From an uncultured Chloroflexia bacterium (lineage in GTDB: Bacteria > Chloroflexota > Limnocylindria > Limnocylindrales > CSP1-4), in NCBI GenBank assembly GCA_963819655.1, contig CAWFXA010000003.1, positions 544,001-608,000 on the forward strand: a DNA stretch of 64,000 nt, given 5' to 3'. The notes below the pieces were generated by a model, which had not been told where the DNA came from, ran no database searches, and saw nothing but the letters and a program-made list of their open reading frames with translations. Shown one piece after another: positions 1-64,000 of this stretch. Position numbers and translations under genes: made by a program. Position 1 is the first letter of the stretch. Every line of letters begins with the position of its first letter.

Positions 1-1368
1 TGACAGCTCGGACCGCCAGAACGCGTTCTCGAAGTTGGCCAGCGTGTGCGGGGATCCCAGGAAATGCTGCCCGGGCCCACCGGCGAGCATCGCGTCGAGC
101 GCGAGGCCGTTGTCGGTCAGGTCGACGCCGCCGATGTAGGCGGCGGCCATCGACGCCTGGTCCTCGTCGAGCATGAACTTCTCGTAACCGATCGCCAGAC
201 CGCCCTCGAGCCAGCCGGCCGTGTGGAGGTTGAAGTTCACGCCGGCCTGCATCGTGGCCATGAAGCTGATCGCACTCTCGTACGCGGCCTGGTAGTCGGG
301 GATCTTGGAGGCCGTGAAGTTGCCGCCCGACCGGAACGGGACGCCAAGCCGCCGCGCCAGGGCGGCGAGCACGAACAGCACGAGCTGCGGTTCCGGGGTA
401 CCGAACGTCGGGGCGCCCGTCTGCATCGACATCGATGACGCGAACGATCCGAAGATCACGGGTGCACCGGGCCGCACGATCTGGCAGAACGCCATGCCGG
501 CCAGCGCTTCGGCCAGCGTCTGGGTCGCATCCGCAGCCACGGTCACCGGTGCCATCGCCCCGCCGAGGATGAACGGGGTGATCAGCATGATCTGGTTGTT
601 CTCGGCGTAGACCTTCGCCGAGCCGAGCATGTTGAAGTCCCACGACATCGGCGAATTCGCGTTCGCGAGGCCCATGATCACGTGCTCGCGCTCGAGCGCG
701 TCGGCGCCGAACACGATCTTGGTCATGTCGACCGAGTCCTGGGCGCGCGACGGGTGTGTCACCGAGCCCATGAACGCCCGATCCGAGTAGCGGATGTGGC
801 TGTAGACCATCTCGAGGTGGCGCTTGTTGACCGGCAGGTCGACGGGCTCGCACAGCGTGCCCCCACCGTGGTGGAGCGTCGTGCTCGTGTAGGTGAGCTT
901 CACGAAGTTGCGGAAGTCCTCGATCGTCGCGTACCGCCGCCCATCGTCGAGGTTGTGGATGAACGGCGATCCGTAGGACGGCACGAGGACCATGTGGGGA
1001 TCGCCGATGACGACGCTGCGCGCCGCGTTGCGCGCCGTCTGGGTGAAGCTGCGCGGGGCGGTGGCCTGCACGATCTGCCGGCACATCCCGCGCTCGAAGC
1101 GGACCCGGGTGCCCTGGACGTCGGCACCGGCCGCCCGGAAGATGTCGGCGGCCTCGGGGTAGTTGACGATCTCGATACCGACCTCCTGGAGGAGCGTGTC
1201 GGCGTTGTGCTCGATCGCTTCGAGGCCCTCGGTCGAGATCACCTCCACGGGCGGCAACGTCCGTGTCAGGTAGGGGAGGGTCTCCATCGCCCGTGCGAGT
1301 CGGGCGGCCTGGCGCGCGGTCCGACCGCGTCGCGTGGGGGTCGCGTGGTCGAGCTCCTGTGTCGCCAT
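1..1368 (-). CDS. mttB: Trimethylamine methyltransferase (MttB) family protein, non-pyrrolysine type; 3' end runs off the window
   Basis: Not in the ORF track because it is truncated. Manual translation of the minus strand from ATG 1368 (alternative in-frame ATG 1380) gives MATQELDH...YGSPFIHNLDDGRRYATIEDFRNFVKL...GGTLCEPVDLPVNKRHL...NANSPMSWD...TPFILGGAMAPVT...GVPFRSGGNFTASKIPDYQAAYES...HTAGWLEGGLAIGYEKF. These are MttB-family motifs; no in-frame TAG. Confidence 0.9.
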   Translation of the reverse strand, partial: MATQELDHATPTRRGRTARQAARLARAMETLPYLTRTLPPVEVISTEGLEAIEHNADTLLQEVGIEIVNYPEAADIFRAAGADVQGTRVRFERGMCRQIVQATAPRSFTQTARNAARSVVIGDPHMVLVPSYGSPFIHNLDDGRRYATIEDFRNFVKLTYTSTTLHHGGGTLCEPVDLPVNKRHLEMVYSHIRYSDRAFMGSVTHPSRAQDSVDMTKIVFGADALEREHVIMGLANANSPMSWDFNMLGSAKVYAENNQIMLITPFILGGAMAPVTVAADATQTLAEALAGMAFCQIVRPGAPVIFGSFASSMSMQTGAPTFGTPEPQLVLFVLAALARRLGVPFRSGGNFTASKIPDYQAAYESAISFMATMQAGVNFNLHTAGWLEGGLAIGYEKFMLDEDQASMAAAYIGGVDLTDNGLALDAMLAGGPGQHFLGSPHTLANFENAFWRSELS

Positions 1369-1392
1369 CGTCGATGCCATGGTACGCGCCGC

Positions 1393-3378
1393 TCAGAGAC
1401 GCAGCGCGAGCTCGCGGCCCTCATAGAACGCGAGGCTGGCCCGTCGCGGCGCAACGCAGTCGCCGATCGCCTCGAACGACATCCCGAGCGCCGTGAGCTC
1501 CGTGGCCAGGGTCGTCTCTGCCGCGGGCGTCTCGGCGATCACGAGCGTCTCCGCCCGGATCGTCTCGGTCACTCCGGTGAGCGTCGAGCGGACGTCCGCG
1601 GCGGCTCCATCCCAGCTCAGCACGACCGTATCCGGGCGCATCGTCCCGCCGGCAGCCGCGAACCGCCGGCGGAGCGGCACGTCAGCGGCGCTGTGGAAGA
1701 GCCCGCCGCCGACCACCGATGCCGATGTGACGATCGTGACGTGGTGGCCTGCCTCCGCGACAGACAGGGCGGTGCCGAGACCGCGCCAGTCGCCGAGGTC
1801 GTCGAGGACGAGGACCCGCCCAGCGGCGGTCGCCGCTCCGGACAGGACATCGTGGATCGAGACGGCATCGTCCCTGTCGGCGCCGGGGAGGCTTTCGACC
1901 AGGGGAAGCGCACGCTGGAACCCAGTCCCGGGAGGGCGCGCGCCGGTCGCGAGGATCACGACGTCCGCGCGTTCCGCTTGGATGCGCGTGGTGTCTGCGG
2001 CGGTCTCGAGACGCACCTCGACCCCGAGCGCCTCGAGTCGCCGCGCATACCAGGCCAGCAGGTCCAGGATCTGGCCGCGTGACGGCTGCCGACCGGCGAG
2101 CCGGAACTGACCACCGAGCTCGCCATCCCGCTCCAGGAGCGTCACCCGATGACCTCGCTCGGCCGCGACCCTGGCGGTCTCCAGTCCCGCCGGCCCGCCG
2201 CCCACGACCAGCACGGAGCGCGGGGTCGCAGCGGGCTGTGGCCGATCCCCGTCCCAGGCCCACTCCCGGCCGGCCGACGGGTTTACGAGGCACGAGATCC
2301 AGTAGTCGCGCGAGCGACGGCCCCAGCACAGTTGATTGCACGAGATGCACGGGCGGACCTCGTCCGCGCGATCGGCACGCGCCTTGGCGACCATGTGCGG
2401 GTCGGCGATCTGCCCGCGCACGATGCTGACCAGGTCGGCCTCGCCGGCGGCGAGGACCGCCTCGGCGGCCTCGGGCGTCCGGATGTGGCTCTCGGCCTGC
2501 ACGACCGCGTTCGTGACGACGCGCTTGAGCGCGACGGCAAACGGGACGCCGAGCTGCTGCTCGTACAGGGACACCGGGATGATCGGATAGAAGTCGAAGT
2601 ACGAACCGGTGCCGCACGTGACGTAATCCATGGCGCGACGCTGGTCGTGCCACGCGACGATCTCGGCGAGCCCGTCCATCGACAACGCCGCCTCGGAGCG
2701 CACGTCCACGCTCACCGCGAGCCCGACGATGAACGCGTCGCCGCACGCTCGCCGGATGCCGTCCAGGACCGCCGACGAGAACCGCATCCGCCCGTCGAAC
2801 GAGCCGCCCCAGGCGTCGGTCCGGCGGTTCGACCACGGTGTCCAGAACTGATCGATGAGGGCGTGATACGCGGCGAAGACCTCGACGCCGTCGAAGCCGG
2901 CCTCCTGCGCCCGCCGGGCGGCAGCGACGAAGCCGGCGATGACCTCCTCGATCTCGGACTCGGTCATCGCGTGGCTGCCGTCCGCGTCGTGGTAGGACGG
3001 CAGCCCCGACGGCGACCAGTTCGGGGCGAAGGAGTTGTCGGCGTCCCCGTGCTGCCCGACGTGATACAGCTGCTGGATCATCACGACGTCGGGGTTCGCG
3101 TTCCGACAGGCGTCGGTCAGCTGCCGGAAGGGCGGGACGATCGCGTCGTCGTCGTGCCGGAAATTGCCGCGCGTCAGGACGGCGGTCCGGTGCACCGGCA
3201 CGGGCTCGACCACGATCATCCCGGCGCCACCGAGCGCGCGCTCGCGGTAGTAGCCGATGTGGCGTTCCCCGGGCAGCCCAGCCTCCGCCATGTTGGCGGT
3301 GTGCGCCCCGAACGTGATCCGGCTCGTAAGCGTCCGGTGGCGAAGCTGTAACGGCTCAAAGACATGCGGGAACGCCAT
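1393..3378 (-). CDS. NADH:flavin oxidoreductase (old yellow enzyme / TMADH-like; FMN barrel + 4Fe-4S + FAD domain)
   Basis: AGFDGVEV, NRRTDAWGGS, CISCNQLC...C iron-sulfur motif, VLVVGGGPAGLE Rossmann motif; co-oriented directly upstream of mttB. Confidence 0.9.
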   Translation of the reverse strand: MAFPHVFEPLQLRHRTLTSRITFGAHTANMAEAGLPGERHIGYYRERALGGAGMIVVEPVPVHRTAVLTRGNFRHDDDAIVPPFRQLTDACRNANPDVVMIQQLYHVGQHGDADNSFAPNWSPSGLPSYHDADGSHAMTESEIEEVIAGFVAAARRAQEAGFDGVEVFAAYHALIDQFWTPWSNRRTDAWGGSFDGRMRFSSAVLDGIRRACGDAFIVGLAVSVDVRSEAALSMDGLAEIVAWHDQRRAMDYVTCGTGSYFDFYPIIPVSLYEQQLGVPFAVALKRVVTNAVVQAESHIRTPEAAEAVLAAGEADLVSIVRGQIADPHMVAKARADRADEVRPCISCNQLCWGRRSRDYWISCLVNPSAGREWAWDGDRPQPAATPRSVLVVGGGPAGLETARVAAERGHRVTLLERDGELGGQFRLAGRQPSRGQILDLLAWYARRLEALGVEVRLETAADTTRIQAERADVVILATGARPPGTGFQRALPLVESLPGADRDDAVSIHDVLSGAATAAGRVLVLDDLGDWRGLGTALSVAEAGHHVTIVTSASVVGGGLFHSAADVPLRRRFAAAGGTMRPDTVVLSWDGAAADVRSTLTGVTETIRAETLVIAETPAAETTLATELTALGMSFEAIGDCVAPRRASLAFYEGRELALRL

Positions 3379-3399
3379 GGGCCGTGCCAGTATGCGGCG

Positions 3400-4329
3400 A
3401 TGGCAGCCGCGCCACCGCTGATCGTCGTCGCCGGCGCGACCGCGACGGGCAAGACCGAGCTCGGGATCCGACTGGCCGAGGCGATCGTCGCGGCCGGACG
3501 CCCGGCGACCGTCATCTCGGCCGATTCACGGCAGGTCTACCGCGGCCTGGACATCGGCACGGCCAAGGTGACCGCCGTGGACCGGGCGCGGGTCCCGCAT
3601 GCCGGGCTGGACCTCGTCGACCCCGATCGGCGGTTCGCGCTATCGGACTACGTCGCTCACGCCCGGGGCGTCCTGGAGCAGATCGCCCAAGGGGATGGCG
3701 TGGCCCTGCTGGTCGGCGGGACCGGGCTGTATCTGCGGGCCGTGGCCCGCGGCCTCGACCTCGACGGGCTCCCCGACGATCCCGACATCCGCGCCCGGCT
3801 CGAGGCCGAGTTCACGGCCGAGGGCCTCGAGCCACTCGCCGTGCGGCTGCAGGCGATCGCCCCGACGCTCGCCTCGGAGATCCATCTCGCCAACCCGCGT
3901 CGGGTGATCCGGGCGCTCGAGATCGCCGAGCTCCGGGGCGACGGCTCGCGTCCCCGACCGCGCGGTTACGACGGACCCGTGGCGTGGATCGGGCTCGAGG
4001 TTGTGCGCGACGAACATGCAAGGCGCATCGCGGCCCGCGCCCATGCGCAGTTCGACGCCGGCCTTGTCGAAGAGGCGGTCGCCCTGCGCGAGCTCTTCGA
4101 TCCGACGTTGCCCGCGTTCTCCGCGATCGGCTACCAGGAGGCTTGGTCGGTCGTCGACGGGACGCTCAGCCTCGGAGCGGCCATCGAGCAGGACTCGCGC
4201 CGCAACATTTCCTTCGCCAAGCGGCAGCGCACGTGGTTCAGGGCAGAACCCGACATCGCGTGGCTGGACGCCACGGCCGAGGACCCGCTCGCGAAGAGCC
4301 TCGCCGCCGCGAGGTCGATCCTCGACTAG
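3400..4329 (+). CDS. miaA: tRNA dimethylallyltransferase
   Basis: GATATGKT P-loop, ISADSRQVYRGLDIGTAK, VGGTGLY, RRVIRALE, IGYQE, AKRQRTWFR; start moved to ATG 3400 so it does not overlap the divergent gene. Confidence 0.97.
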   Translation: MAAAPPLIVVAGATATGKTELGIRLAEAIVAAGRPATVISADSRQVYRGLDIGTAKVTAVDRARVPHAGLDLVDPDRRFALSDYVAHARGVLEQIAQGDGVALLVGGTGLYLRAVARGLDLDGLPDDPDIRARLEAEFTAEGLEPLAVRLQAIAPTLASEIHLANPRRVIRALEIAELRGDGSRPRPRGYDGPVAWIGLEVVRDEHARRIAARAHAQFDAGLVEEAVALRELFDPTLPAFSAIGYQEAWSVVDGTLSLGAAIEQDSRRNISFAKRQRTWFRAEPDIAWLDATAEDPLAKSLAAARSILD

Positions 4330-4979
4330 CCGTCGGCCACCTCGGTCTCGTCGACCACATCGCTGATCCCGTGGACCCGCTCGACGACCTCGATGATGGT
4401 GTCCGTGTCCTCGATGCCGTCGACGACTCCACGGATGACGGCGGTCGAGCCGCGAACGCCGATCAGCAGCCGGTCGACCAGCCCCGCGGTCGCGGCATCC
4501 GCCCGCAGAGCCTCGCGGATCCGCGCCGTCAGCTCGGGCTCGCCCGGCAGATCCGACCCACGGTGGTCCTCGTCGTACGGCTCGGACTCGGCCGAGACGG
4601 CGGCGCCGGCCGCGATGATCAGGCCGTCCTCCTCTTCCGGGTCGGCATGGACCGGTGGGTCGATCGGCGGGACGTAGACGAGGCCCTCCTCGGTCGCGAC
4701 GTCGGGGTCGTCGGTCTCGCCCTCACGAAGATCGTCGAGATCGAGGTCATCGAGCACGGCGGCCTCGTCGGCCACGAACGTCGGATCCGGCGGCGAGTCG
4801 CCGCGCTCGAACTCGGTCAGGGTCGGCGTGCGCTCGTGTTCCATCTCGTCGGGCGTGATGACCGCGTCCTGCTCATCGGGCGGCGTGTCGCCCTGGATCT
4901 CGATGACGTCCTCGAGCGGCAGATCGTCCGATGTATCGGCGCCATCGGCGGGCGTGCGTCGCTCGCGTGATTCGGTCAC
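4326..4979 (-). CDS. Very acidic protein with a C-terminal BON domain
   Basis: Asp/Glu-rich N-terminus, [13 protein letters not shown] motif, C-terminal IREALRAD...VIRGVV...[17 protein letters not shown] pattern. Confidence 0.75.
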
Positions 4980-5068
4980 TGGGCACCTCCTCGGCTCGAA
5001 GCGTCCGGCCGCGCCCTTGCAGGGACGTCTACCGCCCGTCTCGAACGCTCACGGTATCCTGCAGACAC

Positions 5069-6445
5069 ATGCCCCGCACCCTCATCGATCTCGAACCGCC
5101 GAGCGAGAAGGTCTTCCTCGTCGCCGTCGACACCGGCGCCCAGGACGGCTGGACGGCGCAGGAATTGCTGACCGAGCTCGCGAACCTCGCGACGACGGCC
5201 GGTGCCGACGTCGTTGGCGCCGAATGGCAGAACCGTCGTCATGTCGACCCGAACTGGTACATCGGGAAGGGCAAGGCGGAGGAGCTGGCGTCGGCCAAGC
5301 GCGAGACCGGCTTCGACATCCTGATCGCCGACGACGAGCTGTCGCCGGCGCAGCAGCGTGCCCTCGAGGAGCTGCTGCGCGTCAAGGTCATCGACCGCAG
5401 CCGCCTCATCCTCGACATCTTCGCCCTGCATGCCCAGACCCACGAGGGACGCCTCCAGGTCGAGCTGGCTCAGCTCGAATACCAGCTCCCGCGCCTGACC
5501 AAGCTGTGGACCCACCTGTCGCGGACCCAGGGCGGCATCGGGTCGCGCGGTCCCGGCGAGAGCCAGCTCGAGACCGACCGGCGGATCGTCCGGACGCGGA
5601 TCGCCAAGATGAAGGAGCGCGTCGAGCAGGTCCGCCAGCAGCGCGCGACCGCCGCGCGCGGGCGTGACCGACGGCTGTGGCCGACCGTCGGCATCGTGGG
5701 GTACACGAACGCCGGCAAGTCGACCCTGCTCAATACTCTCGTCGGCTCCGAGGTAGCGCGCGCGGAGGACAAGCTGTTCGCGACGCTCGATCCGACGAGC
5801 CGCCAGGTCAAGCTCGGCGACGGCCAGACGGCGATCGTCACCGACACCGTCGGTTTCATCCACAAGTTGCCCCACCAGCTGGTCGATGCCTTCCGGGCGA
5901 CCCTCGAGGAGGTCAATCGCGCTGACGTGCTGCTCGAGGTCATCGACGCGGCCGACCCGCACGCGGAGGAGCACCGGGCGACGGTCCAGTCCGTTCTCGA
6001 CGAGCTCGGGGCTGGCGACAAGCCGCGCCTCGTGGTGTTCAACAAGGCCGACCTGATCGACCGCGTGGCGACGGATGGAGCGGCGGTCGCCCCGTCGATC
6101 GCTGGTGCCGTGTACGTGTCGGCCCTGACCGGGTTCGGCATGGACACGCTGCGCGCCGAGATCGCGGCGGTCCTCGCCTCGCTGTGGGTCGACGTCGACG
6201 TGGCGCTGCCGTACGCCGCTGGCGAGCTTCTGGCGCGTGTACGGGAGCGCGGGACGATCGACATCGAGTATCGAGAGCACGACGTGCGCGTGCACGGGCG
6301 CGTGGCCCCGTCACTGGCCGGTGAGCTCGATTCTGCGGCTGCCCGCTGGTCCGACGCGTTTGACGGGGATGACGGCTCCGGCGGCAACGGCGCCGACCCG
6401 TCGCTGCCGAGACGATCCGCGGCGGGGCGCCGCACCGCGGGCTGA
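5069..6445 (+). CDS. hflX: Ribosome-splitting GTPase HflX
   Basis: [62 protein letters not shown]; ATG 5069 lies 8 nt after TATCCT. Confidence 0.97.
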
Positions 6446-6455
6446 CGGGGCGGGG

Positions 6456-7022
6456 ATGGCCCCGACCCGACGCGCCGGGCGCGCGACGACGATCGGTGGG
6501 GAGATCCTGACGTGGACCGAAGCCGTGGGGACTCGTGGGACGCGTTGGCGCGAGGCCCTGCAGCGAGACGGGACGCTCATCCGGTCGTTGCTGCTGGAGG
6601 TCTCGGCAGCCGGGCGGCCGACCCGACTCGAGATGACGACCGCGGCCGGGCTGCTCACGCTGCACCCGGAGCCGGACGAGTCGGCGCTGCACGGGAACGT
6701 CGTGAGGGGCGACGGGGTGGACCATCTTGCCTTCGCGTGGAGCGCGGACCATGAGCTGCTGGTCCTCGGATCACCTGCCTCGGCGACGATCGCGCTCCGG
6801 CGGCTCGCAGAACGGATCGTGGTGGGTGCGACATGGCCGCTCGATGTAGTGCGGATCGATGACGCGCTCGAGCCGCGCCCGGCGAGCTGGACGGCGGAGC
6901 GAGTCGCGCGGCATGCGTGGCACCTGCGCACCGTCGACGGCCTCGAGGAGCGCCGCCTCACCGTCGATGATCAAGGCCGGCCAGTGCTGACGGATGCGCT
7001 GACCTGGCCGCTCGAGGCGTGA
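6456..7022 (+). CDS. Hypothetical protein (188 aa, beta-rich)
   Basis: ATG 10 nt after the hflX stop with a G-rich upstream tract; host-like codon usage; no recognised motif. Confidence 0.6.
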   Translation: MAPTRRAGRATTIGGEILTWTEAVGTRGTRWREALQRDGTLIRSLLLEVSAAGRPTRLEMTTAAGLLTLHPEPDESALHGNVVRGDGVDHLAFAWSADHELLVLGSPASATIALRRLAERIVVGATWPLDVVRIDDALEPRPASWTAERVARHAWHLRTVDGLEERRLTVDDQGRPVLTDALTWPLEA

Positions 7023-7023
7023 C

Positions 7024-7085
7024 TGTGGGAACCGTGTGGACAACGCTCTCGTTCACGGGATGTTTGCGATGAAAGTCGTGGATAA
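7024..7085. promoter_or_regulatory. DnaA-box-like cluster 1 (three co-oriented boxes)
   Basis: TGTGGGAAC 7024, TGTGGACAA 7035 (= TTGTCCACA), CGTGGATAA 7077 (1 mismatch to TTATCCACA). Confidence 0.65.
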
Positions 7086-7090
7086 CCGCC

Positions 7091-7120
7091 TTGTCGCGGT
7101 GATGGCGCGCACCGTATGGT
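7091..7120 (+). promoter_or_regulatory. Sigma70-type promoter of RNA unit A
   Basis: TTGTCG (7091) - 18 nt - TATGGT (7115); predicted start G7128 is the first base of the terminal stem. Confidence 0.65.
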
Positions 7121-7127
7121 TGGTCTT

Positions 7128-7214
7128 GCCCGGAGGGGCCACGGACATCTAGCGATTTGATCGGTGTTTACATTGATCGGAGCGTCTAGTGATCGAGGTT
7201 CCTTCGGGCGTTTT
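7128..7214 (+). ncRNA. Candidate small structured RNA, copy A (~82-87 nt)
   Basis: GCCCGGAGGGGCC (7128-7140) pairs with GGTTCCTTCGGGC (7197-7209) using G-U pairs; apical hairpin 7158-7179; followed by GTTTT; paralogous to copy B. Confidence 0.7.
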
Positions 7215-7256
7215 CGTGTGTCCGGCGTCTGACCGATCCCGCCGCCGCAGACCCGC

Positions 7257-7317
7257 CGTGGATTACCCGTGGATAGTCCAGCTCGACAGAGCCCCGAATC
7301 ACGAAACTCGTGGATAA
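7257..7317. promoter_or_regulatory. DnaA-box-like cluster 2 (three co-oriented boxes)
   Basis: CGTGGATTA 7257, CGTGGATAG 7268, CGTGGATAA 7309; same spacing as cluster 1. Confidence 0.65.
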
Positions 7318-7323
7318 CACCAC

Positions 7324-7353
7324 TTCACAGACCTGAGTCCCACCGGCTACGGT
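7324..7353 (+). promoter_or_regulatory. Sigma70-type promoter of RNA unit B
   Basis: TTCACA (7324) - 18 nt - TACGGT (7348); predicted start G7360. Confidence 0.65.
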
Positions 7354-7359
7354 AGTCGT

Positions 7360-7448
7360 GCCCGAAGGGGCCGTGGACTGAAAGCGGCGATACCGGTGTT
7401 CTGCATCGGTGTCGATGGCTACGGACCGGCGGTTCCTTCGGGCGTTTC
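7360..7448 (+). ncRNA. Candidate small structured RNA, copy B (~84-89 nt)
   Basis: GCCCGAAGGGGCC (7360-7372) pairs with GGTTCCTTCGGGC (7431-7443); 11-bp apical hairpin 7388-7414; followed by GTTTC. Confidence 0.7.
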
Positions 7449-7505
7449 GTTGTCCGCGGCAGCCCGTGCGGCCAGAGCACGGGATCGCCAGTACCATTCC
7501 TGACC

Positions 7506-9641
7506 GTGGCATCGCCCCCGCCCTCGGACGCCCGCTCATCGTTCCGACCCGACATCGAAGGCCTGCGCGCCGTCGCCGTCCTGCTGGTCCTCGCGTATCA
7601 CGCGCGCGTGCCCGGCCTGACCGGCGGCTACATCGGCGTCGACGTCTTCTACGTCGTGTCGGGCTTCCTCATCACCGGGCTGATCGTCCGCGAGCTCCAG
7701 GCGACCGGCCGGCTCGACCTGCCGGCCTTCTATGCGCGACGCGCGCGCCGCTTGCTGCCCGCGGCCCTCGTCGTGATCGCCGTGACGGTCCTTGCGTCGG
7801 CAGTCATCCTGCCGCCGCTGCGCATGGTCGACGTCGCCGGCGATGGCGCGGCCGCCGCCCTGTACGTGAGCAACATCCGGTTCGCGGCGCAGGCGACCGA
7901 CTACCTCCAGGCCGAGCTCGACCCGTCGCCGCTGCTGCATTTCTGGTCGCTCGGGGTCGAGGAGCAGTTCTACCTGTTCTGGCCGGCCCTCCTGTTCGCG
8001 GTCGCCGGCCGCCGGACGAGCGTGCGGCGGATCGGGATCGCGATCGCCGTCGTGGCCGCAGTGTCGCTGGTGCTGTCGATCGTGTGGACGTCGACCGACG
8101 CGCCCTTGGCGTTCTTCCTCCTGCCGGCCCGTGCCTGGGAGCTGGCTGTCGGGGCCGGGTTGGCGCTCGCCGCGACCCGGATCGCGCGGATCCCGGCGTT
8201 GGCCGCCACGGCGGCGGTCGTGGTCGGCCTGGCCCTCATCGGCATCGGCGCGGTGATCTTCGACCTTGCGACACCGTTCCCGGGGACCGCGGCCCTGGTC
8301 CCGGTGGCCGGCGCCGCCCTGGTGATCGCAGGCGGTCTGCGCCAGCCGCTCGGGCCGATCTCGCGGCTCGTGGCGATCCCACCGATGCGCTGGATCGGCG
8401 GCATCTCCTATTCGCTGTACCTGTGGCACTGGCCGTTGCTCGTGCTTCCGGCGGCGGCCGTTGGGGCGCCGTTGCCCGGCCCGGTCCGGCTCGCGCTCGT
8501 CGGGCTCACGTTCGTCCTCGCCGAAGCCAGCCGCCGCTGGGTCGAGGACCCGATCCGGCACGGGCAGATCTCGAAACTCAGGCCGTCGCGCTCGCTCGCC
8601 GCGGCCGGTGCGATCAGCCTGGTGGTCGCGGGCGTCTCGCTCGGGGCGGGTCGCCTCGCTGCTCCGCCGCAGCTCGCCGCCGCCACCGGCGGGCCCGTCG
8701 AGCTCGACCTGCCGACGCCGCTCCCTGGCCCGACTGACGCCCCGCGGGTCACGCCATCCGCGGGTGCGACACAGACCCCGAGTGCGACACCGACGCCTGT
8801 GATCGATCCCACCCGTGCCCCGACCGCTGGCGGCCCCGTCCCGGGCGACCTCGTGCCGTCGCTGGCCGCCGTGCGTGACGACATCCCGGTCATCTATGCC
8901 GACGCCTGTCACGCCGAGTCGCGCGAGACGCAGCCGCCGGCCTGCGTGTACGGCGAGGCCGGTTCGTCGACGTCCGTGTACCTCATCGGCGACTCGCACG
9001 CCGCGCACTGGTTCCCCACGTTCGAGCGGCTGGCGAGCGAACGTGGCTGGCGGCTCGTCTCGCTCACGAAATCCGCCTGCCCGGTGGCCGACCTGCGCGT
9101 CTACAACGCGAGCCTCAAGCGCGAGTATGTCGAATGCACCGATTGGCGCGCGGCTGTCCTGCAGCGCATCGCCGACGAACGCCCTGCGCTCGTGGTGATC
9201 TCGGACAGTCGGGCGGGCAAGCTGTGGAATGATGGCACGCCGGTCGACACGACCGACCGGGAGGACCTGTGGGCGGCCGGTCTCGGCCGCGCGATCCGCG
9301 CGATCGACGAGGTCGCCGATCATGTGCTCGTCCTCGGCGACACGCCGAATCCCCTCGGCGATCCGCCGGTGTGCCTGTCGGACCACCTCGATGACGCCCT
9401 CGCCTGCGCGACCCCGACCTCGAAGGCCCTTGCGCCGCGACGGACTGCCACGGAGCGCGAGGTCAGCGCCGCGAGCGGCGCGACGTTCGTCGATCCGAGC
9501 CCGTGGCTGTGCCCGACCGAGCCGTGCCCGGCGATCATCGGGCGCGTGCTGGTGTACCGCGACGGCCACCACATGACGACGCCGTTCGCGTCGGCTCTCG
9601 CCCCATACCTCGAGCCGTTGCTGCCGGCCCTGCCGGGCTGA
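7506..9641 (+). CDS. Acyltransferase family 3 with C-terminal SGNH domain (OatA/OafA-like O-acetyltransferase)
   Basis: FRPDIEGLRAVAV, GVDVFYVVSGFLIT, HFWSLGVEEQFY, ISYSLYLWHWP, Pro/Thr linker, GDSHA and DGHH catalytic motifs. Confidence 0.93.
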   Translation: MASPPPSDARSSFRPDIEGLRAVAVLLVLAYHARVPGLTGGYIGVDVFYVVSGFLITGLIVRELQATGRLDLPAFYARRARRLLPAALVVIAVTVLASAVILPPLRMVDVAGDGAAAALYVSNIRFAAQATDYLQAELDPSPLLHFWSLGVEEQFYLFWPALLFAVAGRRTSVRRIGIAIAVVAAVSLVLSIVWTSTDAPLAFFLLPARAWELAVGAGLALAATRIARIPALAATAAVVVGLALIGIGAVIFDLATPFPGTAALVPVAGAALVIAGGLRQPLGPISRLVAIPPMRWIGGISYSLYLWHWPLLVLPAAAVGAPLPGPVRLALVGLTFVLAEASRRWVEDPIRHGQISKLRPSRSLAAAGAISLVVAGVSLGAGRLAAPPQLAAATGGPVELDLPTPLPGPTDAPRVTPSAGATQTPSATPTPVIDPTRAPTAGGPVPGDLVPSLAAVRDDIPVIYADACHAESRETQPPACVYGEAGSSTSVYLIGDSHAAHWFPTFERLASERGWRLVSLTKSACPVADLRVYNASLKREYVECTDWRAAVLQRIADERPALVVISDSRAGKLWNDGTPVDTTDREDLWAAGLGRAIRAIDEVADHVLVLGDTPNPLGDPPVCLSDHLDDALACATPTSKALAPRRTATEREVSAASGATFVDPSPWLCPTEPCPAIIGRVLVYRDGHHMTTPFASALAPYLEPLLPALPG

Positions 9642-9666
9642 CCGACCGGCGTGGCATCATCGCCCG

Positions 9667-10632
9667 ATGCGTGATGCCCTCGTCGCCGTCTCGGAGCTGA
9701 CGCCTGAAGCCATCCTCACGGCATCGGCCGCGATCGATCCGGTGTTCAGGGATTCGCCCCAGTTCGTCCACGACGGGTTGTCCGCGCAGCTCGGTGTGCC
9801 GGTCGTGGTCAAGGTCGAGACCGTCAACCCGATCCGCTCGTTCAAGGGTCGCGGTACGTGGGTCGCCGTGCACGGCCTGGTAGGGGAGGGGAGGATCGGA
9901 CCGGACCGGCCGATCGTGGTGGCGTCGGCCGGCAACTTCGGGCAGGGCGTCGCCTACGCCGCTCGCGCCATCGACGTCCCCGCGGTCGTGTTCACGTCGC
10001 GCAACGCCAATCGGGCCAAGATCGCGCGGATGCGCGCGCTGGGCGCGACGGTGTTCGAGTCGGGGGAGGACTTCGACGACGCCCGGACGGCCTCGGAGGC
10101 GTATGCCGCCGAGCATCGGGCCGAAATACTGGTCGACGGCGACGACCCACGCATCTCGACCGGGGCCGCCACGCTGGCGCTCGAGCTCACCGACGCCATC
10201 GAGACCGGCGTCCTGCCGGGGCTGACGATCGCATCGGTGCCTGTCGGGAACGGCGCCCTGATCAACGGGGTCGGCTCGTGGCTCCGGCACGCATCGCCGG
10301 CGACCCGCATCGTCGGAGTCCAGGCGGAGGTGGCCGACGCTATGACCCGCTCGTTCGCGGCAGGCCGGCCGATCGACACGGCGTCCGCCGCCACCTACGC
10401 CGACGGCATCGCGTCGCGCATCGCGGTGCCGCGCGCGGTCGAGCTCATGGCGGGGCGGGTCGATGCCATGCTGACCGTCAGCGAGGACGCCTTGCGTGGG
10501 GCACAGGCCGAACTGACCGACGCGCTCGGCATAACGATCGAGGGTGCGGCCGCGGCGTCGTGGGCCGGCCTATTGGCCGGCCCGCCACCGGATGGTCCGG
10601 CGCTCATCATCATCACCGGCAGCAACGTCTGA
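9667..10632 (+). CDS. PLP-dependent threonine/serine dehydratase-like enzyme
   Basis: KVETVNPIRSFKGRG (PLP lysine), ASAGNFGQG, VPVGNGAL, TGSNV. Confidence 0.9.
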   Translation: MRDALVAVSELTPEAILTASAAIDPVFRDSPQFVHDGLSAQLGVPVVVKVETVNPIRSFKGRGTWVAVHGLVGEGRIGPDRPIVVASAGNFGQGVAYAARAIDVPAVVFTSRNANRAKIARMRALGATVFESGEDFDDARTASEAYAAEHRAEILVDGDDPRISTGAATLALELTDAIETGVLPGLTIASVPVGNGALINGVGSWLRHASPATRIVGVQAEVADAMTRSFAAGRPIDTASAATYADGIASRIAVPRAVELMAGRVDAMLTVSEDALRGAQAELTDALGITIEGAAAASWAGLLAGPPPDGPALIIITGSNV

Positions 10633-10661
10633 CCGGGGGAGCGGAGGAGGGGAGCCGGCCC

Positions 10662-11480
10662 GTGGCCGCGACACGGACGCTGCCCTTCGAGCTTAGGGAC
10701 TTCTTGCGCTCGATCGTGCCGATCGCGCTGCTGTCAGTGGCTGCGGCGGCACCGGCGTGGCGCCTATCGATGGTCCTCGTGCTCGCCGTCGGGACCGCCA
10801 TCGCGATCAGACGCGAGTCACCCGTGCGCTGGACGTGGGCGGGCACGGTGCCCGTGGCGGTCAGCCTGTTGTGGGGCACGCTCGCGGCGCCCGTCGTGGC
10901 GGCCGGGCTCGGGAACTGCGAGAACCCGGCGTCGCCTGTCGCCACCTGGCGTGCGCTCGAGGCGGTCGTGGTGCTCGTCGCGCTGGCGATCGTGGCGCTC
11001 GCGCTCCGGGCGGTGCCGGCGTCGCTCTACCTGCGCTGGCCCGCGCGGGCCTGGATCCGGTGGGCCGTCGTCGGCTTCCTGGTCGCGGGTCCGGTCGCGT
11101 TGATCGTCGGGCCGTACTTGGCGCGCCCGTTCTTCGGCGACGTCTCGTACGTGATCCTTGCCGGTGCGTTCGTGCCTGCGCTGATCTTCGCGGTCTCGAA
11201 CGGCGCGATGGAGGAGCTGATCTATCGCGGCGCGCTGATGAGCTGGTCGGGCCGGGTGGTGGGCGTCTGGCCGGCGCTCGTGGGGCAGGCGGTGGTGTTC
11301 GGGCTCGCCCACTCGGGCAGCGACGTGATCGGCCTCCAGGTGCCGCTGATGCTAGCGATGGGCCTCGGCGGGCTGCTGGCCGGTCTCGTCACGATCCGGA
11401 CGCGCTCATTGCTCATCCCGATCGCCGTCCACATCGGGCTCGATATCCCGATCTACTTCGCGTTGGCCTGCCGCCCGTAA
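10662..11480 (+). CDS. CPBP (CAAX/Abi) family intramembrane metalloprotease
   Basis: EELIYRG, FGLAH and AVH motifs with several TM segments; GTG after a GGAGG RBS. Confidence 0.88.
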   Translation: MAATRTLPFELRDFLRSIVPIALLSVAAAAPAWRLSMVLVLAVGTAIAIRRESPVRWTWAGTVPVAVSLLWGTLAAPVVAAGLGNCENPASPVATWRALEAVVVLVALAIVALALRAVPASLYLRWPARAWIRWAVVGFLVAGPVALIVGPYLARPFFGDVSYVILAGAFVPALIFAVSNGAMEELIYRGALMSWSGRVVGVWPALVGQAVVFGLAHSGSDVIGLQVPLMLAMGLGGLLAGLVTIRTRSLLIPIAVHIGLDIPIYFALACRP

Positions 11481-11535
11481 CCGGCCGTTGACCGGCGGCG
11501 GGCGTGTCGCGTGAGCCCGTGACATCATCGCGGCC

Positions 11536-13356
11536 ATGACCCAGCAGTTCGCCCGGATCCCGTCGGACGCCGGGGCCGTGGTCCGCGAAGTCCGCGGCTT
11601 CGGCGGCGTTCCGTGGGCCCGGCTGTTCAGCTACTTGCGGCCCCATTGGCGGCCATTCGCGCTCGCCCTCGTCGGCCTCGTCATCTCGTCGGCCGTCGGG
11701 CTGGCCTTCCCGCTGATCATCGCCGGGATCACGACCGAGGTCGTCGCCGGCGGCGATGCGGCCGGGCTCGATCGCCTGATCGTCGCCCTGATCGGGCTGT
11801 TCCTCGTGCAGGCCGCCGGAGGTTTCCTGCAGACGTACCTGCTCGGGGTGGTCGGTGAGCGGGTCGTCGCCCAGATCCGGGGCCAACTCTTCGGGCGACT
11901 CATCACGCTGTCTCTCGACTTCCACGCGAGCCATCGCGTCGGCGAGCTCATCTCGCGCCTGTCGAACGACGTGACGCTCGTGCGCACGATGCTCACCCAG
12001 ACCGTCACGAGCCTGCTGTCGTCGCTGATCGGGCTCGTCGGCTCCGTGATCATCCTGTTCACGCTGAGCCCGACGCTGCTGCTCGTCATCCTGCTGCTGG
12101 CGCCGGCCCTGATCGTCGTGGCGGTCGTGTTCGGCCGCCCGCTCCAGCGCATCAGCACCCAGGTCCAGGACACGATCGCGCGCAGCACCACGACCGCCGA
12201 GGAGGCGTTGTCCGGCATCCGGGTCGTGAAGAGCTACGTCCGCGAGGATTGGGAGCTGGGCCGCTACGACGACGACCTGCGCACGGTGGTGGCGACCGGC
12301 TCCCGCCTGGCGCTGTGGCGGGCGGCATTCGGGATGCTGATGGGGTTCCTGGGCTTCGGGGCGATCGCCGGGCTGCTCTGGTACACCGGCCACCAGGTCA
12401 TCGCTGGGACGCTCGGGATCGGCACGCTGACCGGGTTCCTGCTGTACGGCGTGGCCATCGGGGCGAGCCTCGGGTCGCTCGCGAGCCTGTACGGCCAGTT
12501 CCGCGAGGGGACCGGCGCCATCGAGCGCGTGTTCGAGATCATCGACACGCGTCCGACGATCCTCGATGCGCCCGACGCCCGACCGCTGGGGCGGGTCGCC
12601 GGCGAGATCGAGCTCGACGACGCGTCGTTCGCCTACCTGCCCGGCCGACCTGTGCTGCGCGACATCTCGTTGACCGTGCCGGCGGGGGAGACCCTCGCGT
12701 TGGTCGGGCCGTCTGGCTCCGGGAAGACGACGCTGGTGGGCCTGATCCCGCGCCTGTGGGAGGTGTCATCCGGCACGATCCGGGTGGACGGGGTCGACAT
12801 CCGCGACGTCACGGTGGCCAGCCTGCGCGCGCAGATCGGGCTCGTCGCGCAGGAAGCGACGCTGTTCGGCGGCACGGTGCGGGAGAACATCCTGTACGGG
12901 CGGCTGGATGCGACCGAGGCCGAGATGGTCGACGCGGCGGTCGCGGCCAACGCACACGACTTCATCAGTGTGCTCCCCGCCGGCTACGACACCGTCGTCG
13001 GCGACCGCGGCATGCGGCTGTCTGGCGGGCAGCGCCAGCGGGTGGCGATCGCCCGCGCGATCCTCAAGGACCCGCCGATCCTGTTGCTCGACGAGGCCAC
13101 GAGCTCGCTCGACAACGAGTCCGAGCGGCTGGTCCAGGACGCGCTCGATCGGCTGAAGGTGGGCCGCACGACGATCATCGTGGCCCATCGACTCTCGACG
13201 ATCCGCGCGGCGGATCGGATCGCGGTGCTCGACGACGGCTGGCTGGTCGAGCTCGGGACCCAGGACGAGCTGCTGGCGCGCGACGGGCTGTACGCGCGGC
13301 TGCACCGCACGCAGTTCGCGCGACCTGAGGACGTGCTCGAGCCGGTCGAGGTCTGA
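11536..13356 (+). CDS. ABC exporter, fused permease/ATPase (MsbA-like)
   Basis: Six-TM region, GPSGSGKT, LSGGQRQR, LLLDEATSSLD, AHRLST. Confidence 0.95.
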   Translation: MTQQFARIPSDAGAVVREVRGFGGVPWARLFSYLRPHWRPFALALVGLVISSAVGLAFPLIIAGITTEVVAGGDAAGLDRLIVALIGLFLVQAAGGFLQTYLLGVVGERVVAQIRGQLFGRLITLSLDFHASHRVGELISRLSNDVTLVRTMLTQTVTSLLSSLIGLVGSVIILFTLSPTLLLVILLLAPALIVVAVVFGRPLQRISTQVQDTIARSTTTAEEALSGIRVVKSYVREDWELGRYDDDLRTVVATGSRLALWRAAFGMLMGFLGFGAIAGLLWYTGHQVIAGTLGIGTLTGFLLYGVAIGASLGSLASLYGQFREGTGAIERVFEIIDTRPTILDAPDARPLGRVAGEIELDDASFAYLPGRPVLRDISLTVPAGETLALVGPSGSGKTTLVGLIPRLWEVSSGTIRVDGVDIRDVTVASLRAQIGLVAQEATLFGGTVRENILYGRLDATEAEMVDAAVAANAHDFISVLPAGYDTVVGDRGMRLSGGQRQRVAIARAILKDPPILLLDEATSSLDNESERLVQDALDRLKVGRTTIIVAHRLSTIRAADRIAVLDDGWLVELGTQDELLARDGLYARLHRTQFARPEDVLEPVEV

Positions 13357-13772
13357 TGCCGTTCGATCTCGAGCGCTTCGTCGACGCTCAGGAGGGCGTG
13401 TACGCGGGTGCGCTGGGCGAGCTCCGCGCGGGCCACAAGACCGGCCACTGGATCTGGTTCATCTTCCCGCAGCTCGGCGGCCTGGGGCGGAGCGAGACGT
13501 CCCGGTTCTACGGGATCGCGTCAGCCGACGAGGCCCGCGCCTACCTCGAGCATCCGGTCCTGGGCGCTCGGTTGCGGGAATGCGTCCGCGCCGTCCTGGC
13601 GACGTCGAGCGGGTCGGCCGACCAGATCTTCGGATCGCTCGACGCCATGAAGGTCCGCTCGTCGATGACGCTGTTCCACCGCGCCGCGCCCGACGTGCCC
13701 CTGTTCACGGAGATGCTCGAGCGGTTCTACGGCGGGACACCGGACCAGGCCACCGACGCGTTGCTCGGATGA
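13356..13772 (+). CDS. DUF1810 family protein
   Basis: FDLERFVDAQ...ELRAGHKTGHWIWFIFPQL...EARAYLEHPVLGARL...KVRSSMTLF. Confidence 0.9.
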   Translation: MPFDLERFVDAQEGVYAGALGELRAGHKTGHWIWFIFPQLGGLGRSETSRFYGIASADEARAYLEHPVLGARLRECVRAVLATSSGSADQIFGSLDAMKVRSSMTLFHRAAPDVPLFTEMLERFYGGTPDQATDALLG

Positions 13773-13811
13773 CCGCCTTGCTCGCGACGGACGTATGGTA
13801 GCATGTATGGC

Positions 13812-14033
13812 ATGGAGAAGACGACCGTCTACCTGACCGACGCGCAAAAGCGCGCCCTCGAACGCGCAGCGAAGGCGGCCGGGCGCAGCGAGGCTGAGCT
13901 GATCCGTGAGGGAGTCGAGCTCGTCACCGCTCGACACCAGGCAGCCGAGCTGGTCTTGCCGTTGTTCTCCAGCGAGCAACCCGAGCTCGCGGAACACGTC
14001 GACGAAGCGCTGCGCGGCTTCGGCGAGCGGTGA
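13812..14033 (+). CDS. vapB: CopG/ribbon-helix-helix antitoxin (VapB-like)
   Basis: MEKTTVYL...SEAELIREGV RHH pattern; 4-nt overlap with the PIN gene; alternative start 13803. Confidence 0.85.
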   Translation: MEKTTVYLTDAQKRALERAAKAAGRSEAELIREGVELVTARHQAAELVLPLFSSEQPELAEHVDEALRGFGER

Positions 14034-14449
14034 TCGTCCTCGACACGAGCGGGCTGCTCGCGGCCATCGACGGAAGCCAGCGGCAGCACGGGGCGGCGGT
14101 TGACGTCCTTCGGCGCTCGGCCGAGCCGCTCCTGTTGTCGCCGTTCGTGCTCGCGGAGCTGGACTATCTGATCGGAAGCCGCGTGTCGGCGACGGCAGCG
14201 AGCGCGCTCCTCGATCAGGTGGCGGCCGGTGTCTACCGGCTCGAACCGATGGCTGCCGACGACGTTGCCGCCGCGAAGACGATCATCGACCGCTACCGGG
14301 ACCTGGAGCTCGGCCTCGCGGACGCGTCATTGGTCGTCCTTGCGGAACGCCACGACACGTTGGACATCCTGACGCTCGATGAGCGGCATTTCCGGGCTGT
14401 GGCGGGACCACGTGGTCGACCGTTTCGAATTCTGCCTGCCGATGCATAG
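14030..14449 (+). CDS. vapC: PIN-domain toxin (VapC)
   Basis: IVLDTS, LAELDY, LGLADASL, ILTLDERHF. Confidence 0.92.
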   Translation: MIVLDTSGLLAAIDGSQRQHGAAVDVLRRSAEPLLLSPFVLAELDYLIGSRVSATAASALLDQVAAGVYRLEPMAADDVAAAKTIIDRYRDLELGLADASLVVLAERHDTLDILTLDERHFRAVAGPRGRPFRILPADA

Positions 14450-14554
14450 CCGAGCGCGTTCGTCCTTCGCGAGTGGTCTTGGTCGCTTCCGATAAGGTGA
14501 GTTATGTCTGGAGCAGCTGCGACATGCTGAGGCGAGGCCGAGACCCCATTCTGA

Positions 14555-16060
14555 TCAGGTAGGAAGGGTCGGCGCCTCACGCATGAGTGTCGCCACGACC
14601 TTGGAGACTGTCCGCCCCTGGGCCGCGGCAAGCCGCTTTTGGACCTGGGCCAGGCCGCGTTTGACTTCAGGGTCCTCAATGCGCCGGGACACGCGTCGGA
14701 CGAAGCTCTTCGCGCGGGCGACGTCGTCGGCGGTCAGCTTGCTGGAGTCGCCATCGATCAGCTCGGTTGCTCGCCCGAGGAGCTCGGCCGCCTCCCGCTG
14801 CAGATCCTCCTCCTCGAGGACGGCGGCGAGGACCGGTCGCTGGACGCGGTCGAAGAGCTCGATCCAGCCCTGGCCGGCATCGGTTGTCGCGAGCGTCGTG
14901 TCCCGCAGCGATCGGATCGTCTGGACATCTCGAACGTTGTCAAAGAGCGACACGCCGATGAACTCGATAGCGCAGACCGTCTGCTCGATGAGGGCCAGGA
15001 TGGCCGCCTTCGTGTCCTTCTTGGTGTCGGCCAGCCGGGGTTCAGTCGAAGGGTGGAAGTCCTCCTGGTCGTTGCCTGTTTTCTGACCACACTCGAAGGC
15101 GAAGGCATAGGTCTTGTGGAGTGCCGGGTCCCGCATATGCTGGCTGTAGACGTAGTCGGAGCTCGTCCCCGAGGCGCCCGTCGGGTAGATCGAGTTGATG
15201 GGATTCGGCGTGTAGTTTCGTCCTCGGACCATCCGGACCGAGTTGACGACCCTCTGGGCGACCGTCTGGTAGCGCCGCAGATCCGCCGACGGGATGTACT
15301 CCTTGTACGTCGGCGGGTTCAACCAGGCGCAGCTTCCGGAGGCGAGGGTCTTGAAGTTCTGGGCCGGGTCCGTGGTCTGGAGGGGCGCGTGGCCCCACGG
15401 ATACATGATCCACTCCTTGAAAGAGTGCACGTCCACGAAGACGTTGATGTTGAACGTCTCCACCAAGGTCCGGACGTTGCGAGCTTCCGGCTCGGAGAAG
15501 GCGCGAGGGCCGCAGTAAACCTGATTCGGATCACAGACGGTGCACGACGTCGCCGATGTGGTGGTGGCCCAGGCGATGTCGAAGTTTCGGTTCACGTCGA
15601 CGCCGAAGCACGGCGAGTTGTCGTTGTCGTGGCGGTTCATGCGCCACATGTCGTCGTGATCCATCGCGTAATCCCGGCCATCGGGATTGGCGGTCGGGAT
15701 GAACCAGATGTCGAGCGTCTCGACCATCAGCCTGACGTCCTGGGCCGTCCAGGTGCGGCCCTGGGTGCCGGTCGAGCCCTTGTAAGTGATGCCGTGGCCG
15801 AGCAGGTACGCCCGCACGAGGTCGCCGGCGAGCTCGATGATCGCGTCGGGGTTCATGTACTCCCGGGCATGCATCCCGCCGACCGCGAGGAAGGCCCGCC
15901 GACCCGAGCCGCCGCCGGATGCGATCTTGAGCGCGTAGACCGAGCGACCCCCTTCTGTTCCATGGGGCAGTTCCCGTCGCTCGCACAGGAACGGGAAGTG
16001 GTTCGCCAGGTGCAGCATGATCGCGTCAATCTGATCGGCCGTCCGGTAGACCGCCGTCAT
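14555..16060 (-). CDS. M14 zinc carboxypeptidase with a helical C-terminal extension
   Basis: HARE (HxxE), NPDG, WRMNR, GVDVNRNF, FSEPE, DVHS, terminal FE catalytic Glu. Confidence 0.9.
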   Translation of the reverse strand: MTAVYRTADQIDAIMLHLANHFPFLCERRELPHGTEGGRSVYALKIASGGGSGRRAFLAVGGMHAREYMNPDAIIELAGDLVRAYLLGHGITYKGSTGTQGRTWTAQDVRLMVETLDIWFIPTANPDGRDYAMDHDDMWRMNRHDNDNSPCFGVDVNRNFDIAWATTTSATSCTVCDPNQVYCGPRAFSEPEARNVRTLVETFNINVFVDVHSFKEWIMYPWGHAPLQTTDPAQNFKTLASGSCAWLNPPTYKEYIPSADLRRYQTVAQRVVNSVRMVRGRNYTPNPINSIYPTGASGTSSDYVYSQHMRDPALHKTYAFAFECGQKTGNDQEDFHPSTEPRLADTKKDTKAAILALIEQTVCAIEFIGVSLFDNVRDVQTIRSLRDTTLATTDAGQGWIELFDRVQRPVLAAVLEEEDLQREAAELLGRATELIDGDSSKLTADDVARAKSFVRRVSRRIEDPEVKRGLAQVQKRLAAAQGRTVSKVVATLMREAPTLPT

Positions 16061-16416
16061 CGCGGCTTCGTCCTGCGGGAGGCGTTCGTCGGCGGCTCCT
16101 GAGGAAGGTCACCAAACGTTTCCTCGAGCCACCGCTCGACGGACGCATCCGTGGCGATCAGTTCACGCGGGGACCCTTGGATGGGGTGATGTCGACGGAT
16201 GCGGACCTCGTAGCCTCGGTCGACGAGCTCGACGATCCCCTCGGCGGTGATCAGCACCCTCAGGCGGCCATATCGATCGGGCATGCGGTCCAGCGGCTCC
16301 CCGTCGAGCTCGTGGAGGCTGTTGCGACCGAGGCCTGGGTGGATCGTGGCGTCGAACCGTCCGGGACTCGGAAGCGGCCGGGACTCCTGCTTCGGAGGGC
16401 GTGAGCGCTCTGCCAT
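16057..16416 (-). CDS. Small protein, possibly a separately encoded M14 prodomain
   Basis: ATGA overlap with the peptidase; LRVLITAEGIVELVDRGYEVRI resembles activation-peptide beta-alpha-beta segments (inference). Confidence 0.65.
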   Translation of the reverse strand: MAERSRPPKQESRPLPSPGRFDATIHPGLGRNSLHELDGEPLDRMPDRYGRLRVLITAEGIVELVDRGYEVRIRRHHPIQGSPRELIATDASVERWLEETFGDLPQEPPTNASRRTKPR

Positions 16417-16482
16417 GTCGAGACTCTATGCCCCGGGCGTCTGGTATGCGTCTCGTCATTGCCGATAGGCAGGACGCTCGGG

Positions 16483-16593
16483 CGATGGCTTTGCCGGGTT
16501 GCCGTTGACGCGGACATGCTTGCCTTCGCACAGCTGCGTGGCCATGGGCCGGGTCTTGACGAGGCGCACAGTGCACAACCAGCGATCAATTCG
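16483..16593 (-). pseudogene. Partial diverged copy of the neighbouring S4-domain gene
   Basis: About 111 bp matching 17111-17221 with about 11 substitutions; encodes RIDRWLCTVRLVKTRPMATQLCEGKHVRVNGNPAKPS. Confidence 0.85.
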
Positions 16594-16867
16594 GAAGGCG
16601 ACGAACCGACCTGACAATCGATCCACGCCCATCCCGAACGCGGCGATGGCCGACGGGACGAGATGTACAGACGAATCGACGCGGGGCAGTTCGATGCGAC
16701 GAAGGTCGTCAGCGACGCCCTCGCCGGGTTGACGATCTCCGGAAGCGGATCGCCGACATCCCGACCTGGCCATGGCGGCCGCAGGTCCTGAGCGGCTTCC
16801 TCTCGGCGCTGCTTCTGCCCGTCGCCATCTTCCTGATCACTCGCGCGCTCGCGAGCCACCTCGGCCC

Positions 16868-17236
16868 TTAGCCTCCGGCCCGCCGCATCCGTTCGAGCTC
16901 GCGGCGAAGACGCTTGCTCGGCCGGCCCGCCCCACGGATCGCCTTGATGCCGGGCGCGATCTCTCGGGTGACCGGCGGTGGGCTGTTGTCGACGTAGCAC
17001 GTGGCGGCGACCGGCGCGCCGACGCGCGTTTCGATCGGCCGTACGACCTCGACGATCCGCTCACGTTCGGCGATCAGCGCATGCACCACGTCGCCGGCAC
17101 GAACCTTCGTCGACGGCTTTGCCGGGTTGCCGTTGACGTGGACGTGCCCGCCTTCACATAGCTGGGTCGCCATGGGCCGGGTCTTGACGAGGCGCACCGC
17201 GCACAACCAGCGATCAATTCGCGTCTCTTCGGGCAT
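16868..17236 (-). CDS. S4-domain RNA-binding protein (Hsp15/HslR-like)
   Basis: RIDRWLCAVRLVKTRPMA...VNGNPAKPSTKVRAGD, C-terminal GAGRPSKRLRR. Confidence 0.92.
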   Translation of the reverse strand: MPEETRIDRWLCAVRLVKTRPMATQLCEGGHVHVNGNPAKPSTKVRAGDVVHALIAERERIVEVVRPIETRVGAPVAATCYVDNSPPPVTREIAPGIKAIRGAGRPSKRLRRELERMRRAGG

Positions 17237-17257
17237 CGTTCGCTCCCACGCATCCTC

Positions 17258-17291
17258 CGTCGTGTCGGGGCGATGATGGCCCCTTCGGCCG
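17258..17291. repeat. 34-bp direct repeat, copy 1 (promoter region of the S4 gene)
   Basis: CGTCGTGTCGGGGCGATGATGGCCCCTTCGGCCG; 31/34 identical to 18468-18501. Confidence 0.8.
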
Positions 17292-17400
17292 GCGTGGACA
17301 TACGTCGGCGATCCGAAACTGGTTCTCGGCTCGAGGCCTGACGCCTCCCCGCGCTCCTCGACCGCCGGCGCGGACGATTCGACGACTTCCCTCCCCCTTG

Positions 17401-18408
17401 TTAGGGCGCGACGCCCCAATCGACGTTGATCTCGTTGTCAGGCGTGGCCGTGACCTGGTAGCGGGCCGACCCGTCGGCGGGCGCGATGAAGAGGTCCGCG
17501 CGAAAGCCGGTGGCGTCGCTCGAAAAGACGATCCACTCGTCGTCGGGTGCCCAGTCGGGCCCGAACTGGAAGCCGACGCCAAGGTCGAAGCGTTGGGTCT
17601 CGGTGCCCTCTCGATCGAGGATCACGATTCTGCCCGACGCGCCCGTGGCGATCAGCTGGCCATCGCGCGAGAAGCGGCCCGGGTCGCCGTACCGCTTCTG
17701 GGTCAGCTGGACCGCTTCGCCGCCCGCCATCGGTACGAGCCAGAGCGGGGTGTCGCCCTCGGCATCCGCACCTCGCTTGAAGATCAGCTGTCCGTCGATC
17801 GAGATGTCGCCCGGGAGGTCGGTCATCCCGGCCGGCGTTTCGGTCAGGCGTCGGAGATCCGAGCCGTCCATCGACGAGACGGAGTAGATACCGGCGCGCG
17901 TCGGATCGGAATCGTCCCAGCCCTCGCAGCCGATGCGGGTCCCTTCGGGAAACCAGAAGACGCAGGCCAGGTTAAGCGTCGGATCTTCGATCCCGAGCTC
18001 ACGCAGGACGGTTCCGTCCGGGGCGAGGATCGCCGTGCCGATGCGGCCGTCAGCGAGCGTGGTCGCGACGGCGATCTCGTCTCCCGACGGCGACCAGCGT
18101 CCCCCACCTTCGGTGCCCGGCATCGGAATGGAGAGTTCGTTGGAACCGTCCGGGGCAGACGTGAACATGCCGTTGAAGGTGTGCGTGGACTCGGTGAAGC
18201 GAGCGAAGACCAGCTGGCCTTCGAGCCCTGGCAGGTCGGTGGGCGTCGGCGTGGCCGTGGGCGTCGACGTCGCCGTGGGCCCGGCCGTTGCCGTGGCACC
18301 GGGATCGGTCGAGGCGGTCTTCGCGGGGACTCCGGCTCCGCAGGCGGCAAGGATGATTCCCAGGCTCGCTCGTGCGACGGCGCCCAGCTGGGCTCGAGAT
18401 CGTGCCAT
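17401..18408 (-). CDS. Lipoprotein with TolB-like/PD40 beta-propeller repeats
   Basis: Lipobox ILAAC, Thr/Pro linker, WSPSG / FSRDG / WAPDD repeats; AGGAG RBS before ATG 18408. Confidence 0.85.
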   Translation of the reverse strand: MARSRAQLGAVARASLGIILAACGAGVPAKTASTDPGATATAGPTATSTPTATPTPTDLPGLEGQLVFARFTESTHTFNGMFTSAPDGSNELSIPMPGTEGGGRWSPSGDEIAVATTLADGRIGTAILAPDGTVLRELGIEDPTLNLACVFWFPEGTRIGCEGWDDSDPTRAGIYSVSSMDGSDLRRLTETPAGMTDLPGDISIDGQLIFKRGADAEGDTPLWLVPMAGGEAVQLTQKRYGDPGRFSRDGQLIATGASGRIVILDREGTETQRFDLGVGFQFGPDWAPDDEWIVFSSDATGFRADLFIAPADGSARYQVTATPDNEINVDWGVAP

Positions 18409-18467
18409 CCGTACTCTCCTCCACCGCGCCACGACGACCGGCGCACGCCGGGTCGCTACGTATATGT

Positions 18468-18501
18468 CGTCATGTCGGGTCGATGATGGCGCCTTCGGCC
18501 G
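18468..18501. repeat. 34-bp direct repeat, copy 2 (promoter region of the TolB-like gene)
   Basis: CGTCATGTCGGGTCGATGATGGCGCCTTCGGCCG. Confidence 0.8.
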
Positions 18502-18619
18502 AAATGGTCGACGCCGCGGGCACTTGCCCCTCCCCTACCCGATTTCGTCAGCGGCGACGACCGCCAGGCCGTCATCATTCGCCGATGAGTACGACACGAC
18601 CCAATCTCGTGGGAGATCG

Positions 18620-19075
18620 ATGATGACGTCGCCTGACGACGGAACCACTCCAGAATTCGTGCTGCCGACGGCCATGACTGGCAGGGCGAGCCCGGCGAAG
18701 GCCGCGCTCGGCGACAAGCCGGTTTTCGCCTACATCAGCAGTCTGCCCCAGCCGCAACGCTCCATCGCCGAACGCGTCGATGCCCTGGCGGCCGAGACGC
18801 TCCCGCGCCTGCAGCGCTCCGTGAAGTGGGGCATGGCGTGGTATGGCGTCGGCGACGGCTGGTGCTTCTCGTGCGGCGGCTTCGACGGCCACGTCAAGCT
18901 CACGTTCGGGCGCGGCACGGCACTCACGCCCGTCCCGCCAGTGACGCCGATCGGGATGGGCAAGGACTCGCGCGGCGTGGACCTGGAATCCCTGGACGAC
19001 ATCGACGAACGACAGCTCGCTTCGTGGATGAAACAGGCCACGGCCATTCCCGGTTTCGGGGGCCAGAAACGATGA
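18620..19075 (+). CDS. DUF1801 (YdhG-like) domain protein
   Basis: PVFAYISSLPQPQR...SVKWGMAWYG...HVKLTFGRGTALTPVPP...IDERQLASWMKQA. Confidence 0.85.
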   Translation: MMTSPDDGTTPEFVLPTAMTGRASPAKAALGDKPVFAYISSLPQPQRSIAERVDALAAETLPRLQRSVKWGMAWYGVGDGWCFSCGGFDGHVKLTFGRGTALTPVPPVTPIGMGKDSRGVDLESLDDIDERQLASWMKQATAIPGFGGQKR

Positions 19076-19284
19076 ACGCCACAACGGCCGGCAAGGTCGC
19101 CCCGGCGATCGCCCGGAACAGGGGCCTCGCGCGAGGATGCTCGGCCGGATACTGCCGCGGACGACGGGTGGCACTGAAAGGTCGCCGGTGACTGTCGCAT
19201 AGCTCGTCGAGAAGGGACCGGCAGGCGGCTCGGGGACAGCCCACTACGCCCGTGGGGATGCGTTGGGTGACCTGCGTCCGAACC

Positions 19285-19761
19285 CTAGCTCAACACCAAG
19301 TCGCACGCGGCCCCGGATCGCTCCGACTCCGGTGCGCGGGTCCACATCGTGGCCTGCCAGGACTCCGTGCTCTGTCCGGGCGGTAGGTACCGCACCCAAC
19401 GCTCGAAGTCGTTGGTACCGATCCGACAAACCTCGTGGAACCCCCCCGCCTCAGCCGCGTCCATGATGGCCTTCGGGGGCAGCACGACGGCGCCGCCCAT
19501 CTCGAACTGGATGCCAGGCATCGCCACGTCCCACACCACGAACGTGCAGTCCGGGCTGTCCTGGCCGAAGGGGTCGTCGCCGAGTTCCAGCAGGGTGACC
19601 TTTCGACAGGCCGCGAGGTCCGCCTCTGCCTGCACTCGATGACGCTCCGTTGCCTGTCGGTCGATCGCTGTCTGCCGGTCGAATTCCGCTGAGACGGTCC
19701 TGCACCCGCCGAGTAGGAGCACGACGGCGACCGCCAGGGTTAGAGGGGCGAAGCCGCCCAT
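19285..19761 (-). CDS. Hypothetical lipoprotein
   Basis: MGGFAPLTLAVAVVLLLGGC signal/lipobox after an AGGA RBS; four further Cys. Confidence 0.55.
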   Translation of the reverse strand: MGGFAPLTLAVAVVLLLGGCRTVSAEFDRQTAIDRQATERHRVQAEADLAACRKVTLLELGDDPFGQDSPDCTFVVWDVAMPGIQFEMGGAVVLPPKAIMDAAEAGGFHEVCRIGTNDFERWVRYLPPGQSTESWQATMWTRAPESERSGAACDLVLS

Positions 19762-19879
19762 GTCCTGCCTCCGATGTGCGAGTGACATCCGCAGATCGTC
19801 GAGTGGGGTTTGACTCGCGACCGTCGTCGGCATAGCGGCAGGGTAGCGGTCCTGGCCGCGTGGCATCCTCCTGCCTACG

Positions 19880-20440
19880 ATGAGCAGATACCTCGTCCTC
19901 CTGCGCGGCATCAACGTCGGCGGCCGGAACAAAGTGCCGATGGCGGCCTTGCGCGAGCTCCTCGAGAGCCACGGCCATACGAAGGTGTCCACGTACATCG
20001 CCAGCGGCAACGTGATCCTGACCTCCGATCGCACCGCCGCCGCGATCAAGCGCGAGCTCGAGGAGGCGCTCCCCAAGGCCTTCAAGCTCGATAGCGAGCT
20101 GATCGCGGTGCTGGTCCTGACGCGTGCCCAGCTACGCGACGTGGTCCGGAAGCGGCCAAAGGGCTTCGGCGACCAACCGGGGACGTACCACAGCGATGCG
20201 GTCTTCCTGATGGGGATCGATGCCCCGACGGCGATGAAGGTCTTCGACCCGCGGCCCGGCGTCGACGAGGTGTGGCCGGGAACCGGCGTGATCTATTCGC
20301 AGCGACTGAGCGCGCAACGAACCAAGAGCCGCCTCAGCAAGATCGTCGGGACGCCGGCCTACAAGTCGATGACGATCCGCAGCTGGGCGACGACGCTCGC
20401 CCTGCTCGAGCGAATGGAGGCGCCCGAGACCGACGGCTGA
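19880..20440 (+). CDS. DUF1697 family protein
   Basis: YLVLLRGINVGGRNKVPMAALR...TYIASGNV...TIRSWAT. Confidence 0.92.
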   Translation: MSRYLVLLRGINVGGRNKVPMAALRELLESHGHTKVSTYIASGNVILTSDRTAAAIKRELEEALPKAFKLDSELIAVLVLTRAQLRDVVRKRPKGFGDQPGTYHSDAVFLMGIDAPTAMKVFDPRPGVDEVWPGTGVIYSQRLSAQRTKSRLSKIVGTPAYKSMTIRSWATTLALLERMEAPETDG

Positions 20441-20546
20441 CCGCCGGTCACGACTATGCCCGAGGGCGGGCAGATGCCGGCGAAGGCGTGTCGATCGCGC
20501 GCGACGCGGCAATTCGTGCTCCTGGCGCCGCGGTACGCTGTCAGCG

Positions 20547-21224
20547 ATGTCCTTTGAGTACGAGGAACGACCGTCGCGCTCCCGATTCGCTGACATCATC
20601 TGGCGTACGCACGACACGAGCGACGGAACATACCTGGCGGCCGCCGACGCCTGCTGGGACATGATCTTCATTCGCAGCGTCCACGGGAACCGGGCCCTCC
20701 TGAGCGGCCCGTCGACGCAAATCACCCCGGTCCCGTACCGCGCGGGCAACAGAAACGTCGGCATCCGCTTTCATCGTGGATCGTTCCTCACCCATGTGCC
20801 GACGACGGCGATGGTGGACATCACCGAGGCACTACCGATGGCGACACCCGAGTCGTTCCTGCTGGCCGACCGGGAGTGGCCGATGCCCACGTACGGGACG
20901 GCCGACGCCTTCGTCGCGGAGCTCGAGCGGCTGGAGCTCCTCAGCGACGACGCCGTGGTCGACGCCGTCCTGCGCGGCGAGCCTCCCTCGACCTCGATCC
21001 GGTCGATCCAGCGCCACGTTTCGCAGGTCACCGGACTCACGATGAACCGTATCCGTCAGATCGTTCGCGCCCGCGAGGCGGCCGAGCGTCTGCGCCGCGG
21101 CGAGTCGATCCTGGATGTCACCCACGACATGGGATACGCCGATCAGGCCCACCTGACGCGCGATCTGAAGCAGCTGACGGGGTATACGCCGGCCAGGACA
21201 AAGGAGCGCGACGAGGCGATTTGA
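20547..21224 (+). CDS. AraC-family HTH regulator (DUF6597-type N-terminus)
   Basis: ADACWDMIF, C-terminal GYADQAHLTRDLKQLTGYTP. Confidence 0.88.
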   Translation: MSFEYEERPSRSRFADIIWRTHDTSDGTYLAAADACWDMIFIRSVHGNRALLSGPSTQITPVPYRAGNRNVGIRFHRGSFLTHVPTTAMVDITEALPMATPESFLLADREWPMPTYGTADAFVAELERLELLSDDAVVDAVLRGEPPSTSIRSIQRHVSQVTGLTMNRIRQIVRAREAAERLRRGESILDVTHDMGYADQAHLTRDLKQLTGYTPARTKERDEAI

Positions 21225-21320
21225 CGCGCGGCTCGGTGGTGTCGTTTCGCTTCAATACATCCCGACCGATCTCCGCTTTGATGGACGCATCCCCAGTCCA
21301 CTGAAACGGAGGTTCGTCCC

Positions 21321-22457
21321 GTGGAGATCACGCCCTTCACCGTCGCTGTCTCCGATGCCGATGTCGCCGATCTGCAGTCGCGCTTGGCAAACACTCGCTG
21401 GCCCGTCGACATGGTCAGCGACTGGAGCCGTGGCGTCCCGACATCGTACGCGCGGACCCTGGCCGAGACCTGGGCGACCAGCTACGACTGGCGGGTGCAG
21501 GAGGCCCGGCTCAACTCTTTCCCACAGTTCACCGCCACCATCGACGGCCAGCTCTTCCACTTCGTCCACGTCCGCTCGACTGTCGCCGGGGCCACTCCCC
21601 TCCTCCTGGCTCACGGCTATCCGAGCTCATTCGTCGAGTTCACCCGGATGATCGAACCGCTGGTCGACCCGGAGGCCCACGGCGGTCGGCCCGAGGACGC
21701 CTTCCACGTCGTGATCCCATCGCTGCCCGGATTCGGCTTCTCCGCGCCGCCGGTCCCCGGTTGGGGCATCCAGAAGGCAGCCAACGCGTTCGATCAGATC
21801 ATGCAGGCACTCGGTTACGAGCGCTACGGAGTGTCCGGCGGCGATGTCGGGGCCGGGATCTCAGCGGAGCTGGGACTGATCGCTGGCGAGCGGATGATCG
21901 GGGCGCTCGTCGTCACAGATCCCGGAGCGATCGCGACCGAGTACACGCCGCCGACGGACCACCTCACCAAGGACGAGCAGGCCCGCCACGCTGAGCTCAA
22001 GGCGGCGCGCCGCGAGGACTTCGGGTACATCGCGCTCCAGACAACGCGGCCACAGTCGATCGCCTATGGCTTGACCGATTCGCCGGTCACCCAGCTCAGC
22101 TGGATCGTCGAGAAGGTCCAGGAATGGACCGATCCGGCCAAGCCGCTCCCGGAGGATGCCGTCGATCTCGACCACCTCCTCACCCTCGTGAGCGTGTACT
22201 GGTTCAACCGAGGCGGCGCCGGCGCCGCGAACTTCCTGTACGAGACCGCCCACACCGCAGCGTCCTGGGGCGAGGCCCACGATCGACCGCAAGGATTCGT
22301 GTCCTTCGGGCGTGATCCGCTCGTGCGCCGGATCCTGGATCCCGAAGGGCGACTGGCGTACTGGAACGAGCACGACGCCGGCGGGCACTTCCCGGCGCTG
22401 GAGGTCCCCGACCTCTACGTCGGCGACGTGCGGGCGTTCTTCGCGGGTCTGCGCTGA
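21321..22457 (+). CDS. Epoxide hydrolase (microsomal type)
   Basis: EHN N-terminus, HGYPSS, GGDVG nucleophile, GLTDSPV, GGHFPALE. Confidence 0.92.
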   Translation: MEITPFTVAVSDADVADLQSRLANTRWPVDMVSDWSRGVPTSYARTLAETWATSYDWRVQEARLNSFPQFTATIDGQLFHFVHVRSTVAGATPLLLAHGYPSSFVEFTRMIEPLVDPEAHGGRPEDAFHVVIPSLPGFGFSAPPVPGWGIQKAANAFDQIMQALGYERYGVSGGDVGAGISAELGLIAGERMIGALVVTDPGAIATEYTPPTDHLTKDEQARHAELKAARREDFGYIALQTTRPQSIAYGLTDSPVTQLSWIVEKVQEWTDPAKPLPEDAVDLDHLLTLVSVYWFNRGGAGAANFLYETAHTAASWGEAHDRPQGFVSFGRDPLVRRILDPEGRLAYWNEHDAGGHFPALEVPDLYVGDVRAFFAGLR

Positions 22458-22685
22458 CGGATACGCGATCAGATCCGGGTCGCGGCTCCATCTTTCGGGG
22501 CGAGCACTCGTCGCCTCACTGGCAGCCACCGGACGTGCAGTCGACCGTCGCGGATGCCGGCGCCGACCGATTTCCTGCGCCGTGACCGCAACGACATCGA
22601 TCGTGTTCACCCTGCCCAGTTCCGCGTAGAGGATGGCCTGGTAGGTCGTCTACCCTTCGACGAACACCTGCAGGGAGCGACGACC

Positions 22686-23294
22686 ATGAAGCTGACCGCA
22701 TCGATGATGCTGACCGTGGACGGCGTGTACCAGGGCCCCGGCGGCCCCGACGAGGACCGGCGCGGCGGGTTCGACCGCGGCGGTTGGACTGCGGCGTACG
22801 CCGACGAGGAGATGTGGCCATTCCTGACCTCGTGGTTCGAGCGCGCGGACGCGTTCCTCCTCGGGCGCAAGACCTGGGAGATCTGGCTGCCGTACTGGCC
22901 GCATCACGACAGCGGCGATCCGGTCTCCCACGGCATCAACGTCCTGCCCAAGTACGTGCCCTCGACCACGCTCAAGGATCCGACGTGGCAGAACACCCAC
23001 GTGATCGACGGCGACGTCGAGGCGGCGGTCCGCGAGCTCAAGGCGAAGCCCGGGCGCGAGCTCCAGGTCCACGGCAGCGGCGTCCTCCTCCGCTGGCTGC
23101 TCGAGCGCGACCTCGTCGACGAGCTCAACCTGCGGATCTACCCGGTCATCGTGGGCGACGGGCTCCGACTCTTCCCGGAGCACGGCCAGACGCACAACCT
23201 GGAGCTGGTCGAGTCGCGCTCGATCCCGTCCGGCGTGATGCTCCAGACGTACCGACCGGCCGGCCGCGCGACCTTCGCGAACGCCGGGGAGTGA
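22686..23294 (+). CDS. Dihydrofolate reductase-like / RibD C-terminal family protein
   Basis: TVDGVYQGPGGPDED, LLGRKTWE, PKYVPSTTL, VHGSG, YPVIVGDGLRLF. Confidence 0.92.
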   Translation: MKLTASMMLTVDGVYQGPGGPDEDRRGGFDRGGWTAAYADEEMWPFLTSWFERADAFLLGRKTWEIWLPYWPHHDSGDPVSHGINVLPKYVPSTTLKDPTWQNTHVIDGDVEAAVRELKAKPGRELQVHGSGVLLRWLLERDLVDELNLRIYPVIVGDGLRLFPEHGQTHNLELVESRSIPSGVMLQTYRPAGRATFANAGE

Positions 23295-23464
23295 AGCCGG
23301 CGCGGCGTTACCCGGCTACGGGTCGATCGGCGTTTGGATCTGTTGACGTGTCCGGATCGGCCGGGACTGCGCCCGTCTGCGGCGCGATCCGTCTGACTTC
23401 CTCCATCGTGAACTCGCCCCGGTGGCTCCGGATCCAGGCGCGCGCGCCCCGATAGCGAATCGCC

Positions 23465-23752
23465 TCACGCCGCTGGCGTCGCAAGCGCCACGATCAGCAT
23501 CGCGGCCGTCGTTGCGAACACCACCAGGCGAACGCCGCCCTCTTCGGGGTCGAGAGTGTTCGTCAGCCAGGCATAGGCGGCCCACGCCAACCACAGCGCG
23601 GCAAGCAGGAGCCCGCCCCGCAGGAGCCCTGCCCCGCTCTCGTTCGCGGCGAGGAACCCAGTCACCTGCGTGATGGCGAAGACGAAGACGAGGTCGAAGA
23701 ACAGCTCCAGCGGCGTCACCCGCTGCTCGCCCTCGACCGGACGAACGTGCAT
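23465..23752 (-). pseudogene. 5' fragment of a low temperature requirement A (LtrA) gene
   Basis: RVTPLELFFDLVFVFAITQ... stops after 95 aa, compared with about 390 aa for the full copy at 32543-33706. Confidence 0.8.
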
Positions 23753-23858
23753 CGCGGTCAGATTCGTCCAGGCCCTACCCGCGTCGAATGACGCCCCGCC
23801 GGCCCGGCAGACCGCGTATTGTGACCCGGGACGCGGGATGAGCTCGGAGGGAACCGTC

Positions 23859-24515
23859 ATGCCAACGCCGCTGACCCTCGCACGCACGATCGCCGTCGCG
23901 TGCGCCGTCCTCGCGGTCGCGTCCTGCGGCGGGAGTGCCGGGTCGGTTGCGCCGCCGACTCCGAGTGGCGCGGCGGCGTCGCCAGCGGCCGGACCGACGC
24001 TCCTCTGGCCCGCGCCGTCGGATCCGCTCGAGCGCACCGTCGCGGCCGGCCTGGAGCCCGCGCCGAAGGAGTACACGGACAACCACGTCCACGCCCACCT
24101 GGACGTGTTCATCGACGGCGGCGAGATCCTGGTCCCGGCGGGGATCGGGATCAACATCGAAGACCCCGAGGTCGTCTATTTCGAGGATGTGGGCTCGTAT
24201 GGCGGCATCGAGATGTGCGCACAACCGTGCATCTCGCCGCTCCACACCCACGACGCGTCCGGGATCCTTCACACCGAGTCGTCGGATATGGCGTCGCACA
24301 CCCTTGGCCAGTTCTTCACCGAGTGGGGTGTCGAGCTCAGCGAGACCTGCGTCGGGGAGCACTGCGCGCCGACGCCGATCGCGGTGTACATCGGCGGTGA
24401 GCTCTACGAGGGGGATCCTCGGGCGATCGAGCTCACCGACCAGAAGGTGATCGTGATCGTCGTGGGGACCCCGCCCGCGGTGATCCCGTCGACGGCCGAC
24501 TTCTCGACCGCCTAA
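23859..24515 (+). CDS. Lipoprotein of unknown function with His motifs
   Basis: Lipobox VASC; HVHAHL, VPAGIGI, LHTHDASGILH, TLGQFFTEWG. Confidence 0.85.
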   Translation: MPTPLTLARTIAVACAVLAVASCGGSAGSVAPPTPSGAAASPAAGPTLLWPAPSDPLERTVAAGLEPAPKEYTDNHVHAHLDVFIDGGEILVPAGIGINIEDPEVVYFEDVGSYGGIEMCAQPCISPLHTHDASGILHTESSDMASHTLGQFFTEWGVELSETCVGEHCAPTPIAVYIGGELYEGDPRAIELTDQKVIVIVVGTPPAVIPSTADFSTA

Positions 24516-24549
24516 GTTGTCGAGTGAGCAGCGGCCTGCGTGCCTGGCG

Positions 24550-24993
24550 CTAGCCCGTTGCGGCGACCGGTTGGCGCGAGCCTTCCGTGACTTCGCCCTT
24601 GTGGGCGGCGAACGCAGCCAGGACCTCGTCCTTCTCCGCCGTCGGGACCTTGAACTCGTCGAGCGTCTTCGCGAGGATGCCGGCGACGGCATCGAATTCC
24701 TCGGGAGCGATATGCAGGTTGCGATGCGCTTCTTCGAGGCTCAGCCGGTCATGCCCAGGCTTCGTCCCGACGTACCCCTGCGGACCACCCGCAACATTGC
24801 AGAGCCACAGCGTCCGCATGAACTTGAGGCCGGGCAGACGCCCCAGCTCCTTCGTGTGCCATTCGCGTAGAGCCGGATTGCTCGAACCCTGACCAGCAAC
24901 CCGGTCCTCGATGATCGCGTCGCTGAAGCGATCGACCACGGCCGCGATCGCAAAGGCGCCTCCCAGGCGCTCATACAAGCTGTTCTGGGCCAT
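24550..24993 (-). CDS. Group 1 truncated haemoglobin
   Basis: SLYERLGG, AGGPQGYVG, EAHRNLHI (proximal His), EFDAVA; AAGGAGG RBS. Confidence 0.9.
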   Translation of the reverse strand: MAQNSLYERLGGAFAIAAVVDRFSDAIIEDRVAGQGSSNPALREWHTKELGRLPGLKFMRTLWLCNVAGGPQGYVGTKPGHDRLSLEEAHRNLHIAPEEFDAVAGILAKTLDEFKVPTAEKDEVLAAFAAHKGEVTEGSRQPVAATG

Positions 24994-25120
24994 CGTGCGT
25001 CCTCCTTGTGGGCTGCAGGCCCGACATGTCGCGACGGGTCCCCCGCTGCCTGACGATTTGTTCGATCCGTCGGCGCGGATTGCCCGACGACAACGCCAGT
25101 CGTGCGGACGATGGCTTCGC

Positions 25121-26269
25121 TCACGCGTCCTTCGGGCGCTCGAGGGCGATCCCCTGCTCTGCCGCCCAGCGACCGACGTCGCGCTTCTCGATGGCTGCGG
25201 CCATCAGGCCCGGGAAATGGTCCGGCGTGCAGGCGAATGCCGGAGCGCCGAGGGCGGCGAGTTTCGCGGCGAGCTCGTGGTCGAACGATGGTGCGCCCTT
25301 GTCCGACAGCGCAAGGAGCACGATCACGCTGACGCCGGCGGCCAACAGTTGCGAGACGCGGGCGATGAGCTCCTGCTCGACCCCGCCCTCGAAAAGGTCG
25401 CTGATCAGCACGAAGATCGTGTCGGCGGGGCGCGCGACGAGCGTCTGGCAGTAGCCGACCGCCCGGTTGATGTCGGTCCCGCCGCCGAGCTGGGTGGAGA
25501 ACAGGACCTCGACCGGATCGTCCAGGAGGTCCGTCAGGTCGACGACCGACGTGTCGAAGACGACGAGCTTCGTCTCGACCGAACGGATCGAGGCCATGAC
25601 GGCGGCGAACACGGATGAATAGACGACCGAGGCGGCCATCGAGCCCGACTGGTCGACCGCGATCACCACGTCCCGCAGGGCATTCGATCGCCGGGCATGC
25701 CCGAGCAAGGTTTCCGGGATGACCGTCTTGTAGTCCGGCTGGTAGTGACGCATGTTTCGCCGGATCGTGCGGTCCCAATCGATGTCACGCTGGCGCGGTC
25801 GGCGGGTGACCGCAGCCCGGTTGAGCGCCCCGGCGATCGCCTGCTGGAGCGGGCTTTGCAGGCGACGCTGGATGTCCTCGACGACCTCGCGGACGATCGC
25901 TCGGGCGGTCGACCGGGTTTCTTCCGGCATGACCCCGCCGAGCGCGATCAGCTCGGTGGCGAGGTTGAGGTCGGGCTGGATCGTCGCCAGCAGCTCCGGT
26001 TCGAGGAGCATCCGGCGCAGGTTCAGCCGCTCGAGCGCGTCCTGCTGCATCACCGATACGACCGAGGAGGGGAAGTAGGTCCGGATGTCGCCGAGCCAGC
26101 GGACCACCGTCGGCGACGATGCTCCCATGCCGGCGCTCCGTTCTGCGTCGTAGAGGCGTTCGAGGGCCTGGTCACGCTTCAGGTCGTCGCCCGCCAGTGC
26201 GAGGCCCGTCCCGTCGGCATCGCCACCGCCGAGTGCGAGGCGCCAGCGCCGGAGCCGTTCGTCGCTCAC
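25121..26269 (-). CDS. VWA-domain protein (YehP/CoxE-like)
   Basis: ERLRRWRLALG, DQSGSM MIDAS motif, GGGTDI, ISDLFEG, FACTPD. Confidence 0.92.
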   Translation of the reverse strand: MSDERLRRWRLALGGGDADGTGLALAGDDLKRDQALERLYDAERSAGMGASSPTVVRWLGDIRTYFPSSVVSVMQQDALERLNLRRMLLEPELLATIQPDLNLATELIALGGVMPEETRSTARAIVREVVEDIQRRLQSPLQQAIAGALNRAAVTRRPRQRDIDWDRTIRRNMRHYQPDYKTVIPETLLGHARRSNALRDVVIAVDQSGSMAASVVYSSVFAAVMASIRSVETKLVVFDTSVVDLTDLLDDPVEVLFSTQLGGGTDINRAVGYCQTLVARPADTIFVLISDLFEGGVEQELIARVSQLLAAGVSVIVLLALSDKGAPSFDHELAAKLAALGAPAFACTPDHFPGLMAAAIEKRDVGRWAAEQGIALERPKDA

Positions 26270-28543
26270 CGCTGCTCCTCGATGCCCAGGATCCTGGCGA
26301 GGATGGGCATCACCATGTCGGCGCGACGTTCGTCGAGACCGGCCGCTGCGGCCTTCGATCGTTCGCGGCGGCCGGCGAGGATCCGTTCGCCGATCGACCT
26401 TCGCTCCGGGACGCTGAACGTCGCGATCGTTCGACGCAACAGCGGCAGGATGTTGTCGAAGGCCTCCTGTGGCATGTCCGTCACCCAGCCATCGATGGTG
26501 TCGAACAGATCCTGGTCGTGGAGCAGGATGGTGCCGCTGTCGCGTAGGAAGCCCTCGACCCAGCCCGCGCCGACGGCCGGATCCGCGCCCGGCGAGAGGG
26601 CGAGGCGCATCCGGCGAGCCGCGTCGGCGCTGTCGAGGACGCCCTCGTCCAGCAGGAGGCGGGTCGCCCGGCCGGCCACGAGGCCATGGAGGCCCTCCTG
26701 GTCGATCAGACGAAGCAAGGACTCGCGCCAGGCCACGCGGTCCTCAGCATCGTCTAGCAGGGCGACCGCGCCGTGCACACCGTCGACCTGGCTCGCGAAG
26801 ATCGCGGCCGCGTCGTCGTCGAGCGAGGCGGCCGCGCTCGACAGCCCGATACAGATGCGGGCGACGAGCCCGTCGACGACCGCCGACACGGCAGTCGCGT
26901 CCGTGCCCCGGACGTTGCCGTACCGCAAGACCCTGGCGAGTGGCGGCAGGGCGTCCATGAGGGCAGGCACGTCGGCACCGACCGCCGCCATGTCGCCGAT
27001 CCGGTCGACCACGAGCTCGATCGCCTTCGGAAGATCGGCGAGGAGCACCGACTCGATCAACGAGGTCAGCGCTGCGAGGTCGTCCGCGCCATTGGCGGCC
27101 TCGATCGACGAGTTCGTCGCCGCTTCCTCGATCGTGTTCCCGAAGCGGCTGGCCGCGACCAGGTCGATCACGAACTCTGGCTGCCACGCGAGTGCCCAGA
27201 CCTCGTGGAATGTGCCGCTCTTGCCGCGGACCTGCTGGGTCTGACCCCAGTCGACGCCGAGGATCCCGAGTCGATGCAGGAGGTGACTGCGCGCGCGATC
27301 GGTTTCCGACCGGAGGTCCAGATCGATCGTCTTCTGACCGGGCTCCGGGCGCATGCGGAGTCGGCGGGAGAGCTGCTCGAGGTCGGCGGCGAGGGGCGCC
27401 ACCGGGGCGTCGGGCGGGGTCTCGCCCATGACCTGGCCCACGATGAGCCGGTCGCGCACGAGCTTGAGCGGCAGCTCGGAGCCCATGGCGAGGCACGCAC
27501 GAACGGCCTCATTGAGCTCGGACAGCGACGGCACGGCCCGGCCGCGCATGGCCGCGAGGGTCTCTGCGAGTCGGACGGCTTCGACGAGGTGTGCCGCGGA
27601 GGCATCGAGTCCTTCCTCGCGGAAGAGCGCGGCGACCTTGGCCATCCACGAAACGGCGAGCGGTTCCGTGCCCGACCACAGGTGGGCGTACCAGCCCGGG
27701 GACTCGACGCCGGCGCCGTAGCCCGACTCGGCGGCCAGGCGGTCGAACGTCCACGGCACCCAGGCGGCCGCGGTCTTCATCGGCCTTGGGCAGGGCCCGG
27801 AGGATCCGGTCGTCCTGCGCGGCAGGCGGCAGCTTCTCGAGGGCGGGCGCATGCCAGGCCCCGCACACGACGGCGACGTTGGTCGAAGCCCGTCCTTGGC
27901 CGCTTGCGCGGATGCCGCGCCGCATCGCCGCCTCGCGCTGGAGCGTCAGGCTCTCCCCTTCCGGCAGTGCGTCGCGCACGGCGGTCATCGCTTCCGAGAC
28001 GGCGGCGAACAGGTCCCCGGGATCGCGTCGTGACTCGACCAACCTGTCCCAGAACCGCTCGCCGTCCTCTTCACCCGCGGCTTTCGCGAGCTCGGAGAGT
28101 GGGTCGTGACGAACGTCCTCGACGGCCGTGGTGTCCGGTGCCTCCTCCCCCTCCCCTGCCCCGTCGTCGGCCTCGATCGCTTCGGCGGCCGTGGCTTCGG
28201 CCAGCCGGCGCTCGAACTCCGCCTTGGCGACCGCGAACTGGGCGCCGGCCGCGAGGTCGATGAACCTGGCCGGGATGCCGTGCTCGAGGGCCCAGCGCAG
28301 TGCCACCCATTCCGGGCTGAACTCCGCCATCGGATAGAACGTGGCGACGCGCGGCTCGTCGGGCGCGTAGATGAGGAGCGCGACCGGCGGCCGCATCCCG
28401 GGATTCGCGATCAAGTCGATCAGGTTCGAGGCGTCCGACGGTCCTTCGACGAGCAGGGCGTCCGGCTGCAGCCGCTCGAGCTCAGCGAGCACGCTCCGCG
28501 CCGAGCCGGGGCCGTGGTGGCGGATGCCAAGGATCGTGGTCAC
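26266..28543 (-). CDS. DUF5682 / YehM-like protein (frameshift near 27785, probably a sequencing error)
   Basis: LGIRHHGPGSAR, PMAEFSPEW, VCGAWHAPAL in one frame, continuing as WVPWTFDRLAAESGYGAG in the next frame. Confidence 0.85.
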
Positions 28544-28556
28544 TGTCCGGCCGTGG

Positions 28557-29654
28557 CTATTCGGCCTCCTCGCGGCAGGCCTTGTAGAGCTCGCGCCAAC
28601 CGCCGTCGCGTTCCTTCATCACGGTCTCCAGGTACTCACGCCAGACGGCGGCGTCCTGGACGGGATCGCGGATGATCGCGCCGGTCAGCCCAGCGGCGAT
28701 GTCGTGGGGCGTGAGCCGACCCGCGCCGAAATGCCCCGCGAGCGAGAGGCCCTGGTTGACCACTGCGATCGCCTCGGCTGTCGAGAGGGTCGCCGACGGG
28801 ACCTTGAGCTTGTTCTTGCCGTCCTCCGTCTGACCCGACCGGAGCTCTCGGAAGATCGTGACGATGCGGCGGATCTCCTCGAGGGCGGGTGCCTCAGCCG
28901 GCAGGTCGAGGGCGCGGCCCATCTCCCCTACTCGCTGCTGCACGATCTGGACTTCCTGCTCGACCGACGCCGGGAGCGGCAGGACGACGGTGTTGAAGCG
29001 CCGTCGGAGCGCGGACGAGAGCTCGTTGACGCCTCTGTCGCGGTTGTTCGCGGTGGCGATCACGTTGAAGCCGTTGACCGCCTGGACTTCCTCGCCGAGC
29101 TCCGCGATCGGCAGGGACTTCTCGGACAGGATCGTGATCAGCGCGTCCTGGACGTCCGACGGGATCCGGGTCAGCTCTTCGATGCGCACCTGTTTGCCTG
29201 CGGCCATGCCGACCATGACCGGGCTGGCGACGAGGGCAGCCCGCGATGGGCCATCGGCCAGGAGCCGGGCGTAGTTCCAGCCGTAGCGGATCGCCTCCTC
29301 GCCTGTGCCGGCGGTCCCCTGCACCAGCAGCGTCGAATCGCCGCTGATCGCAGCGGCGAGGTGTTCCGACAGCCAGCTCTTGGCGGTCCCGGGCACGCCC
29401 AGGAGGAGCAGGGCGCGGTCCGTGGCGAGCGTGGCCACCGCGATCTCCACCAGCCGCCGATCCCCGATGTACTTGGGCGTGACGTCGGTGCCGTCCTTGA
29501 GCTTGCCGCCCATGACGAACGTCACGACCGCCCACGGCGACAGGCGCCACCCCGATGGGCGCTGCTTCTCGTCGAGTCGGGCGAGGGCCTCGAGCTCGTC
29601 GGCCTGGGCCTGCTCGGCGTGGGCACGGAGGACGGCCGGGGGTGTCGTGGTCAT
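28557..29654 (-). CDS. MoxR-type AAA+ ATPase (YehL-like)
   Basis: GVPGTAKS Walker A, IRYGWNYA, RIEELTR, ATANNRDRGVNELSSALRRRF. Confidence 0.93.
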   Translation of the reverse strand: MTTTPPAVLRAHAEQAQADELEALARLDEKQRPSGWRLSPWAVVTFVMGGKLKDGTDVTPKYIGDRRLVEIAVATLATDRALLLLGVPGTAKSWLSEHLAAAISGDSTLLVQGTAGTGEEAIRYGWNYARLLADGPSRAALVASPVMVGMAAGKQVRIEELTRIPSDVQDALITILSEKSLPIAELGEEVQAVNGFNVIATANNRDRGVNELSSALRRRFNTVVLPLPASVEQEVQIVQQRVGEMGRALDLPAEAPALEEIRRIVTIFRELRSGQTEDGKNKLKVPSATLSTAEAIAVVNQGLSLAGHFGAGRLTPHDIAAGLTGAIIRDPVQDAAVWREYLETVMKERDGGWRELYKACREEAE

Positions 29655-29665
29655 CGGGTCTCCCA

Positions 29666-32491
29666 TCAGGCTGGGGGTGTCATGGAGGAGAACGCCTCGC
29701 GGATGCGGGCGCGAAGTCGGATGGTCTCGACGACATCGGTGAGCGCCGGTCGGAGCTCGTCCTTGTACGACGCGACGTTGGTCAAGTCGTCCGCTCGGTC
29801 GGGTGGCAGGCGGAGCGCGGCGGCGCGGACGAGCTCGTAGAGTCCGGGTCCCGCGAACTGTTCCCGACCGACCAGACTGGCGACGTCGAGCACCGCGTCG
29901 GCGAGCGGCGCCGGCCAAGGCGCCGGGATCGATGCGGCGAGTGCTGCGAGCGTCGAAGGATGGAGGGCGGTAGCGGAGGTGGCCACGGCGGCGGCGGCGT
30001 CCGCCAACGAGAGCCCGTTCAGCACCTGCCCGACGTCGTTCGTGACCTTGTCCGGAACGGCCGGGTTGCTCAGGATCGCCGTCGCCCATGCAGGATCGCC
30101 GAAGCGGGCTGCTGCCGCGATCCAGCCCTCGAGCAGCGGGCGGGCTTCGTCTGATCGTGACGCCTGGTCGACGAGGCCTGGCGGATCCACCCGCAGCCAC
30201 TCGCTCCATCGTTCCGGACGGACATGGGCGAGGAGGGACCGGAGCAGCCAGGCGCGCTCGCCGTAGCCAGCTTCGGGCCGGCCGGTGAAACCCAGCGCCG
30301 CAAACTCCTCCGAGGGCGACGGCAGGGTGACCTTGAGATTCTTGCGGACGAGGCCGCCGGTCGCGAGGAGTGGCCTCGCTTCGTCCTCGATGCGACGGGT
30401 CAGTGCGGAATCCGGGAGCTGCACCAGGAGCCCCAGTGCGGTCCTGCGCACGTCGGCCCTTCGATCGGAGAGGGCCTCGGTGATGAAGGGTTCGTCCGCC
30501 GGTTCGATCCGCACGTCGACAGCCTCGAGCGCGCGCGCCCGATCATCCGACGGGATCGATGCCCACCAAGCCGCCAGGGCTTCTCGGGCGCGCGGCAGAT
30601 CCGACTGACGAATGCGCCGAACCACCGCAGCCTTGGCCGCCCCGGTCTGTGCCGCCGCCCAGGCTTCGTCCCAGTCCTCCCCCGTCCCCCACCACACGTC
30701 CCCGGCGAGTTCCGGGAATGTCCGAGCAAGCCACGCCGCGCGGGTCCCACCAAGCTCCACGTATGCGGCGGGGTCGTCTGCCCGCTTGGCCAATGCCATG
30801 AGGTCCGGGAGCCACTCGTCAGGCAGGCGACGGCCGGTTCCGCGCACGAGCTCGAGGATCTCGGGCGCCAGCGAAGGTCGCTCGTCGAAGCCGAGGCCGA
30901 CGTACCGTGCCGCCGCGCCCGTGAGCTGCGGATGCGGGTCGGGTTCGGCCGGCTGCGGGAGCGGCGCTTCGTCGCGGGTCGTCGTTCGACCTGCACGACG
31001 CCGGAGAGCCATCGACCCGGCCGCGACGAGGATCGCCCGCTCCGGCTCGGCACCCGCGACGAGACCGGCCACGGTCGCGGGAATGGGAGCGTTCCCTCCG
31101 GTTCGCTCCGTTCCGAGGAGGGCCGCCGAGACGAGCGCCGACCAGTCAGGGTCTTCGATCTTCAGTTCGAGGCCCTCGGTGTCCGTTGTCACCGACGCCA
31201 GGTGTCCATCGGCGAACGCCGCGAGGGGACGAAGCCAGTTGCCGTCCCACTCGGCGACGAGGGTCACCGGGTGGCCTCCCGACACGGCGAAGAGGCGCGG
31301 CGCGACGTCGGAGGTAAGCAGCGGGAGGGCCGTCCCGTCGGGATCCCGCACGAGCAGCTGATCCCCTCGAAGGACCGGCACGACGTCGCCGATCACGACC
31401 GGCCAGGAGCCGGCGAACGGATTGCGGGCGAGACGCGCGGCGTGTTCCTCGACGACCATGGAAAGCGCGGCGGCACCGGGGACATCGATGATGTCGCCAT
31501 CAGGTTCGATCGGTGGTCGGACGGCAGCGCGCAGCGGCGTCGATGACGGGTAGAAGGTCATGGTCGCCCGGAACGCCTGGCCGGGATAGGCGAGGAGCGT
31601 CGGCGGAGCGGCCCCGACGCCAAAGGCGAGATGCAGCGCGATCCGTCCGGACGACTCCCCGAGAAGGAACGTCCGCGCGGTCACGATGTCGCCGCGGTCG
31701 TCGATGCGCTGTCCGATGACGAGCCATCGGTCCTCCACGGCAGCGGCGGGGTCGAGCTCATCCTCCTTCACGTTCCAGCCGACCAGCGAGCGGACGTCTG
31801 CCCGCAGGTCATCGGGGAGCTGATCGGCGCGTCGATACGCCTCCGAAAGCAGGTGCAGGCGCCCGGCCCCCTCTAGCAGCAGGTGTGGCCAGGCGTCACC
31901 CGAGTTGGCCGCGGATCCCAGGCCGCGCACCGACCGACCCAACCCGCCGGCCTGCGCGTCGACGAGGCGGGCACCCATCGCGTCCCAGAATCGATAACCC
32001 TCGCCGCGGGTGCTGTCGAGGCCGCGACGCATCAGGTCGCGCAGCCACCGGTCGAGCTCGTCGATCCCCGCCGCGACCTTCCGTTCGCGCGTCGCGATCC
32101 GTTTGGCGCGCGCTTCGGGGTCGATCTCGGTCGGCCGTTCTGCCCTGGTTGCGGCGGCGGCAGCTCGACTGGCCCGGCTCTCCAGCCAGGACTGTGCCCA
32201 GTCAGGCGGATCGGCAGTCGGGGCGCCACCATCCGCCACCAGGAACAGCAGGCCCAGCGCGTGCTTGCAGGGGATCTTGCGTGACGGGCACGAGCATTTG
32301 TAGGCCGGGCCGGCGATATCGACCGCCACCTGGTACGGGTTGGCGCCGCTGCCTTTGCACAGGCCCCAAGCGGCCACATCGGATCGGCCCGCCGAATCCC
32401 ATCGACGTCGATCAGCGAGGGCCTCGCCCGAGCGCGCGGCTGCTGCATCGGGCGCCAGCGTCCGGATCTGGTCGTGGGTCAGTGTCGGCAC
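29666..32491 (-). CDS. SWIM zinc finger (YehQ-like) fused to a DUF5691-like helical domain
   Basis: CKGSGANPY, CSCPSRKIPCKH, RLVDAQAGGL; second half starts WSALVSAALLGTER and has HEAT-like DRRADVRRTA. Confidence 0.85.
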   Translation of the reverse strand: MPTLTHDQIRTLAPDAAAARSGEALADRRRWDSAGRSDVAAWGLCKGSGANPYQVAVDIAGPAYKCSCPSRKIPCKHALGLLFLVADGGAPTADPPDWAQSWLESRASRAAAAATRAERPTEIDPEARAKRIATRERKVAAGIDELDRWLRDLMRRGLDSTRGEGYRFWDAMGARLVDAQAGGLGRSVRGLGSAANSGDAWPHLLLEGAGRLHLLSEAYRRADQLPDDLRADVRSLVGWNVKEDELDPAAAVEDRWLVIGQRIDDRGDIVTARTFLLGESSGRIALHLAFGVGAAPPTLLAYPGQAFRATMTFYPSSTPLRAAVRPPIEPDGDIIDVPGAAALSMVVEEHAARLARNPFAGSWPVVIGDVVPVLRGDQLLVRDPDGTALPLLTSDVAPRLFAVSGGHPVTLVAEWDGNWLRPLAAFADGHLASVTTDTEGLELKIEDPDWSALVSAALLGTERTGGNAPIPATVAGLVAGAEPERAILVAAGSMALRRRAGRTTTRDEAPLPQPAEPDPHPQLTGAAARYVGLGFDERPSLAPEILELVRGTGRRLPDEWLPDLMALAKRADDPAAYVELGGTRAAWLARTFPELAGDVWWGTGEDWDEAWAAAQTGAAKAAVVRRIRQSDLPRAREALAAWWASIPSDDRARALEAVDVRIEPADEPFITEALSDRRADVRRTALGLLVQLPDSALTRRIEDEARPLLATGGLVRKNLKVTLPSPSEEFAALGFTGRPEAGYGERAWLLRSLLAHVRPERWSEWLRVDPPGLVDQASRSDEARPLLEGWIAAAARFGDPAWATAILSNPAVPDKVTNDVGQVLNGLSLADAAAAVATSATALHPSTLAALAASIPAPWPAPLADAVLDVASLVGREQFAGPGLYELVRAAALRLPPDRADDLTNVASYKDELRPALTDVVETIRLRARIREAFSSMTPPA

Positions 32492-32542
32492 GGCCCGAAT
32501 ATCATGCCGCCTCGGTCGTGCATGCCAAAGGAGGCCTTGTCC

Positions 32543-33706
32543 TCACTTGGAAGGGCGCACATCCGCTGGTTGCCCCCGACCCCGCGACGATGTCGCTTCA
32601 AGGATCGTGACTAGGGTGCCGACCCCGGCGACGAGGGCGAGGGTTCCAAGCGCCGAGATCGTCCCTGCGAACGGAACCACCACGAGCGATGCGATCGATC
32701 CGGCCAATAGGGTCCAGGAGAGGCGTTTGGACGCAAGGCGGATGAACACCACCGTAGTGATCAGATACAGCGACACGCCGCCGCCGAGCGCCGACGCCGG
32801 AACCAGCGCCAGCGGCTCAGCCACGTGTTCCAGGGCGGCCTCGACCCCGAAGGCGTACAGGATGATCGCGCCGACCACGGGCAGGTGGAGGTAGGCGTAG
32901 GCATTTCGGGCGTAGCGCACTCGGTCGGGGCCCATCTCGAACGCCAGGCGTCGCAGGCCGAGGTCGGCCGTTGTGCCGAAATAGAGCCACCAGAACGTTG
33001 CGGCCAGGACCATGCTCAGCGCGACAGCTACAAGGACCTGCTGGTCGAGATCGCGCCCGGCCCCTGCCCCGATGGCCAGGATCGACTCCCCGAGCGCGAT
33101 CAGAACGATGAGCCCCTGCCGCTCTGCGAAATGCTCGATGGCCACCTGCCAACCGCTCGATGCCACACCGGTGAGCACGGGGCCGACGTAGGCGATCGCG
33201 AGCGCGGCCACCCAGAGGAACATCCGCATCTCGGGCTCCACAAAGGCGGCCACGACGTATAGCGAGGACCCCAGGATCGCGGTCGGCGCGAACCGGGCCA
33301 GCGCTCCCACCCGGCCCGGATCGGCTCGAGCTGCCAGCGTCAGGAGGACGAGATGGACGAGCCGAACGGCGAAGTAGGCGAGGCCGAACAGCAGCGCATC
33401 ATCCTCGAAGGCGTCTGGCACCGCGAGCGCCACGAACACCAGTGTCCCGGTCGACACGAGCATCGCCAGCCGCGCGACGCCGCGGTCGACCCGGATGGCG
33501 CTGGTGAACCAGGAGTAGACCTCCCACGCTCCCCAGAGCGTGGCGAGAACGAGGAAGCCGCGGAGCAGGCCCATCCAGGTCGGGTCTTCGGCGAGCAGGC
33601 CGGTGATCTGGGTGAACGCAAACACCATCACCAGGTCGAAATAGAGCTCGACCGGGCTGACCCGGTGCTCCATCTCGCGGTCCGGTCCCGAGGTGGCTGT
33701 CGCCAT
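32543..33706 (-). CDS. ltrA: Low temperature requirement protein A
   Basis: VSPVELYFDLV, HFAERQGLIVLIALGESI, WWLYF, YAYLHLP. Confidence 0.9.
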   Translation of the reverse strand: MATATSGPDREMEHRVSPVELYFDLVMVFAFTQITGLLAEDPTWMGLLRGFLVLATLWGAWEVYSWFTSAIRVDRGVARLAMLVSTGTLVFVALAVPDAFEDDALLFGLAYFAVRLVHLVLLTLAARADPGRVGALARFAPTAILGSSLYVVAAFVEPEMRMFLWVAALAIAYVGPVLTGVASSGWQVAIEHFAERQGLIVLIALGESILAIGAGAGRDLDQQVLVAVALSMVLAATFWWLYFGTTADLGLRRLAFEMGPDRVRYARNAYAYLHLPVVGAIILYAFGVEAALEHVAEPLALVPASALGGGVSLYLITTVVFIRLASKRLSWTLLAGSIASLVVVPFAGTISALGTLALVAGVGTLVTILEATSSRGRGQPADVRPSK

Positions 33707-33755
33707 GTGAATACCGATTCCCTGCGCGGGCCGGGTTGCTGTCGGGTGAGTGGTG

Positions 33756-33955
33756 CTACACCGCGACGCCGGGCCCAAGCGCGGTCCGGCCCGTCGCGGA
33801 TTCGGTGCTCAGCTGGGCGGCGCCGTTACCGGCCGCCGCCGCGATCTCCGCGAGGCGCGTCCCGGTGACCGTCTCCTTGGCGATGAGCTCTGCGGCCAAC
33901 GCATCCAGCAGGTCGCGGTGCCGCAGGAGCAACGCGGCCGCCCGGTCGGGCTCGA
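33756..33955 (-). pseudogene. 3' remnant resembling an FtsH/peptidase M41 C-terminus
   Basis: RAAALLLRHRDLLDALAAELIAKETVTG; no upstream AAA or HEXXH region. Confidence 0.6.
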
Positions 33956-34056
33956 ATCGCCCGGAGTCGCGTTTCGTGCAGGGATTGGTCGGGGCGGCCG
34001 CAATTGAACCGACGACCACCGGTCCCCAGACCGCACCCTTTGCTACCCTTGGGCGG

Positions 34057-34588
34057 ATGGTGAGAGGTGACTGGCCTGAGCTCGAGTACCTCGTGATCGG
34101 GACGGGCGTGAGAGTCCTCCACGCCAATGAAGCAGCGGCCAGCGTCTTAGCCGCCGTCCAGGCATTGAACGAAGCGAACTCGGCCCTCCCCGAACAGCCG
34201 ACGGCGGCGGACGTATCGAAGTTTGCGGAGCGATACGCAGCGCAGGTGGCGCCTCTCGAGGCAGCAGCCATAGCACTCGAGACCGAGATGGCCGCGATCG
34301 CACCGGGGCAGAGCCGAAATCCTCGACATCCTCGACACCGACCATGATGCTGCCGGCGTCGCCGAGGAGTACCTGGGGGGCGCCAAGTCCCTTGGCGCAG
34401 CGGCGGTACACGTGACCGAGGCACTCGCCACGTTCCCCCGATCCCTCGAGAACCTTGGTCGGACCTTGCCGCCGGTCGAAGACGCGACCGCCGGCCTCGC
34501 ATCCGCGATGCGGCGCGTGTTAGTTGCCCTCGAACCCGCCATCGGATGGGGGGATCGCTCCGCCACGATCCTGTCCGACTGGACGTGA
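34057..34588 (+). CDS. Hypothetical helical protein (one frameshift in the GGGG run near 34305)
   Basis: ATG 7 nt after a TACCCT-like -10; after removing one G the frame continues AEILDILDTDHDAAGVAEEYLGGAKSLG...ILSDWT*. Confidence 0.5.
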
Positions 34589-34669
34589 TGGTAGCGGCCA
34601 CGTGAGCCGCAGTCGGCAGTTCCGGGCAGGCTCCGGCTCGGCTCCGAGCGTCGCGGTCGATCCCGGCTC

Positions 34670-34730
34670 GTCCGGAGCTCCTCGAGGTCGAGCTCGCGTT
34701 CGATCGTGCGAAGGGTCTGGTCGTTGATCT
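34670..34730 (-). pseudogene. Remnant resembling the C-terminus of a CPA1 Na+/H+ antiporter
   Basis: INDQTLRTIERELDLEELR. Confidence 0.55.
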
Positions 34731-34822
34731 TACAGACACCTTCACCAGCCGCTACATCGACGCCGGCGACGTTCGCCTGCACCGTCATCGGCGGCGAGGG
34801 CCCGCCGCCGCTGCTCGTGTGA
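34731..34822 (+). pseudogene. Remnant of an alpha/beta hydrolase homologous to 42301-42400
   Basis: GACACCTTCACCAGCCGCTAC is shared with 42308-42328; then a degenerate ...GGEGPP.LLV and a stop. Confidence 0.7.
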
Positions 34823-34913
34823 ACCCACCTGGAAGGTTTGGCGTGCCGGAGGCGGAGCCTCGACCTTCCGGGGACGAGGAACGGCCGTAGGACGTGGTCA
34901 TGACGAACTCCCT

Positions 34914-36110
34914 TCAGACCGAGCGGAGCGGCCGGAACGCCGCGCGCACCTCGGCCGAGAAGATTTCGGGCTCTTCCCACGCTGCGAAGTGCCCGCCCTT
35001 GTCGGTCTCGTTGAAATACGTGAGGGTCGGGTAGCTCTTCGCGACCCAGCTGCGCGGAGCCCGGAAGACCTCGCCAGGGAACGTCGTGAAGCCGACCGGA
35101 ACCGAGACAGGCGGAGGGGCCTGGCCTGCCGCAACAGCTTGGGCTCGTCCGGTCTCCCAGTACGCCCGGGCCGCAGATGCGCCAGTACCCGTAAGCCAGT
35201 ACAGCGTGATGTTGTCGAGGATGTGGTCCCGGGTGAGATTGCCCACGGGCTGCCCATCGACAAAAGCGTCGGTGATCTTCTCGTAGCTGTCGGTGTCGTG
35301 ATCGAGCATCCAGGCCGCCAGCCCGACCGGTGAATCCAGCAGGGAGTAGCCGATCGTCTGTGGCCGGGTGGCCTGCTCCAGGTAGTAGCCGAAGCCCGTG
35401 GCCCTGAACGTGGCGAGCGTGGCGGCCGCCGCGAGCTCCTCATCGGATTCGGCCGGCAGCTGCCCGCCCAGCGCCGAGGCGAGCAGGTTCATGTGGATGC
35501 CGAGCAGCCCCTGGGGAGCCAGCCGGCCCAGAACATCGGTGACCAAGGCACCCACATCGCCGCCTTGTGCGACATACCGTGTGTAGCCGAGGCGATGCAT
35601 CAGCTCCGCCCAAGCGCGCGCGACGCGGCCGACGTCCCAACCGACTTCGGTCGGCTCGCCGGAGAACCCGTAGCCCGGCACCGACGGCAAGACGAGGTGG
35701 AATGCGTCCTCGGCGCGTCCGCCGCGGGCGGTCGGGTCCGTAAGCGGGCCGACGGTGTCCAGCAGCTCAATGACCGAGCCGGGCCAGCCGTGCGTCATGA
35801 TCAGCGGCATCGCGTCCGCGTGCGGCGACCGTACGTGAACGAAGTGGATGTCCAGCCCGTCGATCTCGGTCGTGAACTGCGGGAGCGAGTTGAGTCTCGC
35901 CTCGACCCGGCCGAGGTCGTAGTCGGTGGCCCAGTACCGGGCGAGCTCCTGGATCGTCGCCAGTTGGACGCCCTGGGAGCGATCCGGCACCAGCTCCTTG
36001 TGGGGCCAGCGTGTGGCGGCGATGCGGCGTCGAAGGTCGACCAACTGGTCGTTCGACACGTCGATATGGAATGGGCGGATCTCGATGGGAGTTTCGGTGG
36101 CGGTGATCAC
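34914..36110 (-). CDS. Epoxide hydrolase
   Basis: HGWPGS, AQGGDVG, LLDSPVG, GGHFAAWEEP. Confidence 0.93.
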   Translation of the reverse strand: MITATETPIEIRPFHIDVSNDQLVDLRRRIAATRWPHKELVPDRSQGVQLATIQELARYWATDYDLGRVEARLNSLPQFTTEIDGLDIHFVHVRSPHADAMPLIMTHGWPGSVIELLDTVGPLTDPTARGGRAEDAFHLVLPSVPGYGFSGEPTEVGWDVGRVARAWAELMHRLGYTRYVAQGGDVGALVTDVLGRLAPQGLLGIHMNLLASALGGQLPAESDEELAAAATLATFRATGFGYYLEQATRPQTIGYSLLDSPVGLAAWMLDHDTDSYEKITDAFVDGQPVGNLTRDHILDNITLYWLTGTGASAARAYWETGRAQAVAAGQAPPPVSVPVGFTTFPGEVFRAPRSWVAKSYPTLTYFNETDKGGHFAAWEEPEIFSAEVRAAFRPLRSV

Positions 36111-36270
36111 GATGGGCTCCTTCTGCCGCTCCTGCGGAGCGAGCGACCATGGTTGCTCCGGCGCCTCTTCAGTTCGCGCCCGGTGATAGGCACCGGCTCC
36201 GGAAGTTGCGATGGGATATCCGGTGGCCGGCCCCCAAAGCCGGCCGCCGGATGCTGGGCTGAGAAGAGGT

Positions 36271-36759
36271 TCAGCCCAGTGACGAAAGCAGCTGCGCCGC
36301 GCGCTGGGAGTGCGCCTCCGTCACGGTGACGTCGTACCGGTCCGCGACGACGGCGCTGGCCGAGGCGAAGTCGCGCTGGCCATGCGTCGTCCAGTGAGAG
36401 ACGAAGCCGAAGATCGCTCCCCAGACCGCGCCGATCACCGCCGCGGTGAGGGTCACGGCGATCCACTCGGGCCCGATCACGAACAGGGTGATCAGCAATC
36501 CGACGAACGCCCCGAACCATGCGCCCGAGGCCGCCCCCATCAGCGTTGCTCGGGTCTTGGTCAACCGACCTACGACCTGCTCGACGAGACGAAGGTCCCT
36601 GCCGACGATCGCCGACTGCTCCACCGGAAACCCGGAGTCGGAGAGATGATCGACCGCGCGCTGGGCCTGCTCGTATGTCGGATAGCTGGCGACGACCTGG
36701 CCGGAGGCGGCCGACGCGATCCCCCTGGCCGCACCGTCGAAGCTGGTGGCTGCACTCAT
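36271..36759 (-). CDS. General stress protein 17M-like membrane protein
   Basis: VASYPTYEQAQRAVDHLSDSGFPV...LVEQVVGRL, two TM helices, RDFAS...ADRYDV; AGGAGG RBS. Confidence 0.88.
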   Translation of the reverse strand: MSAATSFDGAARGIASAASGQVVASYPTYEQAQRAVDHLSDSGFPVEQSAIVGRDLRLVEQVVGRLTKTRATLMGAASGAWFGAFVGLLITLFVIGPEWIAVTLTAAVIGAVWGAIFGFVSHWTTHGQRDFASASAVVADRYDVTVTEAHSQRAAQLLSSLG

Positions 36760-36813
36760 CGCTGGATCCTCCTGGAAAAGGGACGGGGCCCATCGGCCTG
36801 CTCGATAGCCACC

Positions 36814-36880
36814 ACGGTCACACGAGATCGGCCGGATGGCACCCGTGGGACCCACTGGTTGATGCACGGGTGCGCGCCGG
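36814..36880 (-). promoter_or_regulatory. Activator-dependent promoter with phased hexamer sites
   Basis: Minus strand: CCCGTG-N6-CCAGTG-N5-CACGGG-TGCCA, then 17 nt, then GACCGT. Confidence 0.55.
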
Positions 36881-36910
36881 TTGACGATCCCCTCGACCAT
36901 CGGTGGATCA

Positions 36911-37597
36911 CTACGCTGCTACTCGTGCGCTGGCACGGTCGGACTGGTTCGCCGGCGCTGCCACGATCGACGGCTCGTTCTTTCGCCTGAACAGGACGAT
37001 GGAAGCCCCGGCCACCCACACGAGCAGCGGAACGATGTTCATGTAGGTCACGTCGACGACCAACGTGATCGCGATGAGGATCCCGAACGCGGCTAGCCAA
37101 CGCGGGAGGACACTCGTTCGGAGGATGACGATGGAGGTCGCGATCAGAAGGAGGATCCCCGCGAAACCGCCCCCGAGCAGGAGCAGCAGCGACCCCAGCT
37201 GCGGGAGGACCCGCACGACGTCGACGTCGCTCACGGGCGCACCCGATAACCCGACGGCGTAAGCGACGGCCGCGAGGGCCCCAGCGGAGACACTCCAGAC
37301 CGCGGTGAAGACAACGCCAGCACCGAAGACGATGCTCGAAAGCGTGCCCGGGTCACCCTCGGCTCGGCGGAGGACGGATCGCAGGCCCGCGACGAACCCC
37401 AGGAACGCGAGTCCACCGATCACCCACAGGTAGGCACCGATGATGTTGCGCGTGTGGGTCGCGCTATCGGCGAGGTAACCGGCGATCTCCTGAGCGGAGG
37501 CGTCGGCTTTCGGGACGTCGGCGATGAATGACGCGCCGGCGAGCATGAGCACGACGAAAACGATGCCGCTCAGGGCAGTCCAGCGATGGTTCAACAC
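36911..37597 (-). CDS. Multi-pass membrane protein (DUF4386-like)
   Basis: About six TM segments, LPRWLAAFG motif; AAGGAG RBS. Confidence 0.75.
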   Translation of the reverse strand: MLNHRWTALSGIVFVVLMLAGASFIADVPKADASAQEIAGYLADSATHTRNIIGAYLWVIGGLAFLGFVAGLRSVLRRAEGDPGTLSSIVFGAGVVFTAVWSVSAGALAAVAYAVGLSGAPVSDVDVVRVLPQLGSLLLLLGGGFAGILLLIATSIVILRTSVLPRWLAAFGILIAITLVVDVTYMNIVPLLVWVAGASIVLFRRKNEPSIVAAPANQSDRASARVAA

Positions 37598-37751
37598 GAT
37601 GCACTCCTTATGCGATCGATCTGAGGGCCACTGGATGCGTTGACGACTCAGCCGTACATCGAACTTCCTCCTCGAGCCAGGCGAGACAACAGGGTCTCCG
37701 CAGCCATCGGACCGGCTTCCAATTCGACAAGCGCCGGGACCTCGGGCTTGT

Positions 37752-38438
37752 TTATCGCGCGGCTTCCTTCGTCTGATGTGTCTCCGACCGCCACGGGAAC
37801 CGTCGGAGTTCCGTCGCGAGTGACAGGACGCCCGACTCGCCGTAGCGCTGCGCCCACGCGCGCATCAAGTCATCGCTGTCGATGAGGAACTCCCAGTCGC
37901 CCCTGACCGGACTTCGCACGAAGACGAACGGCACCGGCGACTCGAACGGTCTGAAGCTCGGGTTGTGGAGCGCGGGCACCTCGTTGCCCTCGTAGTACGG
38001 CCCGTATAGGACGCCGTCGTCCCGGTACGAACGAAGGGCCAGGTGCTGGAGGACGACCTCGAAGATGCTTCGGGCACGATCGGCCGGCAGGTCGCTGAAG
38101 ACGACTGCGATGACCTTCGGGTCGTCGTCGTCCGCGCCGACCGGCGGAGACGCCAGGAGCAGCCTCCGGTAGTCGTCCATGAGCTCGACGATGTCCGACG
38201 AGCTCCGATCGGCGACATGCTCGATCGCGAGCCACAGGGAGTTGCGCTCCAGTGTCAGCGGGACATACGGACAGACCGGTCCAGGACGACCCAACTCCGC
38301 GTGCGGTCCCACCACGAAGCTCCTGATCCAGTCCGCGATGGCCCGAAGAGCCCGGAGGTCGTCGTCGGCCAGGGTCTTCGTCCTGGAGGGGTCCTCGAGA
38401 TCCTTGAGCAGATAGAGATCGGTAGTCAGCAGTGCCAT
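37752..38438 (-). CDS. DUF6875-like protein
   Basis: PHAELGRPGPVCPY, ALHNPSFRPFESPVP. Confidence 0.75.
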   Translation of the reverse strand: MALLTTDLYLLKDLEDPSRTKTLADDDLRALRAIADWIRSFVVGPHAELGRPGPVCPYVPLTLERNSLWLAIEHVADRSSSDIVELMDDYRRLLLASPPVGADDDDPKVIAVVFSDLPADRARSIFEVVLQHLALRSYRDDGVLYGPYYEGNEVPALHNPSFRPFESPVPFVFVRSPVRGDWEFLIDSDDLMRAWAQRYGESGVLSLATELRRFPWRSETHQTKEAAR

Positions 38439-38467
38439 CGTTTCATCTCCCGATGCGAGCTGAGGAG

Positions 38468-38534
38468 ACGATGCGTCGCGCGCGCAGCTGTGGCACCCGT
38501 GACTGCCCCGGGTCCTTCACTGGTTTGACCCGGG
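38468..38534 (-). promoter_or_regulatory. Activator-dependent promoter with four 11-bp-phased hexamers
   Basis: Minus strand: CCCGGG-N5-CCAGTG-N5-CCCGGG-N5-CACGGG-TGCCA, then 17 nt, then CATCGT. Confidence 0.65.
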
Positions 38535-38585
38535 CGCGTACGATCATCGCCCGAGGCGCCATATGAGCCGACGAGGGAACTGCTC

Positions 38586-41337
38586 GTGCGGGCATGGGAC
38601 GAGGGACAACCGCGCCTAACCGATCGGCGCGCGGAGTGCGCGCAGCTCGATCAACTCATCGCGGGCGCGCGTGCCGGCAACAGTGGGGCCATCGTGGTTC
38701 GGGGTGAGCCAGGCGTCGGCAAGACGGCGTTGCTCGAGTACGTCGTGACTCGAGCGGCCGGATGCCGGGTCGCACGCGCGGCGGGCGTCGAGTCGGAGAT
38801 GGAGCTCGCCTTCGCCGGGCTGCAACAACTATGCGCGCCGCTCCTCGGCCATCTCGGCGATCTGCCGGCGCCGCAGCGGAACGCCCTCGGGACCGCCTTC
38901 GGTCTTCAAAGTGGTGACCCACCTGACCGTTTCATGGTGGGTCTCGCGGTGCTGAGCTTGCTGTCCGACGCCGCCACCGAGCAGCCCGTGGTCTGTTTCG
39001 TCGACGACGCACAGTGGCTGGATCGTGCCTCAGCCCAGGTCCTGGGGTTCGTCGCTCGGCGGCTCGCGGCCGAGTCCGTTGTGATCATCTTTGCTGGTCG
39101 CGATTCAGCCGATGGCGCCGACCTCGCTGGTCTATCGGAGTTGCGGGTCGCACCCCTCGCTGATTCGGACGCCCGCGCCGTGCTCGCCGAGGCGATACCG
39201 ATGAAGCTCGACCAGTCGGTGCGGGACAGAATCGTCGCCGAGGCGCGCGGCAATCCCCTAGCATTGCTGGAGCTGCCCAAGGCGTGGACGGCATCGGCCA
39301 TTGCCGGAGGCTTTGGCGTGCCTGATGGAGTGTCCGTTCGGGGCCGAGTCGAGGAAGGTTTCCGACGGCGGCTGACTCCTCTCCCGGACCGCACCAGGCA
39401 ACTTCTCCTTGTCGCGGCGGCGGAGCCGGTCGGCGATCCGGCCCTGGTGCGGGCTGCTGCGGAGCGTCTCGGGATTCCCGCGGATGCCGCGAGCCCGGCG
39501 ATCGCGGCCGGGCTGCTCGACATGGGAGCGCGGGTCAGGTTCCGGCATCCTCTCCTGCGGTCCGTGGTCTATGGCGAAGCCGCGGTCGGCGAACGCCGGC
39601 TGGCCCACGCGGCACTCGCCGAGGCGACCGACGCCGCGTCGGATCCGGATCGGCGGGCATGGCATCTCGCGGCAGCGGCCGGTGGTCCAGACGAAGAGGT
39701 CGCAGTTGAGCTCGAGCGTTCGGCCGGCCGCGCCCAGGCGCGCGGCGGCTTCGCGGCCGCAGCGGCGTTCCTTCGACGCGCGGTTGCTCTGACGGCGGAC
39801 CCGGCGCAGCGCTCGCATCGGGCGTTTGCGGCGGCGCAGTCAAGCCTCCAGGCGGGAGCCTTCGACGCGACGCTCGATCTGCTCGGCATGGCCGAGGCTG
39901 GACCGCTCGACGAGTTCCAGCGGGCGCTCACTGACCTCCTCCGAGGGCAAGTCGCGTTCAGCTCAGGCCTTGGCGCGGAGGCTCCGGCGCTCCTCCTAAG
40001 CGCAGCCCGGCGACTCGAGACGTTCGACCCGAATCTCGCCCGCGAGACCTATCTGACGGCGTGGGGTGGCGCGGTCGGCGCCGGGCACATCACGGGCAAC
40101 GCTCTCGTCCTCGAGATCTGCGCTGCGATCCGCGCCCTCACTCCACGACCGGAGGGGCCGGGCCCCATCGACCTCCTGCTCGACGGCCTGGCGCTCCTGA
40201 CAACCGAGGGGCACGCCGCCGCAACCACGACGTTGCGACTGGCGGCGATCAAGCTGGGCGACCTATCCGCTGGGGATGTCCTGCGTTGGGGCTGGGCGGC
40301 GGCCGGTGCGAGCAACGCGCTGTGGGACGAGGATGCGGCGCACGAGATCTCGGCGAAACACCTCCAGGTTGTGCGGGACGCCGGCGCGCTCGCGCAATTG
40401 CCGATCCAACTCTCGGCGTTGGCAGTCTCAGAAGCGTGGATGGGCCACTTCGCGGCCGCCGCTTCCCTGATCGCGGAGAGTGACGGCGTGGCGGCAGCGA
40501 TCGGAAGCCGTCTCGCCCCGTACGCCTTGCTCCGGCTACGAGCGCTCCAGGGCCGTGAGGAGCCTGCATCGCCGCTTTCATCGACGAGCCTTATCGAGGC
40601 AACGCCAGCCGCACGCACACTGGGCCGCCGCGGTCCTGAACAATGGCATGGGCCGCTACGAAGCGGCGGTATCGTCGGCCCGTATCGTGGCGGCGAGCAC
40701 GTACGACCCCTGGGTTTCGATGTGGGCACTCCCGGAGCTCGTCGAAGCAGCCGCCCGCAGCGGCGACTTCGACCTGGCACGTGATGCCCTGGAGCGACTC
40801 GCCGACACGACGCGGCCCGCCGGCAACGACCTCGCCCTTGGCATCGAAGCTCGCAGTCGGGCGCTCGTCAATGATCGCGCGACGGGTTTGGCCCTCTACC
40901 GCGAAGCAATCGATCGTTTGAGCCGGACGCAGGTCCGAACGGAGCTCGCACGAGCGTATCTCCTTTATGGGGAGTGGCTGCGCCGCGAGGGCCGGCGGGT
41001 CGACGCCCGTGAGCAGCTGCTGACCGCCCACGAGATGTTCGCCTCGATCGGCATGGAGGCATTCGCCGAGCGCGCTCGCCGGGAGCTGCTGGCAACCGGC
41101 GAACGCGTTCGCAAGCGCTCCGTGGAGACGCTCGACGAGCTGACGCCCCAGGAGCTGCAGATCGCGCGGCTCGCCGCCGACGGGCGGACCAACCAGGAGA
41201 TCGGGGCTGAGTTGTTCCTGAGCTCGCGCACCGTCGAGTGGCACCTCCGGAAGGTATTCGCCAAGATCGGTGTGGGCTCTCGCCGGGAGCTGCGGACCGC
41301 GCTCCCGAAGGCGGACCGGACGGCCGTCGGGGTCTAG
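38586..41337 (+). CDS. Large ATP-binding LuxR (AAA-LuxR / LAL) regulator 1; indels near 40575-40610
   Basis: GEPGVGKT, VDDAQWLD, GNPLALLEL, FRHPLLRS; C-terminal LTPQELQIARLAADG.TNQEIGAELFLSSRTVEWHL HTH in a second frame. Confidence 0.9.
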
Positions 41338-41415
41338 CCCGGGTCGGCTGGGGCTACGCGGCCCGCGAACCAGTGATCGTGACGGGCGCGAAGGTACGTT
41401 GGGCCGGATGAACCT
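41338..41415 (+). promoter_or_regulatory. Promoter with phased hexamer sites upstream of the VOC gene
   Basis: CCCGGG 41338, CCAGTG 41370, GACGGG-CGCGA 41381, then 18 nt, then GAACCT. Confidence 0.5.
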
Positions 41416-41461
41416 ACTCGGGAGCACCAGGAGGGACCTGGCGCTGCGAGTGGGAGTTGCC

Positions 41462-41909
41462 GTGTTGGACAGGAAGCTCGCTGTCGTCGTGATCCCGGTT
41501 GTGGATGTCGATCGCGCGAAGGAGTTCTACGCAGCGATCGGCTTCCGTGAAGACTTCGACGTTTCGTCGGGCGAGGACTTTCGCGTCGTACGGTTCACGC
41601 CTCCAGGATCCACCGCCTCGATCATCTTCGGCCGGGGCATCACCGCCGCCATACCGGGCTCGGTCGAGGGACTCGTGCTCGCGGTCCGCGACGTGTCGAT
41701 CGCCCGTGCCGACTTGATGGACCGCGGCGTCGACGTAACGGACGCGTTCCACGACCTCGGCGGCGTCTTCTGACCACCGGGATCCGACGTTCGAGATCCC
41801 CGGCCCGGACCCGGCGCGACGCGACCACCGGACCTTCGCGCGGTTTGTGGACCCGGATGGCAACGAGTGGGTCCTCCAGGAAGTTCGGGAGCGCGAACCC
41901 GATACGTGA
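41462..41909 (+). CDS. VOC/glyoxalase family protein (1-nt insertion near 41772)
   Basis: VVVIPVVDVDRAKEFY, FTPPGSTASIIFG; continues after the frameshift to FVDPDGNEWVLQE. Confidence 0.85.
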
Positions 41910-41951
41910 CGGTCGCGACTGGGAATGGGAACCGGCGGCAGCGCGAGCCGA

Positions 41952-42019
41952 CCAGTGGCGACCCCGGGGGTTTCCAGTCGGACCGCCGGGCGCAAGGCAC
42001 AGCGCCGCCACCCGACGCT
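41952..42019 (+). promoter_or_regulatory. Promoter with four 11-bp-phased hexamers
   Basis: CCAGTG 41952, CCCGGG 41963, CCAGTC 41974, GCCGGG-CGCAA 41985, then 18 nt, then GACGCT. Confidence 0.6.
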
Positions 42020-42066
42020 GGTGGACGCCGACCACCTCCGGTCGGGTGATCACCAAGGAGATTGCG

Positions 42067-43182
42067 ATGAGCATCGCATCCAACCGGTCCGCTAGCGTTC
42101 GGCAGCGGAGATCCGGAATCGTCCCGCGCGCGGAAGGGGTTCTCCCGACGCACGCTCCTCGCCAGTGCCGCGGCAACCGCCATCGCGGCTTCCGCGCTCG
42201 GCGGATTGACAGTGCTCGGCGCCACTGCAACTGGTGCCGCAGGACAGTCGGTTCCTAGCGGGCCCGGCTCGGTGAGCGGAGCGCCGAATCTTCCGCCGGG
42301 TTTCAGCGACACCTTCACCAGCCGCTACGTGAACGCCGGTGGGATGCGCCAGCACGTGGTCACCGGCGGCGACGGGCCGCCGTTGCTGCTCGTTCACGGC
42401 TGGCCGCAGACGTGGTACGCGTGGCGGCGCGTGATGCCGGAGCTGGCGCAGCACTTCACGGTCATCGCCGTCGACCAGCGAGGCATCGGGTTGACCGAGA
42501 AGCCGCAAGACGGCTATGACGGCGCGACACTCGCCAACGATCTGGCCGCGCTGATGAGCGCGCTCGGCCACGAGCGGTTCTCGGTGTACGGGACCGACGT
42601 CGGGATGCCGATCGCCTATGCACTGGCCGCGGACCATCGCTACACGCGTCGACAAGCTGGTCGTCTCAGAGGCGTTCATCCCCGGCGTGACACCGTCACC
42701 GCCCTTGTTCCAGCCGGCGGCCGTTCCAGCCGCCACTGCTCAAGTGCTCAACGCCCGGCTCTGGCACCTGATGTTCAACCAGCTACCCGCCGAGGTCAGC
42801 GAGGCTCTCGTGCGCGGCCGCGAGGACATCTTCTTCGGCGCCGAGTTCGACGCGTCCGCAGGTTCGACAAAGCTGCCCGCGGCGACGGTCGAGTACTACG
42901 TCAAGCTGCTCAAGAACGATCGCGATACGCTGCGCGGAAGCTTCTCGTTCTACCGGGCGCTGAGCGACGACAGAGGACCAGAACAGGGTGCGGGACGATA
43001 CACCCGCCTGCAGCTTCCCGTCCTGGCGATCGGCGGCGCGGAAAGCGCCGGGCCGTTCATGCGGCCCGATCATGCTGCAAGTCGCAGACAACGTTCAGGG
43101 CATGGTCGTTCCGGGCGGCCACTGGGTTGCCGAGGAGGCTCCCGACGCGATCGTCGAGGCGCTGATCGCGTTCCTGACGTGA
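42067..43182 (+). CDS. Tat-exported alpha/beta hydrolase (several frameshifts)
   Basis: FSRRTLL twin-arginine signal, HGWPQTWYAWR, GTDVG, GGHWVAEEAP spread over several frames; AAGGAG RBS. Confidence 0.8.
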
Positions 43183-43214
43183 TTACCGACGTCACCGGCT
43201 AGGTTCCAGAGGGC

Positions 43215-43240
43215 CGGCGGACGCCACCCGGCGTCCGCCG
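43215..43240. terminator. GC hairpin after the hydrolase gene
   Basis: CGGCGGACGCC-ACCC-GGCGTCCGCCG perfect 11-bp stem; no U-tract. Confidence 0.5.
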
Positions 43241-43341
43241 TCACCATGCTCCGGCGGATTTCGTCGATGCACGCGTCCGGCTGAGGAGTAGAGTCGGGAC
43301 TTCGAAGGGGCGACAGAGGGACGATCGTGCCGCCGGTGATC

Positions 43342-46096
43342 ATGTCCGAACCCCGACTCTGGAATAGGCTCACGGAGCGCGAGGAGCTTGATCGGCGTCT
43401 CGGAGCGGTGCGCAGCGGCATGAGCGGCGCGCTCGTGATCCGTGGTGAGGCCGGGATCGGCAAGACGGCTCTTTTGGAGTACGTCTCGGCACGCTCCAAG
43501 GGATGCCGAGTCGCACGAGCCGCAGGCATCGAGGCGGAGATGGAGCTCCCGTTCGCCGGCCTGCATCAGCTCTGCGCGCCGCATTCTAAGTCGACTCGAT
43601 CGTCTGCCGGCTCCACAGCGCGATGCGCTCGGCGTCGCCTTCGGTCTCGATTCCGGCGAGCCACCCGATCGATTTATGGTCGGACTTGCGGTGCTAAGCC
43701 TGCTGTCGGAGGCCGCCGAGACGCAGCCTCTCGTGTGTCTCGTCGACGACGCCCAATGGCTGGATCAAGCCTCGGCCCAGATCCTGGCGTTCGTCGCGCG
43801 ACGCCTGGCCGCCGAGTCGGTCCTGCTCGTCTTAGCCGTTAGGGAGCCCGGCGGGTTTGCAGACACGGTCAGTCTCCCGGAGTTGTTGGTTGGCCCATTG
43901 AACGATCCTGACGCTCGCTCCCTTCTTGACTCGGCAGTCATCGGTAGGGCCGACGAATTGGTGCTCGATCGAATCGTCGCGGAGGCGCGCGGCAACCCAC
44001 TGGCGTTGCTCGAACTGCCGCGTTCGTGGAGTCCTGCCGCGTTCGCGGGCGGCTTCGGCCTGGCCGATGACGCATCGGTCTCACGCCTCATCGAGGAGAC
44101 CTTCCTCAGGCGTCTAAGTCCACTGCCAGACGACAGCAGGCAGTTGCTGTTGGTGGCGGCGGCGGAGCCCGTTGGCGATCCGGTGTTGTTCATGAGAGCC
44201 GCTGAGCGGCTCGGCATCCCGCCCGAGGCGATCGGGCCCGTGACCGCCACCGGCCTGCTGGATGTCGGAAACCAGCTTCGGTTCCGCCACCCGCTGGTCC
44301 GCTCCGTTGTGTACAGGGAAGCCTCTCTCGATGACCGGCGCACCGTCCATCGGGCGTTGGCCGCGGAGATTGACCCGCTGCTGGATCCAGACCGCCGAGT
44401 CTGGCACCTCGCGCACGCGACAGCCGGTCCTGACGAGAGTGTCGCGCAGGACCTGGAGCAGTCGGCCGCGCGGGCACAGGCACGGGGTGGGCTGGCGGCA
44501 GCCGCCGCGTTCCTCCAGCGAGCTGTCGCTCTGACTCACGACCCAGCTCGCCGCACCGAACGCACGCTCGCCGCGGCGCAAGCGAGCCTGCAGGCGGGCG
44601 AGTTCGACATCGCTCTTGAATTGGCGACCACGGTCGAGATGGCGTCACTCGATCAGTTCCAGCACGCCCGTTTGGACCTTCTCCACGCACAGGCAGCCTA
44701 CGCACAGGACCGAGGGAGTGAAGCCCCACCGCTTCTCGTTCGGGCCGCAAGGACGCTCGCGCAGCTCGACCCCACCATGTCGCGGGACACGTACCTCGAG
44801 GCCTGGGGCGCGGCGCTGTTCGCCGGCCGACTTGCAAGCGGCGGAGGCTTGTCGGGGGTGTCACACGCGGCACAGGCGGCCCCCGCCTCGCCGAATCCGC
44901 CCCGCGCGGCTGACCTGCTGCTGGACGGGTTGTCGTTGATCTTCACCGAGGGGCGCGCTGCCGCAACGCCTGTGATCCAACGCGCGATCACGGACTTCGC
45001 GGCCGATGACGTCCCTGTCGAGCAGGTCTTGCGTTGGGGTTGGCTCGCCACCGCGGCGGCGGTCTACGTCTGGGATTTCGATAGCTGTCTTGCGATCGCA
45101 TCTCGCGGGGTCGAGTACGGCCGCCGTTCAGGCGCGCTCGAAGTACTCGTGGTCAGCGTCAACGTGCTGGGCCAGGCCGTTGCCCTTTCCGGCGATTTCA
45201 GCCAGGCCGAGAAGCTGATCGCCGAAGCCAATGCGATCAGGGACGCCACCGGGACCCGCGTGGGTCCATATGGGGCACTGGTGCTGTCTGCCCTCCGCGG
45301 CAACGAGGCCCAGGCCGCGCCACTGATCGACGGCAGCATCCGGGATGCGTCGGCCGGCGGTCAGGGCACGGCCGTGCAGTACGCGAACTGGGCCAACGCG
45401 GTCCTCATGAACGGACTCGGCCGCTATGACGAGGCGATCCGAGCGGCCACCGCCGCGAGCGACGACACGCCGGAGCTCTTCGTGGCGACGTGGGCCCTCA
45501 GCGAGCTGATCGAGGCCGCCAGCAGGACGCATGACGCGGTAGTCGCGTCGCGAGGGTTGGAACGGCTGGCCGATCACGTTCGTGGCAGCACGTCGGAGTG
45601 GGCGCTCGGCATGGGAGCGCGCGGCCAGGCCCTACTCGCCGATAGCGATGGAGCTGAGCGACTCTACCGCCAAGCCATCGATCACTTGAGCCGAACGCGG
45701 CTACGTGCCGAGCTTGCGCGCGCCCATCTGCTGTATGGGGAGTGGCTCCGACGCGACCGCCGGCGCACGGACGCCCGTGAGCAGCTGCGAACTGCGCATG
45801 ACCACTTCGCCGACATCGGGATGGAGGCGTTCGCCGAGCGGGCTCGGCGGGAGCTAGTGGCAACAGGCGAGACGGTGCGCAGGCGCTCATTTGAGGTGCT
45901 CACCGAACTCACGGCGCAGGAGTTACAGATCGCCCACCTCGCCGGAGACGGGCAGACAAATCAGGAGATCGGCGCGCACTTGTTCCTCAGCCCGCGGACG
46001 GTCGAGTGGCATCTCAGCAGCGTGTTCTCCAAGCTCGGAGTCTCGTCGCGCAAACAACTACGAACGGCGGTGCCTTCGACGCCGCGGCACGCATGA
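43342..46096 (+). CDS. Large ATP-binding LuxR (AAA-LuxR / LAL) regulator 2; frameshift near 43585
   Basis: GEAGIGKT in the first frame; VDDAQWLD, GNPLALLEL and LTAQELQIA...LSPRTVEWHL in the second. Confidence 0.9.
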
Positions 46097-46108
46097 ACAA
46101 CGGCCGGC

Positions 46109-47621
46109 TTAGCGCCCGAGCAATTGGTCGACCGGCGCGAAGTCGTCCGTGAGTGCCTCCGACCGACCGATGAACGTCGTCATCTCGTCGGGCGCCGAGA
46201 GAATCGCCGTCGTTGCCCCCTCCCCCCAGGTCGGCGATGGCGGCCTCAACGCCTGCCCTGTCGAGCGGCGCATCGCTCGCGACGAGCACGACGTTGCCGC
46301 CCCCCTCACCCGCGATCGTCTCGCGGCTGGCGATGACCGCCACCTGGGAGAACCTGGTCGCGGCCGTCGCTGTCTCCGCCCGGACGAAGCGCAGCGGCGG
46401 GTAGTCGATGAGGTTCACGACGTAGGCGCCGCCCGGCCGTAGCACACGCGTCACCTCGTCGAGGAACTCGGTCGTCGTGAGGTGCCACGGCACGGCCAAC
46501 CCGCCGAAGGCGTCGCCGATGACGATGTCGAACGCATCCGACGGGAGCGCGCGGATGGACTGTCGCGCGTCGCCCAGGCGCACGTCGATTGCGTCGCTCG
46601 GCACGTATCCCAGGTCCGACTGCGCGATCTCGTAGATCCGGGGATCGAGCTCCAGGACGGTCTGCCGGGCGTCGGGATGCATAGCCTCGATGTAGCGCGG
46701 GAACGTGAACCCTCCCCCGCCGATGTGCAGGACATCGGGGGATGTTCCGAGCCCGGCGCGGAGCGGCGCCGTGGCGTCGGCGAACCGGCGCACGTAGCCG
46801 AACTCGAGGTTGGTGGGGTCACCCAGGTCGACGGCGGCGTGCGTGAGACGGTCGAGCACGAGGACCTTGACGTCCGAGTCGGCGGGGTCGCTGCGGATGG
46901 CGATGCAGTAGTAGGCGCTCTCGGTGTCGCACGGGGACGGCTGGGCCACGGCGAACCCGCCAGTAAGCAGGACGGCCGCGATCGCCACCGAGGCCGGTCC
47001 CCTCCCACCTCGACGCAGCCACAGGCTCAGGACCACCCCGATCACCGCCAGCCCGACACCGATCGAGACGATCAGGACACGTGTCGGGAACAGTCCGAGC
47101 AGCACGAAGCCCGTCAGGAAGGTGCCCGTGATCGCACCGACCGTCCCGACGGCCGACAGCCGGCCCACGATCGAGCCACTCGTGGCGAGGTCAGTCAGCG
47201 TGCCGCGGACGAGCATCGGTGCCGTGGCCGAGAGGATGGCGGCCGGCACGACGAACGCGGTCGTCGCAAGGATCACGATCCCGACGAGCCCCTCCCCCAC
47301 GCCGATGCCACCGATCACCCCGACGATCGGGACCGAGGCGATGGCGCTGATGCCACCGAGGATGAAGGCGGGGCCAAGGAGCGGGAGCGGACCGATGGCG
47401 TCCGCCGCCCGCCCGCCGATCCAGGCGCCGAGGGCGATGCCGGCCAGGATCGCGCCGATGATCCCCGTGTAGGTCGTGAGCGAGACGCCCACGTACGGCG
47501 CGAGGAGCCGTCCGGCAGCGATCTCGAGAACGAGCACGCTCGCCGTCGCGACGAACGTCAGGACGGCGGCGACGAGCGGCGGCAGCGGTGGAGCCCGGCG
47601 CGCGCCGTCGCTATCGTCCAT
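46109..47621 (-). CDS. Fused membrane domain / spermidine synthase-like methyltransferase; frameshift near 46220
   Basis: LVLEIAAGRLLAPYVGVS, LHIGGGG, ELDP, GDAR, GDAF, PWHLTT.EF; conserved LTDDFAPVDQLL end in an alternative frame. Confidence 0.88.
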
Positions 47622-47665
47622 GTCGGAATGGTAGAGGCGACACCCGATGTGCAGAATCAGCCACC

Positions 47666-48094
47666 GTGGCCCACTACACGATCTCCACCCACGTCGCAGC
47701 ACCGCCCGAGCACGTCTTCGCGCTCTGGACGAACGTCGAGCGCATGGGCGAGTGGGTCGGTGGGGTGACGGGCGTGAGCGACGTGTCCGGACCGATCGAT
47801 CGTGTCGGGACGACGTACGTCGTTCACTTCGGTCCGGTCAGGAGCCCGACCGAGGTCTTGGACGCCGATCCGCCGCGACGCTTCGCGACGCGCTTCGGCA
47901 GCTGGGTGCTTCGGGGCGTGTCGAGCGCGACGTTCGCGCCCGAGGGCGACGGGACGCGCGTCACCCAGGAGTTCGAGACGGTCGGCCGGATCTCGGCGAT
48001 CTCGTCATGGGTGTTCTCGCGCGGCTCCTACGAAGGCAGCTTCCGCGGTGAGCTCGAGAAGTTCGCGCGCCTGGCGGAGCGAGAGGCGCGCTAG
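47666..48094 (+). CDS. SRPBCC (polyketide cyclase-like) family protein
   Basis: HVAAPPEHVFALWTNVERMGEW, PEGDGTRVT, ELEKFARLAE. Confidence 0.85.
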   Translation: MAHYTISTHVAAPPEHVFALWTNVERMGEWVGGVTGVSDVSGPIDRVGTTYVVHFGPVRSPTEVLDADPPRRFATRFGSWVLRGVSSATFAPEGDGTRVTQEFETVGRISAISSWVFSRGSYEGSFRGELEKFARLAEREAR

Positions 48095-48591
48095 CCCCCA
48101 AGAGCAGCGTCTGGTGCGGCCGGTGGCAGGTCCGGTCGAGGCTCGAAGACGACCAGGGCTGTCCCGCGCGGTCGACGTGTCGCGTATGCATCGAGCTTCG
48201 ACTCGACCCGCGCCATGGCGGCCCACAGGCGGTCGCGCTCTGCGCCGGTCGCCTCATGTGCACGAAACCGGCGCGGACCGTCGCGCAGGTCGATCGTCAC
48301 ATCGGGATCCGCCTGCAGGTTGAGCCACCACGCTGGTTCCGGCTCGCCCCACCCGTTCATCGCGAGCGTGTACAGGTTCGGGCCGTCCTCGTGGTAGCCG
48401 AGGATCGCCATGCGGGGCTTGCCGCTGCGCCGGCCGATCGTGTGGAGGCCCATCGTCCCGTACGTCTTCTCGGTCGGCGGTCCGAGGCCTCGTCGGCCTC
48501 CGCTGAGCCGGTAGATCGCACGGTGAGCGGCCCAGAAGGCCCGGATGACCCAGCGCGGCGGAAGGAATGGCTTCGCCGGTGTCTGCGACAT
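48091..48591 (-). CDS. Deazaflavin (F420)-dependent nitroreductase family protein (Ddn-like)
   Basis: LHTIGRRSGKPR, PAWWLNLQADP, ERDRLW. Confidence 0.9.
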   Translation of the reverse strand: MSQTPAKPFLPPRWVIRAFWAAHRAIYRLSGGRRGLGPPTEKTYGTMGLHTIGRRSGKPRMAILGYHEDGPNLYTLAMNGWGEPEPAWWLNLQADPDVTIDLRDGPRRFRAHEATGAERDRLWAAMARVESKLDAYATRRPRGTALVVFEPRPDLPPAAPDAALGG

Positions 48592-48658
48592 GTGGGTCAC
48601 GATACCCCCGCGCCGCGGTTCCCGGGAACGCGACGCGCGGCACGGGCGTATACATGTC

Positions 48659-49687
48659 ATGCGGCCCCCGATTGCCCTGACGTTCCTCCTCGCCACGGCA
48701 GTCGTGCTGGCGTCGTGTGCCGGCCCGGTCGTCAGCGCCAGCCCCTCGGCCATCGCCCCGCTCACACCGATGCCCACTCCCCTCCCCTCGCGCATCATCC
48801 ACACCGGTTATAGGGCGGTCGAGACGGGCGAGCCGATCGAGCTCGCCGCGCTGTCCGGCCGGATCGTGTTCGACGACTTCGAGGATGTGTTCGCCATGGA
48901 CGTCGACGGCTCGAACGTCGTGATGGTTGCCGCCGATACCACTGGCCCGGAGTTCGACGGGGCCTGGTCGCCCGACGGCGGGTCGATCGTGTACCGGGAC
49001 TCGACGCGCGGCATCAACGAGGACGACGAGGTCTTCGTGGCGGAGGCCGACGGCTCGGAGCGGCGGAACATCACCAAAGACCCGGCCAACGACTGGGGCC
49101 CGGACTGGTCACCCGACGGATCGACCATCGCCTTCAACTCGGACCGTGACGGCGGCCAGCTCCGCGGGTACCTCGTCGACCCGGATGGCTCGAACCTCCG
49201 CGCGCTCGACATCGATGCCTGGGTTGAGTACCCATCGTTCTCGCCAGACGGCTTGGCGATCGCGTTCATGGGCCACGGGGCGGGCGACTACGAGATCTAT
49301 GCCGCCGACATCGCCACCGGCCAGACCCGGCAGCTGACCGACAACCCTGGCGGCGACGGCTGGCCGGTGTGGTCGCCGGACGGCTCGTCGATCGCCTTCA
49401 CCTCCGAACGGGACGACTGCTCGTTCGTGCCGCCGGATCAGGAGTGCTGGCGGACGGGCGAACCCGACGACCAGCATCGCGACGTCTGGGTCATGAACGC
49501 GGACGGTTCGGAGCGGCGTCGTGTCACGAGTGAGGCCGGCCAATTCGTCGCGTGGTCACCGGACGGCCGCTACCTCCTGGTGTCGGGTCGCGCGCTGTAC
49601 GTGGTCAGGCCGGACGGGACGGGCCGGTTGGAGCTCCGCGCCGACGGCATCGAGCGACCGCTCGGCGGCATCCCGGACTGGCGCTGA
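48659..49687 (+). CDS. Lipoprotein with TolB-like PD40 repeats
   Basis: Lipobox LASC; five WSPDG/FSPDG repeats. Confidence 0.9.
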   Translation: MRPPIALTFLLATAVVLASCAGPVVSASPSAIAPLTPMPTPLPSRIIHTGYRAVETGEPIELAALSGRIVFDDFEDVFAMDVDGSNVVMVAADTTGPEFDGAWSPDGGSIVYRDSTRGINEDDEVFVAEADGSERRNITKDPANDWGPDWSPDGSTIAFNSDRDGGQLRGYLVDPDGSNLRALDIDAWVEYPSFSPDGLAIAFMGHGAGDYEIYAADIATGQTRQLTDNPGGDGWPVWSPDGSSIAFTSERDDCSFVPPDQECWRTGEPDDQHRDVWVMNADGSERRRVTSEAGQFVAWSPDGRYLLVSGRALYVVRPDGTGRLELRADGIERPLGGIPDWR

Positions 49688-49714
49688 ACCTCGACGCCGA
49701 ACCGCGACGAACGG

Positions 49715-51182
49715 TCACGATCCGCGACGATGCCCAAGGAGCCGGTCTGCGACGGTCGCCGCCGATTCCAAGGCACCCTCGACCCAAGCGCCATTGCGCG
49801 AGAAGACCTCGCCACAGAGGTGGATCGGCAGCGTCGGGTCGGGCTGTGCGGCAAGGTCCATGACGTCGTCTGAGTTTGCGCCCGGGCGCCAGAAATGCCA
49901 GGCGACCTCGCGCGGGTCGGCGCCCCAGTGCTGGAAGGCCGAGCCCGCCGGGAAGGAGGGCACAGCTGCACCCGGATGCGCAGCCGCCAACCAGCCCCGG
50001 ACCGCTTCGAGGAGGGCGGCTGGGGCCGGTGCTCCGCCACTCCGTCCCTCGGCCAGGGCGACGATCGGCTCGTTGTGCCGGTGGTCGGTGTAGGCGGCGA
50101 GGATCGCGGCCGGTCGATCGGGTGCATCGTCGAAGTAGAAGGTCAGGCGGTTCGGAAGGTCGGTCGTCGTCCGGAGGCCGGTCGGAGGGTCGGCGCCCCC
50201 GCGCCACCAGGGTCGGTCGTACCAGCAGTAGAGCTTGGTGCCCGGGTAGCCCTCGATCGATCGGTAAAGCCGTTGCCAGGTCGGCCCGTTGATGACAGTG
50301 GAGGCACCGGCGACCGCCTCGAGGGCCGGGATCGGCAGCGTCAGAACGAGCCGTTGCGCGCGGATGCCTGAGCCGTCCGCGAAGCCGAGGAGGACGCTCC
50401 CATCCGCCACCTCCACCCGCTGTACGTCATGGCCGAGCCGGACCGTCCCGCCGAGCGCCTCAAAGCGGGCAGCGAGCTCGCGAGGGATCCGATCCATGCC
50501 GTCGTCGGGCACGCGCGCCTTGCCTGATGGGTAGCCGGTGCCCATCACGTATTGGATGGCGTCGCTGGCGTTGTGCGGCCGTATGCCCGAGTCGTAGCCG
50601 AACGCGTCGGTCGCGAAGCGATGGCCCTCGGCGCTGAGGATCGTCCCGACGGCTTCCTCGATCGACCAATCCGTGAGCGGTCGCCCGCCGAACGTCGCTG
50701 TCGCCCGAAGTCGACGCCAGCCGGACATATCGAGCTCGCGTGCCTGCGGCACGATCCTGAGGAACGCGTCCTGCATGAGATCCGACGCCGACCGTCCCGA
50801 CTCAGCGGGCGGCAGGTCGTAGGCGCGGCCACCGTCGGGATCGTCCGGGCTGCGGCCGACGATGCCACGGAGGAACGTTCGCTCGGGCTGTGCGGCGGGA
50901 TCGAACGCGCGCGTCTCGATCTCCAACTCGTCGACGACCGACTGGACCAGCCGATGCCCGGACATGTAGCGCATGCCACCGAGTTCGATCGGGTGCGCCA
51001 AGCCGTCGACCCTCATGGACCAGAGCCGTCCACCGATCCGGCGCGACCGCTCGAAGATCGCGATCCGCCAGTCGGGCCGGGCGTGGAGGAGCCGATCCGC
51101 GAGATACGTCCCGGCCGCGCCTGCTCCCGACGATCGCGACATCGAGCTCGCCGCCGTCCACGGGCTCGTCGGGCATCGTCAC
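49715..51182 (-). CDS. Flavin monoamine / L-amino-acid oxidase family; frameshift near 51130
   Basis: LDVAIVG / AGAAG split across frames, RIGGR, ELGGMRY, CGE...AWVEGALES. Confidence 0.87.
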
Positions 51183-51205
51183 GCCCGGAGTATCAACCCA
51201 CGGTG

Positions 51206-51763
51206 TCAGCCGCCGTCGAACTCCCAGCGGGTCGGCTTCGGCAGCGCTGACTGTTCGAACTGGTCCATCCCCAACATGCCGGGGAGGCCGAACGCCTTCG
51301 ACGGGCGAAATCGAAAGATCGTGTACGGCGGCGGGCCGGCGGTCGGGGCGTTCGGACCGTCGACCTTGTCCCCGCTGGCCTCGAGTGGCCAGCCGCTCTT
51401 GGTGAGGGACTCGGCGATGTGCCTCACCTCATCGTCGTCAGTCAAGGGTTCGGCGCGGCCCTCGAGGACGATATCGAGTGACGGGAGTGTCGTGCTCGTC
51501 GTTGCGATGACGCATCGACCATCGGCGGCGAGGTTGCGCGCCTTCCGCGTCCCCTCCCCTGCCACGATGTGGATCGCGCCATCGATCCAGGTTGCGATCA
51601 CGGGCATGAGGTGTGGCCGACCGTCCGGACGCGTCGTCGCGAGCCAGCTGGTCCTCTGGAATTCGGGATTCGCGAGGCGCTCCCGCGCCATGTCCCATGA
51701 AGTCGTCTCGGACTCGTCCCCGACCAGCGACTGCACGCGTCGCGGTGCGCGTTCCTCTGTCAC
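51206..51763 (-). CDS. Pyridoxamine 5'-phosphate oxidase-like (PPOX) protein
   Basis: WLATTRPDGRPHLMPV, RKARNL; AAAGGAGG RBS. Confidence 0.88.
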   Translation of the reverse strand: MTEERAPRRVQSLVGDESETTSWDMARERLANPEFQRTSWLATTRPDGRPHLMPVIATWIDGAIHIVAGEGTRKARNLAADGRCVIATTSTTLPSLDIVLEGRAEPLTDDDEVRHIAESLTKSGWPLEASGDKVDGPNAPTAGPPPYTIFRFRPSKAFGLPGMLGMDQFEQSALPKPTRWEFDGG

Positions 51764-51817
51764 ACCAACCTCCTTTGGTTCTCGTTCGACATACTGCCCC
51801 GGAGTATCGGCCGGAGG

Positions 51818-51880
51818 TTGTCAAGACAACCGTTTTCGGGTAAGATACTGGTTGCACGGCGTGTCAAGGCTTGACACGCC
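51818..51880 (+). promoter_or_regulatory. Sigma70 promoter and palindrome upstream of the RpoD paralogue
   Basis: TTGTCA (51818) - 17 nt - TAAGAT (51841); palindrome GGCGTGTCAAG-G-CTTGACACGCC at 51858-51880; GTTGTC-AA-GACAAC overlaps the -35. Confidence 0.65.
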
Positions 51881-52011
51881 AGCACTTGTGTCCGGCGCTT
51901 GGCGGAGCCGGCACGCGAGCCGCGGTCCCAAGGCGGATGGGATTCGGCCATTACCCGACACAACAGCGGGCGAAGGCGCATCGCCATGCGCGGTCGCTAC
52001 ACGGAGCACCC

Positions 52012-53556
52012 TTGATCCAGTTTCCTGACAACTCTCAACTGAATGACACCGAGCCGGCGGATCCGGTCGTGGCCGCCGTCGAGCTCGAGCAGATCGAGCT
52101 TGAGACGGTCATCGAGGACGTCCCGAGCACACGCCCGACGAAGACCGATCCCGACGCCGACACCGATGCGGATGTCGACGACGCTGCCCTCGACATGGAG
52201 GACTCGACGCGCCTGTACCTCCGCGAGATCGCGCGCGTACCGCTGCTGACGGCTGAAGAGGAAGTCATGCTGGCCAAGGCCATCGAGCTTGGGAGCCGTA
52301 TCCGAACCGAACCGTGGACGGCCATCCTCGATCTTCACGAGTGGACCCTCCACGACGCGGAGGCTACCGCGCGCGCCAAGCATCCGGTGTACGCCCTGCC
52401 TTCGGGCGCGGACGCTCACCGGATCGTGCGCAGCGCGCTGGGCGACGAATCGGCCGGCGATCTGCTCACGACCGCCCCGCGCTTCGGCTTCACCGAGGCG
52501 ATCCGTTCAGCAGGGCACGGACCCGCGTCCGACCTCCTGGAGCGAGCCCGTGCCCTCCGCGCGGTCTACAACGAGCGACTCGATTCGGAGTCGTTCCTCG
52601 CGCTCCTCGATTGGGCACACGCGGTCGGCCACCACCCGGCACTCCGGGAGGATGAGAGTTCCAAGGCGATGCTCGCCTGGGCGCGCGACGAGGTCGCGAT
52701 CCCGGCGCTCCGTCGATGGGTCGAGGCCGGTCACGACGACGACATCTTCGCAACGCTGGGGCACCGACCCGAGGCCGATGACGAGCCGACAGGCGTCCTC
52801 ATCGACCAGGCGAGGGGCGCTCGAGATCACATGATCTCGGCCAACCTGCGACTCGTCGTCGCGAATGCCAAGAAGTACATGAACCGCGGCCTCGGCTTCC
52901 TGGACCTGATCCAGGAAGGCAATGCCGGGCTGATGCGTGCCGTCGACAAGTTCGAATGGCAGCGCGGCTTCAAGTTCTCGACGTACGCCACGTGGTGGAT
53001 CCGCCAGGCGGTCCAGCGCGGCGTCGCCGACCAGTCGCGGACGATCCGCGTCCCGGTCCATATGGTCGAGACGATGCAGCGCGTCACTCGAACGACCCGG
53101 GAGCTGACGGTCCAGCTCGGGCGCGAGCCCACGGCAGCGGAGATCGCGGCGACCCTGTCCGAGGATCCGCGCTGGACCATCACGCCGGAACGCGTCGAAG
53201 AGGTGAAGCGCTACGGTCGCACGCCGATCTCGCTCGCGACTCCGATCGGCGAAGACGGCGATACCGAGCTCGGTGCGCTGATCGAGGACGAGAGCGCTGT
53301 GTCGCCGGTCGACGCCGCCACGAATCAGCTCCTCAGGGAGCAGCTCGACCGGGTCCTCGACAGTCTCGATGGCCGCGAGGAACGGGTGATCCGGCTCCGC
53401 TTCGGCCTCGATGACGGTCGACCGCGGACGCTCGAGGAGGTCGGACAGGAGTTCGGCCTGACGCGCGAGCGGATCCGGCAGATCGAGTCCCACGCGCTCG
53501 GCAAGCTCCGGCATCCGTCCCGCAGCCGAAAGCTTCGCGAGTACGCCTCGGGCTAG
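52012..53556 (+). CDS. RpoD/SigA-family sigma factor (short acidic N-terminus, long insertion between regions 1.2 and 2)
   Basis: [65 protein letters not shown]...TRERIRQIE; TTG start after GGAG. Confidence 0.93.
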
Positions 53557-53609
53557 GGTGCGGCTATCCGCTCGCGATCGTGCCCACGGATCGAGCATCG
53601 TGGAGTTCG

Positions 53610-53898
53610 AAGACTCCTCCTCCGGACTCAGGATCGGGTCCGGGAGGTGGGTCTCCAGGGACGCTTCGCGGCGCGTGTTGCGCGATCGCAGCATGTTGAG
53701 GGAGACCCGCCCGACGACCGTCGTCAACCAGGCCCGCAGGTTGTCGACATCGCTCGTGTCGGTGCGGCTCAGACGGACCCAGGCTTCCTGGGCGGCATCG
53801 TCCGCCTCGGTCAGGGAGCCGAGCATCCGAAAGGCGACGCCGCGCAGGTGGGGGCGGTTCGCCTCGAAGCGCTCGGCGAGCCAGTCCTGGTCGTTCAC
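53610..53898 (-). pseudogene. 5' fragment (region 2) of an ECF41-type sigma factor
   Basis: WLAERFEANRPHLRGVAFRMLGSLTEADDAAQEAW...LSPEEE, homologous to 62772-63672; the frame then runs into the antisense strand of the RpoD paralogue. Confidence 0.85.
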
Positions 53899-53936
53899 AT
53901 GTCCTTGACCCGCGGGCCCGCGCTCATGTGACCGAT

Positions 53937-54281
53937 TCAGGGAGCCTCGGCGAACGCGATCGCGTTCCCATCCGGATCCGGGATGTTCACGTGGCGGACG
54001 CCGTTCGAGTAGGTCTCGATCGGTTCGTGCTCGATGCCCTGGGCCGCGAGGTGCTCCAGGAGCCCGTCGAGCCCGGTCACCCCGAGCGTGATCCTGCCCG
54101 CGCCCGCCTGCGCCGCGTTCGGCTCGATGAAGAGCGTGGCGTGCTCGTCGATGTCCCAGAGCACCTCGTCCCCGGCGTGCATGTCCGGGGGTCGCCCGAA
54201 GAACCGCGTGTACCAATCGATGCTGGCGTCGAGATCGGAGACCGGGACACCTGCGTAGAGGTTGGTGATCGCGCCCTGCAC
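53937..54281 (-). CDS. VOC family protein
   Basis: VPVSDLDASIDWYTRFFGRPPD...DPDGNAIAF. Confidence 0.88.
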   Translation of the reverse strand: MQGAITNLYAGVPVSDLDASIDWYTRFFGRPPDMHAGDEVLWDIDEHATLFIEPNAAQAGAGRITLGVTGLDGLLEHLAAQGIEHEPIETYSNGVRHVNIPDPDGNAIAFAEAP

Positions 54282-54293
54282 TGCATCTCCCTC

Positions 54294-55700
54294 TCAGCCG
54301 CTCATTGGCTCCACGTTGTGGTTCAGGTGGAAGACGTTGGTCGGGTCCCATGCCCGCTTGAGCGCACCGAGGCGCTCGAGCTTGGCGTCGCCGTAACTTG
54401 ACCGAGTCACCTCGGGGCCGGCGTCGGACAGCTCGTTGATGTAACGGCCCGGAAGGCGGTCGGGCTCCACGATCGCCATCGCCTGGCGTACCCATTCCAT
54501 ATTCGCCGCGTCGAGGTCCGGGTCGGACCACCCCGTGTCGGGGCTCACGTCGAACGGCACGGTTCGCCCGGTGAAGGCCATCGCGTCGTCCGGGATGCGA
54601 GCGATCGCGCCGCCCATCGCCGTCACAGAGATGCTGCTGTCGCCCGGAACGCGCTCCACGTGCGCGACGAATGCATCCAGCACCGCCGGGGAGCAATCCG
54701 CGACGTAGCCGCCGAGGATAGCCGTCCGGGACCCCCAGGCGAGGTCGAGGTCGCTAGAGCGCTGGGCAACCAGGTACTCCTCGCTGGTGGCCGTCACCGA
54801 AGCCGGTGCCGGGCCCTTGAGCAACGAGGCGATCTCGCGCTCGACGTCCTCCCCTGCCCCGCTGTGGTTGTAGGAGATGACGACGATGGGCCGGCCGGCG
54901 ACGGCATCGGGATAGTTCGCGGCCGGCTCGGCAAGGGCGACAGTGAAGATCGCCGCGATCGTGTCGGGCGCCGCCGCCGCGAACTCGCGAAAGATCGGCC
55001 ACAGCTCCTGGATGTCGGTCGCCGGGTGGACGTGCACTCCTCGGTGGAGGGTCCCCGGAAATGGATGGACCTCGAGCTCGAGACTCGTCGCGACGCCGAA
55101 GTTCGCGCCTGCGCCGCACAGGCCCCAGAACAGCTCCGGCTCCTCGTCCGCGCTGGCCCGCACGACGCGCCCGTCGGCGGTCACGAGCTCGACCGCGCGC
55201 AGGCTATCGATCGTCAGCCCGAACCGCCGCTGCAGCCGGCCGACGCCGCCACCGAGCGTCAGCCCGGCCACGCCGGTATGGCCGACGACTCCCACCGGAC
55301 AGACGAGCCCGTGCTCCTGCGCCGCGATGTCGAGCTTGCCGAGCAGCGCCCCGCCGCCGGCCCGGGCGAGCCGCCGCGCCGGGTCGACGCTGACGTCGCT
55401 CATCAGCCCGAGATCGATGACCAGACCGCCGTCGGTCGTCGAGTGCCCGACCGCGCTGTGACCGCCGCCGCGGACGGCGATCTCGAGGTCGCGCTCGCGG
55501 CCGAAACGGACGGCGGCGACCACGTCGTCGACGTTCGAGGGTCGGACGATCAGGGTCGGTCGACGATCGAACATCGCATTCCAGACGCGCCGGGCATCGT
55601 CGTAGCCGGCGGCATCCGGCGTGACGACCTCGCCCGCGAAGGATCGCTGAAACTCATCGAGTTGGGCCCGGGTTGGCATGACGGCGTGCGAGAAGGTCAT
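54294..55700 (-). CDS. FAD-binding oxidoreductase (BBE / 6-hydroxy-D-nicotine oxidase-like)
   Basis: VRGGGHS covalent-FAD His, GLTLGGGVG, GAGANFG, YIN, KRAWDPTNVFHLNHN. Confidence 0.93.
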   Translation of the reverse strand: MTFSHAVMPTRAQLDEFQRSFAGEVVTPDAAGYDDARRVWNAMFDRRPTLIVRPSNVDDVVAAVRFGRERDLEIAVRGGGHSAVGHSTTDGGLVIDLGLMSDVSVDPARRLARAGGGALLGKLDIAAQEHGLVCPVGVVGHTGVAGLTLGGGVGRLQRRFGLTIDSLRAVELVTADGRVVRASADEEPELFWGLCGAGANFGVATSLELEVHPFPGTLHRGVHVHPATDIQELWPIFREFAAAAPDTIAAIFTVALAEPAANYPDAVAGRPIVVISYNHSGAGEDVEREIASLLKGPAPASVTATSEEYLVAQRSSDLDLAWGSRTAILGGYVADCSPAVLDAFVAHVERVPGDSSISVTAMGGAIARIPDDAMAFTGRTVPFDVSPDTGWSDPDLDAANMEWVRQAMAIVEPDRLPGRYINELSDAGPEVTRSSYGDAKLERLGALKRAWDPTNVFHLNHNVEPMSG

Positions 55701-55728
55701 GCGGGGAGCCTAGTCCGTCGAGCGGCCG

Positions 55729-56613
55729 TTAGTCGCGGGGAAGGGCCGTGGGGGCCGACTCCGTGCGGACGGCGCCCACGCTCGCGGCCGTCACACACGC
55801 CATCGCCAGCAGTTGCAGGGGCGCGAGCACCTCGCTGAGCAGGACCGCGGCGACGAGGGCAGCGGCGGCCGGTTCCAGGCTCATCAAGATGCCGAACACC
55901 CGCGGCGGCATGGTGCGCAGCGCCACCATCTCGAGGCTGTAGGGGACCACCGAACTCAGCAGGCCGACCAGCGCCCCCAACACCAGCAGACGGGGATCGA
56001 GCAGCCGCTCGCCGGCGACCACCACCGCGAACGGTGCGATCGCCAGCGTGGCGATGGTGCTGGCCACGGCCAGCCCCTCGACGCCGGCCCAGCGGCGTCC
56101 CGTGGCTGCCGTGGCGACGATGTACAGCGCCCAGCAGCCGCCTGCGAACAGCGCCAGACCGAACCCGAGGGGGTCGACGTTGGTCGGGCCGGCGCCGAGC
56201 AGGACGATGCCGAGGGCGGCCAGGCCCACCCACACCAGGTCGCGGGGCCGCCGGCTGCCGACCGCGGCCAGCAATAGCGGACCCCAGAACTCGATGGTGA
56301 CCGCCACACCGAGCGGGATGCGGGCGAACGACTCGTAGAACGCCCAGTTCATCGCGCCGAGCGCGAACCCCAGCGCCAGCACCGGCCGCCAGTCGGTGGC
56401 CGACCGGCCGCGCAGCCGCGGCCGGACAAAGGCGAGCAGGACCAGGGAACTGGTGGTCAGCCGGAGGAACACCATCCCGACCGGTGGGATCTCTCCGAAC
56501 TGGCCTTTGGAGATCACGGCACCGAACTGCACCGACAGGATGCCGATCAGAACCAGCCAGACAGGAGACAAGCGGGGCGTGGCCACGCGGTCCAGGGCCT
56601 CGTGGGACGGCAT
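55729..56613 (-). CDS. EamA/RhtA-type DMT transporter
   Basis: SVQFGA, RIPLGVAVTIEF.GPL, PYSLEMVALR, LMSLEPA. Confidence 0.92.
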   Translation of the reverse strand: MPSHEALDRVATPRLSPVWLVLIGILSVQFGAVISKGQFGEIPPVGMVFLRLTTSSLVLLAFVRPRLRGRSATDWRPVLALGFALGAMNWAFYESFARIPLGVAVTIEFWGPLLLAAVGSRRPRDLVWVGLAALGIVLLGAGPTNVDPLGFGLALFAGGCWALYIVATAATGRRWAGVEGLAVASTIATLAIAPFAVVVAGERLLDPRLLVLGALVGLLSSVVPYSLEMVALRTMPPRVFGILMSLEPAAAALVAAVLLSEVLAPLQLLAMACVTAASVGAVRTESAPTALPRD

Positions 56614-56646
56614 GCGCGGACGGTACGACACCTGTCCCGGTGTGGC

Positions 56647-56680
56647 TTGACAGGACCGTTATACAACCGTATGGTTGTAT
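56647..56680 (+). promoter_or_regulatory. Promoter with overlapping ArsR autoregulatory operator
   Basis: TTGACA (56647) - 17 nt - TATGGT (56670); palindrome ATACAACC-GTAT-GGTTGTAT at 56661-56680; leaderless ATG 56683. Confidence 0.8.
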
Positions 56681-56682
56681 CA

Positions 56683-57018
56683 ATGCAAACAGCATTTGAC
56701 CCCGACGCCATCTTCGCGGCCATGGCCGATGCCACTCGACGCGACATCGTGTTGCGTGCGTTGAGCGGCCGCGAGGGCGTTGCCGAGCTCGCCGCGCACT
56801 ACCCGATGAGCTTCGCGGCGGTGCAGAAGCACGTCGCGGTCCTCGAGCGTGCCGGCCTGGTCACCAAGCATCGCAGCGGCCGCCGCAAGCTCGTGCGGAC
56901 CAACATCGAGGGGCTCCGCCTGGCGCGCGGGCTGCTCGACCAGCTCGAGGCCCTGTGGCGCGGCCGCATCGATCGGATGACCGACCTCATCACCCGCAGC
57001 AAGGAGATCCAGGCATGA
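56683..57018 (+). CDS. ArsR/SmtB-family regulator
   Basis: FAAMADATRRDI, MSFAAVQKHVAVLERAGLV. Confidence 0.92.
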   Translation: MQTAFDPDAIFAAMADATRRDIVLRALSGREGVAELAAHYPMSFAAVQKHVAVLERAGLVTKHRSGRRKLVRTNIEGLRLARGLLDQLEALWRGRIDRMTDLITRSKEIQA

Positions 57019-57515
57019 CTGTCACCTCCGTCCAAAAGGATCCAGAGGCCCTGACCCTGACCGTGACGGCCGAGTTCGACGCGACCCCGGAACGTGTCTG
57101 GGACTTGTGGGCCGATCCGCGCAAGCTCGAGCGATGGTGGGGTCCCCCGACCTACCCGGCGACCTTCACGGCCCACGACCTGGCGCCCGGCAGCCGGGTC
57201 GAATACCACATGACCGGGCCGAGCGGCGATCAGCCGCGCGGCTACTGGGACATCCTCGAGGCCGAGCCACCGCGTCGGCTCGTCTTCCGCGATGGGTTCG
57301 CCAATGACGACGGCTCACCCAACGACGACTTCCCTCGTAATGAGGTCCAGGCGACGATCGAGCCGATCGAGGCAGGACGCAGCCGCATGTTCATCGAAAG
57401 CCGCTTCCCCAGCACTGAGGCGATGCAGCAGTTGGTCGCCATGGGCATGGTGGAAGGCCTCACCGAAGCCGTCGGCCAGATCGACGCGCTTCTCGCGGAA
57501 GGAAACCCAGCATGA
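57015..57515 (+). CDS. SRPBCC/AHSA1 domain protein
   Basis: FDATPERVWDLWADPRKLERWWGP, MGMVEG; ATGA overlap. Confidence 0.92.
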   Translation: MTVTSVQKDPEALTLTVTAEFDATPERVWDLWADPRKLERWWGPPTYPATFTAHDLAPGSRVEYHMTGPSGDQPRGYWDILEAEPPRRLVFRDGFANDDGSPNDDFPRNEVQATIEPIEAGRSRMFIESRFPSTEAMQQLVAMGMVEGLTEAVGQIDALLAEGNPA

Positions 57516-58384
57516 CCACGATGACCGAGCCGACCACGCAAACCCTGGACGTTCCGGGGGCCACGCTCACGTACGACGTCCGGAAGACCGACTCCCCTGC
57601 CCCGGTGCTGTTCATGATCGGGTCGCCGATGGGCGCCGGCGGCTTCGGCACCCTTGCCGGGCATTTCACCGATCGCACGGTCGTGACCTACGACCCGCGC
57701 GGCGTGGAGCGCAGCACGAAAGCCGATCCGGCCAGCCAGTCCACGCCCGAGCAGCACGCGGACGACGTGCATCGCATCATCACCGAGCTCGGTCTGGGCC
57801 CGGTCGATCTCTTTGCCAGCAGCGGTGGCGCGGTCAACGCGCTCGCCCTCGTCGCGAAGCACCCGGAAGATGTCCGGACGCTCGTTGCGCACGAGCCGCC
57901 GCTCGCGTCCATCCTGCCGGATCGCGAGGGCGCGATGGCATACACCCAGGCGATCCATGACACGTACCAGCGCAGCGGGTTCGGCGCCGGGATGGCGCAG
58001 TTCATCGCCGCCGTCAGCCACGCGGGACCCATCACCCTGGAGTTCGCCGCCCAACCGGGTCCCGATCCGGCGATGTTCGGGCTGCCCACCGAGGATGACG
58101 GCAACCGAACCGACGTCCTGCTCGGACAGAACATCGTCACCTGCACGCACTACGAGCCCGACTTCGACGCGTTGCGGGCGGCCTCGACGCGGATCGTGCT
58201 GTGTTCCGGTGTGGAGTCCGAGGGTCAGATGGCGAGCCGTGGTGCGCACGCCGCGGCCGAGCGGCTGGGCACCACCCCGGTGTCGTTCCCCAGCGACCAC
58301 GGCGGCTTCCTCGGCGGCGAGTACGGCCAGGCCGGCGATCCGGATGCCTTCGCCGCAAAGCTGCGCGAGGTCCTCGCGGACTGA
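57512..58384 (+). CDS. Alpha/beta hydrolase
   Basis: YDPRG, FASSGGA, AHEPP, FPSDHGGF. Confidence 0.9.
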   Translation: MTTMTEPTTQTLDVPGATLTYDVRKTDSPAPVLFMIGSPMGAGGFGTLAGHFTDRTVVTYDPRGVERSTKADPASQSTPEQHADDVHRIITELGLGPVDLFASSGGAVNALALVAKHPEDVRTLVAHEPPLASILPDREGAMAYTQAIHDTYQRSGFGAGMAQFIAAVSHAGPITLEFAAQPGPDPAMFGLPTEDDGNRTDVLLGQNIVTCTHYEPDFDALRAASTRIVLCSGVESEGQMASRGAHAAAERLGTTPVSFPSDHGGFLGGEYGQAGDPDAFAAKLREVLAD

Positions 58385-58405
58385 CATCAAATCCCCAGCG
58401 AACAG

Positions 58406-58434
58406 ACGCCCGCCCGGCACCGTCGAGCGGGCGT
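58406..58434. terminator. Probable terminator hairpin
   Basis: ACGCCCGC...GCGGGCGT stem after the hydrolase stop. Confidence 0.45.
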
Positions 58435-58468
58435 TGCCATGTCTCGCGTGCGGTCTAGTCTTGAGGCC

Positions 58469-59611
58469 ATGAATCTGGTCGTGGCTTCGTTCGTCACCGT
58501 CGACGGCATCGTCGAGGCGCCGGGGTTCGACGAGCACCGCAGCGGCCGTAACGCCTGGGCTCTCCGCGTCCAGAACGAGGAGGATCGGGAATACAACAAG
58601 GCCCAGGCGATGTCGGCGGACGCATTCCTGCTGGGCCGTCGGACGTGGCAGATCTGGGCGGCGTTCTGGCCGACCGCCAGCGGCGGCGATCCGGAACTGA
58701 CCGAGCAGATAAATCGCATCCCGAAGTACGTCGTCTCCAACTCGTTGAAGCGGGCGGACTGGAGCAACTCGACCATCATCTCGGGGGACCTGGCCGCTCA
58801 GGTCGCGAAGCTGAAGGCGCAGCCGGGCGGCGACCTGATGGTGTTCGGCAGTCCGGACCTGGTCGATGAGCTCCTGCGACATGACCTCGTGGACGAATAT
58901 CGACTGCAGGTCTACCCGGTCATCCTGGGCAGCGGCAAGCGCCTGTTCCGAGACCGCATCGACACGCACCACCTACGCCTCGTCGGTTCGCGCACCTTCA
59001 GTTCGGGAGTCGTTCTTCTGACGTATGCACCAAACCCCGACGAGCCGACGAGCCGCTTCGTCGAGGAATACCGGTGGACGAACGAGCAGGTCCGGTCCCT
59101 GCAGGCAGCGGAAGACATCGACCGCACGTTGGCGACCGTCCTCTTCGCGGACATCGTCGACTCGACCGGTCGCGCAGCCGCCATGGGCGACCGGGCCTGG
59201 AAGAAGCTCCTCGAGCAGCACCATCGAGTGGTCCACGGCGAAGTCGAGCGGTGGCACGGCCAGAACGTGGAGTTCTCGGGCGATGGCGTGATGGCGGTCT
59301 TCGACGCGCCGACGCGAGCCCTTCGGTGTGCCTTCGACCTGGTTGATGCAGCGCGGGGCCTCGACGTCGAGATCCGCGCGGGTATCCATACGGGCGAGAT
59401 CGAACGGCGTGAGACCGGCATCGGGGGGATCGCCGTGCATATCGCCGCGCGACTGCTCGGTCCGGCGGAAACCGGCCAGGTAGTCGTGAGCAAGACCGTG
59501 CGTGACCTCGTCACCGGTACCGACCTGACGTTCCGGCCGCTCGGCGCGGTCAGCTTGCGTGGCGTGCCCGGGGAGTGGGAGCTGTTCGAGGCGAAGACGT
59601 CGGACCGCTGA
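58469..59611 (+). CDS. RibD-C/DHFR-like domain fused to a class III nucleotidyl cyclase
   Basis: N-terminal TVDGIVEAP, LLGRRTW, PKYVVS, YPVILGSGKRLF; C-terminal LFADIVDST, GDG, RAGIHTGE, AVHIAAR, LRGVPGEW. Confidence 0.9.
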   Translation: MNLVVASFVTVDGIVEAPGFDEHRSGRNAWALRVQNEEDREYNKAQAMSADAFLLGRRTWQIWAAFWPTASGGDPELTEQINRIPKYVVSNSLKRADWSNSTIISGDLAAQVAKLKAQPGGDLMVFGSPDLVDELLRHDLVDEYRLQVYPVILGSGKRLFRDRIDTHHLRLVGSRTFSSGVVLLTYAPNPDEPTSRFVEEYRWTNEQVRSLQAAEDIDRTLATVLFADIVDSTGRAAAMGDRAWKKLLEQHHRVVHGEVERWHGQNVEFSGDGVMAVFDAPTRALRCAFDLVDAARGLDVEIRAGIHTGEIERRETGIGGIAVHIAARLLGPAETGQVVVSKTVRDLVTGTDLTFRPLGAVSLRGVPGEWELFEAKTSDR

Positions 59612-59643
59612 GACGGCCTGCCGGGGTTGCCCGGCCGGTAGCG

Positions 59644-60642
59644 CTACTCTCCGCGGCGGTGCGCGGCCGCGAGGCTCCCGAGCGCCTGCGGATCGAGTGA
59701 GTCGTGCGGGACGCCGGCAACGCGGCCCGGCGTGCGCGCCCACAACGTCGCCGTCCGCGTCCCGTTCAGGAGAGCTGCACGCTCGCCGACGACGGCGCCG
59801 GGGCCGATCTCTGCGACCTCGCGGTCGTCGACTTCGACGACGAAGATCCCGTCGAGGATCAGGAAGACTTCCGTTCCGGCCTGCCCCTGCCGTACCAGGG
59901 TCTCGCCCTCGGCGATGGTCCGGATCTTCGGCTTGGCCCCTCCGCTCATGATCGCGCTCGACAGCGATCGCTCGAGCGCCGACTCGACCGCGGCGACCAC
60001 GGTCGGCGAGTCCTGCGTGCCCCACGGCGTTCGCTCGCCGAACGAGTCCTTGAACCACTTCCCGAAGTCGATGACGCCGGACTTCTCGGTGAGTCGCCCC
60101 CCGTCGTCGTAGATCCAATGGCGCGGGAACGCGCTCGCGCCAACGAGCTCGTGGCTCGAGCTGCCGTCCGCGTTGATCGTCAGGGCGAGGGTCGTCCAGG
60201 CGATCGAGGGCCAGAACTGGACGAATGGCTTGTGGGGCACGGGGCGCGGCGTCGGAAGGCCCATCCGGCCGCCGACCGTCTGGACGAAGCGGACGGACGA
60301 TTCGCCGATCTCGGGCTCCGCCTGGATGTCCGGCAGCTGGACCGCGGGGAACCGCATGGCCGCCGGACCGACCTTGACGGTCGTCGCGCCGATGTGGCCC
60401 ATGCCCAGGTGGCCGGCGCGCACGATCCGGTCGCCGTCGACCTCGATGAACCCGCGTAGCTCGTTCGCTTCGCGGAAACGGTCGCTCGTCCGGAGCTGCT
60501 CGATATCCTCCAGCCGATCCGGCGGCGGTTCGTCGTAATGGGTGACGCCGAACTCGAACGGGATCTTCGATGGCCCGCTGATGGCCTCTGACGGGATCCA
60601 GGACACCGCGGTGACGGACGACTCGAAGCGCTGCGTGGCCAC
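59644..60642 (-). CDS. Unknown N-terminal domain plus a C-terminal cyclic-nucleotide-binding domain
   Basis: GETLVRQGQAGTEVFLILDG...IGPGAVVGERAAL..GTRTATL; GTG start after GAGGTG. Confidence 0.88.
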   Translation of the reverse strand: MATQRFESSVTAVSWIPSEAISGPSKIPFEFGVTHYDEPPPDRLEDIEQLRTSDRFREANELRGFIEVDGDRIVRAGHLGMGHIGATTVKVGPAAMRFPAVQLPDIQAEPEIGESSVRFVQTVGGRMGLPTPRPVPHKPFVQFWPSIAWTTLALTINADGSSSHELVGASAFPRHWIYDDGGRLTEKSGVIDFGKWFKDSFGERTPWGTQDSPTVVAAVESALERSLSSAIMSGGAKPKIRTIAEGETLVRQGQAGTEVFLILDGIFVVEVDDREVAEIGPGAVVGERAALLNGTRTATLWARTPGRVAGVPHDSLDPQALGSLAAAHRRGE

Positions 60643-60795
60643 GGAAGACACCTCATGCGGGAGCCGCAGGTCATGATCCGGCGGCTTGCCGATTATGGGG
60701 GTGCCGCGTTGCTGGACGTCGAACGCAGGAAATGCGGCGACCCCCGGCATCCTTCAAGAGCCGGGGGTCGCGTGTCTGCTAGGTGGTCTGGGTGG

Positions 60796-62109
60796 TCAGT
60801 CTGCTCGCTCGAAGTAGCGCGTCGAGAGCCATCTCGCGACCCTCTCGCCGAGCCACGCTCCCTGGACGTCGGCTCGACGGAAATGGATGCCGATGAGGAT
60901 CCGACCTTCGATCGCGTCGTTGATGGGTCCACTGAATCGGGTGTACTGCCGGGTGACCGGCGACGCCCCGACGCTCGTCAGGCTGAACCGCATCCTGTTC
61001 GTCCCGAAGTACGCGCGAGCGGCGTTCATCGTCCCGGACGTGAAGCAGTTGAAGCCCGACGGTGGATCCGGGTAACCCGGGTTCGCGACCAGCGACGTCC
61101 AGCCGGTATCGGCCACGGTGGCTGGGTTCCCGTCTGTATCTGCCAGTTGGATCGCCGTCTGTGGCCGCCAGAAGTGCCAGTGATCCTTGTTCTCCCAACA
61201 CGCGATCAGCGAATCAGCAGCCGACATGGTCGTCATGACGAACAGCCGTGCCTGCTGGCTGGTCGACAGATGCCGCTTCGTGGCGATGTCACGGATCCCG
61301 CGGTTGAGCATCGCGAAGGGATTCACCGACGCCCAGCTGGCGATCTGGGCCTGCGCAGGGGTCCGGGTCGAGGTCGCCCCTCCAAGCCTCTTGACCTCGT
61401 TGAAGTCCCGGGCATAGGCGGCGCTCTCGAGTGGGTACGGCGCCCCGATGCGGTACTGGTCCGCGCGCCGCAACGTGAACGGCTTGACGAGGCTGACCCA
61501 TCCGAAGGAGTTCGCGTTGGCCGGTGGCAGTGGGCGCCAATCGCCGGGCAGGGTCCCGACCGCGAACGCGTACGTTCCGAAGCGGCCGTCGCCGACGCGA
61601 GCAGCGAGCATCTTCGCCGCTGCGGCCTTGCCGACCGTGATCCCGCGCTGCTTGGCTGTTCCACCGCGGATCTTCGCAAGGGACGTGGCGTAGAGGCTGT
61701 CCAGGCTCGTCTTCACCGCCGGCATCGTTGCCGGGGTGAGGCCGACGAGGACCCCATGCGCCGCGGCCGCGACGGCAGCCGCCTGGGAGGACGACCTCCG
61801 CGCGTTGAGTCCCTTCAGGTACGGCTCGTGGGTGTCGACGATCGCCATCACCGCGTCGTAGATCGCGCCGTGGACCATCGCGAGGTGGATCGGCGCGAGC
61901 GGGGGTGGCTGGCCGAGGCCGGGCGTCGTCGCGTCTGGGGGGTTGCCGATCGCGTTGACCGCGTTGATGTTCCACTCCAGGACCATGTTGTTCGGCTCGC
62001 CGGCCGCGACCGATGTGGCCGGGATCAGCAACGAGATCGCGATCAATGCGATCGCGATCGGTGCCGATAACCAGCGCCTGGTTCTCGAACCCTGCCGGGA
62101 GTGCGTCAT
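60796..62109 (-). CDS. Secreted vanadium-dependent haloperoxidase / PAP2-like protein
   Basis: Signal peptide, AMVHGAIYDAV, KDHWHFWRP, PSGF, GRILIGIHF. Confidence 0.85.
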   Translation of the reverse strand: MTHSRQGSRTRRWLSAPIAIALIAISLLIPATSVAAGEPNNMVLEWNINAVNAIGNPPDATTPGLGQPPPLAPIHLAMVHGAIYDAVMAIVDTHEPYLKGLNARRSSSQAAAVAAAAHGVLVGLTPATMPAVKTSLDSLYATSLAKIRGGTAKQRGITVGKAAAAKMLAARVGDGRFGTYAFAVGTLPGDWRPLPPANANSFGWVSLVKPFTLRRADQYRIGAPYPLESAAYARDFNEVKRLGGATSTRTPAQAQIASWASVNPFAMLNRGIRDIATKRHLSTSQQARLFVMTTMSAADSLIACWENKDHWHFWRPQTAIQLADTDGNPATVADTGWTSLVANPGYPDPPSGFNCFTSGTMNAARAYFGTNRMRFSLTSVGASPVTRQYTRFSGPINDAIEGRILIGIHFRRADVQGAWLGERVARWLSTRYFERAD

Positions 62110-62390
62110 GACGTCCTTCCTCGAACCTGCGGGTCGTGGTGGGCGCCGAGCGCCCTGGCTGTTGAGAGCTCGGATCGGACCCTCGAACGCCACCCGTGAT
62201 CGGTCATCGCGTCCCTCCGTTCGCCTTGTGGCCCCACCGCGACCCCGTCCGGGGTCGGCCTTCGCCGGCATCAGCCGTCTGGCGCACTGCCCCTCGGTGT
62301 GCGGGCCTTCTGATTCATAGGGGCGTCGAAATGAGGGATTCGGTTCGAATTTCTCCGGTACGCGATCGACGCTTCGGTACACTGGGGACC

Positions 62391-62762
62391 ATGGACCTTG
62401 GCGCGTTCTCCGTGAGCCTGTCCGTGAAGGACCTCGAGGCGTCGAAGCGCTTCTACGAGAAGCTCGGGTTCGCGCCGGTCATGGGCGAGGCTACGGACGG
62501 CTGGCTGATCCTCAAGAACGGTGACCACGTCATCGGCCTGTTCCAGGGGATGTTCGAGAGGAACTCGCTGACGTTCAATCCCGGCTGGGACCGCGACGCC
62601 AACGCTGTCGAGTCATTCACCGACGTCCGCGAGCTCCAGCGACGACTGAAGGAGCAGGGCGTCGAGTTCGTCAGCGAGGTCGACGAGTCCGGGTCCGGCC
62701 CGGGCAGCTTCATCGTCGTCGACCCGGACGGCAATCCGATCCTCGTCGACCAGCACGTCTGA
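62391..62762 (+). CDS. VOC family protein
   Basis: MDLGAFSVSLSVKDLEASKRFYEKLGF...LTFNPGWD...DPDGNPILVDQHV. Confidence 0.92.
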   Translation: MDLGAFSVSLSVKDLEASKRFYEKLGFAPVMGEATDGWLILKNGDHVIGLFQGMFERNSLTFNPGWDRDANAVESFTDVRELQRRLKEQGVEFVSEVDESGSGPGSFIVVDPDGNPILVDQHV

Positions 62763-62771
62763 GCCGTCGGC

Positions 62772-63672
62772 TCAGCTCTGTTCCGGCGAACTCTCCAGAA
62801 CGGCTGCGGCGATCCGTGCGACGCGCGGCGGGTCGGCGATCGCATGGATCTCGACGATCCGGCCGTCGACGACCGTGAAGCCCATCACCGCGACGGGCCG
62901 GCCGCGGACAGTGACGACGGCTCCGGCGGCCCCGTTCACACGTGCAGGCGTCACGACCGCGCCTCGGAAGCCGCGTGCCTGACCGGCCACGGCGGTAGCG
63001 CCCCGGAACACCCTCGTGCCGGGTCTGCCCGGGCCGAGGTCGGCCCGTAGCACCACATCTGGATCGAGCAAGGCGACCAGTGCGTGGAAATCGCCGCCGC
63101 GCGCAGCCCGGAAGAACGCATCGACCACCGCTCGCTGGCGCGCGAGATCGGGATCGGGAGGTGGGATATCGGCGCCCTTGATGCGTCGTCGTGCCCGGCT
63201 GGCCAGCTGTCTCGCCGCCACAGGGGATCGACCGACCATCGGTGCGATCTCGTCGAACGGCAGCTCGAACATGTCGTGGAGCACGAACGCGAGGCGCTCC
63301 GCCGGCGTGAGGCTGTCGAGAACGACGAGCAGGGCGAGGCCGACCGAGTCCGCGAGCAGCGCCTCCTCCTCCGGCTGGAGGCCTCCCTCCGGCGTGATGA
63401 CCGGATCTGGAACATGTGCATCGAGCGACTCCTCGCGCCGCCGTTTCCGGGATCGCAGCATGTTGAGGCAGACGCGAGCGACGATCGTCGTCAACCATCC
63501 GCGGAGGTTGTCGATCTCGTCCGCATCGGCCCGGCTGGCGCGAAGCCACGCGTCCTGGACGGCATCGTCCGCCTCGCTGAGCGAGCCGAGCATCCGATAG
63601 GCCACCGCGTTCAGATGGGGCCGGTGCTCCTCGAAGCGGCCGGACAGCCACTCGTTCTCGTTCGTCGGTCAC
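62772..63672 (-). CDS. ECF41-type sigma factor with SnoaL-like C-terminus (1-nt frameshift just after the GTG start)
   Basis: AYRMLGSLSEADDAVQ, LTPAERLAFVLHD, RQLASRARR, LLDPDVVLRAD, IADPPR. Confidence 0.9.
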
Positions 63673-63728
63673 GTCCTCCTGCTGGTCGGTGTCATCCAAC
63701 TGACCCCATCGACACAACCGATGTGACA
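63667..63728. promoter_or_regulatory. Divergent ECF41-type promoters
   Basis: Plus strand GGTCACG-N16-TGTC; minus strand TGTCACA-N16-GGTC; both resemble the established ECF41 consensus TGTCACA-N16-CGTC. Confidence 0.65.
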
Positions 63729-63740
63729 AGGAGCCATGCC

Positions 63741-64000
63741 ATGGACACCACCACGACCAAGACGACCCCACCGATCCTCGTCACGGGCGGCACAGGCACG
63801 CTCGGACGCCTCGTCGTCGCCCGACTGCGCGATGCCGGGCGCACGGTCAGGGTGTTGAGTCGGAGCGCCTACCAGGATGACGGTATCGAGTTCGTCACCG
63901 GCGACCTCGCCACGAACGAGGGTGTCGACGCTGCGGTGGCCGGAGTCGACATCATCGTCCACTGCGCGGGCAGCGCCAAGGGAGACGAGGTCAAGGCCCG
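63741..64000 (+). CDS. NAD(P)H-binding NmrA/SDR-like protein; truncated by the window end
   Basis: ILVTGGTGTLG, VRVLSR, TGDL, IVHCAG. Confidence 0.88.
   Translation, partial: MDTTTTKTTPPILVTGGTGTLGRLVVARLRDAGRTVRVLSRSAYQDDGIEFVTGDLATNEGVDAAVAGVDIIVHCAGSAKGDEVKA

Follow-up and report, generated by a model that had tools for sequence, protein, structure and literature searches.

What do two diverged tandem copies of one intergenic sequence encode in the genome of an uncultured member of the Limnocylindria, and what drives their expression? Positions 7024-7451 of the window (the whole 64-kb stretch of DNA that was analyzed) form two such modules with a period of 232-233 bp; their alignment spans 239 columns with a mean column identity of 77%, and a repeat finder returned spacings of 232 and 234. 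The initial annotation had read each module as a set of DnaA boxes, a promoter and a small structured RNA, and all of its elements (boxes, -35, -10, starts and 3' ends) were found at the coordinates given for them. Folding and a covariance model place small RNA 1, of type A, on the plus strand at 7128-7214, with an 82-nt rod hairpin (7128-7209) and a G-UUUU tail, and small RNA 2, of type B, on the same strand at 7360-7451, with an 84-nt rod hairpin (7360-7443) and a G-UUU-CG-UU tail. Both start with GCCCG(G/A)AGGGGCC (at 7128 and 7360), and both rods close with GGTTCCTTCGGGC (7197-7209 and 7431-7443).

On the plus strand small RNA 1 folds at -48 kcal/mol (z -6.35) and small RNA 2 at -58.4 kcal/mol (z -6.47), and 0 of 200 shuffles folded as well as these hairpins, whereas the minus strands reach -28.7 kcal/mol (z -3.67) and -35.7 kcal/mol (z -3.32). 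Because the plus strand folds so much better, the G-U asymmetry that had been noted in its favor is real. The compensatory changes reported between the two copies are likewise present, with 7 of 35 pairs altered on both sides. Over 105 distinct homologues the paired cells make up 95.6%, and changes on both sides occur in 26 of the 35 pairs; none of 500 shuffles did as well, and slid controls were 33-45% paired. An independent MAFFT/RNAalifold analysis of 31 sequences recovered the identical rod, in which both sides had changed in 18 of 30 pairs.

Each RNA is a rod of about 35 bp whose first and last nucleotides pair in a 13-bp terminal stem that is nearly invariant and contains two tandem G-U pairs. 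Above it lies a middle section, invariant in sequence and with an A-A mismatch, followed by an upper stem in which the sequence is free to vary while pairing is kept; in one subclade the apex is replaced by a GCAA loop. The type A consensus retains the invariant CGAACAUCUAG / CUAGUGAUCG. In both types the invariant stretches lie within helices, the loop measures 3-4 nt and bulges are of only 1-2 nt. The compensatory changes and the sequence-invariant sections show strong structural selection on the RNA itself.

The covariance model (R1) scores small RNA 1 at 94.7 bits and small RNA 2 at 100.6 bits. Of 61 genomes of the genus searched with this model, 59 contain homologues, with 1-2 copies apiece and four in a single genome, and homologous loci scored 44-100 bits in sense orientation versus 29-36 bits in antisense. 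Matches also span two families of the class Limnocylindria, and about 109 other Chloroflexota gave none, so that among the genomes searched the RNA family is confined to this class. BLAST detects only two copies in the present genome. In other genomes a distance of 1 kb or of over 40 kb separates the two copies, and the order is constant, type A and then type B. The proposal that the two RNAs are paralogous is thus upheld by strand-specific folding, covariation, low copy number, constant order and a conserved promoter and terminator. A dispersed repeat of the MITE or REP type was rejected, there being few copies per genome and a conserved promoter.

Both promoters lie on the plus strand and were assigned from sequence and homologues. 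Promoter 1 (7091-7120) comprises a -35 TTGTCG at 7091-7096 and a -10 TATGGT at 7115-7120, and promoter 2 (7324-7353) a -35 TTCACA at 7324-7329 and a -10 TACGGT at 7348-7353, each with an 18-nt spacer. A simple sigma-70 consensus scan of 6800-7700 returned no promoter at threshold. Among homologues, 187 of 190 have a TANNNT -10 that lies 6-8 nt before G+1, and by position frequency T/A stand out at -13/-12 and T at -8; a TTGNNN -35 with a 16-19 nt spacer occurs in just 62 of 190. The hexamers match the consensus weakly, and it is conservation among homologues that underlies the promoter call. The weak -35 would fit an activator-dependent promoter, a fit that proves nothing. At the other end, a U-tract (at least 4 T within the first 8 nt downstream) follows 184 of 190 homologues, here as GGGC, G and UUUU (7206-7214) or GGGC, G and UUU (7440-7447), and terminal stem plus U-tract look like an intrinsic terminator. 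It is unusual that this terminator-like stem encloses the entire RNA.

Such ends raise the question of whether the hairpins are genes of their own at all. They could form a double terminator, an attenuator or leader of the acyltransferase gene, which starts 55 nt after the end of copy 2, or a dispersed MITE/REP-like repeat. Contigs from four RNA libraries of four studies cover copy 2 fully; their starts, at 7284-7350, all precede the predicted 7360, and one reaches 7502, beyond the terminator. These contigs could equally stem from carried-over DNA or from read-through out of copy 1, and they do not establish the transcript ends. Library pieces on copy 1 derive from relatives, and the RNA runs found contain small shares of the stretch only; the uncovered parts are uninformative. 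We regard a non-gene origin as very improbable: the -10 keeps its fixed distance in nearly all homologues, an acyltransferase is the downstream gene at just 13 of 154 loci, the copy number is 1-4 per genome, and an 82-nt rod with sequence-invariant sections far exceeds what a terminator needs. The hairpins are real RNA genes.

Although hflX and the upstream ORF stand near the RNA at 95 and 92 of 154 loci, respectively, neither flanks it in genus g5 or in another order. Their proximity therefore reflects synteny by descent, and a functional link of the RNAs to either was rejected. The upstream ORF has no Pfam or NCBIfam match; a language-model look-up alone likened it to a PF06475 glycolipid-binding-like protein.

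The view that the RNAs belong to no recognized family holds against Rfam 15. At gathering score the whole 64-kb window gave no match, and at E <=10 the interval 6900-7600 gave two at chance level, MIR839 with 14.8 bits (gathering score 200) and P4 with 9.1 (37). The 6S RNA is a rod of about 180 nt in which a large bubble at the center imitates an open promoter; it was rejected for RNAs of 82-84 nt with bulges of 1-2 nt, and RF00013 has no match in the genome at E <=1. SRP RNA was rejected since it is encoded elsewhere in the genome. Y RNAs are about 80-110 nt long and combine a conserved 5'/3' terminal stem, which serves as a protein handle, with a variable interior and a 3' U-tail; several paralogues occur per genome, sometimes in tandem. 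The rods resemble them in length, in a terminal stem formed from the 5' and 3' ends, in the 3' U-tract, in the variable interior and in occurring as several paralogues, two of them in tandem. Unlike Y RNAs, they have an unrelated stem sequence and no Rfam Y RNA match, and a Y RNA/Ro RNP was rejected because no TROVE/Ro gene was found (PF05731, no match at E <=0.01 in this 91%-complete genome, with a positive Deinococcus control). Chloroflexi-1 (RF01698), for which the relevant part of PMC2864571 lists Chloroflexus aggregans only, is also a candidate structured RNA from the Chloroflexota, and it had no match here at E <=10. The RNA family is previously uncatalogued.

What, then, controls these genes? 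Each module carries three GTGGAyAA-type boxes in one orientation, with spacings of 42 and 11 bp. On the plus strand of module 1 a distal box (TGTGGGAAC, 7024-7032, about -103 from the predicted start) is followed by a middle box (TGTGGACAA, 7035-7043, about -92), 11 bp from the distal box, and a proximal box (CGTGGATAA, 7077-7085, -51 to -43), 5 nt upstream of the -35; these were assigned from sequence. In module 2, also on the plus strand, sequence and module alignment place the distal box (CGTGGATTA, 7257-7265) in register with 7024 and the middle box (CGTGGATAG, 7268-7276) in register with 7035, and sequence and the repeat finder give the proximal box (CGTGGATAA, 7309-7317). Exact GTGGAYAA occurs three times in the 64-kb window, always within 7036-7317, with the qualification that 11 of 100 shuffles had at least three matches anywhere in the window. 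In the 3.49-Mb genome GTGGATAA has only 14 occurrences. The box is found in 1 of 50 tRNA upstream regions, on which ground a general stable-RNA promoter element was rejected.

Across the RNA family the box consensus is GTGGA(T/C)AA. At the positions near -50, -92 and -103 homologues have 362 boxes on the sense strand versus 9 on the antisense strand and 8 in shuffles. Counted within one mismatch of GTGGAYAA over 190 homologous upstream regions, the proximal box is present at -53 to -47 in 160, the middle box at -96 to -86 in 143 and the distal box at -108 to -97 in 46. The 30 promoters that have no proximal box are nearly all of type A: 62 of 63 type B genes have it, and 26 of 59 type A genes do not. 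In another order, the three type A genes examined are devoid of boxes; box coupling is therefore lineage-specific and dispensable for the RNA.

The boxes resemble the binding site of the replication initiator. Taking the DnaA-box consensus to be TTATCCACA, with TGTGGATAA as its reverse complement, CGTGGATAA (7077 and 7309) and TGTGGACAA (7035) agree with it at 8 of 9 positions and the other boxes at 6-7 of 9. The genome encodes a canonical DnaA of 462 aa (E 1.2e-139 to chain 8btg_A), and its domain IV, aligned to 1j1v and 3pvp, contains the motif GNRDHSTVLHACDKI, which we take to resemble the E. coli signature. Searched genome-wide, a strict box-plus-promoter pattern gave four matches, at three small RNAs and the rsmG/gidB promoter, versus none in the control. 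Exact TGTGGATAA sites number two: one in the box cluster of a further small RNA gene, RNA-c, and one directly upstream of parA-parB, where it is paired with an inverted CGTGGATAA. The proposed coupling of transcription to DnaA is favored by these conserved consensus-like boxes, the canonical DnaA and the motif at rsmG/gidB and parAB; against it speak the region upstream of dnaA, where about 500 bp contain no box within two mismatches of the consensus, and the type A genes that lack a proximal box. An origin of replication at the RNA locus was rejected, as no AT-rich unwinding stretch was apparent by eye and dnaA is found on a different contig; the weak GC skew of this genome does not locate the origin. 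DnaA control of the RNAs is plausible on this sequence evidence.

The same genes could instead have boxes bound by another transcription factor, such as a response regulator of the winged-helix type with 11-bp direct repeats as its sites, or a Limnocylindria-specific regulator, and the regulon would then report something other than replication status. The lack of a box cluster upstream of dnaA speaks for such a factor, the two distal boxes do form an 11-bp direct repeat, and box use is specific to a lineage. The motif is also not enriched genome-wide in two complete relatives (67 GTGGAYAA sites versus 56 in the control, and 43 versus 58). Yet the conserved core of 8-9 nt equals the DnaA-box consensus, the exact 9-mers fall at the RNA-c cluster and parAB, and rsmG/gidB has the matching box-promoter layout. 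One named candidate, an MraZ operator, was rejected: the genome's own mraZ promoter has AAGTGG three times with a 10-nt period downstream of the -10, whereas here GTGGAyAA lies ahead of the -35 and recurs at spacings of 11 and 42 bp. We consider control by another factor unlikely, if well worth keeping in view.

The boxes are not confined to the two modules. Three further, unlinked small RNA genes in this genome, RNA-a, RNA-b and RNA-c, have the matching box-promoter layout, and all five genes share a 5' GCCCGRAGGGGC start, a 3' CUUCGGGC end and the terminal stem. This set of at least five genes with a common layout had escaped the initial annotation. Out of 30 genomes in the genus, 27 have RNA-a and 26 have RNA-c, and RNA-a, -b and -c carry a conserved loop motif. 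The sibling loci and two other box loci have no Rfam match. RNA-b, of 183 nt, has a branched multi-hairpin consensus fold rather than a rod, for which it was rejected as a 6S stand-in. A lookalike on contig C1 was rejected as bearing no resemblance to the RNA family. Together, the siblings form a new family of small RNAs.

With 2-5 boxes per locus at five or more loci, and a cluster at RNA-c in which five boxes of both orientations share about 120 bp, the loci might act mainly as DNA. DnaA-box clusters of this general kind include datA and DARS of E. coli and the clusters of B. subtilis; here they would titrate or recycle DnaA, and the transcripts, short and strongly terminated, would only modulate occupancy. 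Stable binding of DnaA at intergenic clusters in B. subtilis, as described in part of PMC2533591, lends this reading some substance. Against it, the RNA is strongly selected for its structure and persists where boxes are absent, and the transcript is therefore not a by-product. Titration as the main role strikes us as quite improbable.

The best overall explanation, which we hold to be probable by a little, is that of two independent paralogous small RNA genes with DnaA-box promoters, belonging to a regulon. Each gene would be transcribed from its own promoter with a weak -35, activated by a protein, most likely DnaA, on three same-orientation boxes that the spacings of 42 and 11 bp would set on one helix face. 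RNA output would thereby track how much replication initiator is present or which nucleotide it binds, and the regulon would here include at least five small RNA genes and the rsmG and parAB promoters. Several consensus-like boxes just upstream of the promoter, and the motif before rsmG/gidB and parAB, recall DnaA-regulated promoters, of which gidAB-parAB of Pseudomonas aeruginosa is an example in the relevant part of PMC13438810. The products here differ in being small structured RNAs, a kind of DnaA target absent from the literature searched, and binding of DnaA is a prediction.

Once made, the rods most likely use their constant stem and middle section to bind a protein rather than pairing with mRNA through a seed, because they expose almost no single strand and their invariant part is double-stranded; such a partner is purely conjectural. 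A target search for sites complementary to the invariant stretch of type A turned up no convincing candidate. Tandem sibling small RNAs with a regulator box per promoter are known as PrrF1/PrrF2 (Fur), OmrA/OmrB (OmpR) and LhrC1-4 (LisR). As in those systems, homologous genes lie head to tail, each with a promoter, regulator site and terminator, and further unlinked siblings lie elsewhere in the genome. Those RNAs expose single-stranded seeds and mostly need Hfq, whereas the rods are almost fully paired, types A and B have no accessible conserved single-stranded seed, and Hfq was not found in this genome. The box is, moreover, of DnaA type, and there is no sequence or Rfam relationship. CcnA of Caulobacter crescentus, as far as the pertinent part of PMC8959179 describes it, is a cell-cycle-timed non-coding RNA connected with CtrA and GcrA; the likeness lies in a non-coding RNA tied to cell-cycle master regulators, and CcnA is single and unrelated.

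A broader proposal, tentative and in our judgment rather doubtful, is that Limnocylindria DnaA drives at least five small RNAs built on one scaffold (a common start, terminal stem with tandem G-U pairs, and terminator) with interchangeable interiors, which relay replication-initiation status to translation and RNA metabolism. Type A and B rods would then be handles or decoys for an RNA-binding protein, and RNA-a, -b and -c, whose loops would resemble the 16S rRNA 3' end, would act on ribosome-binding sites. The literature searched, supplementary files aside, held no description of these RNAs or of DnaA-driven small RNAs. We know of no small RNAs whose promoters carry several conserved boxes of DnaA type, and, to our knowledge, no replication-coupled riboregulatory layer has been described in any bacterium.

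The RNA family provides a clean new database entry, with over 100 different sequences, strong covariation and well-defined taxonomic limits, and a scaffold common to five genes raises the question of which protein reads the invariant terminal stem. The host lineage is abundant in soil and freshwater and uncultured, with no Hfq found, and RNA regulation there is undescribed. If DnaA control is true, the replication initiator would, through these RNAs, feed directly into post-transcriptional control.

The intergenic stretch at window positions 7023-7505 lies between a conserved open reading frame (ORF) ending at 7022 and an acyltransferase gene (AT3-SGNH) starting at 7506, in the order hflX, conserved ORF, RNA modules, acyltransferase. 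As the initial annotation had proposed, it consists of two tandem, diverged modules with a period of 232-233 bp, and re-checking reproduced all the coordinates given there for boxes, promoters, RNA starts and stems. Each module contains three (T/C)GTGGnnAn boxes, a weak -35 element, an 18-nt spacer, a TAnGGT -10 element and a plus-strand hairpin (7128-7209, 82 nt; 7360-7443, 84 nt) in which the first 13 nt pair with the last 13 nt and a short U-tract comes next. The conserved ORF (188 aa, 6456-7022, plus strand), positioned between hflX and the RNA locus with its stop codon abutting the first box, is syntenic with the RNA at 92 of 154 loci. It had no match in Pfam or NCBIfam; a language-model look-up placed it beside clusters partly annotated as PF06475 (glycolipid-binding).

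Compared with dinucleotide shuffles, plus-strand folds of the two copies had z-scores of -6.35 and -6.47, equalled by 0 of 200 shuffles, whereas minus-strand folds were much weaker (z -3.67 and -3.32). Seven compensatory pairs already separate the window copies, so both the compensatory changes and the plus-strand-specific fold first noticed by eye hold. A covariance model built from these two copies (R1) was then used to search related genomes and gave sense scores of 44-100 bits against 29-36 bits for the antisense of the same loci. Across 116 matches (105 distinct), 95.6% of cells were paired and the homologues covaried, with 26 of 35 pairs changed on both sides; the observed values lay beyond all 500 shuffles, and pairing fell to 33-45% when the partner was shifted by 1-3 columns. 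Because this alignment had been fitted to the covariance model, we also made an independent one: MAFFT with free RNAalifold prediction on 31 diverse members yielded the same rod, in which both sides had changed in 18 of 30 pairs. An encoded peptide is unlikely, given the stops in every frame within invariant stretches and the covariation pattern, in agreement with the earlier failure to find a credible ORF. No family in Rfam 15, Chloroflexi-1 included, matched the RNAs, which likewise fits their having resembled no recognised class. The Chloroflexi-1 motif is recorded for Chloroflexus aggregans only (PMC2864571).

The suggested pair of paralogous small RNAs resolves into two types, A (copy 1) and B (copy 2), and tandem pairs are always ordered type A then type B. 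Their consensus rod has three zones. The terminal stem (GCcCGAAGGGGC/GUUCCUUCGGGC) has 13 pairs, of which six are invariant; two neighbouring G-U pairs are retained in 103/105 and 105/105 sequences. The middle section is invariant in sequence and holds an A-A mismatch in each type: type A combines CGaACAUCUAG with CUAGUGAUCG, type B GACCGaAAG with CUACGGACCG. The upper stem varies freely with compensation, and its apex, usually GGUGuUUaCAUc, is replaced in one subclade by a GCAA loop. Almost none of the conserved positions is single-stranded. Because type A genes of a different order have exactly the same middle section, the sequence of a double-stranded part is under selection beyond its pairing, which favours protein binding over seed pairing as the way in which types A and B would act.

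Of 61 genomes of the genus, 59 had full-length R1 matches, one or two each except for a single genome with four, so that the locus is not the high-copy dispersed repeat considered as an alternative at the outset. Tandem pairs 227-443 nt apart occur in 16 genomes of the genus and pairs about 1 kb apart in three; in others the two copies are tens of kb apart or on separate contigs. Within the family, R1 matched 16 of 20 genomes and 7 of 9 genera; it matched 0 of 20 genomes of a small-genome sister family, and a further family of the class gave matches in one genus (3 of 4 genomes). R2, a later model trained on 116 sequences, picked up the RNA in 7 of 11 genomes of the two families with R1 matches and gave no match among about 109 genomes from 39 other Chloroflexota families. 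Among the matches listed, public contigs with the terminal-stem pattern were titled Chloroflexota, mostly Candidatus Limnocylindria or Limnocylindrales; three were labelled as other phyla, perhaps through mis-binning.

We collected 190 distinct upstream regions, selected by RNA ends only. TANNNT lies 6-8 nt ahead of G+1 in 187 of them and TTGNNN at the right spacing in just 62, and a simple consensus promoter scan reported no promoter at the RNA locus. Boxes, called within one mismatch of GTGGAYAA, fall at -53 to -47 in 160/190 regions, at -96 to -86 in 143/190 and at -108 to -97 in 46/190, with totals of 362 sense, 9 antisense and 8 after shuffling. Modal spacings of 42 and 11 bp place the boxes on one helix face, and a conserved site lying 5 nt ahead of a weak -35 suggests an activator-dependent promoter layout. 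The proximal box is present in 62 of 63 type B and 33 of 59 type A promoters; the 30 promoters lacking it are nearly all type A, and in another order none of the three type A genes inspected had a box. At about -75, type A genes without a DnaA-type box (loci L040, L043, L047 and L049) have a different conserved motif, GATGCGCCTGT(G/A)A(T/C)GG, suggesting that the regulator may have been swapped in some lineages.

Four metatranscriptome runs from four studies each contained one contig of about 150 nt covering all of copy 2 (7350-7502, 7323-7465, 7307-7449 and 7284-7461). The third has adapter at both sides and its end at the terminator; all four begin upstream of 7360 and one runs past the terminator. 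Read-through from copy 1 or DNA in the libraries would also account for these contigs, and the RNA ends therefore stay predictions.

Three more small RNA genes of this genome share the layout: a box at -50 with further ones upstream, a -10 element, a conserved GGTCTT before the start, and the 5' GCCCGRAGGGGC and 3' CUUCGGGC ends of types A and B. The genes that flank them are unrelated. RNA-a (73 nt; L188:3301-3373, contig C2 63800-63872) has the box promoter, the terminal stem and a GCGAUCGCAUCAA hairpin loop, scores 32 bits with R2 and occurs in 27 of 30 genomes of the genus. RNA-b (183 nt; L189:3680-3862, C2 1026679-1026861) combines the same promoter with an invariant 12-bp terminal stem and a branched multi-hairpin carrying conserved GAGCGAUC and CGCAAGG loops, a fold that rules out a 6S-like RNA; by BLAST, 10 of the family's 40 genera have it. 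Neither RNA-a nor RNA-b matched Rfam. RNA-c (74 nt at C2 1280719, with a GAGAUCACAUCAAGG loop; locus L187:3560-3793, C2 1280560-1280792) is flanked by moaA and a purine nucleoside phosphorylase gene, occurs in 26 of 30 genomes of the genus and is preceded, within about 120 bp, by five DnaA-type boxes, some in each orientation. The hairpin loops of all three share GAUCRCMUCAA, in 1-3 copies per RNA (L188, L187, L191-L198). This motif resembles the 16S rRNA 3' end GAUCACCUCCUU (C2 1622083), to which its form in some genomes, GAUCACCUCAA, is also close, suggesting that the loops may pair with ribosome-binding or start-codon regions.

The initial annotation had inferred that transcription of the type A and B pair is coupled to DnaA. 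On the opposite strand, the DnaA-box consensus, TTATCCACA, is the core of the boxes, and the DnaA of this genome is canonical, with a conserved domain IV motif. The genome (3.49 Mb, 69% G+C) has 14 occurrences of GTGGATAA, five of them in promoters of the RNA set. A strict box, -35 and -10 pattern matched four places against none for a reversed control: three belong to these RNAs, the other being the rsmG (gidB) promoter. Exact TGTGGATAA has two genomic sites, one in the RNA-c box cluster and one directly upstream of parA-parB, where it adjoins an inverted near-consensus box. Two closed genomes of the family also carry box pairs with the same spacings, including the parAB type, and gidAB-parAB of Pseudomonas aeruginosa is reported to be DnaA-regulated (PMC13438810). 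Against DnaA, the box motif showed no genome-wide enrichment, box use is lineage-specific, the 500 bp upstream of dnaA (C2 470150-470660, L183) held no consensus-like box within 2 mismatches, and the origin of replication could not be placed. Of 50 tRNA promoters, 49 have no box. On balance, we put DnaA as the binder at somewhat better than even. MraZ was rejected as the binder, this organism's MraZ operator being a different repeat: three AAGTGG repeats with a 10-nt period just downstream of the mraZ -10 (contig C3 913615-913650, L265/L266), which is a textbook example of an MraZ operator, here in a member of the Chloroflexota.

Several box sites stand out in their own right. The inverted parA-parB pair, 35 bp apart in a relatively AT-rich stretch (L186:4026-4072, C3 935525-935571), is a candidate origin-proximal or DnaA-regulated site. 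The predicted rsmG promoter (box with TTGACG/TACGGT in the same layout; L202:890-1040, C2 398387-398540) precedes a structured-looking leader of at least about 60 nt with no Rfam match. At L203:1121-1181 (C3 98620-98680), four DnaA-type boxes spaced 11-13 bp apart lie upstream of a TAGGAT -10, followed by an untranslated stretch of about 170 nt and an ORF without a Pfam match; a box pair with the same 24-bp spacing is also present in a closed relative. dnaA follows rnpA-rpmH, the usual order. Since neither parAB nor rsmG lies near it, each being distant or on another contig, this genome has the usual origin gene cluster in dispersed form.

Types A and B are a real, uncatalogued family of sibling small RNAs with a distinctive constant scaffold and a conserved multi-box promoter that is probably of the DnaA type.

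Follow-up and report, generated by a model that had tools for sequence, protein, structure and literature searches.

A RibD_C-class III cyclase fusion with a Glu/Gly base-specifying pair in uncultured Chloroflexota: a candidate GTP-accepting cyclase

Which nucleotide does a class III cyclase use when both of the residues that read its base depart from the adenylyl pattern, and what might it respond to when its partner domain resembles dihydrofolate reductase? Both questions are raised by a single gene in a 64,000-nt stretch of DNA from an uncultured Chloroflexia bacterium (GenBank assembly GCA_963819655.1, contig CAWFXA010000003.1, positions 544,001 to 608,000 of the forward strand), the whole of which is referred to here as the window. 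To our knowledge, very few bacterial systems have been documented to signal through cGMP, and we know of no settled rules for the choice between ATP and GTP in class III cyclases. The family to which this gene belongs offers a natural experiment on the matter, in that its branches share their architecture, length and catalytic residues and are set apart by six differences at conserved sites, the base-reading pair included.

The open reading frame spans 58439..59611 on the forward strand (390 aa), and a start at 58469 gives a protein of 380 aa followed by the stop codon (58469..59611, +). This start is in line with the best 120 homologues listed, almost all of them 380 aa long, and agrees with the contigs of relatives, which start to match at 58466-58470. 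The RibD_C (DHFR-like) domain covers residues 3-183 (58475..59017, +), as delimited by Pfam, by alignments with 8jsv and 2gd9 and by Foldseek; in the 390-aa frame, PF01872 matches with an E-value of 6e-26 and 91.9 bits (cutoff 24.1) over profile positions 3-197 of 197. A conserved linker of residues 190-216 (59036..59116, +), predicted with low confidence to be helical, leads into a class III cyclase catalytic domain of the LipJ/Rv1900c type (59117..59596, +), in which His replaces the transition-state Asn and to which Pfam assigns Guanylate_cyc PF00211 (E-value 2.7e-8, 34.1 bits, cutoff 21.9, again in the 390-aa frame). Against PDB sequences, the N-terminal half matches 8jsv (E-value 2.5e-31) and YyaP 2gd9 (1.5e-23), and the cyclase half matches Rv1900c/LipJ 1ybt (1.9e-40) and Ma1120 (~1e-22). 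The AlphaFold2 model of the fusion has a mean pLDDT of 76.4 with a low-confidence linker, and Foldseek superposes it on the Rv1900c catalytic domain with a TM-score of 0.88-0.92 and on 8jsv with one of ~0.8. The Pfam and PDB results thus bear out the preliminary description, which had seen one continuous frame joining a full RibD_C domain to a LipJ/Rv1900c-like cyclase. The protein is not LipJ itself: the NCBIfam LipJ model NF058673 scores 180.9 bits where its cutoff is 800, with only profile positions 280-447 of 449 matched, and the N-terminal domain is RibD_C, not an alpha/beta-hydrolase, which together rule out that identity. A scan for promoters and terminators gave nothing above the shuffled expectation.

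In the PDB alignments, D228 (within FADIV) and D272 (within GDG) fall on the metal-binding Asp residues of Rv1900c and Ma1120, R303 falls on the phosphate-binding Arg, and H324..R328 form the transition-state pair, aligned with the HIGAR motif of Rv1900c. Among the best 120 listed members of the clade that carries Glu/Gly at the base-specifying positions (the E/G clade), D228, D272 and R328 are kept in all 120, and R303 and H324 in 119. The metal Asp residues and the H..AR pair, which the preliminary description had recorded as kept, are therefore conserved in the alignments and across the clade alike, and since the catalytic residues persist in 119-120 of these 120 listed members, the cyclase is very probably active.

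The two base-specifying positions read differently from those of an adenylyl cyclase. The first, Glu268 (codon 59270..59272, +), aligns with Lys101 of Ma1120 and with the Asn of EVNTAGDG in Rv1900c, and is Lys in adenylyl cyclases and in a sister branch of fusions described below (the K/D branch); the second, Gly317 (codon 59417..59419, +), aligns with Asp157 of Ma1120 and with the Asp of TDVAG in Rv1900c; adenylyl cyclases and the same K/D branch both have Asp there. The assignment of Glu and Gly to these positions was already part of the preliminary description, and it agrees with the Ma1120 alignment and with an E/G pair in 119 of the 120 listed homologues; its equation of this pair with that of Synechocystis Cya2 is likewise upheld by PMC6005667, in which Glu-Gly is stated for Cya2. 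The query spacings are 4 from E to D, 7 from G to H and 4 from H to R. A third site deserves attention, namely Ala327, which occupies the place of A167 in Ma1120 and of the Tyr in Cya2 (a site identified through PMC4215837), and which is Ala in 116 and Ser in four of the best 120 listed members of the E/G clade. Read together, positions 268/317/324/327 are E-G-H-A in 115 of these 120, E-G-H-S in four and E-R-Y-A in one.

The fusion is not rare. Among 8,000 candidates scored, 5,470 proteins match at E <= 1e-10, and the best 120 listed are 80-95% identical to the query; many homologues bear the JGI label 'class 3 adenylate cyclase/dihydrofolate reductase', and some are named 'dihydrofolate reductase family protein' at NCBI, in MAGs of Candidatus Limnocylindrales or Chloroflexota. 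In a set of one genome per species, the gene was found at full or near-full length in 31 loci, nearly all of them from Limnocylindrales or 'uncultured Chloroflexia' MAGs. Its distribution in the window's class is patchy, with the fusion present in 13 of 151 sampled genomes and in 41 of 401 in a wider sample, a tally that counts the unpublished genomes G384 and G330, although their loci enter none of the residue counts. The window's own genome (3.49 Mb) holds one copy of the fusion, 13 further cyclase-domain matches, 14 CNB-domain matches and several stand-alone RibD_C paralogues at 39-48% identity. The fusion is a conserved single-copy family member, not an island gene, and it belongs to a large, uncharacterised family of metagenomes and MAGs with two branches, K/D and E/G. 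Abundant as it is in such data, the family pairs a cyclase with a DHFR-like domain, be it a sensor or an enzyme; a search of the accessible literature yielded no paper on a fusion of RibD_C or dihydrofolate reductase with an adenylyl cyclase, and nothing of relevance on 8jsv or YyaP. Two further candidates were set aside during this survey: an apparent replacement at the same locus with 51% identity (L030) is no other gene, only a copy from an assembly full of frameshifts, and a 612-aa open frame at the RibD_C match G000 C3:625510, considered as a second fusion, has a spurious upstream part.

The nearest full-length representative at 50% clustering, P0122, is 58% identical to the query and carries Lys/Asp, and its family numbers 5,033 proteins at E <= 1e-20. 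Among the best 120 listed in this K/D branch, the pair is K/D in 118, K/E in one and R/D in one; on the query's side, the 30 scorable species-level loci read E/G (28), D/G (1) and A/G (1). The two kinds occur in the same class, where the 28 published genomes with loci comprise 15 with K/D, 11 with E/G, one with A/G and one with D/G, and a single genus, g32, contains species of both. A few relatives (L024/L083, L028, L084) carry Asp or Ala at position 268, with Gly317 fixed.

Conservation within the E/G clade is by itself weak evidence, given that 163 of its 380 sites show 99% conservation or more. In the present study, we compared 120 E/G with 118 K/D sequences at the sites where conservation reaches at least 95% in each of the two branches. 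There are 119 such sites, 113 of which are identical and six of which differ (60, 249, 255, 268, 305 and 317), and the chance that both of the pre-specified base-reading sites should fall among the six is (6/119) x (5/118) = ~0.002. As the pair belongs to so small a group, six sites out of 119, base recognition has very probably been re-tuned in the E/G branch. Judged from these alignments, E/G is a clade-diagnostic state and not a chance substitution, and it is probably derived from K/D.

We built two trees. The cyclase-domain tree has 157 rows, drawn from every sixth sequence of each list of 120 and from all representatives with a coverage of 150 residues or more. Here the fusions fall into a single clade (SH-aLRT 97) surrounded by rows of LipJ type that are mostly K/D, and within it the E/G clade, with a support of 100, stands on a stem of 0.36 beside the K/D fusions. 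The full-length tree, of 47 rows, was computed with the two specificity columns removed, and its core Gly-317 clade is supported at 100/99, with the A/G protein L084 basal. One protein, L085, is E/G, yet K/D-like at the other diagnostic sites, and it meets the core Gly-317 clade and the K/D protein L087 in an unresolved node (91/88). The best full-length tree has a branch with every Gly-317 row on the same side, at a support of 65/21 and in 62% of bootstrap trees. A single origin of E/G from K/D is the simplest reading, with weak support once L085 is included; two origins would also be conceivable.

Class III cyclases act as dimers that form the active site. From such family knowledge, the fusion protein would be a soluble cyclase of LipJ/Rv1900c type acting as a homodimer, in which, within one fusion lineage, the adenine-reading Lys/Asp pair would have been exchanged for Glu/Gly. 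With the adenine-specific contacts lost, the pocket would be opened to guanine, and GTP would be accepted and converted to cGMP, or ATP and GTP to cAMP and cGMP side by side. The closest experimental counterpart is Ma1120, for which PMC4215837 gives a 4-5 fold rise in guanylyl cyclase activity upon the double change K101E/D157G. The same text reports for this mutant a kcat/Km of 1.92 with ATP against 0.29 with GTP, i.e., a 6.6-fold preference for ATP, and equal values for the two nucleotides only after A167Y has been added. In the structure of the KDA-to-EGY mutant, guanine is bound flipped and the enzyme is described as dual-specific (PMC7384201), and in Cya2 the preference for GTP is put down in PMC6005667 to Glu with a supporting Lys and to Gly with Tyr. 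GTP-accepting or dual specificity would be the likeliest consequence of the E/G pair, and we would give it roughly an even chance of being right. The preliminary description had gone further and inferred a synthase of cGMP (or of a non-canonical cNMP); the architecture, the catalytic residues and the E/G pair on which it drew all stand, and a cGMP product is far less secure than these, considering that the corresponding Ma1120 mutant prefers ATP, that position 327 is Ala and that Asp or Ala stands at position 268 in a few relatives. The gene may make cGMP, and that is as strongly as we would word it.

The alternative to be weighed most seriously is that the enzyme has remained essentially an adenylyl cyclase, the pair being of minor importance in class IIIc and E/G tuning the kinetics, the pH dependence or the regulation. 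We consider this unlikely, though well worth keeping in mind, and several lines of evidence speak for it: the ATP preference retained by Ma1120 K101E/D157G (PMC4215837), the lack in the query of the Cya2-type Tyr, and the JGI family name, which begins with 'class 3 adenylate cyclase'. Additionally, the pair is highly variable among LipJ-type cyclases, whose representatives read K/D, D/K, N/D and many other combinations, and the window's genome alone has four LipJ-type domains with four different pairs (E/G, E/H, A/D and N/D), without known guanylyl cyclase activity. Rv1900c, moreover, reportedly tolerates mutation of its own N/D pair. What tells against a merely kinetic role is that both sites have changed together, and that they do so among the only six diagnostic sites out of 119 conserved ones. 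Furthermore, the Lys is the main contact to adenine N1 and is replaced by an acidic residue here, an exchange that as a single mutation abolished the adenylyl activity of Ma1120 at pH 7.5 (PMC4215837). A fixed Gly317 beside a variable position 268 fits an opening of the pocket at least as well as a specific recognition of guanine.

The second question concerns the N-terminal domain. D12-G13, G56-R57-R58-T59-W60, S90, G127-S128 and G154-S155-G156-K157 are kept in 117-120 of the 120 listed clade members, and the GRxT motif, the Ser-rich strand end and the GSxxL loop are present in the query and conserved in 119-120 of the same 120. By analogy with DHFR, these motifs are putative NADPH contacts. 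The domain would take up a dinucleotide of the NADPH type, a compound resembling a pterin or pyrimidine, or both, and such a ligand would tune the activity of the cyclase via the linker, in which W203, T204, E206 and Q207 are nearly invariant across the E/G and K/D branches. We infer, in other words, a sensor of NADP(H) or pterin. The loop G56-R57-x-T59-x, GRRTW among E/G fusions but GRVTY among K/D ones, holds one diagnostic and one near-diagnostic site, which hints that the pocket of the N-terminal domain may have shifted together with that of the cyclase.

The domain could instead be an active NADPH-dependent reductase, in which case the protein would be bifunctional, whatever the substrate of its cyclase. 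We regard this as a doubtful but real possibility. The pocket motifs are as strictly conserved as they would be in an enzyme, the closest solved relative, 8jsv, bears a title that names it a 'dihydrofolate reductase-like enzyme' with catalytic activity, and the genome holds the stand-alone paralogues at 39-48% identity mentioned above; there is also a precedent, in that NCBIfam labels LipJ a 'bifunctional lipase/adenylate cyclase'. Such a reductase would, however, be one without a known substrate, the conserved linker residues suggest coupling between the domains, and the other LipJ-type cyclases of the genome have small, unrelated modules at their N termini, as is usual for sensor domains. 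The sensor remains the role that we prefer for the N-terminal domain.

If a cyclic nucleotide is made, a receptor might be sought nearby. Convergent with the fusion, with 32 bp between the two stop codons, lies a gene for a candidate receptor of 332 aa, CNB-332 (59644..60642, -), which starts at a GTG at residue 37 of a 368-aa ORF, in keeping with the family length of 332 aa. Its C-terminal cNMP-binding domain is recognised by Pfam with an E-value of 4.6e-14; for its highly conserved N-terminal domain of ~235 aa, Pfam gave no family match, and an Atlas search returned only 'hypothetical protein' clusters at 0.89. The AlphaFold2 model of CNB-332 has a mean pLDDT of 49.9, a low value that stems from an alignment in which none of the 32 sequences falls below 83% identity. 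As regards expression, sequencing runs cover small shares of the window (at most 0.17), and in one metatranscriptome run short contigs of 90-98% identity hold parts of the fusion and CNB-332 genes, where carry-over of DNA is possible. A contig from a relative's RNA library joins the 5' ends of the two genes with 116 nt between them.

In five of the 31 related loci, and in differing arrangements, the ±4 kb around the fusion contain CNB-332. A broader search, with an HMM built from the 14 CNB domains of the window's own genome, placed a CNB gene in the ±4 kb around 10 of 42 loci, or around nine of 39 after three duplicates had been dropped, all nine of the Gly-317 type. Three architectures recur near the fusions, namely the 332-aa type, a PLP-dependent decarboxylase joined to a CNB domain (four species) and an MFS transporter joined to one (three loci, with Pfam confirmation for two). 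Within ±1.5 kb, no K/D locus of 15 has a CNB gene, against three of 13 Gly-317 loci, and in the sample of 151 genomes CNB-332 and the fusion occur together in four, all E/G, and CNB-332 occurs without the fusion in 10. The recurrence of CNB genes near E/G fusions is a trend and not proof, because the numbers are small and the genomes related. In the mechanism that we favour, the cyclase product would be read by CNB-domain proteins encoded nearby. The phosphate-binding cassette of the neighbouring CNB domain, G-E-R-A-A-L-L-N-G-T-R-T-A, was considered as a marker for cGMP and rejected as non-discriminating, with R-T-A in seven of the 14 CNB domains of the genome; R-T-A stands in all 11 CNB domains that adjoin E/G cyclases. 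As an observation apart, the arsR, AHSA1 and hydrolase genes upstream of the fusion are syntenic in close relatives, and in the locus L091 these genes are 77-84% identical to those of the window and the adjacent K/D fusion only 59%.

The juxtaposition of a cyclase with a CNB-domain protein recalls Pycsar, and together with the fixed Gly317 beside a position 268 that allows E, D or A, which suggests an opened pocket more than a guanine contact, it lends some colour to the thought that another nucleotide (CTP, UTP, ITP or similar) is used and that the enzyme makes a non-canonical cNMP, perhaps as one half of a Pycsar-like pair of cyclase and CNB effector. We hold this to be quite improbable. The match to PycC is weak and partial (residues 213-291, E-value 1.1e-6) and the PycTIR matches are to the neighbour's CNB domain only, so that identity as a Pycsar system is rejected; all PADLOC matches are partial and generic, with no TIR or TM effector part. 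Moreover, the CNB neighbours at other loci are a PLP-dependent decarboxylase and an MFS transporter, metabolic proteins and not abortive-infection effectors, and the fusion is, as stated, a conserved single-copy family gene and not an island gene. That the cyclase is catalytically dead, a pseudo-cyclase kept as a binding or scaffold module, would be suggested by the His at the canonical transition-state Asn and is improbable in the extreme, given that active Rv1900c has the same His and that the metal, phosphate and transition-state residues persist in 119-120 of the 120 listed clade members.

Taken as a whole, the best explanation is an E/G cyclase that would accept GTP, alone or beside ATP, would respond to a ligand of its N-terminal domain and would have its product read by CNB-domain proteins, and we judge the chances of this composite being correct to be about evenly balanced. 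A bolder interpretation, to which we attach a rather small probability, would see a guanylyl cyclase under the control of NADPH or a pterin, which arose by a switch from K/D to E/G in soil Chloroflexota and feeds a cGMP network with CNB-gated receptors, among them the PLP-dependent decarboxylase, the MFS transporter and the 332-aa protein with its enzyme-like N-terminal domain. If this were true, cGMP signalling would be tied to redox or folate status in a major lineage of uncultured soil bacteria, and if the product is cGMP, the nearby genes for a CNB-gated decarboxylase and transporter would outline a new bacterial cGMP regulon.

Comparison with known systems places the fusion between several well-described proteins. 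Its sister, the K/D branch (e.g., P0122), is found in the same bacterial class, is 57-58% identical and resembles it in architecture, length and linker. The differences are the Lys/Asp pair, the GRVTY loop and the neighbourhood, where the ±1.5 kb around 15 loci yielded no CNB gene. For the N-terminal domain alone, 8jsv of Leptospira interrogans and YyaP (2gd9) of Bacillus subtilis align end to end (TM ~0.8), but both are stand-alone RibD_C proteins with no cyclase.

On the cyclase side, Synechocystis Cya2 (2w01) is a homodimeric class III enzyme, as the query would be, and it shares the Glu-Gly pair and, with E488/D492/G562/N569/R573 as numbered in PMC6005667, an identical spacing. It differs in its low identity of ~22% (Foldseek rank 41), its nature as a CHASE2 membrane receptor and its canonical Asn, and, according to PMC6005667, in a Tyr and a supporting Lys that aid the selection of GTP, of which the query lacks the Tyr. 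Mycobacterium avium Ma1120 (4wp9, 5d15, 5d0g, 5d0h) has the same subclass fold (TM ~0.9) at 36-37% identity; the query is a natural equivalent of its K101E/D157G mutant, and the Ma1120 chain that scores best against the query is the engineered KDA-to-EGY mutant, above the wild type. Ma1120 itself is naturally K/D and has Ala164 where the query has His. The best match in both sequence and fold is Rv1900c (LipJ) of Mycobacterium tuberculosis (1ybt/1ybu; TM 0.88-0.92, 44-46% identity), which has in common with the query the His in place of the transition-state Asn, the short loop before the second specificity residue and the combination of an enzyme-like N-terminal domain with a C-terminal cyclase. 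Where Rv1900c joins an alpha/beta-hydrolase to a cyclase with an Asn/Asp pair, the Chloroflexota protein joins a RibD_C domain to one with Glu/Gly.

At a related locus from a genome of the same family (L091, 1172-5122), we found the arsR, AHSA1 and hydrolase genes to be 77-84% identical to their counterparts in the window, whereas the fusion of RibD_C and cyclase domains adjoining this trio is inverted, carries the K/D pair at the two base-specifying positions instead of the E/G pair of the query, and is only 59% identical to the window's fusion. This contrast points either to fast, gene-specific divergence or to replacement at a conserved locus. At another locus (L030, 2000-7200), the six-gene synteny is identical to that of the window and frameshifts break nearly all of the genes, most likely through long-read assembly error, with gene decay being the less favoured cause.

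The E/G pair also appears in L101 (G141) and L109 (G237), fusions from two species of a genus whose fusions are otherwise K/D, and here it is accompanied by K/D-like residues at the other diagnostic sites. These two fusions are possibly intermediates, or possibly a second origin of E/G. In the cyclase-domain tree, 20 of the 157 rows (representatives P0151-P0269) display a swap at the two specificity positions, with Asp at the Lys site and Lys at the Asp site, and the majority of these swapped domains group together.

G141 also encodes CNB-332, the cNMP-binding protein convergent with the window's fusion, on a different contig from L101. The N-terminal domain of CNB-332 (about 235 aa; window 59937-60642, minus strand) has no Pfam family, and the AF2 model of the protein is of too low quality for classifying it. 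Judged by its pattern of conservation, with His, Trp, Asp and Arg invariant at numerous positions (e.g., H35-Y36-D37, H78, H164-E165 and H175-W176), the domain looks like an enzyme. A 528-aa protein (window 60796-62382, minus strand) gives weak, sub-threshold matches of vanadium-chloroperoxidase type (VCPO_N and VCPO_2nd), and both L003 and L030 preserve the synteny of its gene with the fusion.

The window also holds a stand-alone RibD_C paralogue (22689-23261, plus strand) with 48% identity to the fusion's N-domain, and at least three more lie elsewhere in the same genome (G000). Two CNB-domain proteins, clustered with a 1256-aa open frame containing two tandem cyclase domains (C1:546095-552083), constitute this genome's second cyclic-nucleotide signalling island. 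Finally, about 4 kb past the window's end, a 672-aa protein (C3:611899-613914) joins a long, helical, repeat-like N-terminal region to a LipJ-type cyclase domain whose specificity pair is N/D, matching that of Rv1900c in the alignment.
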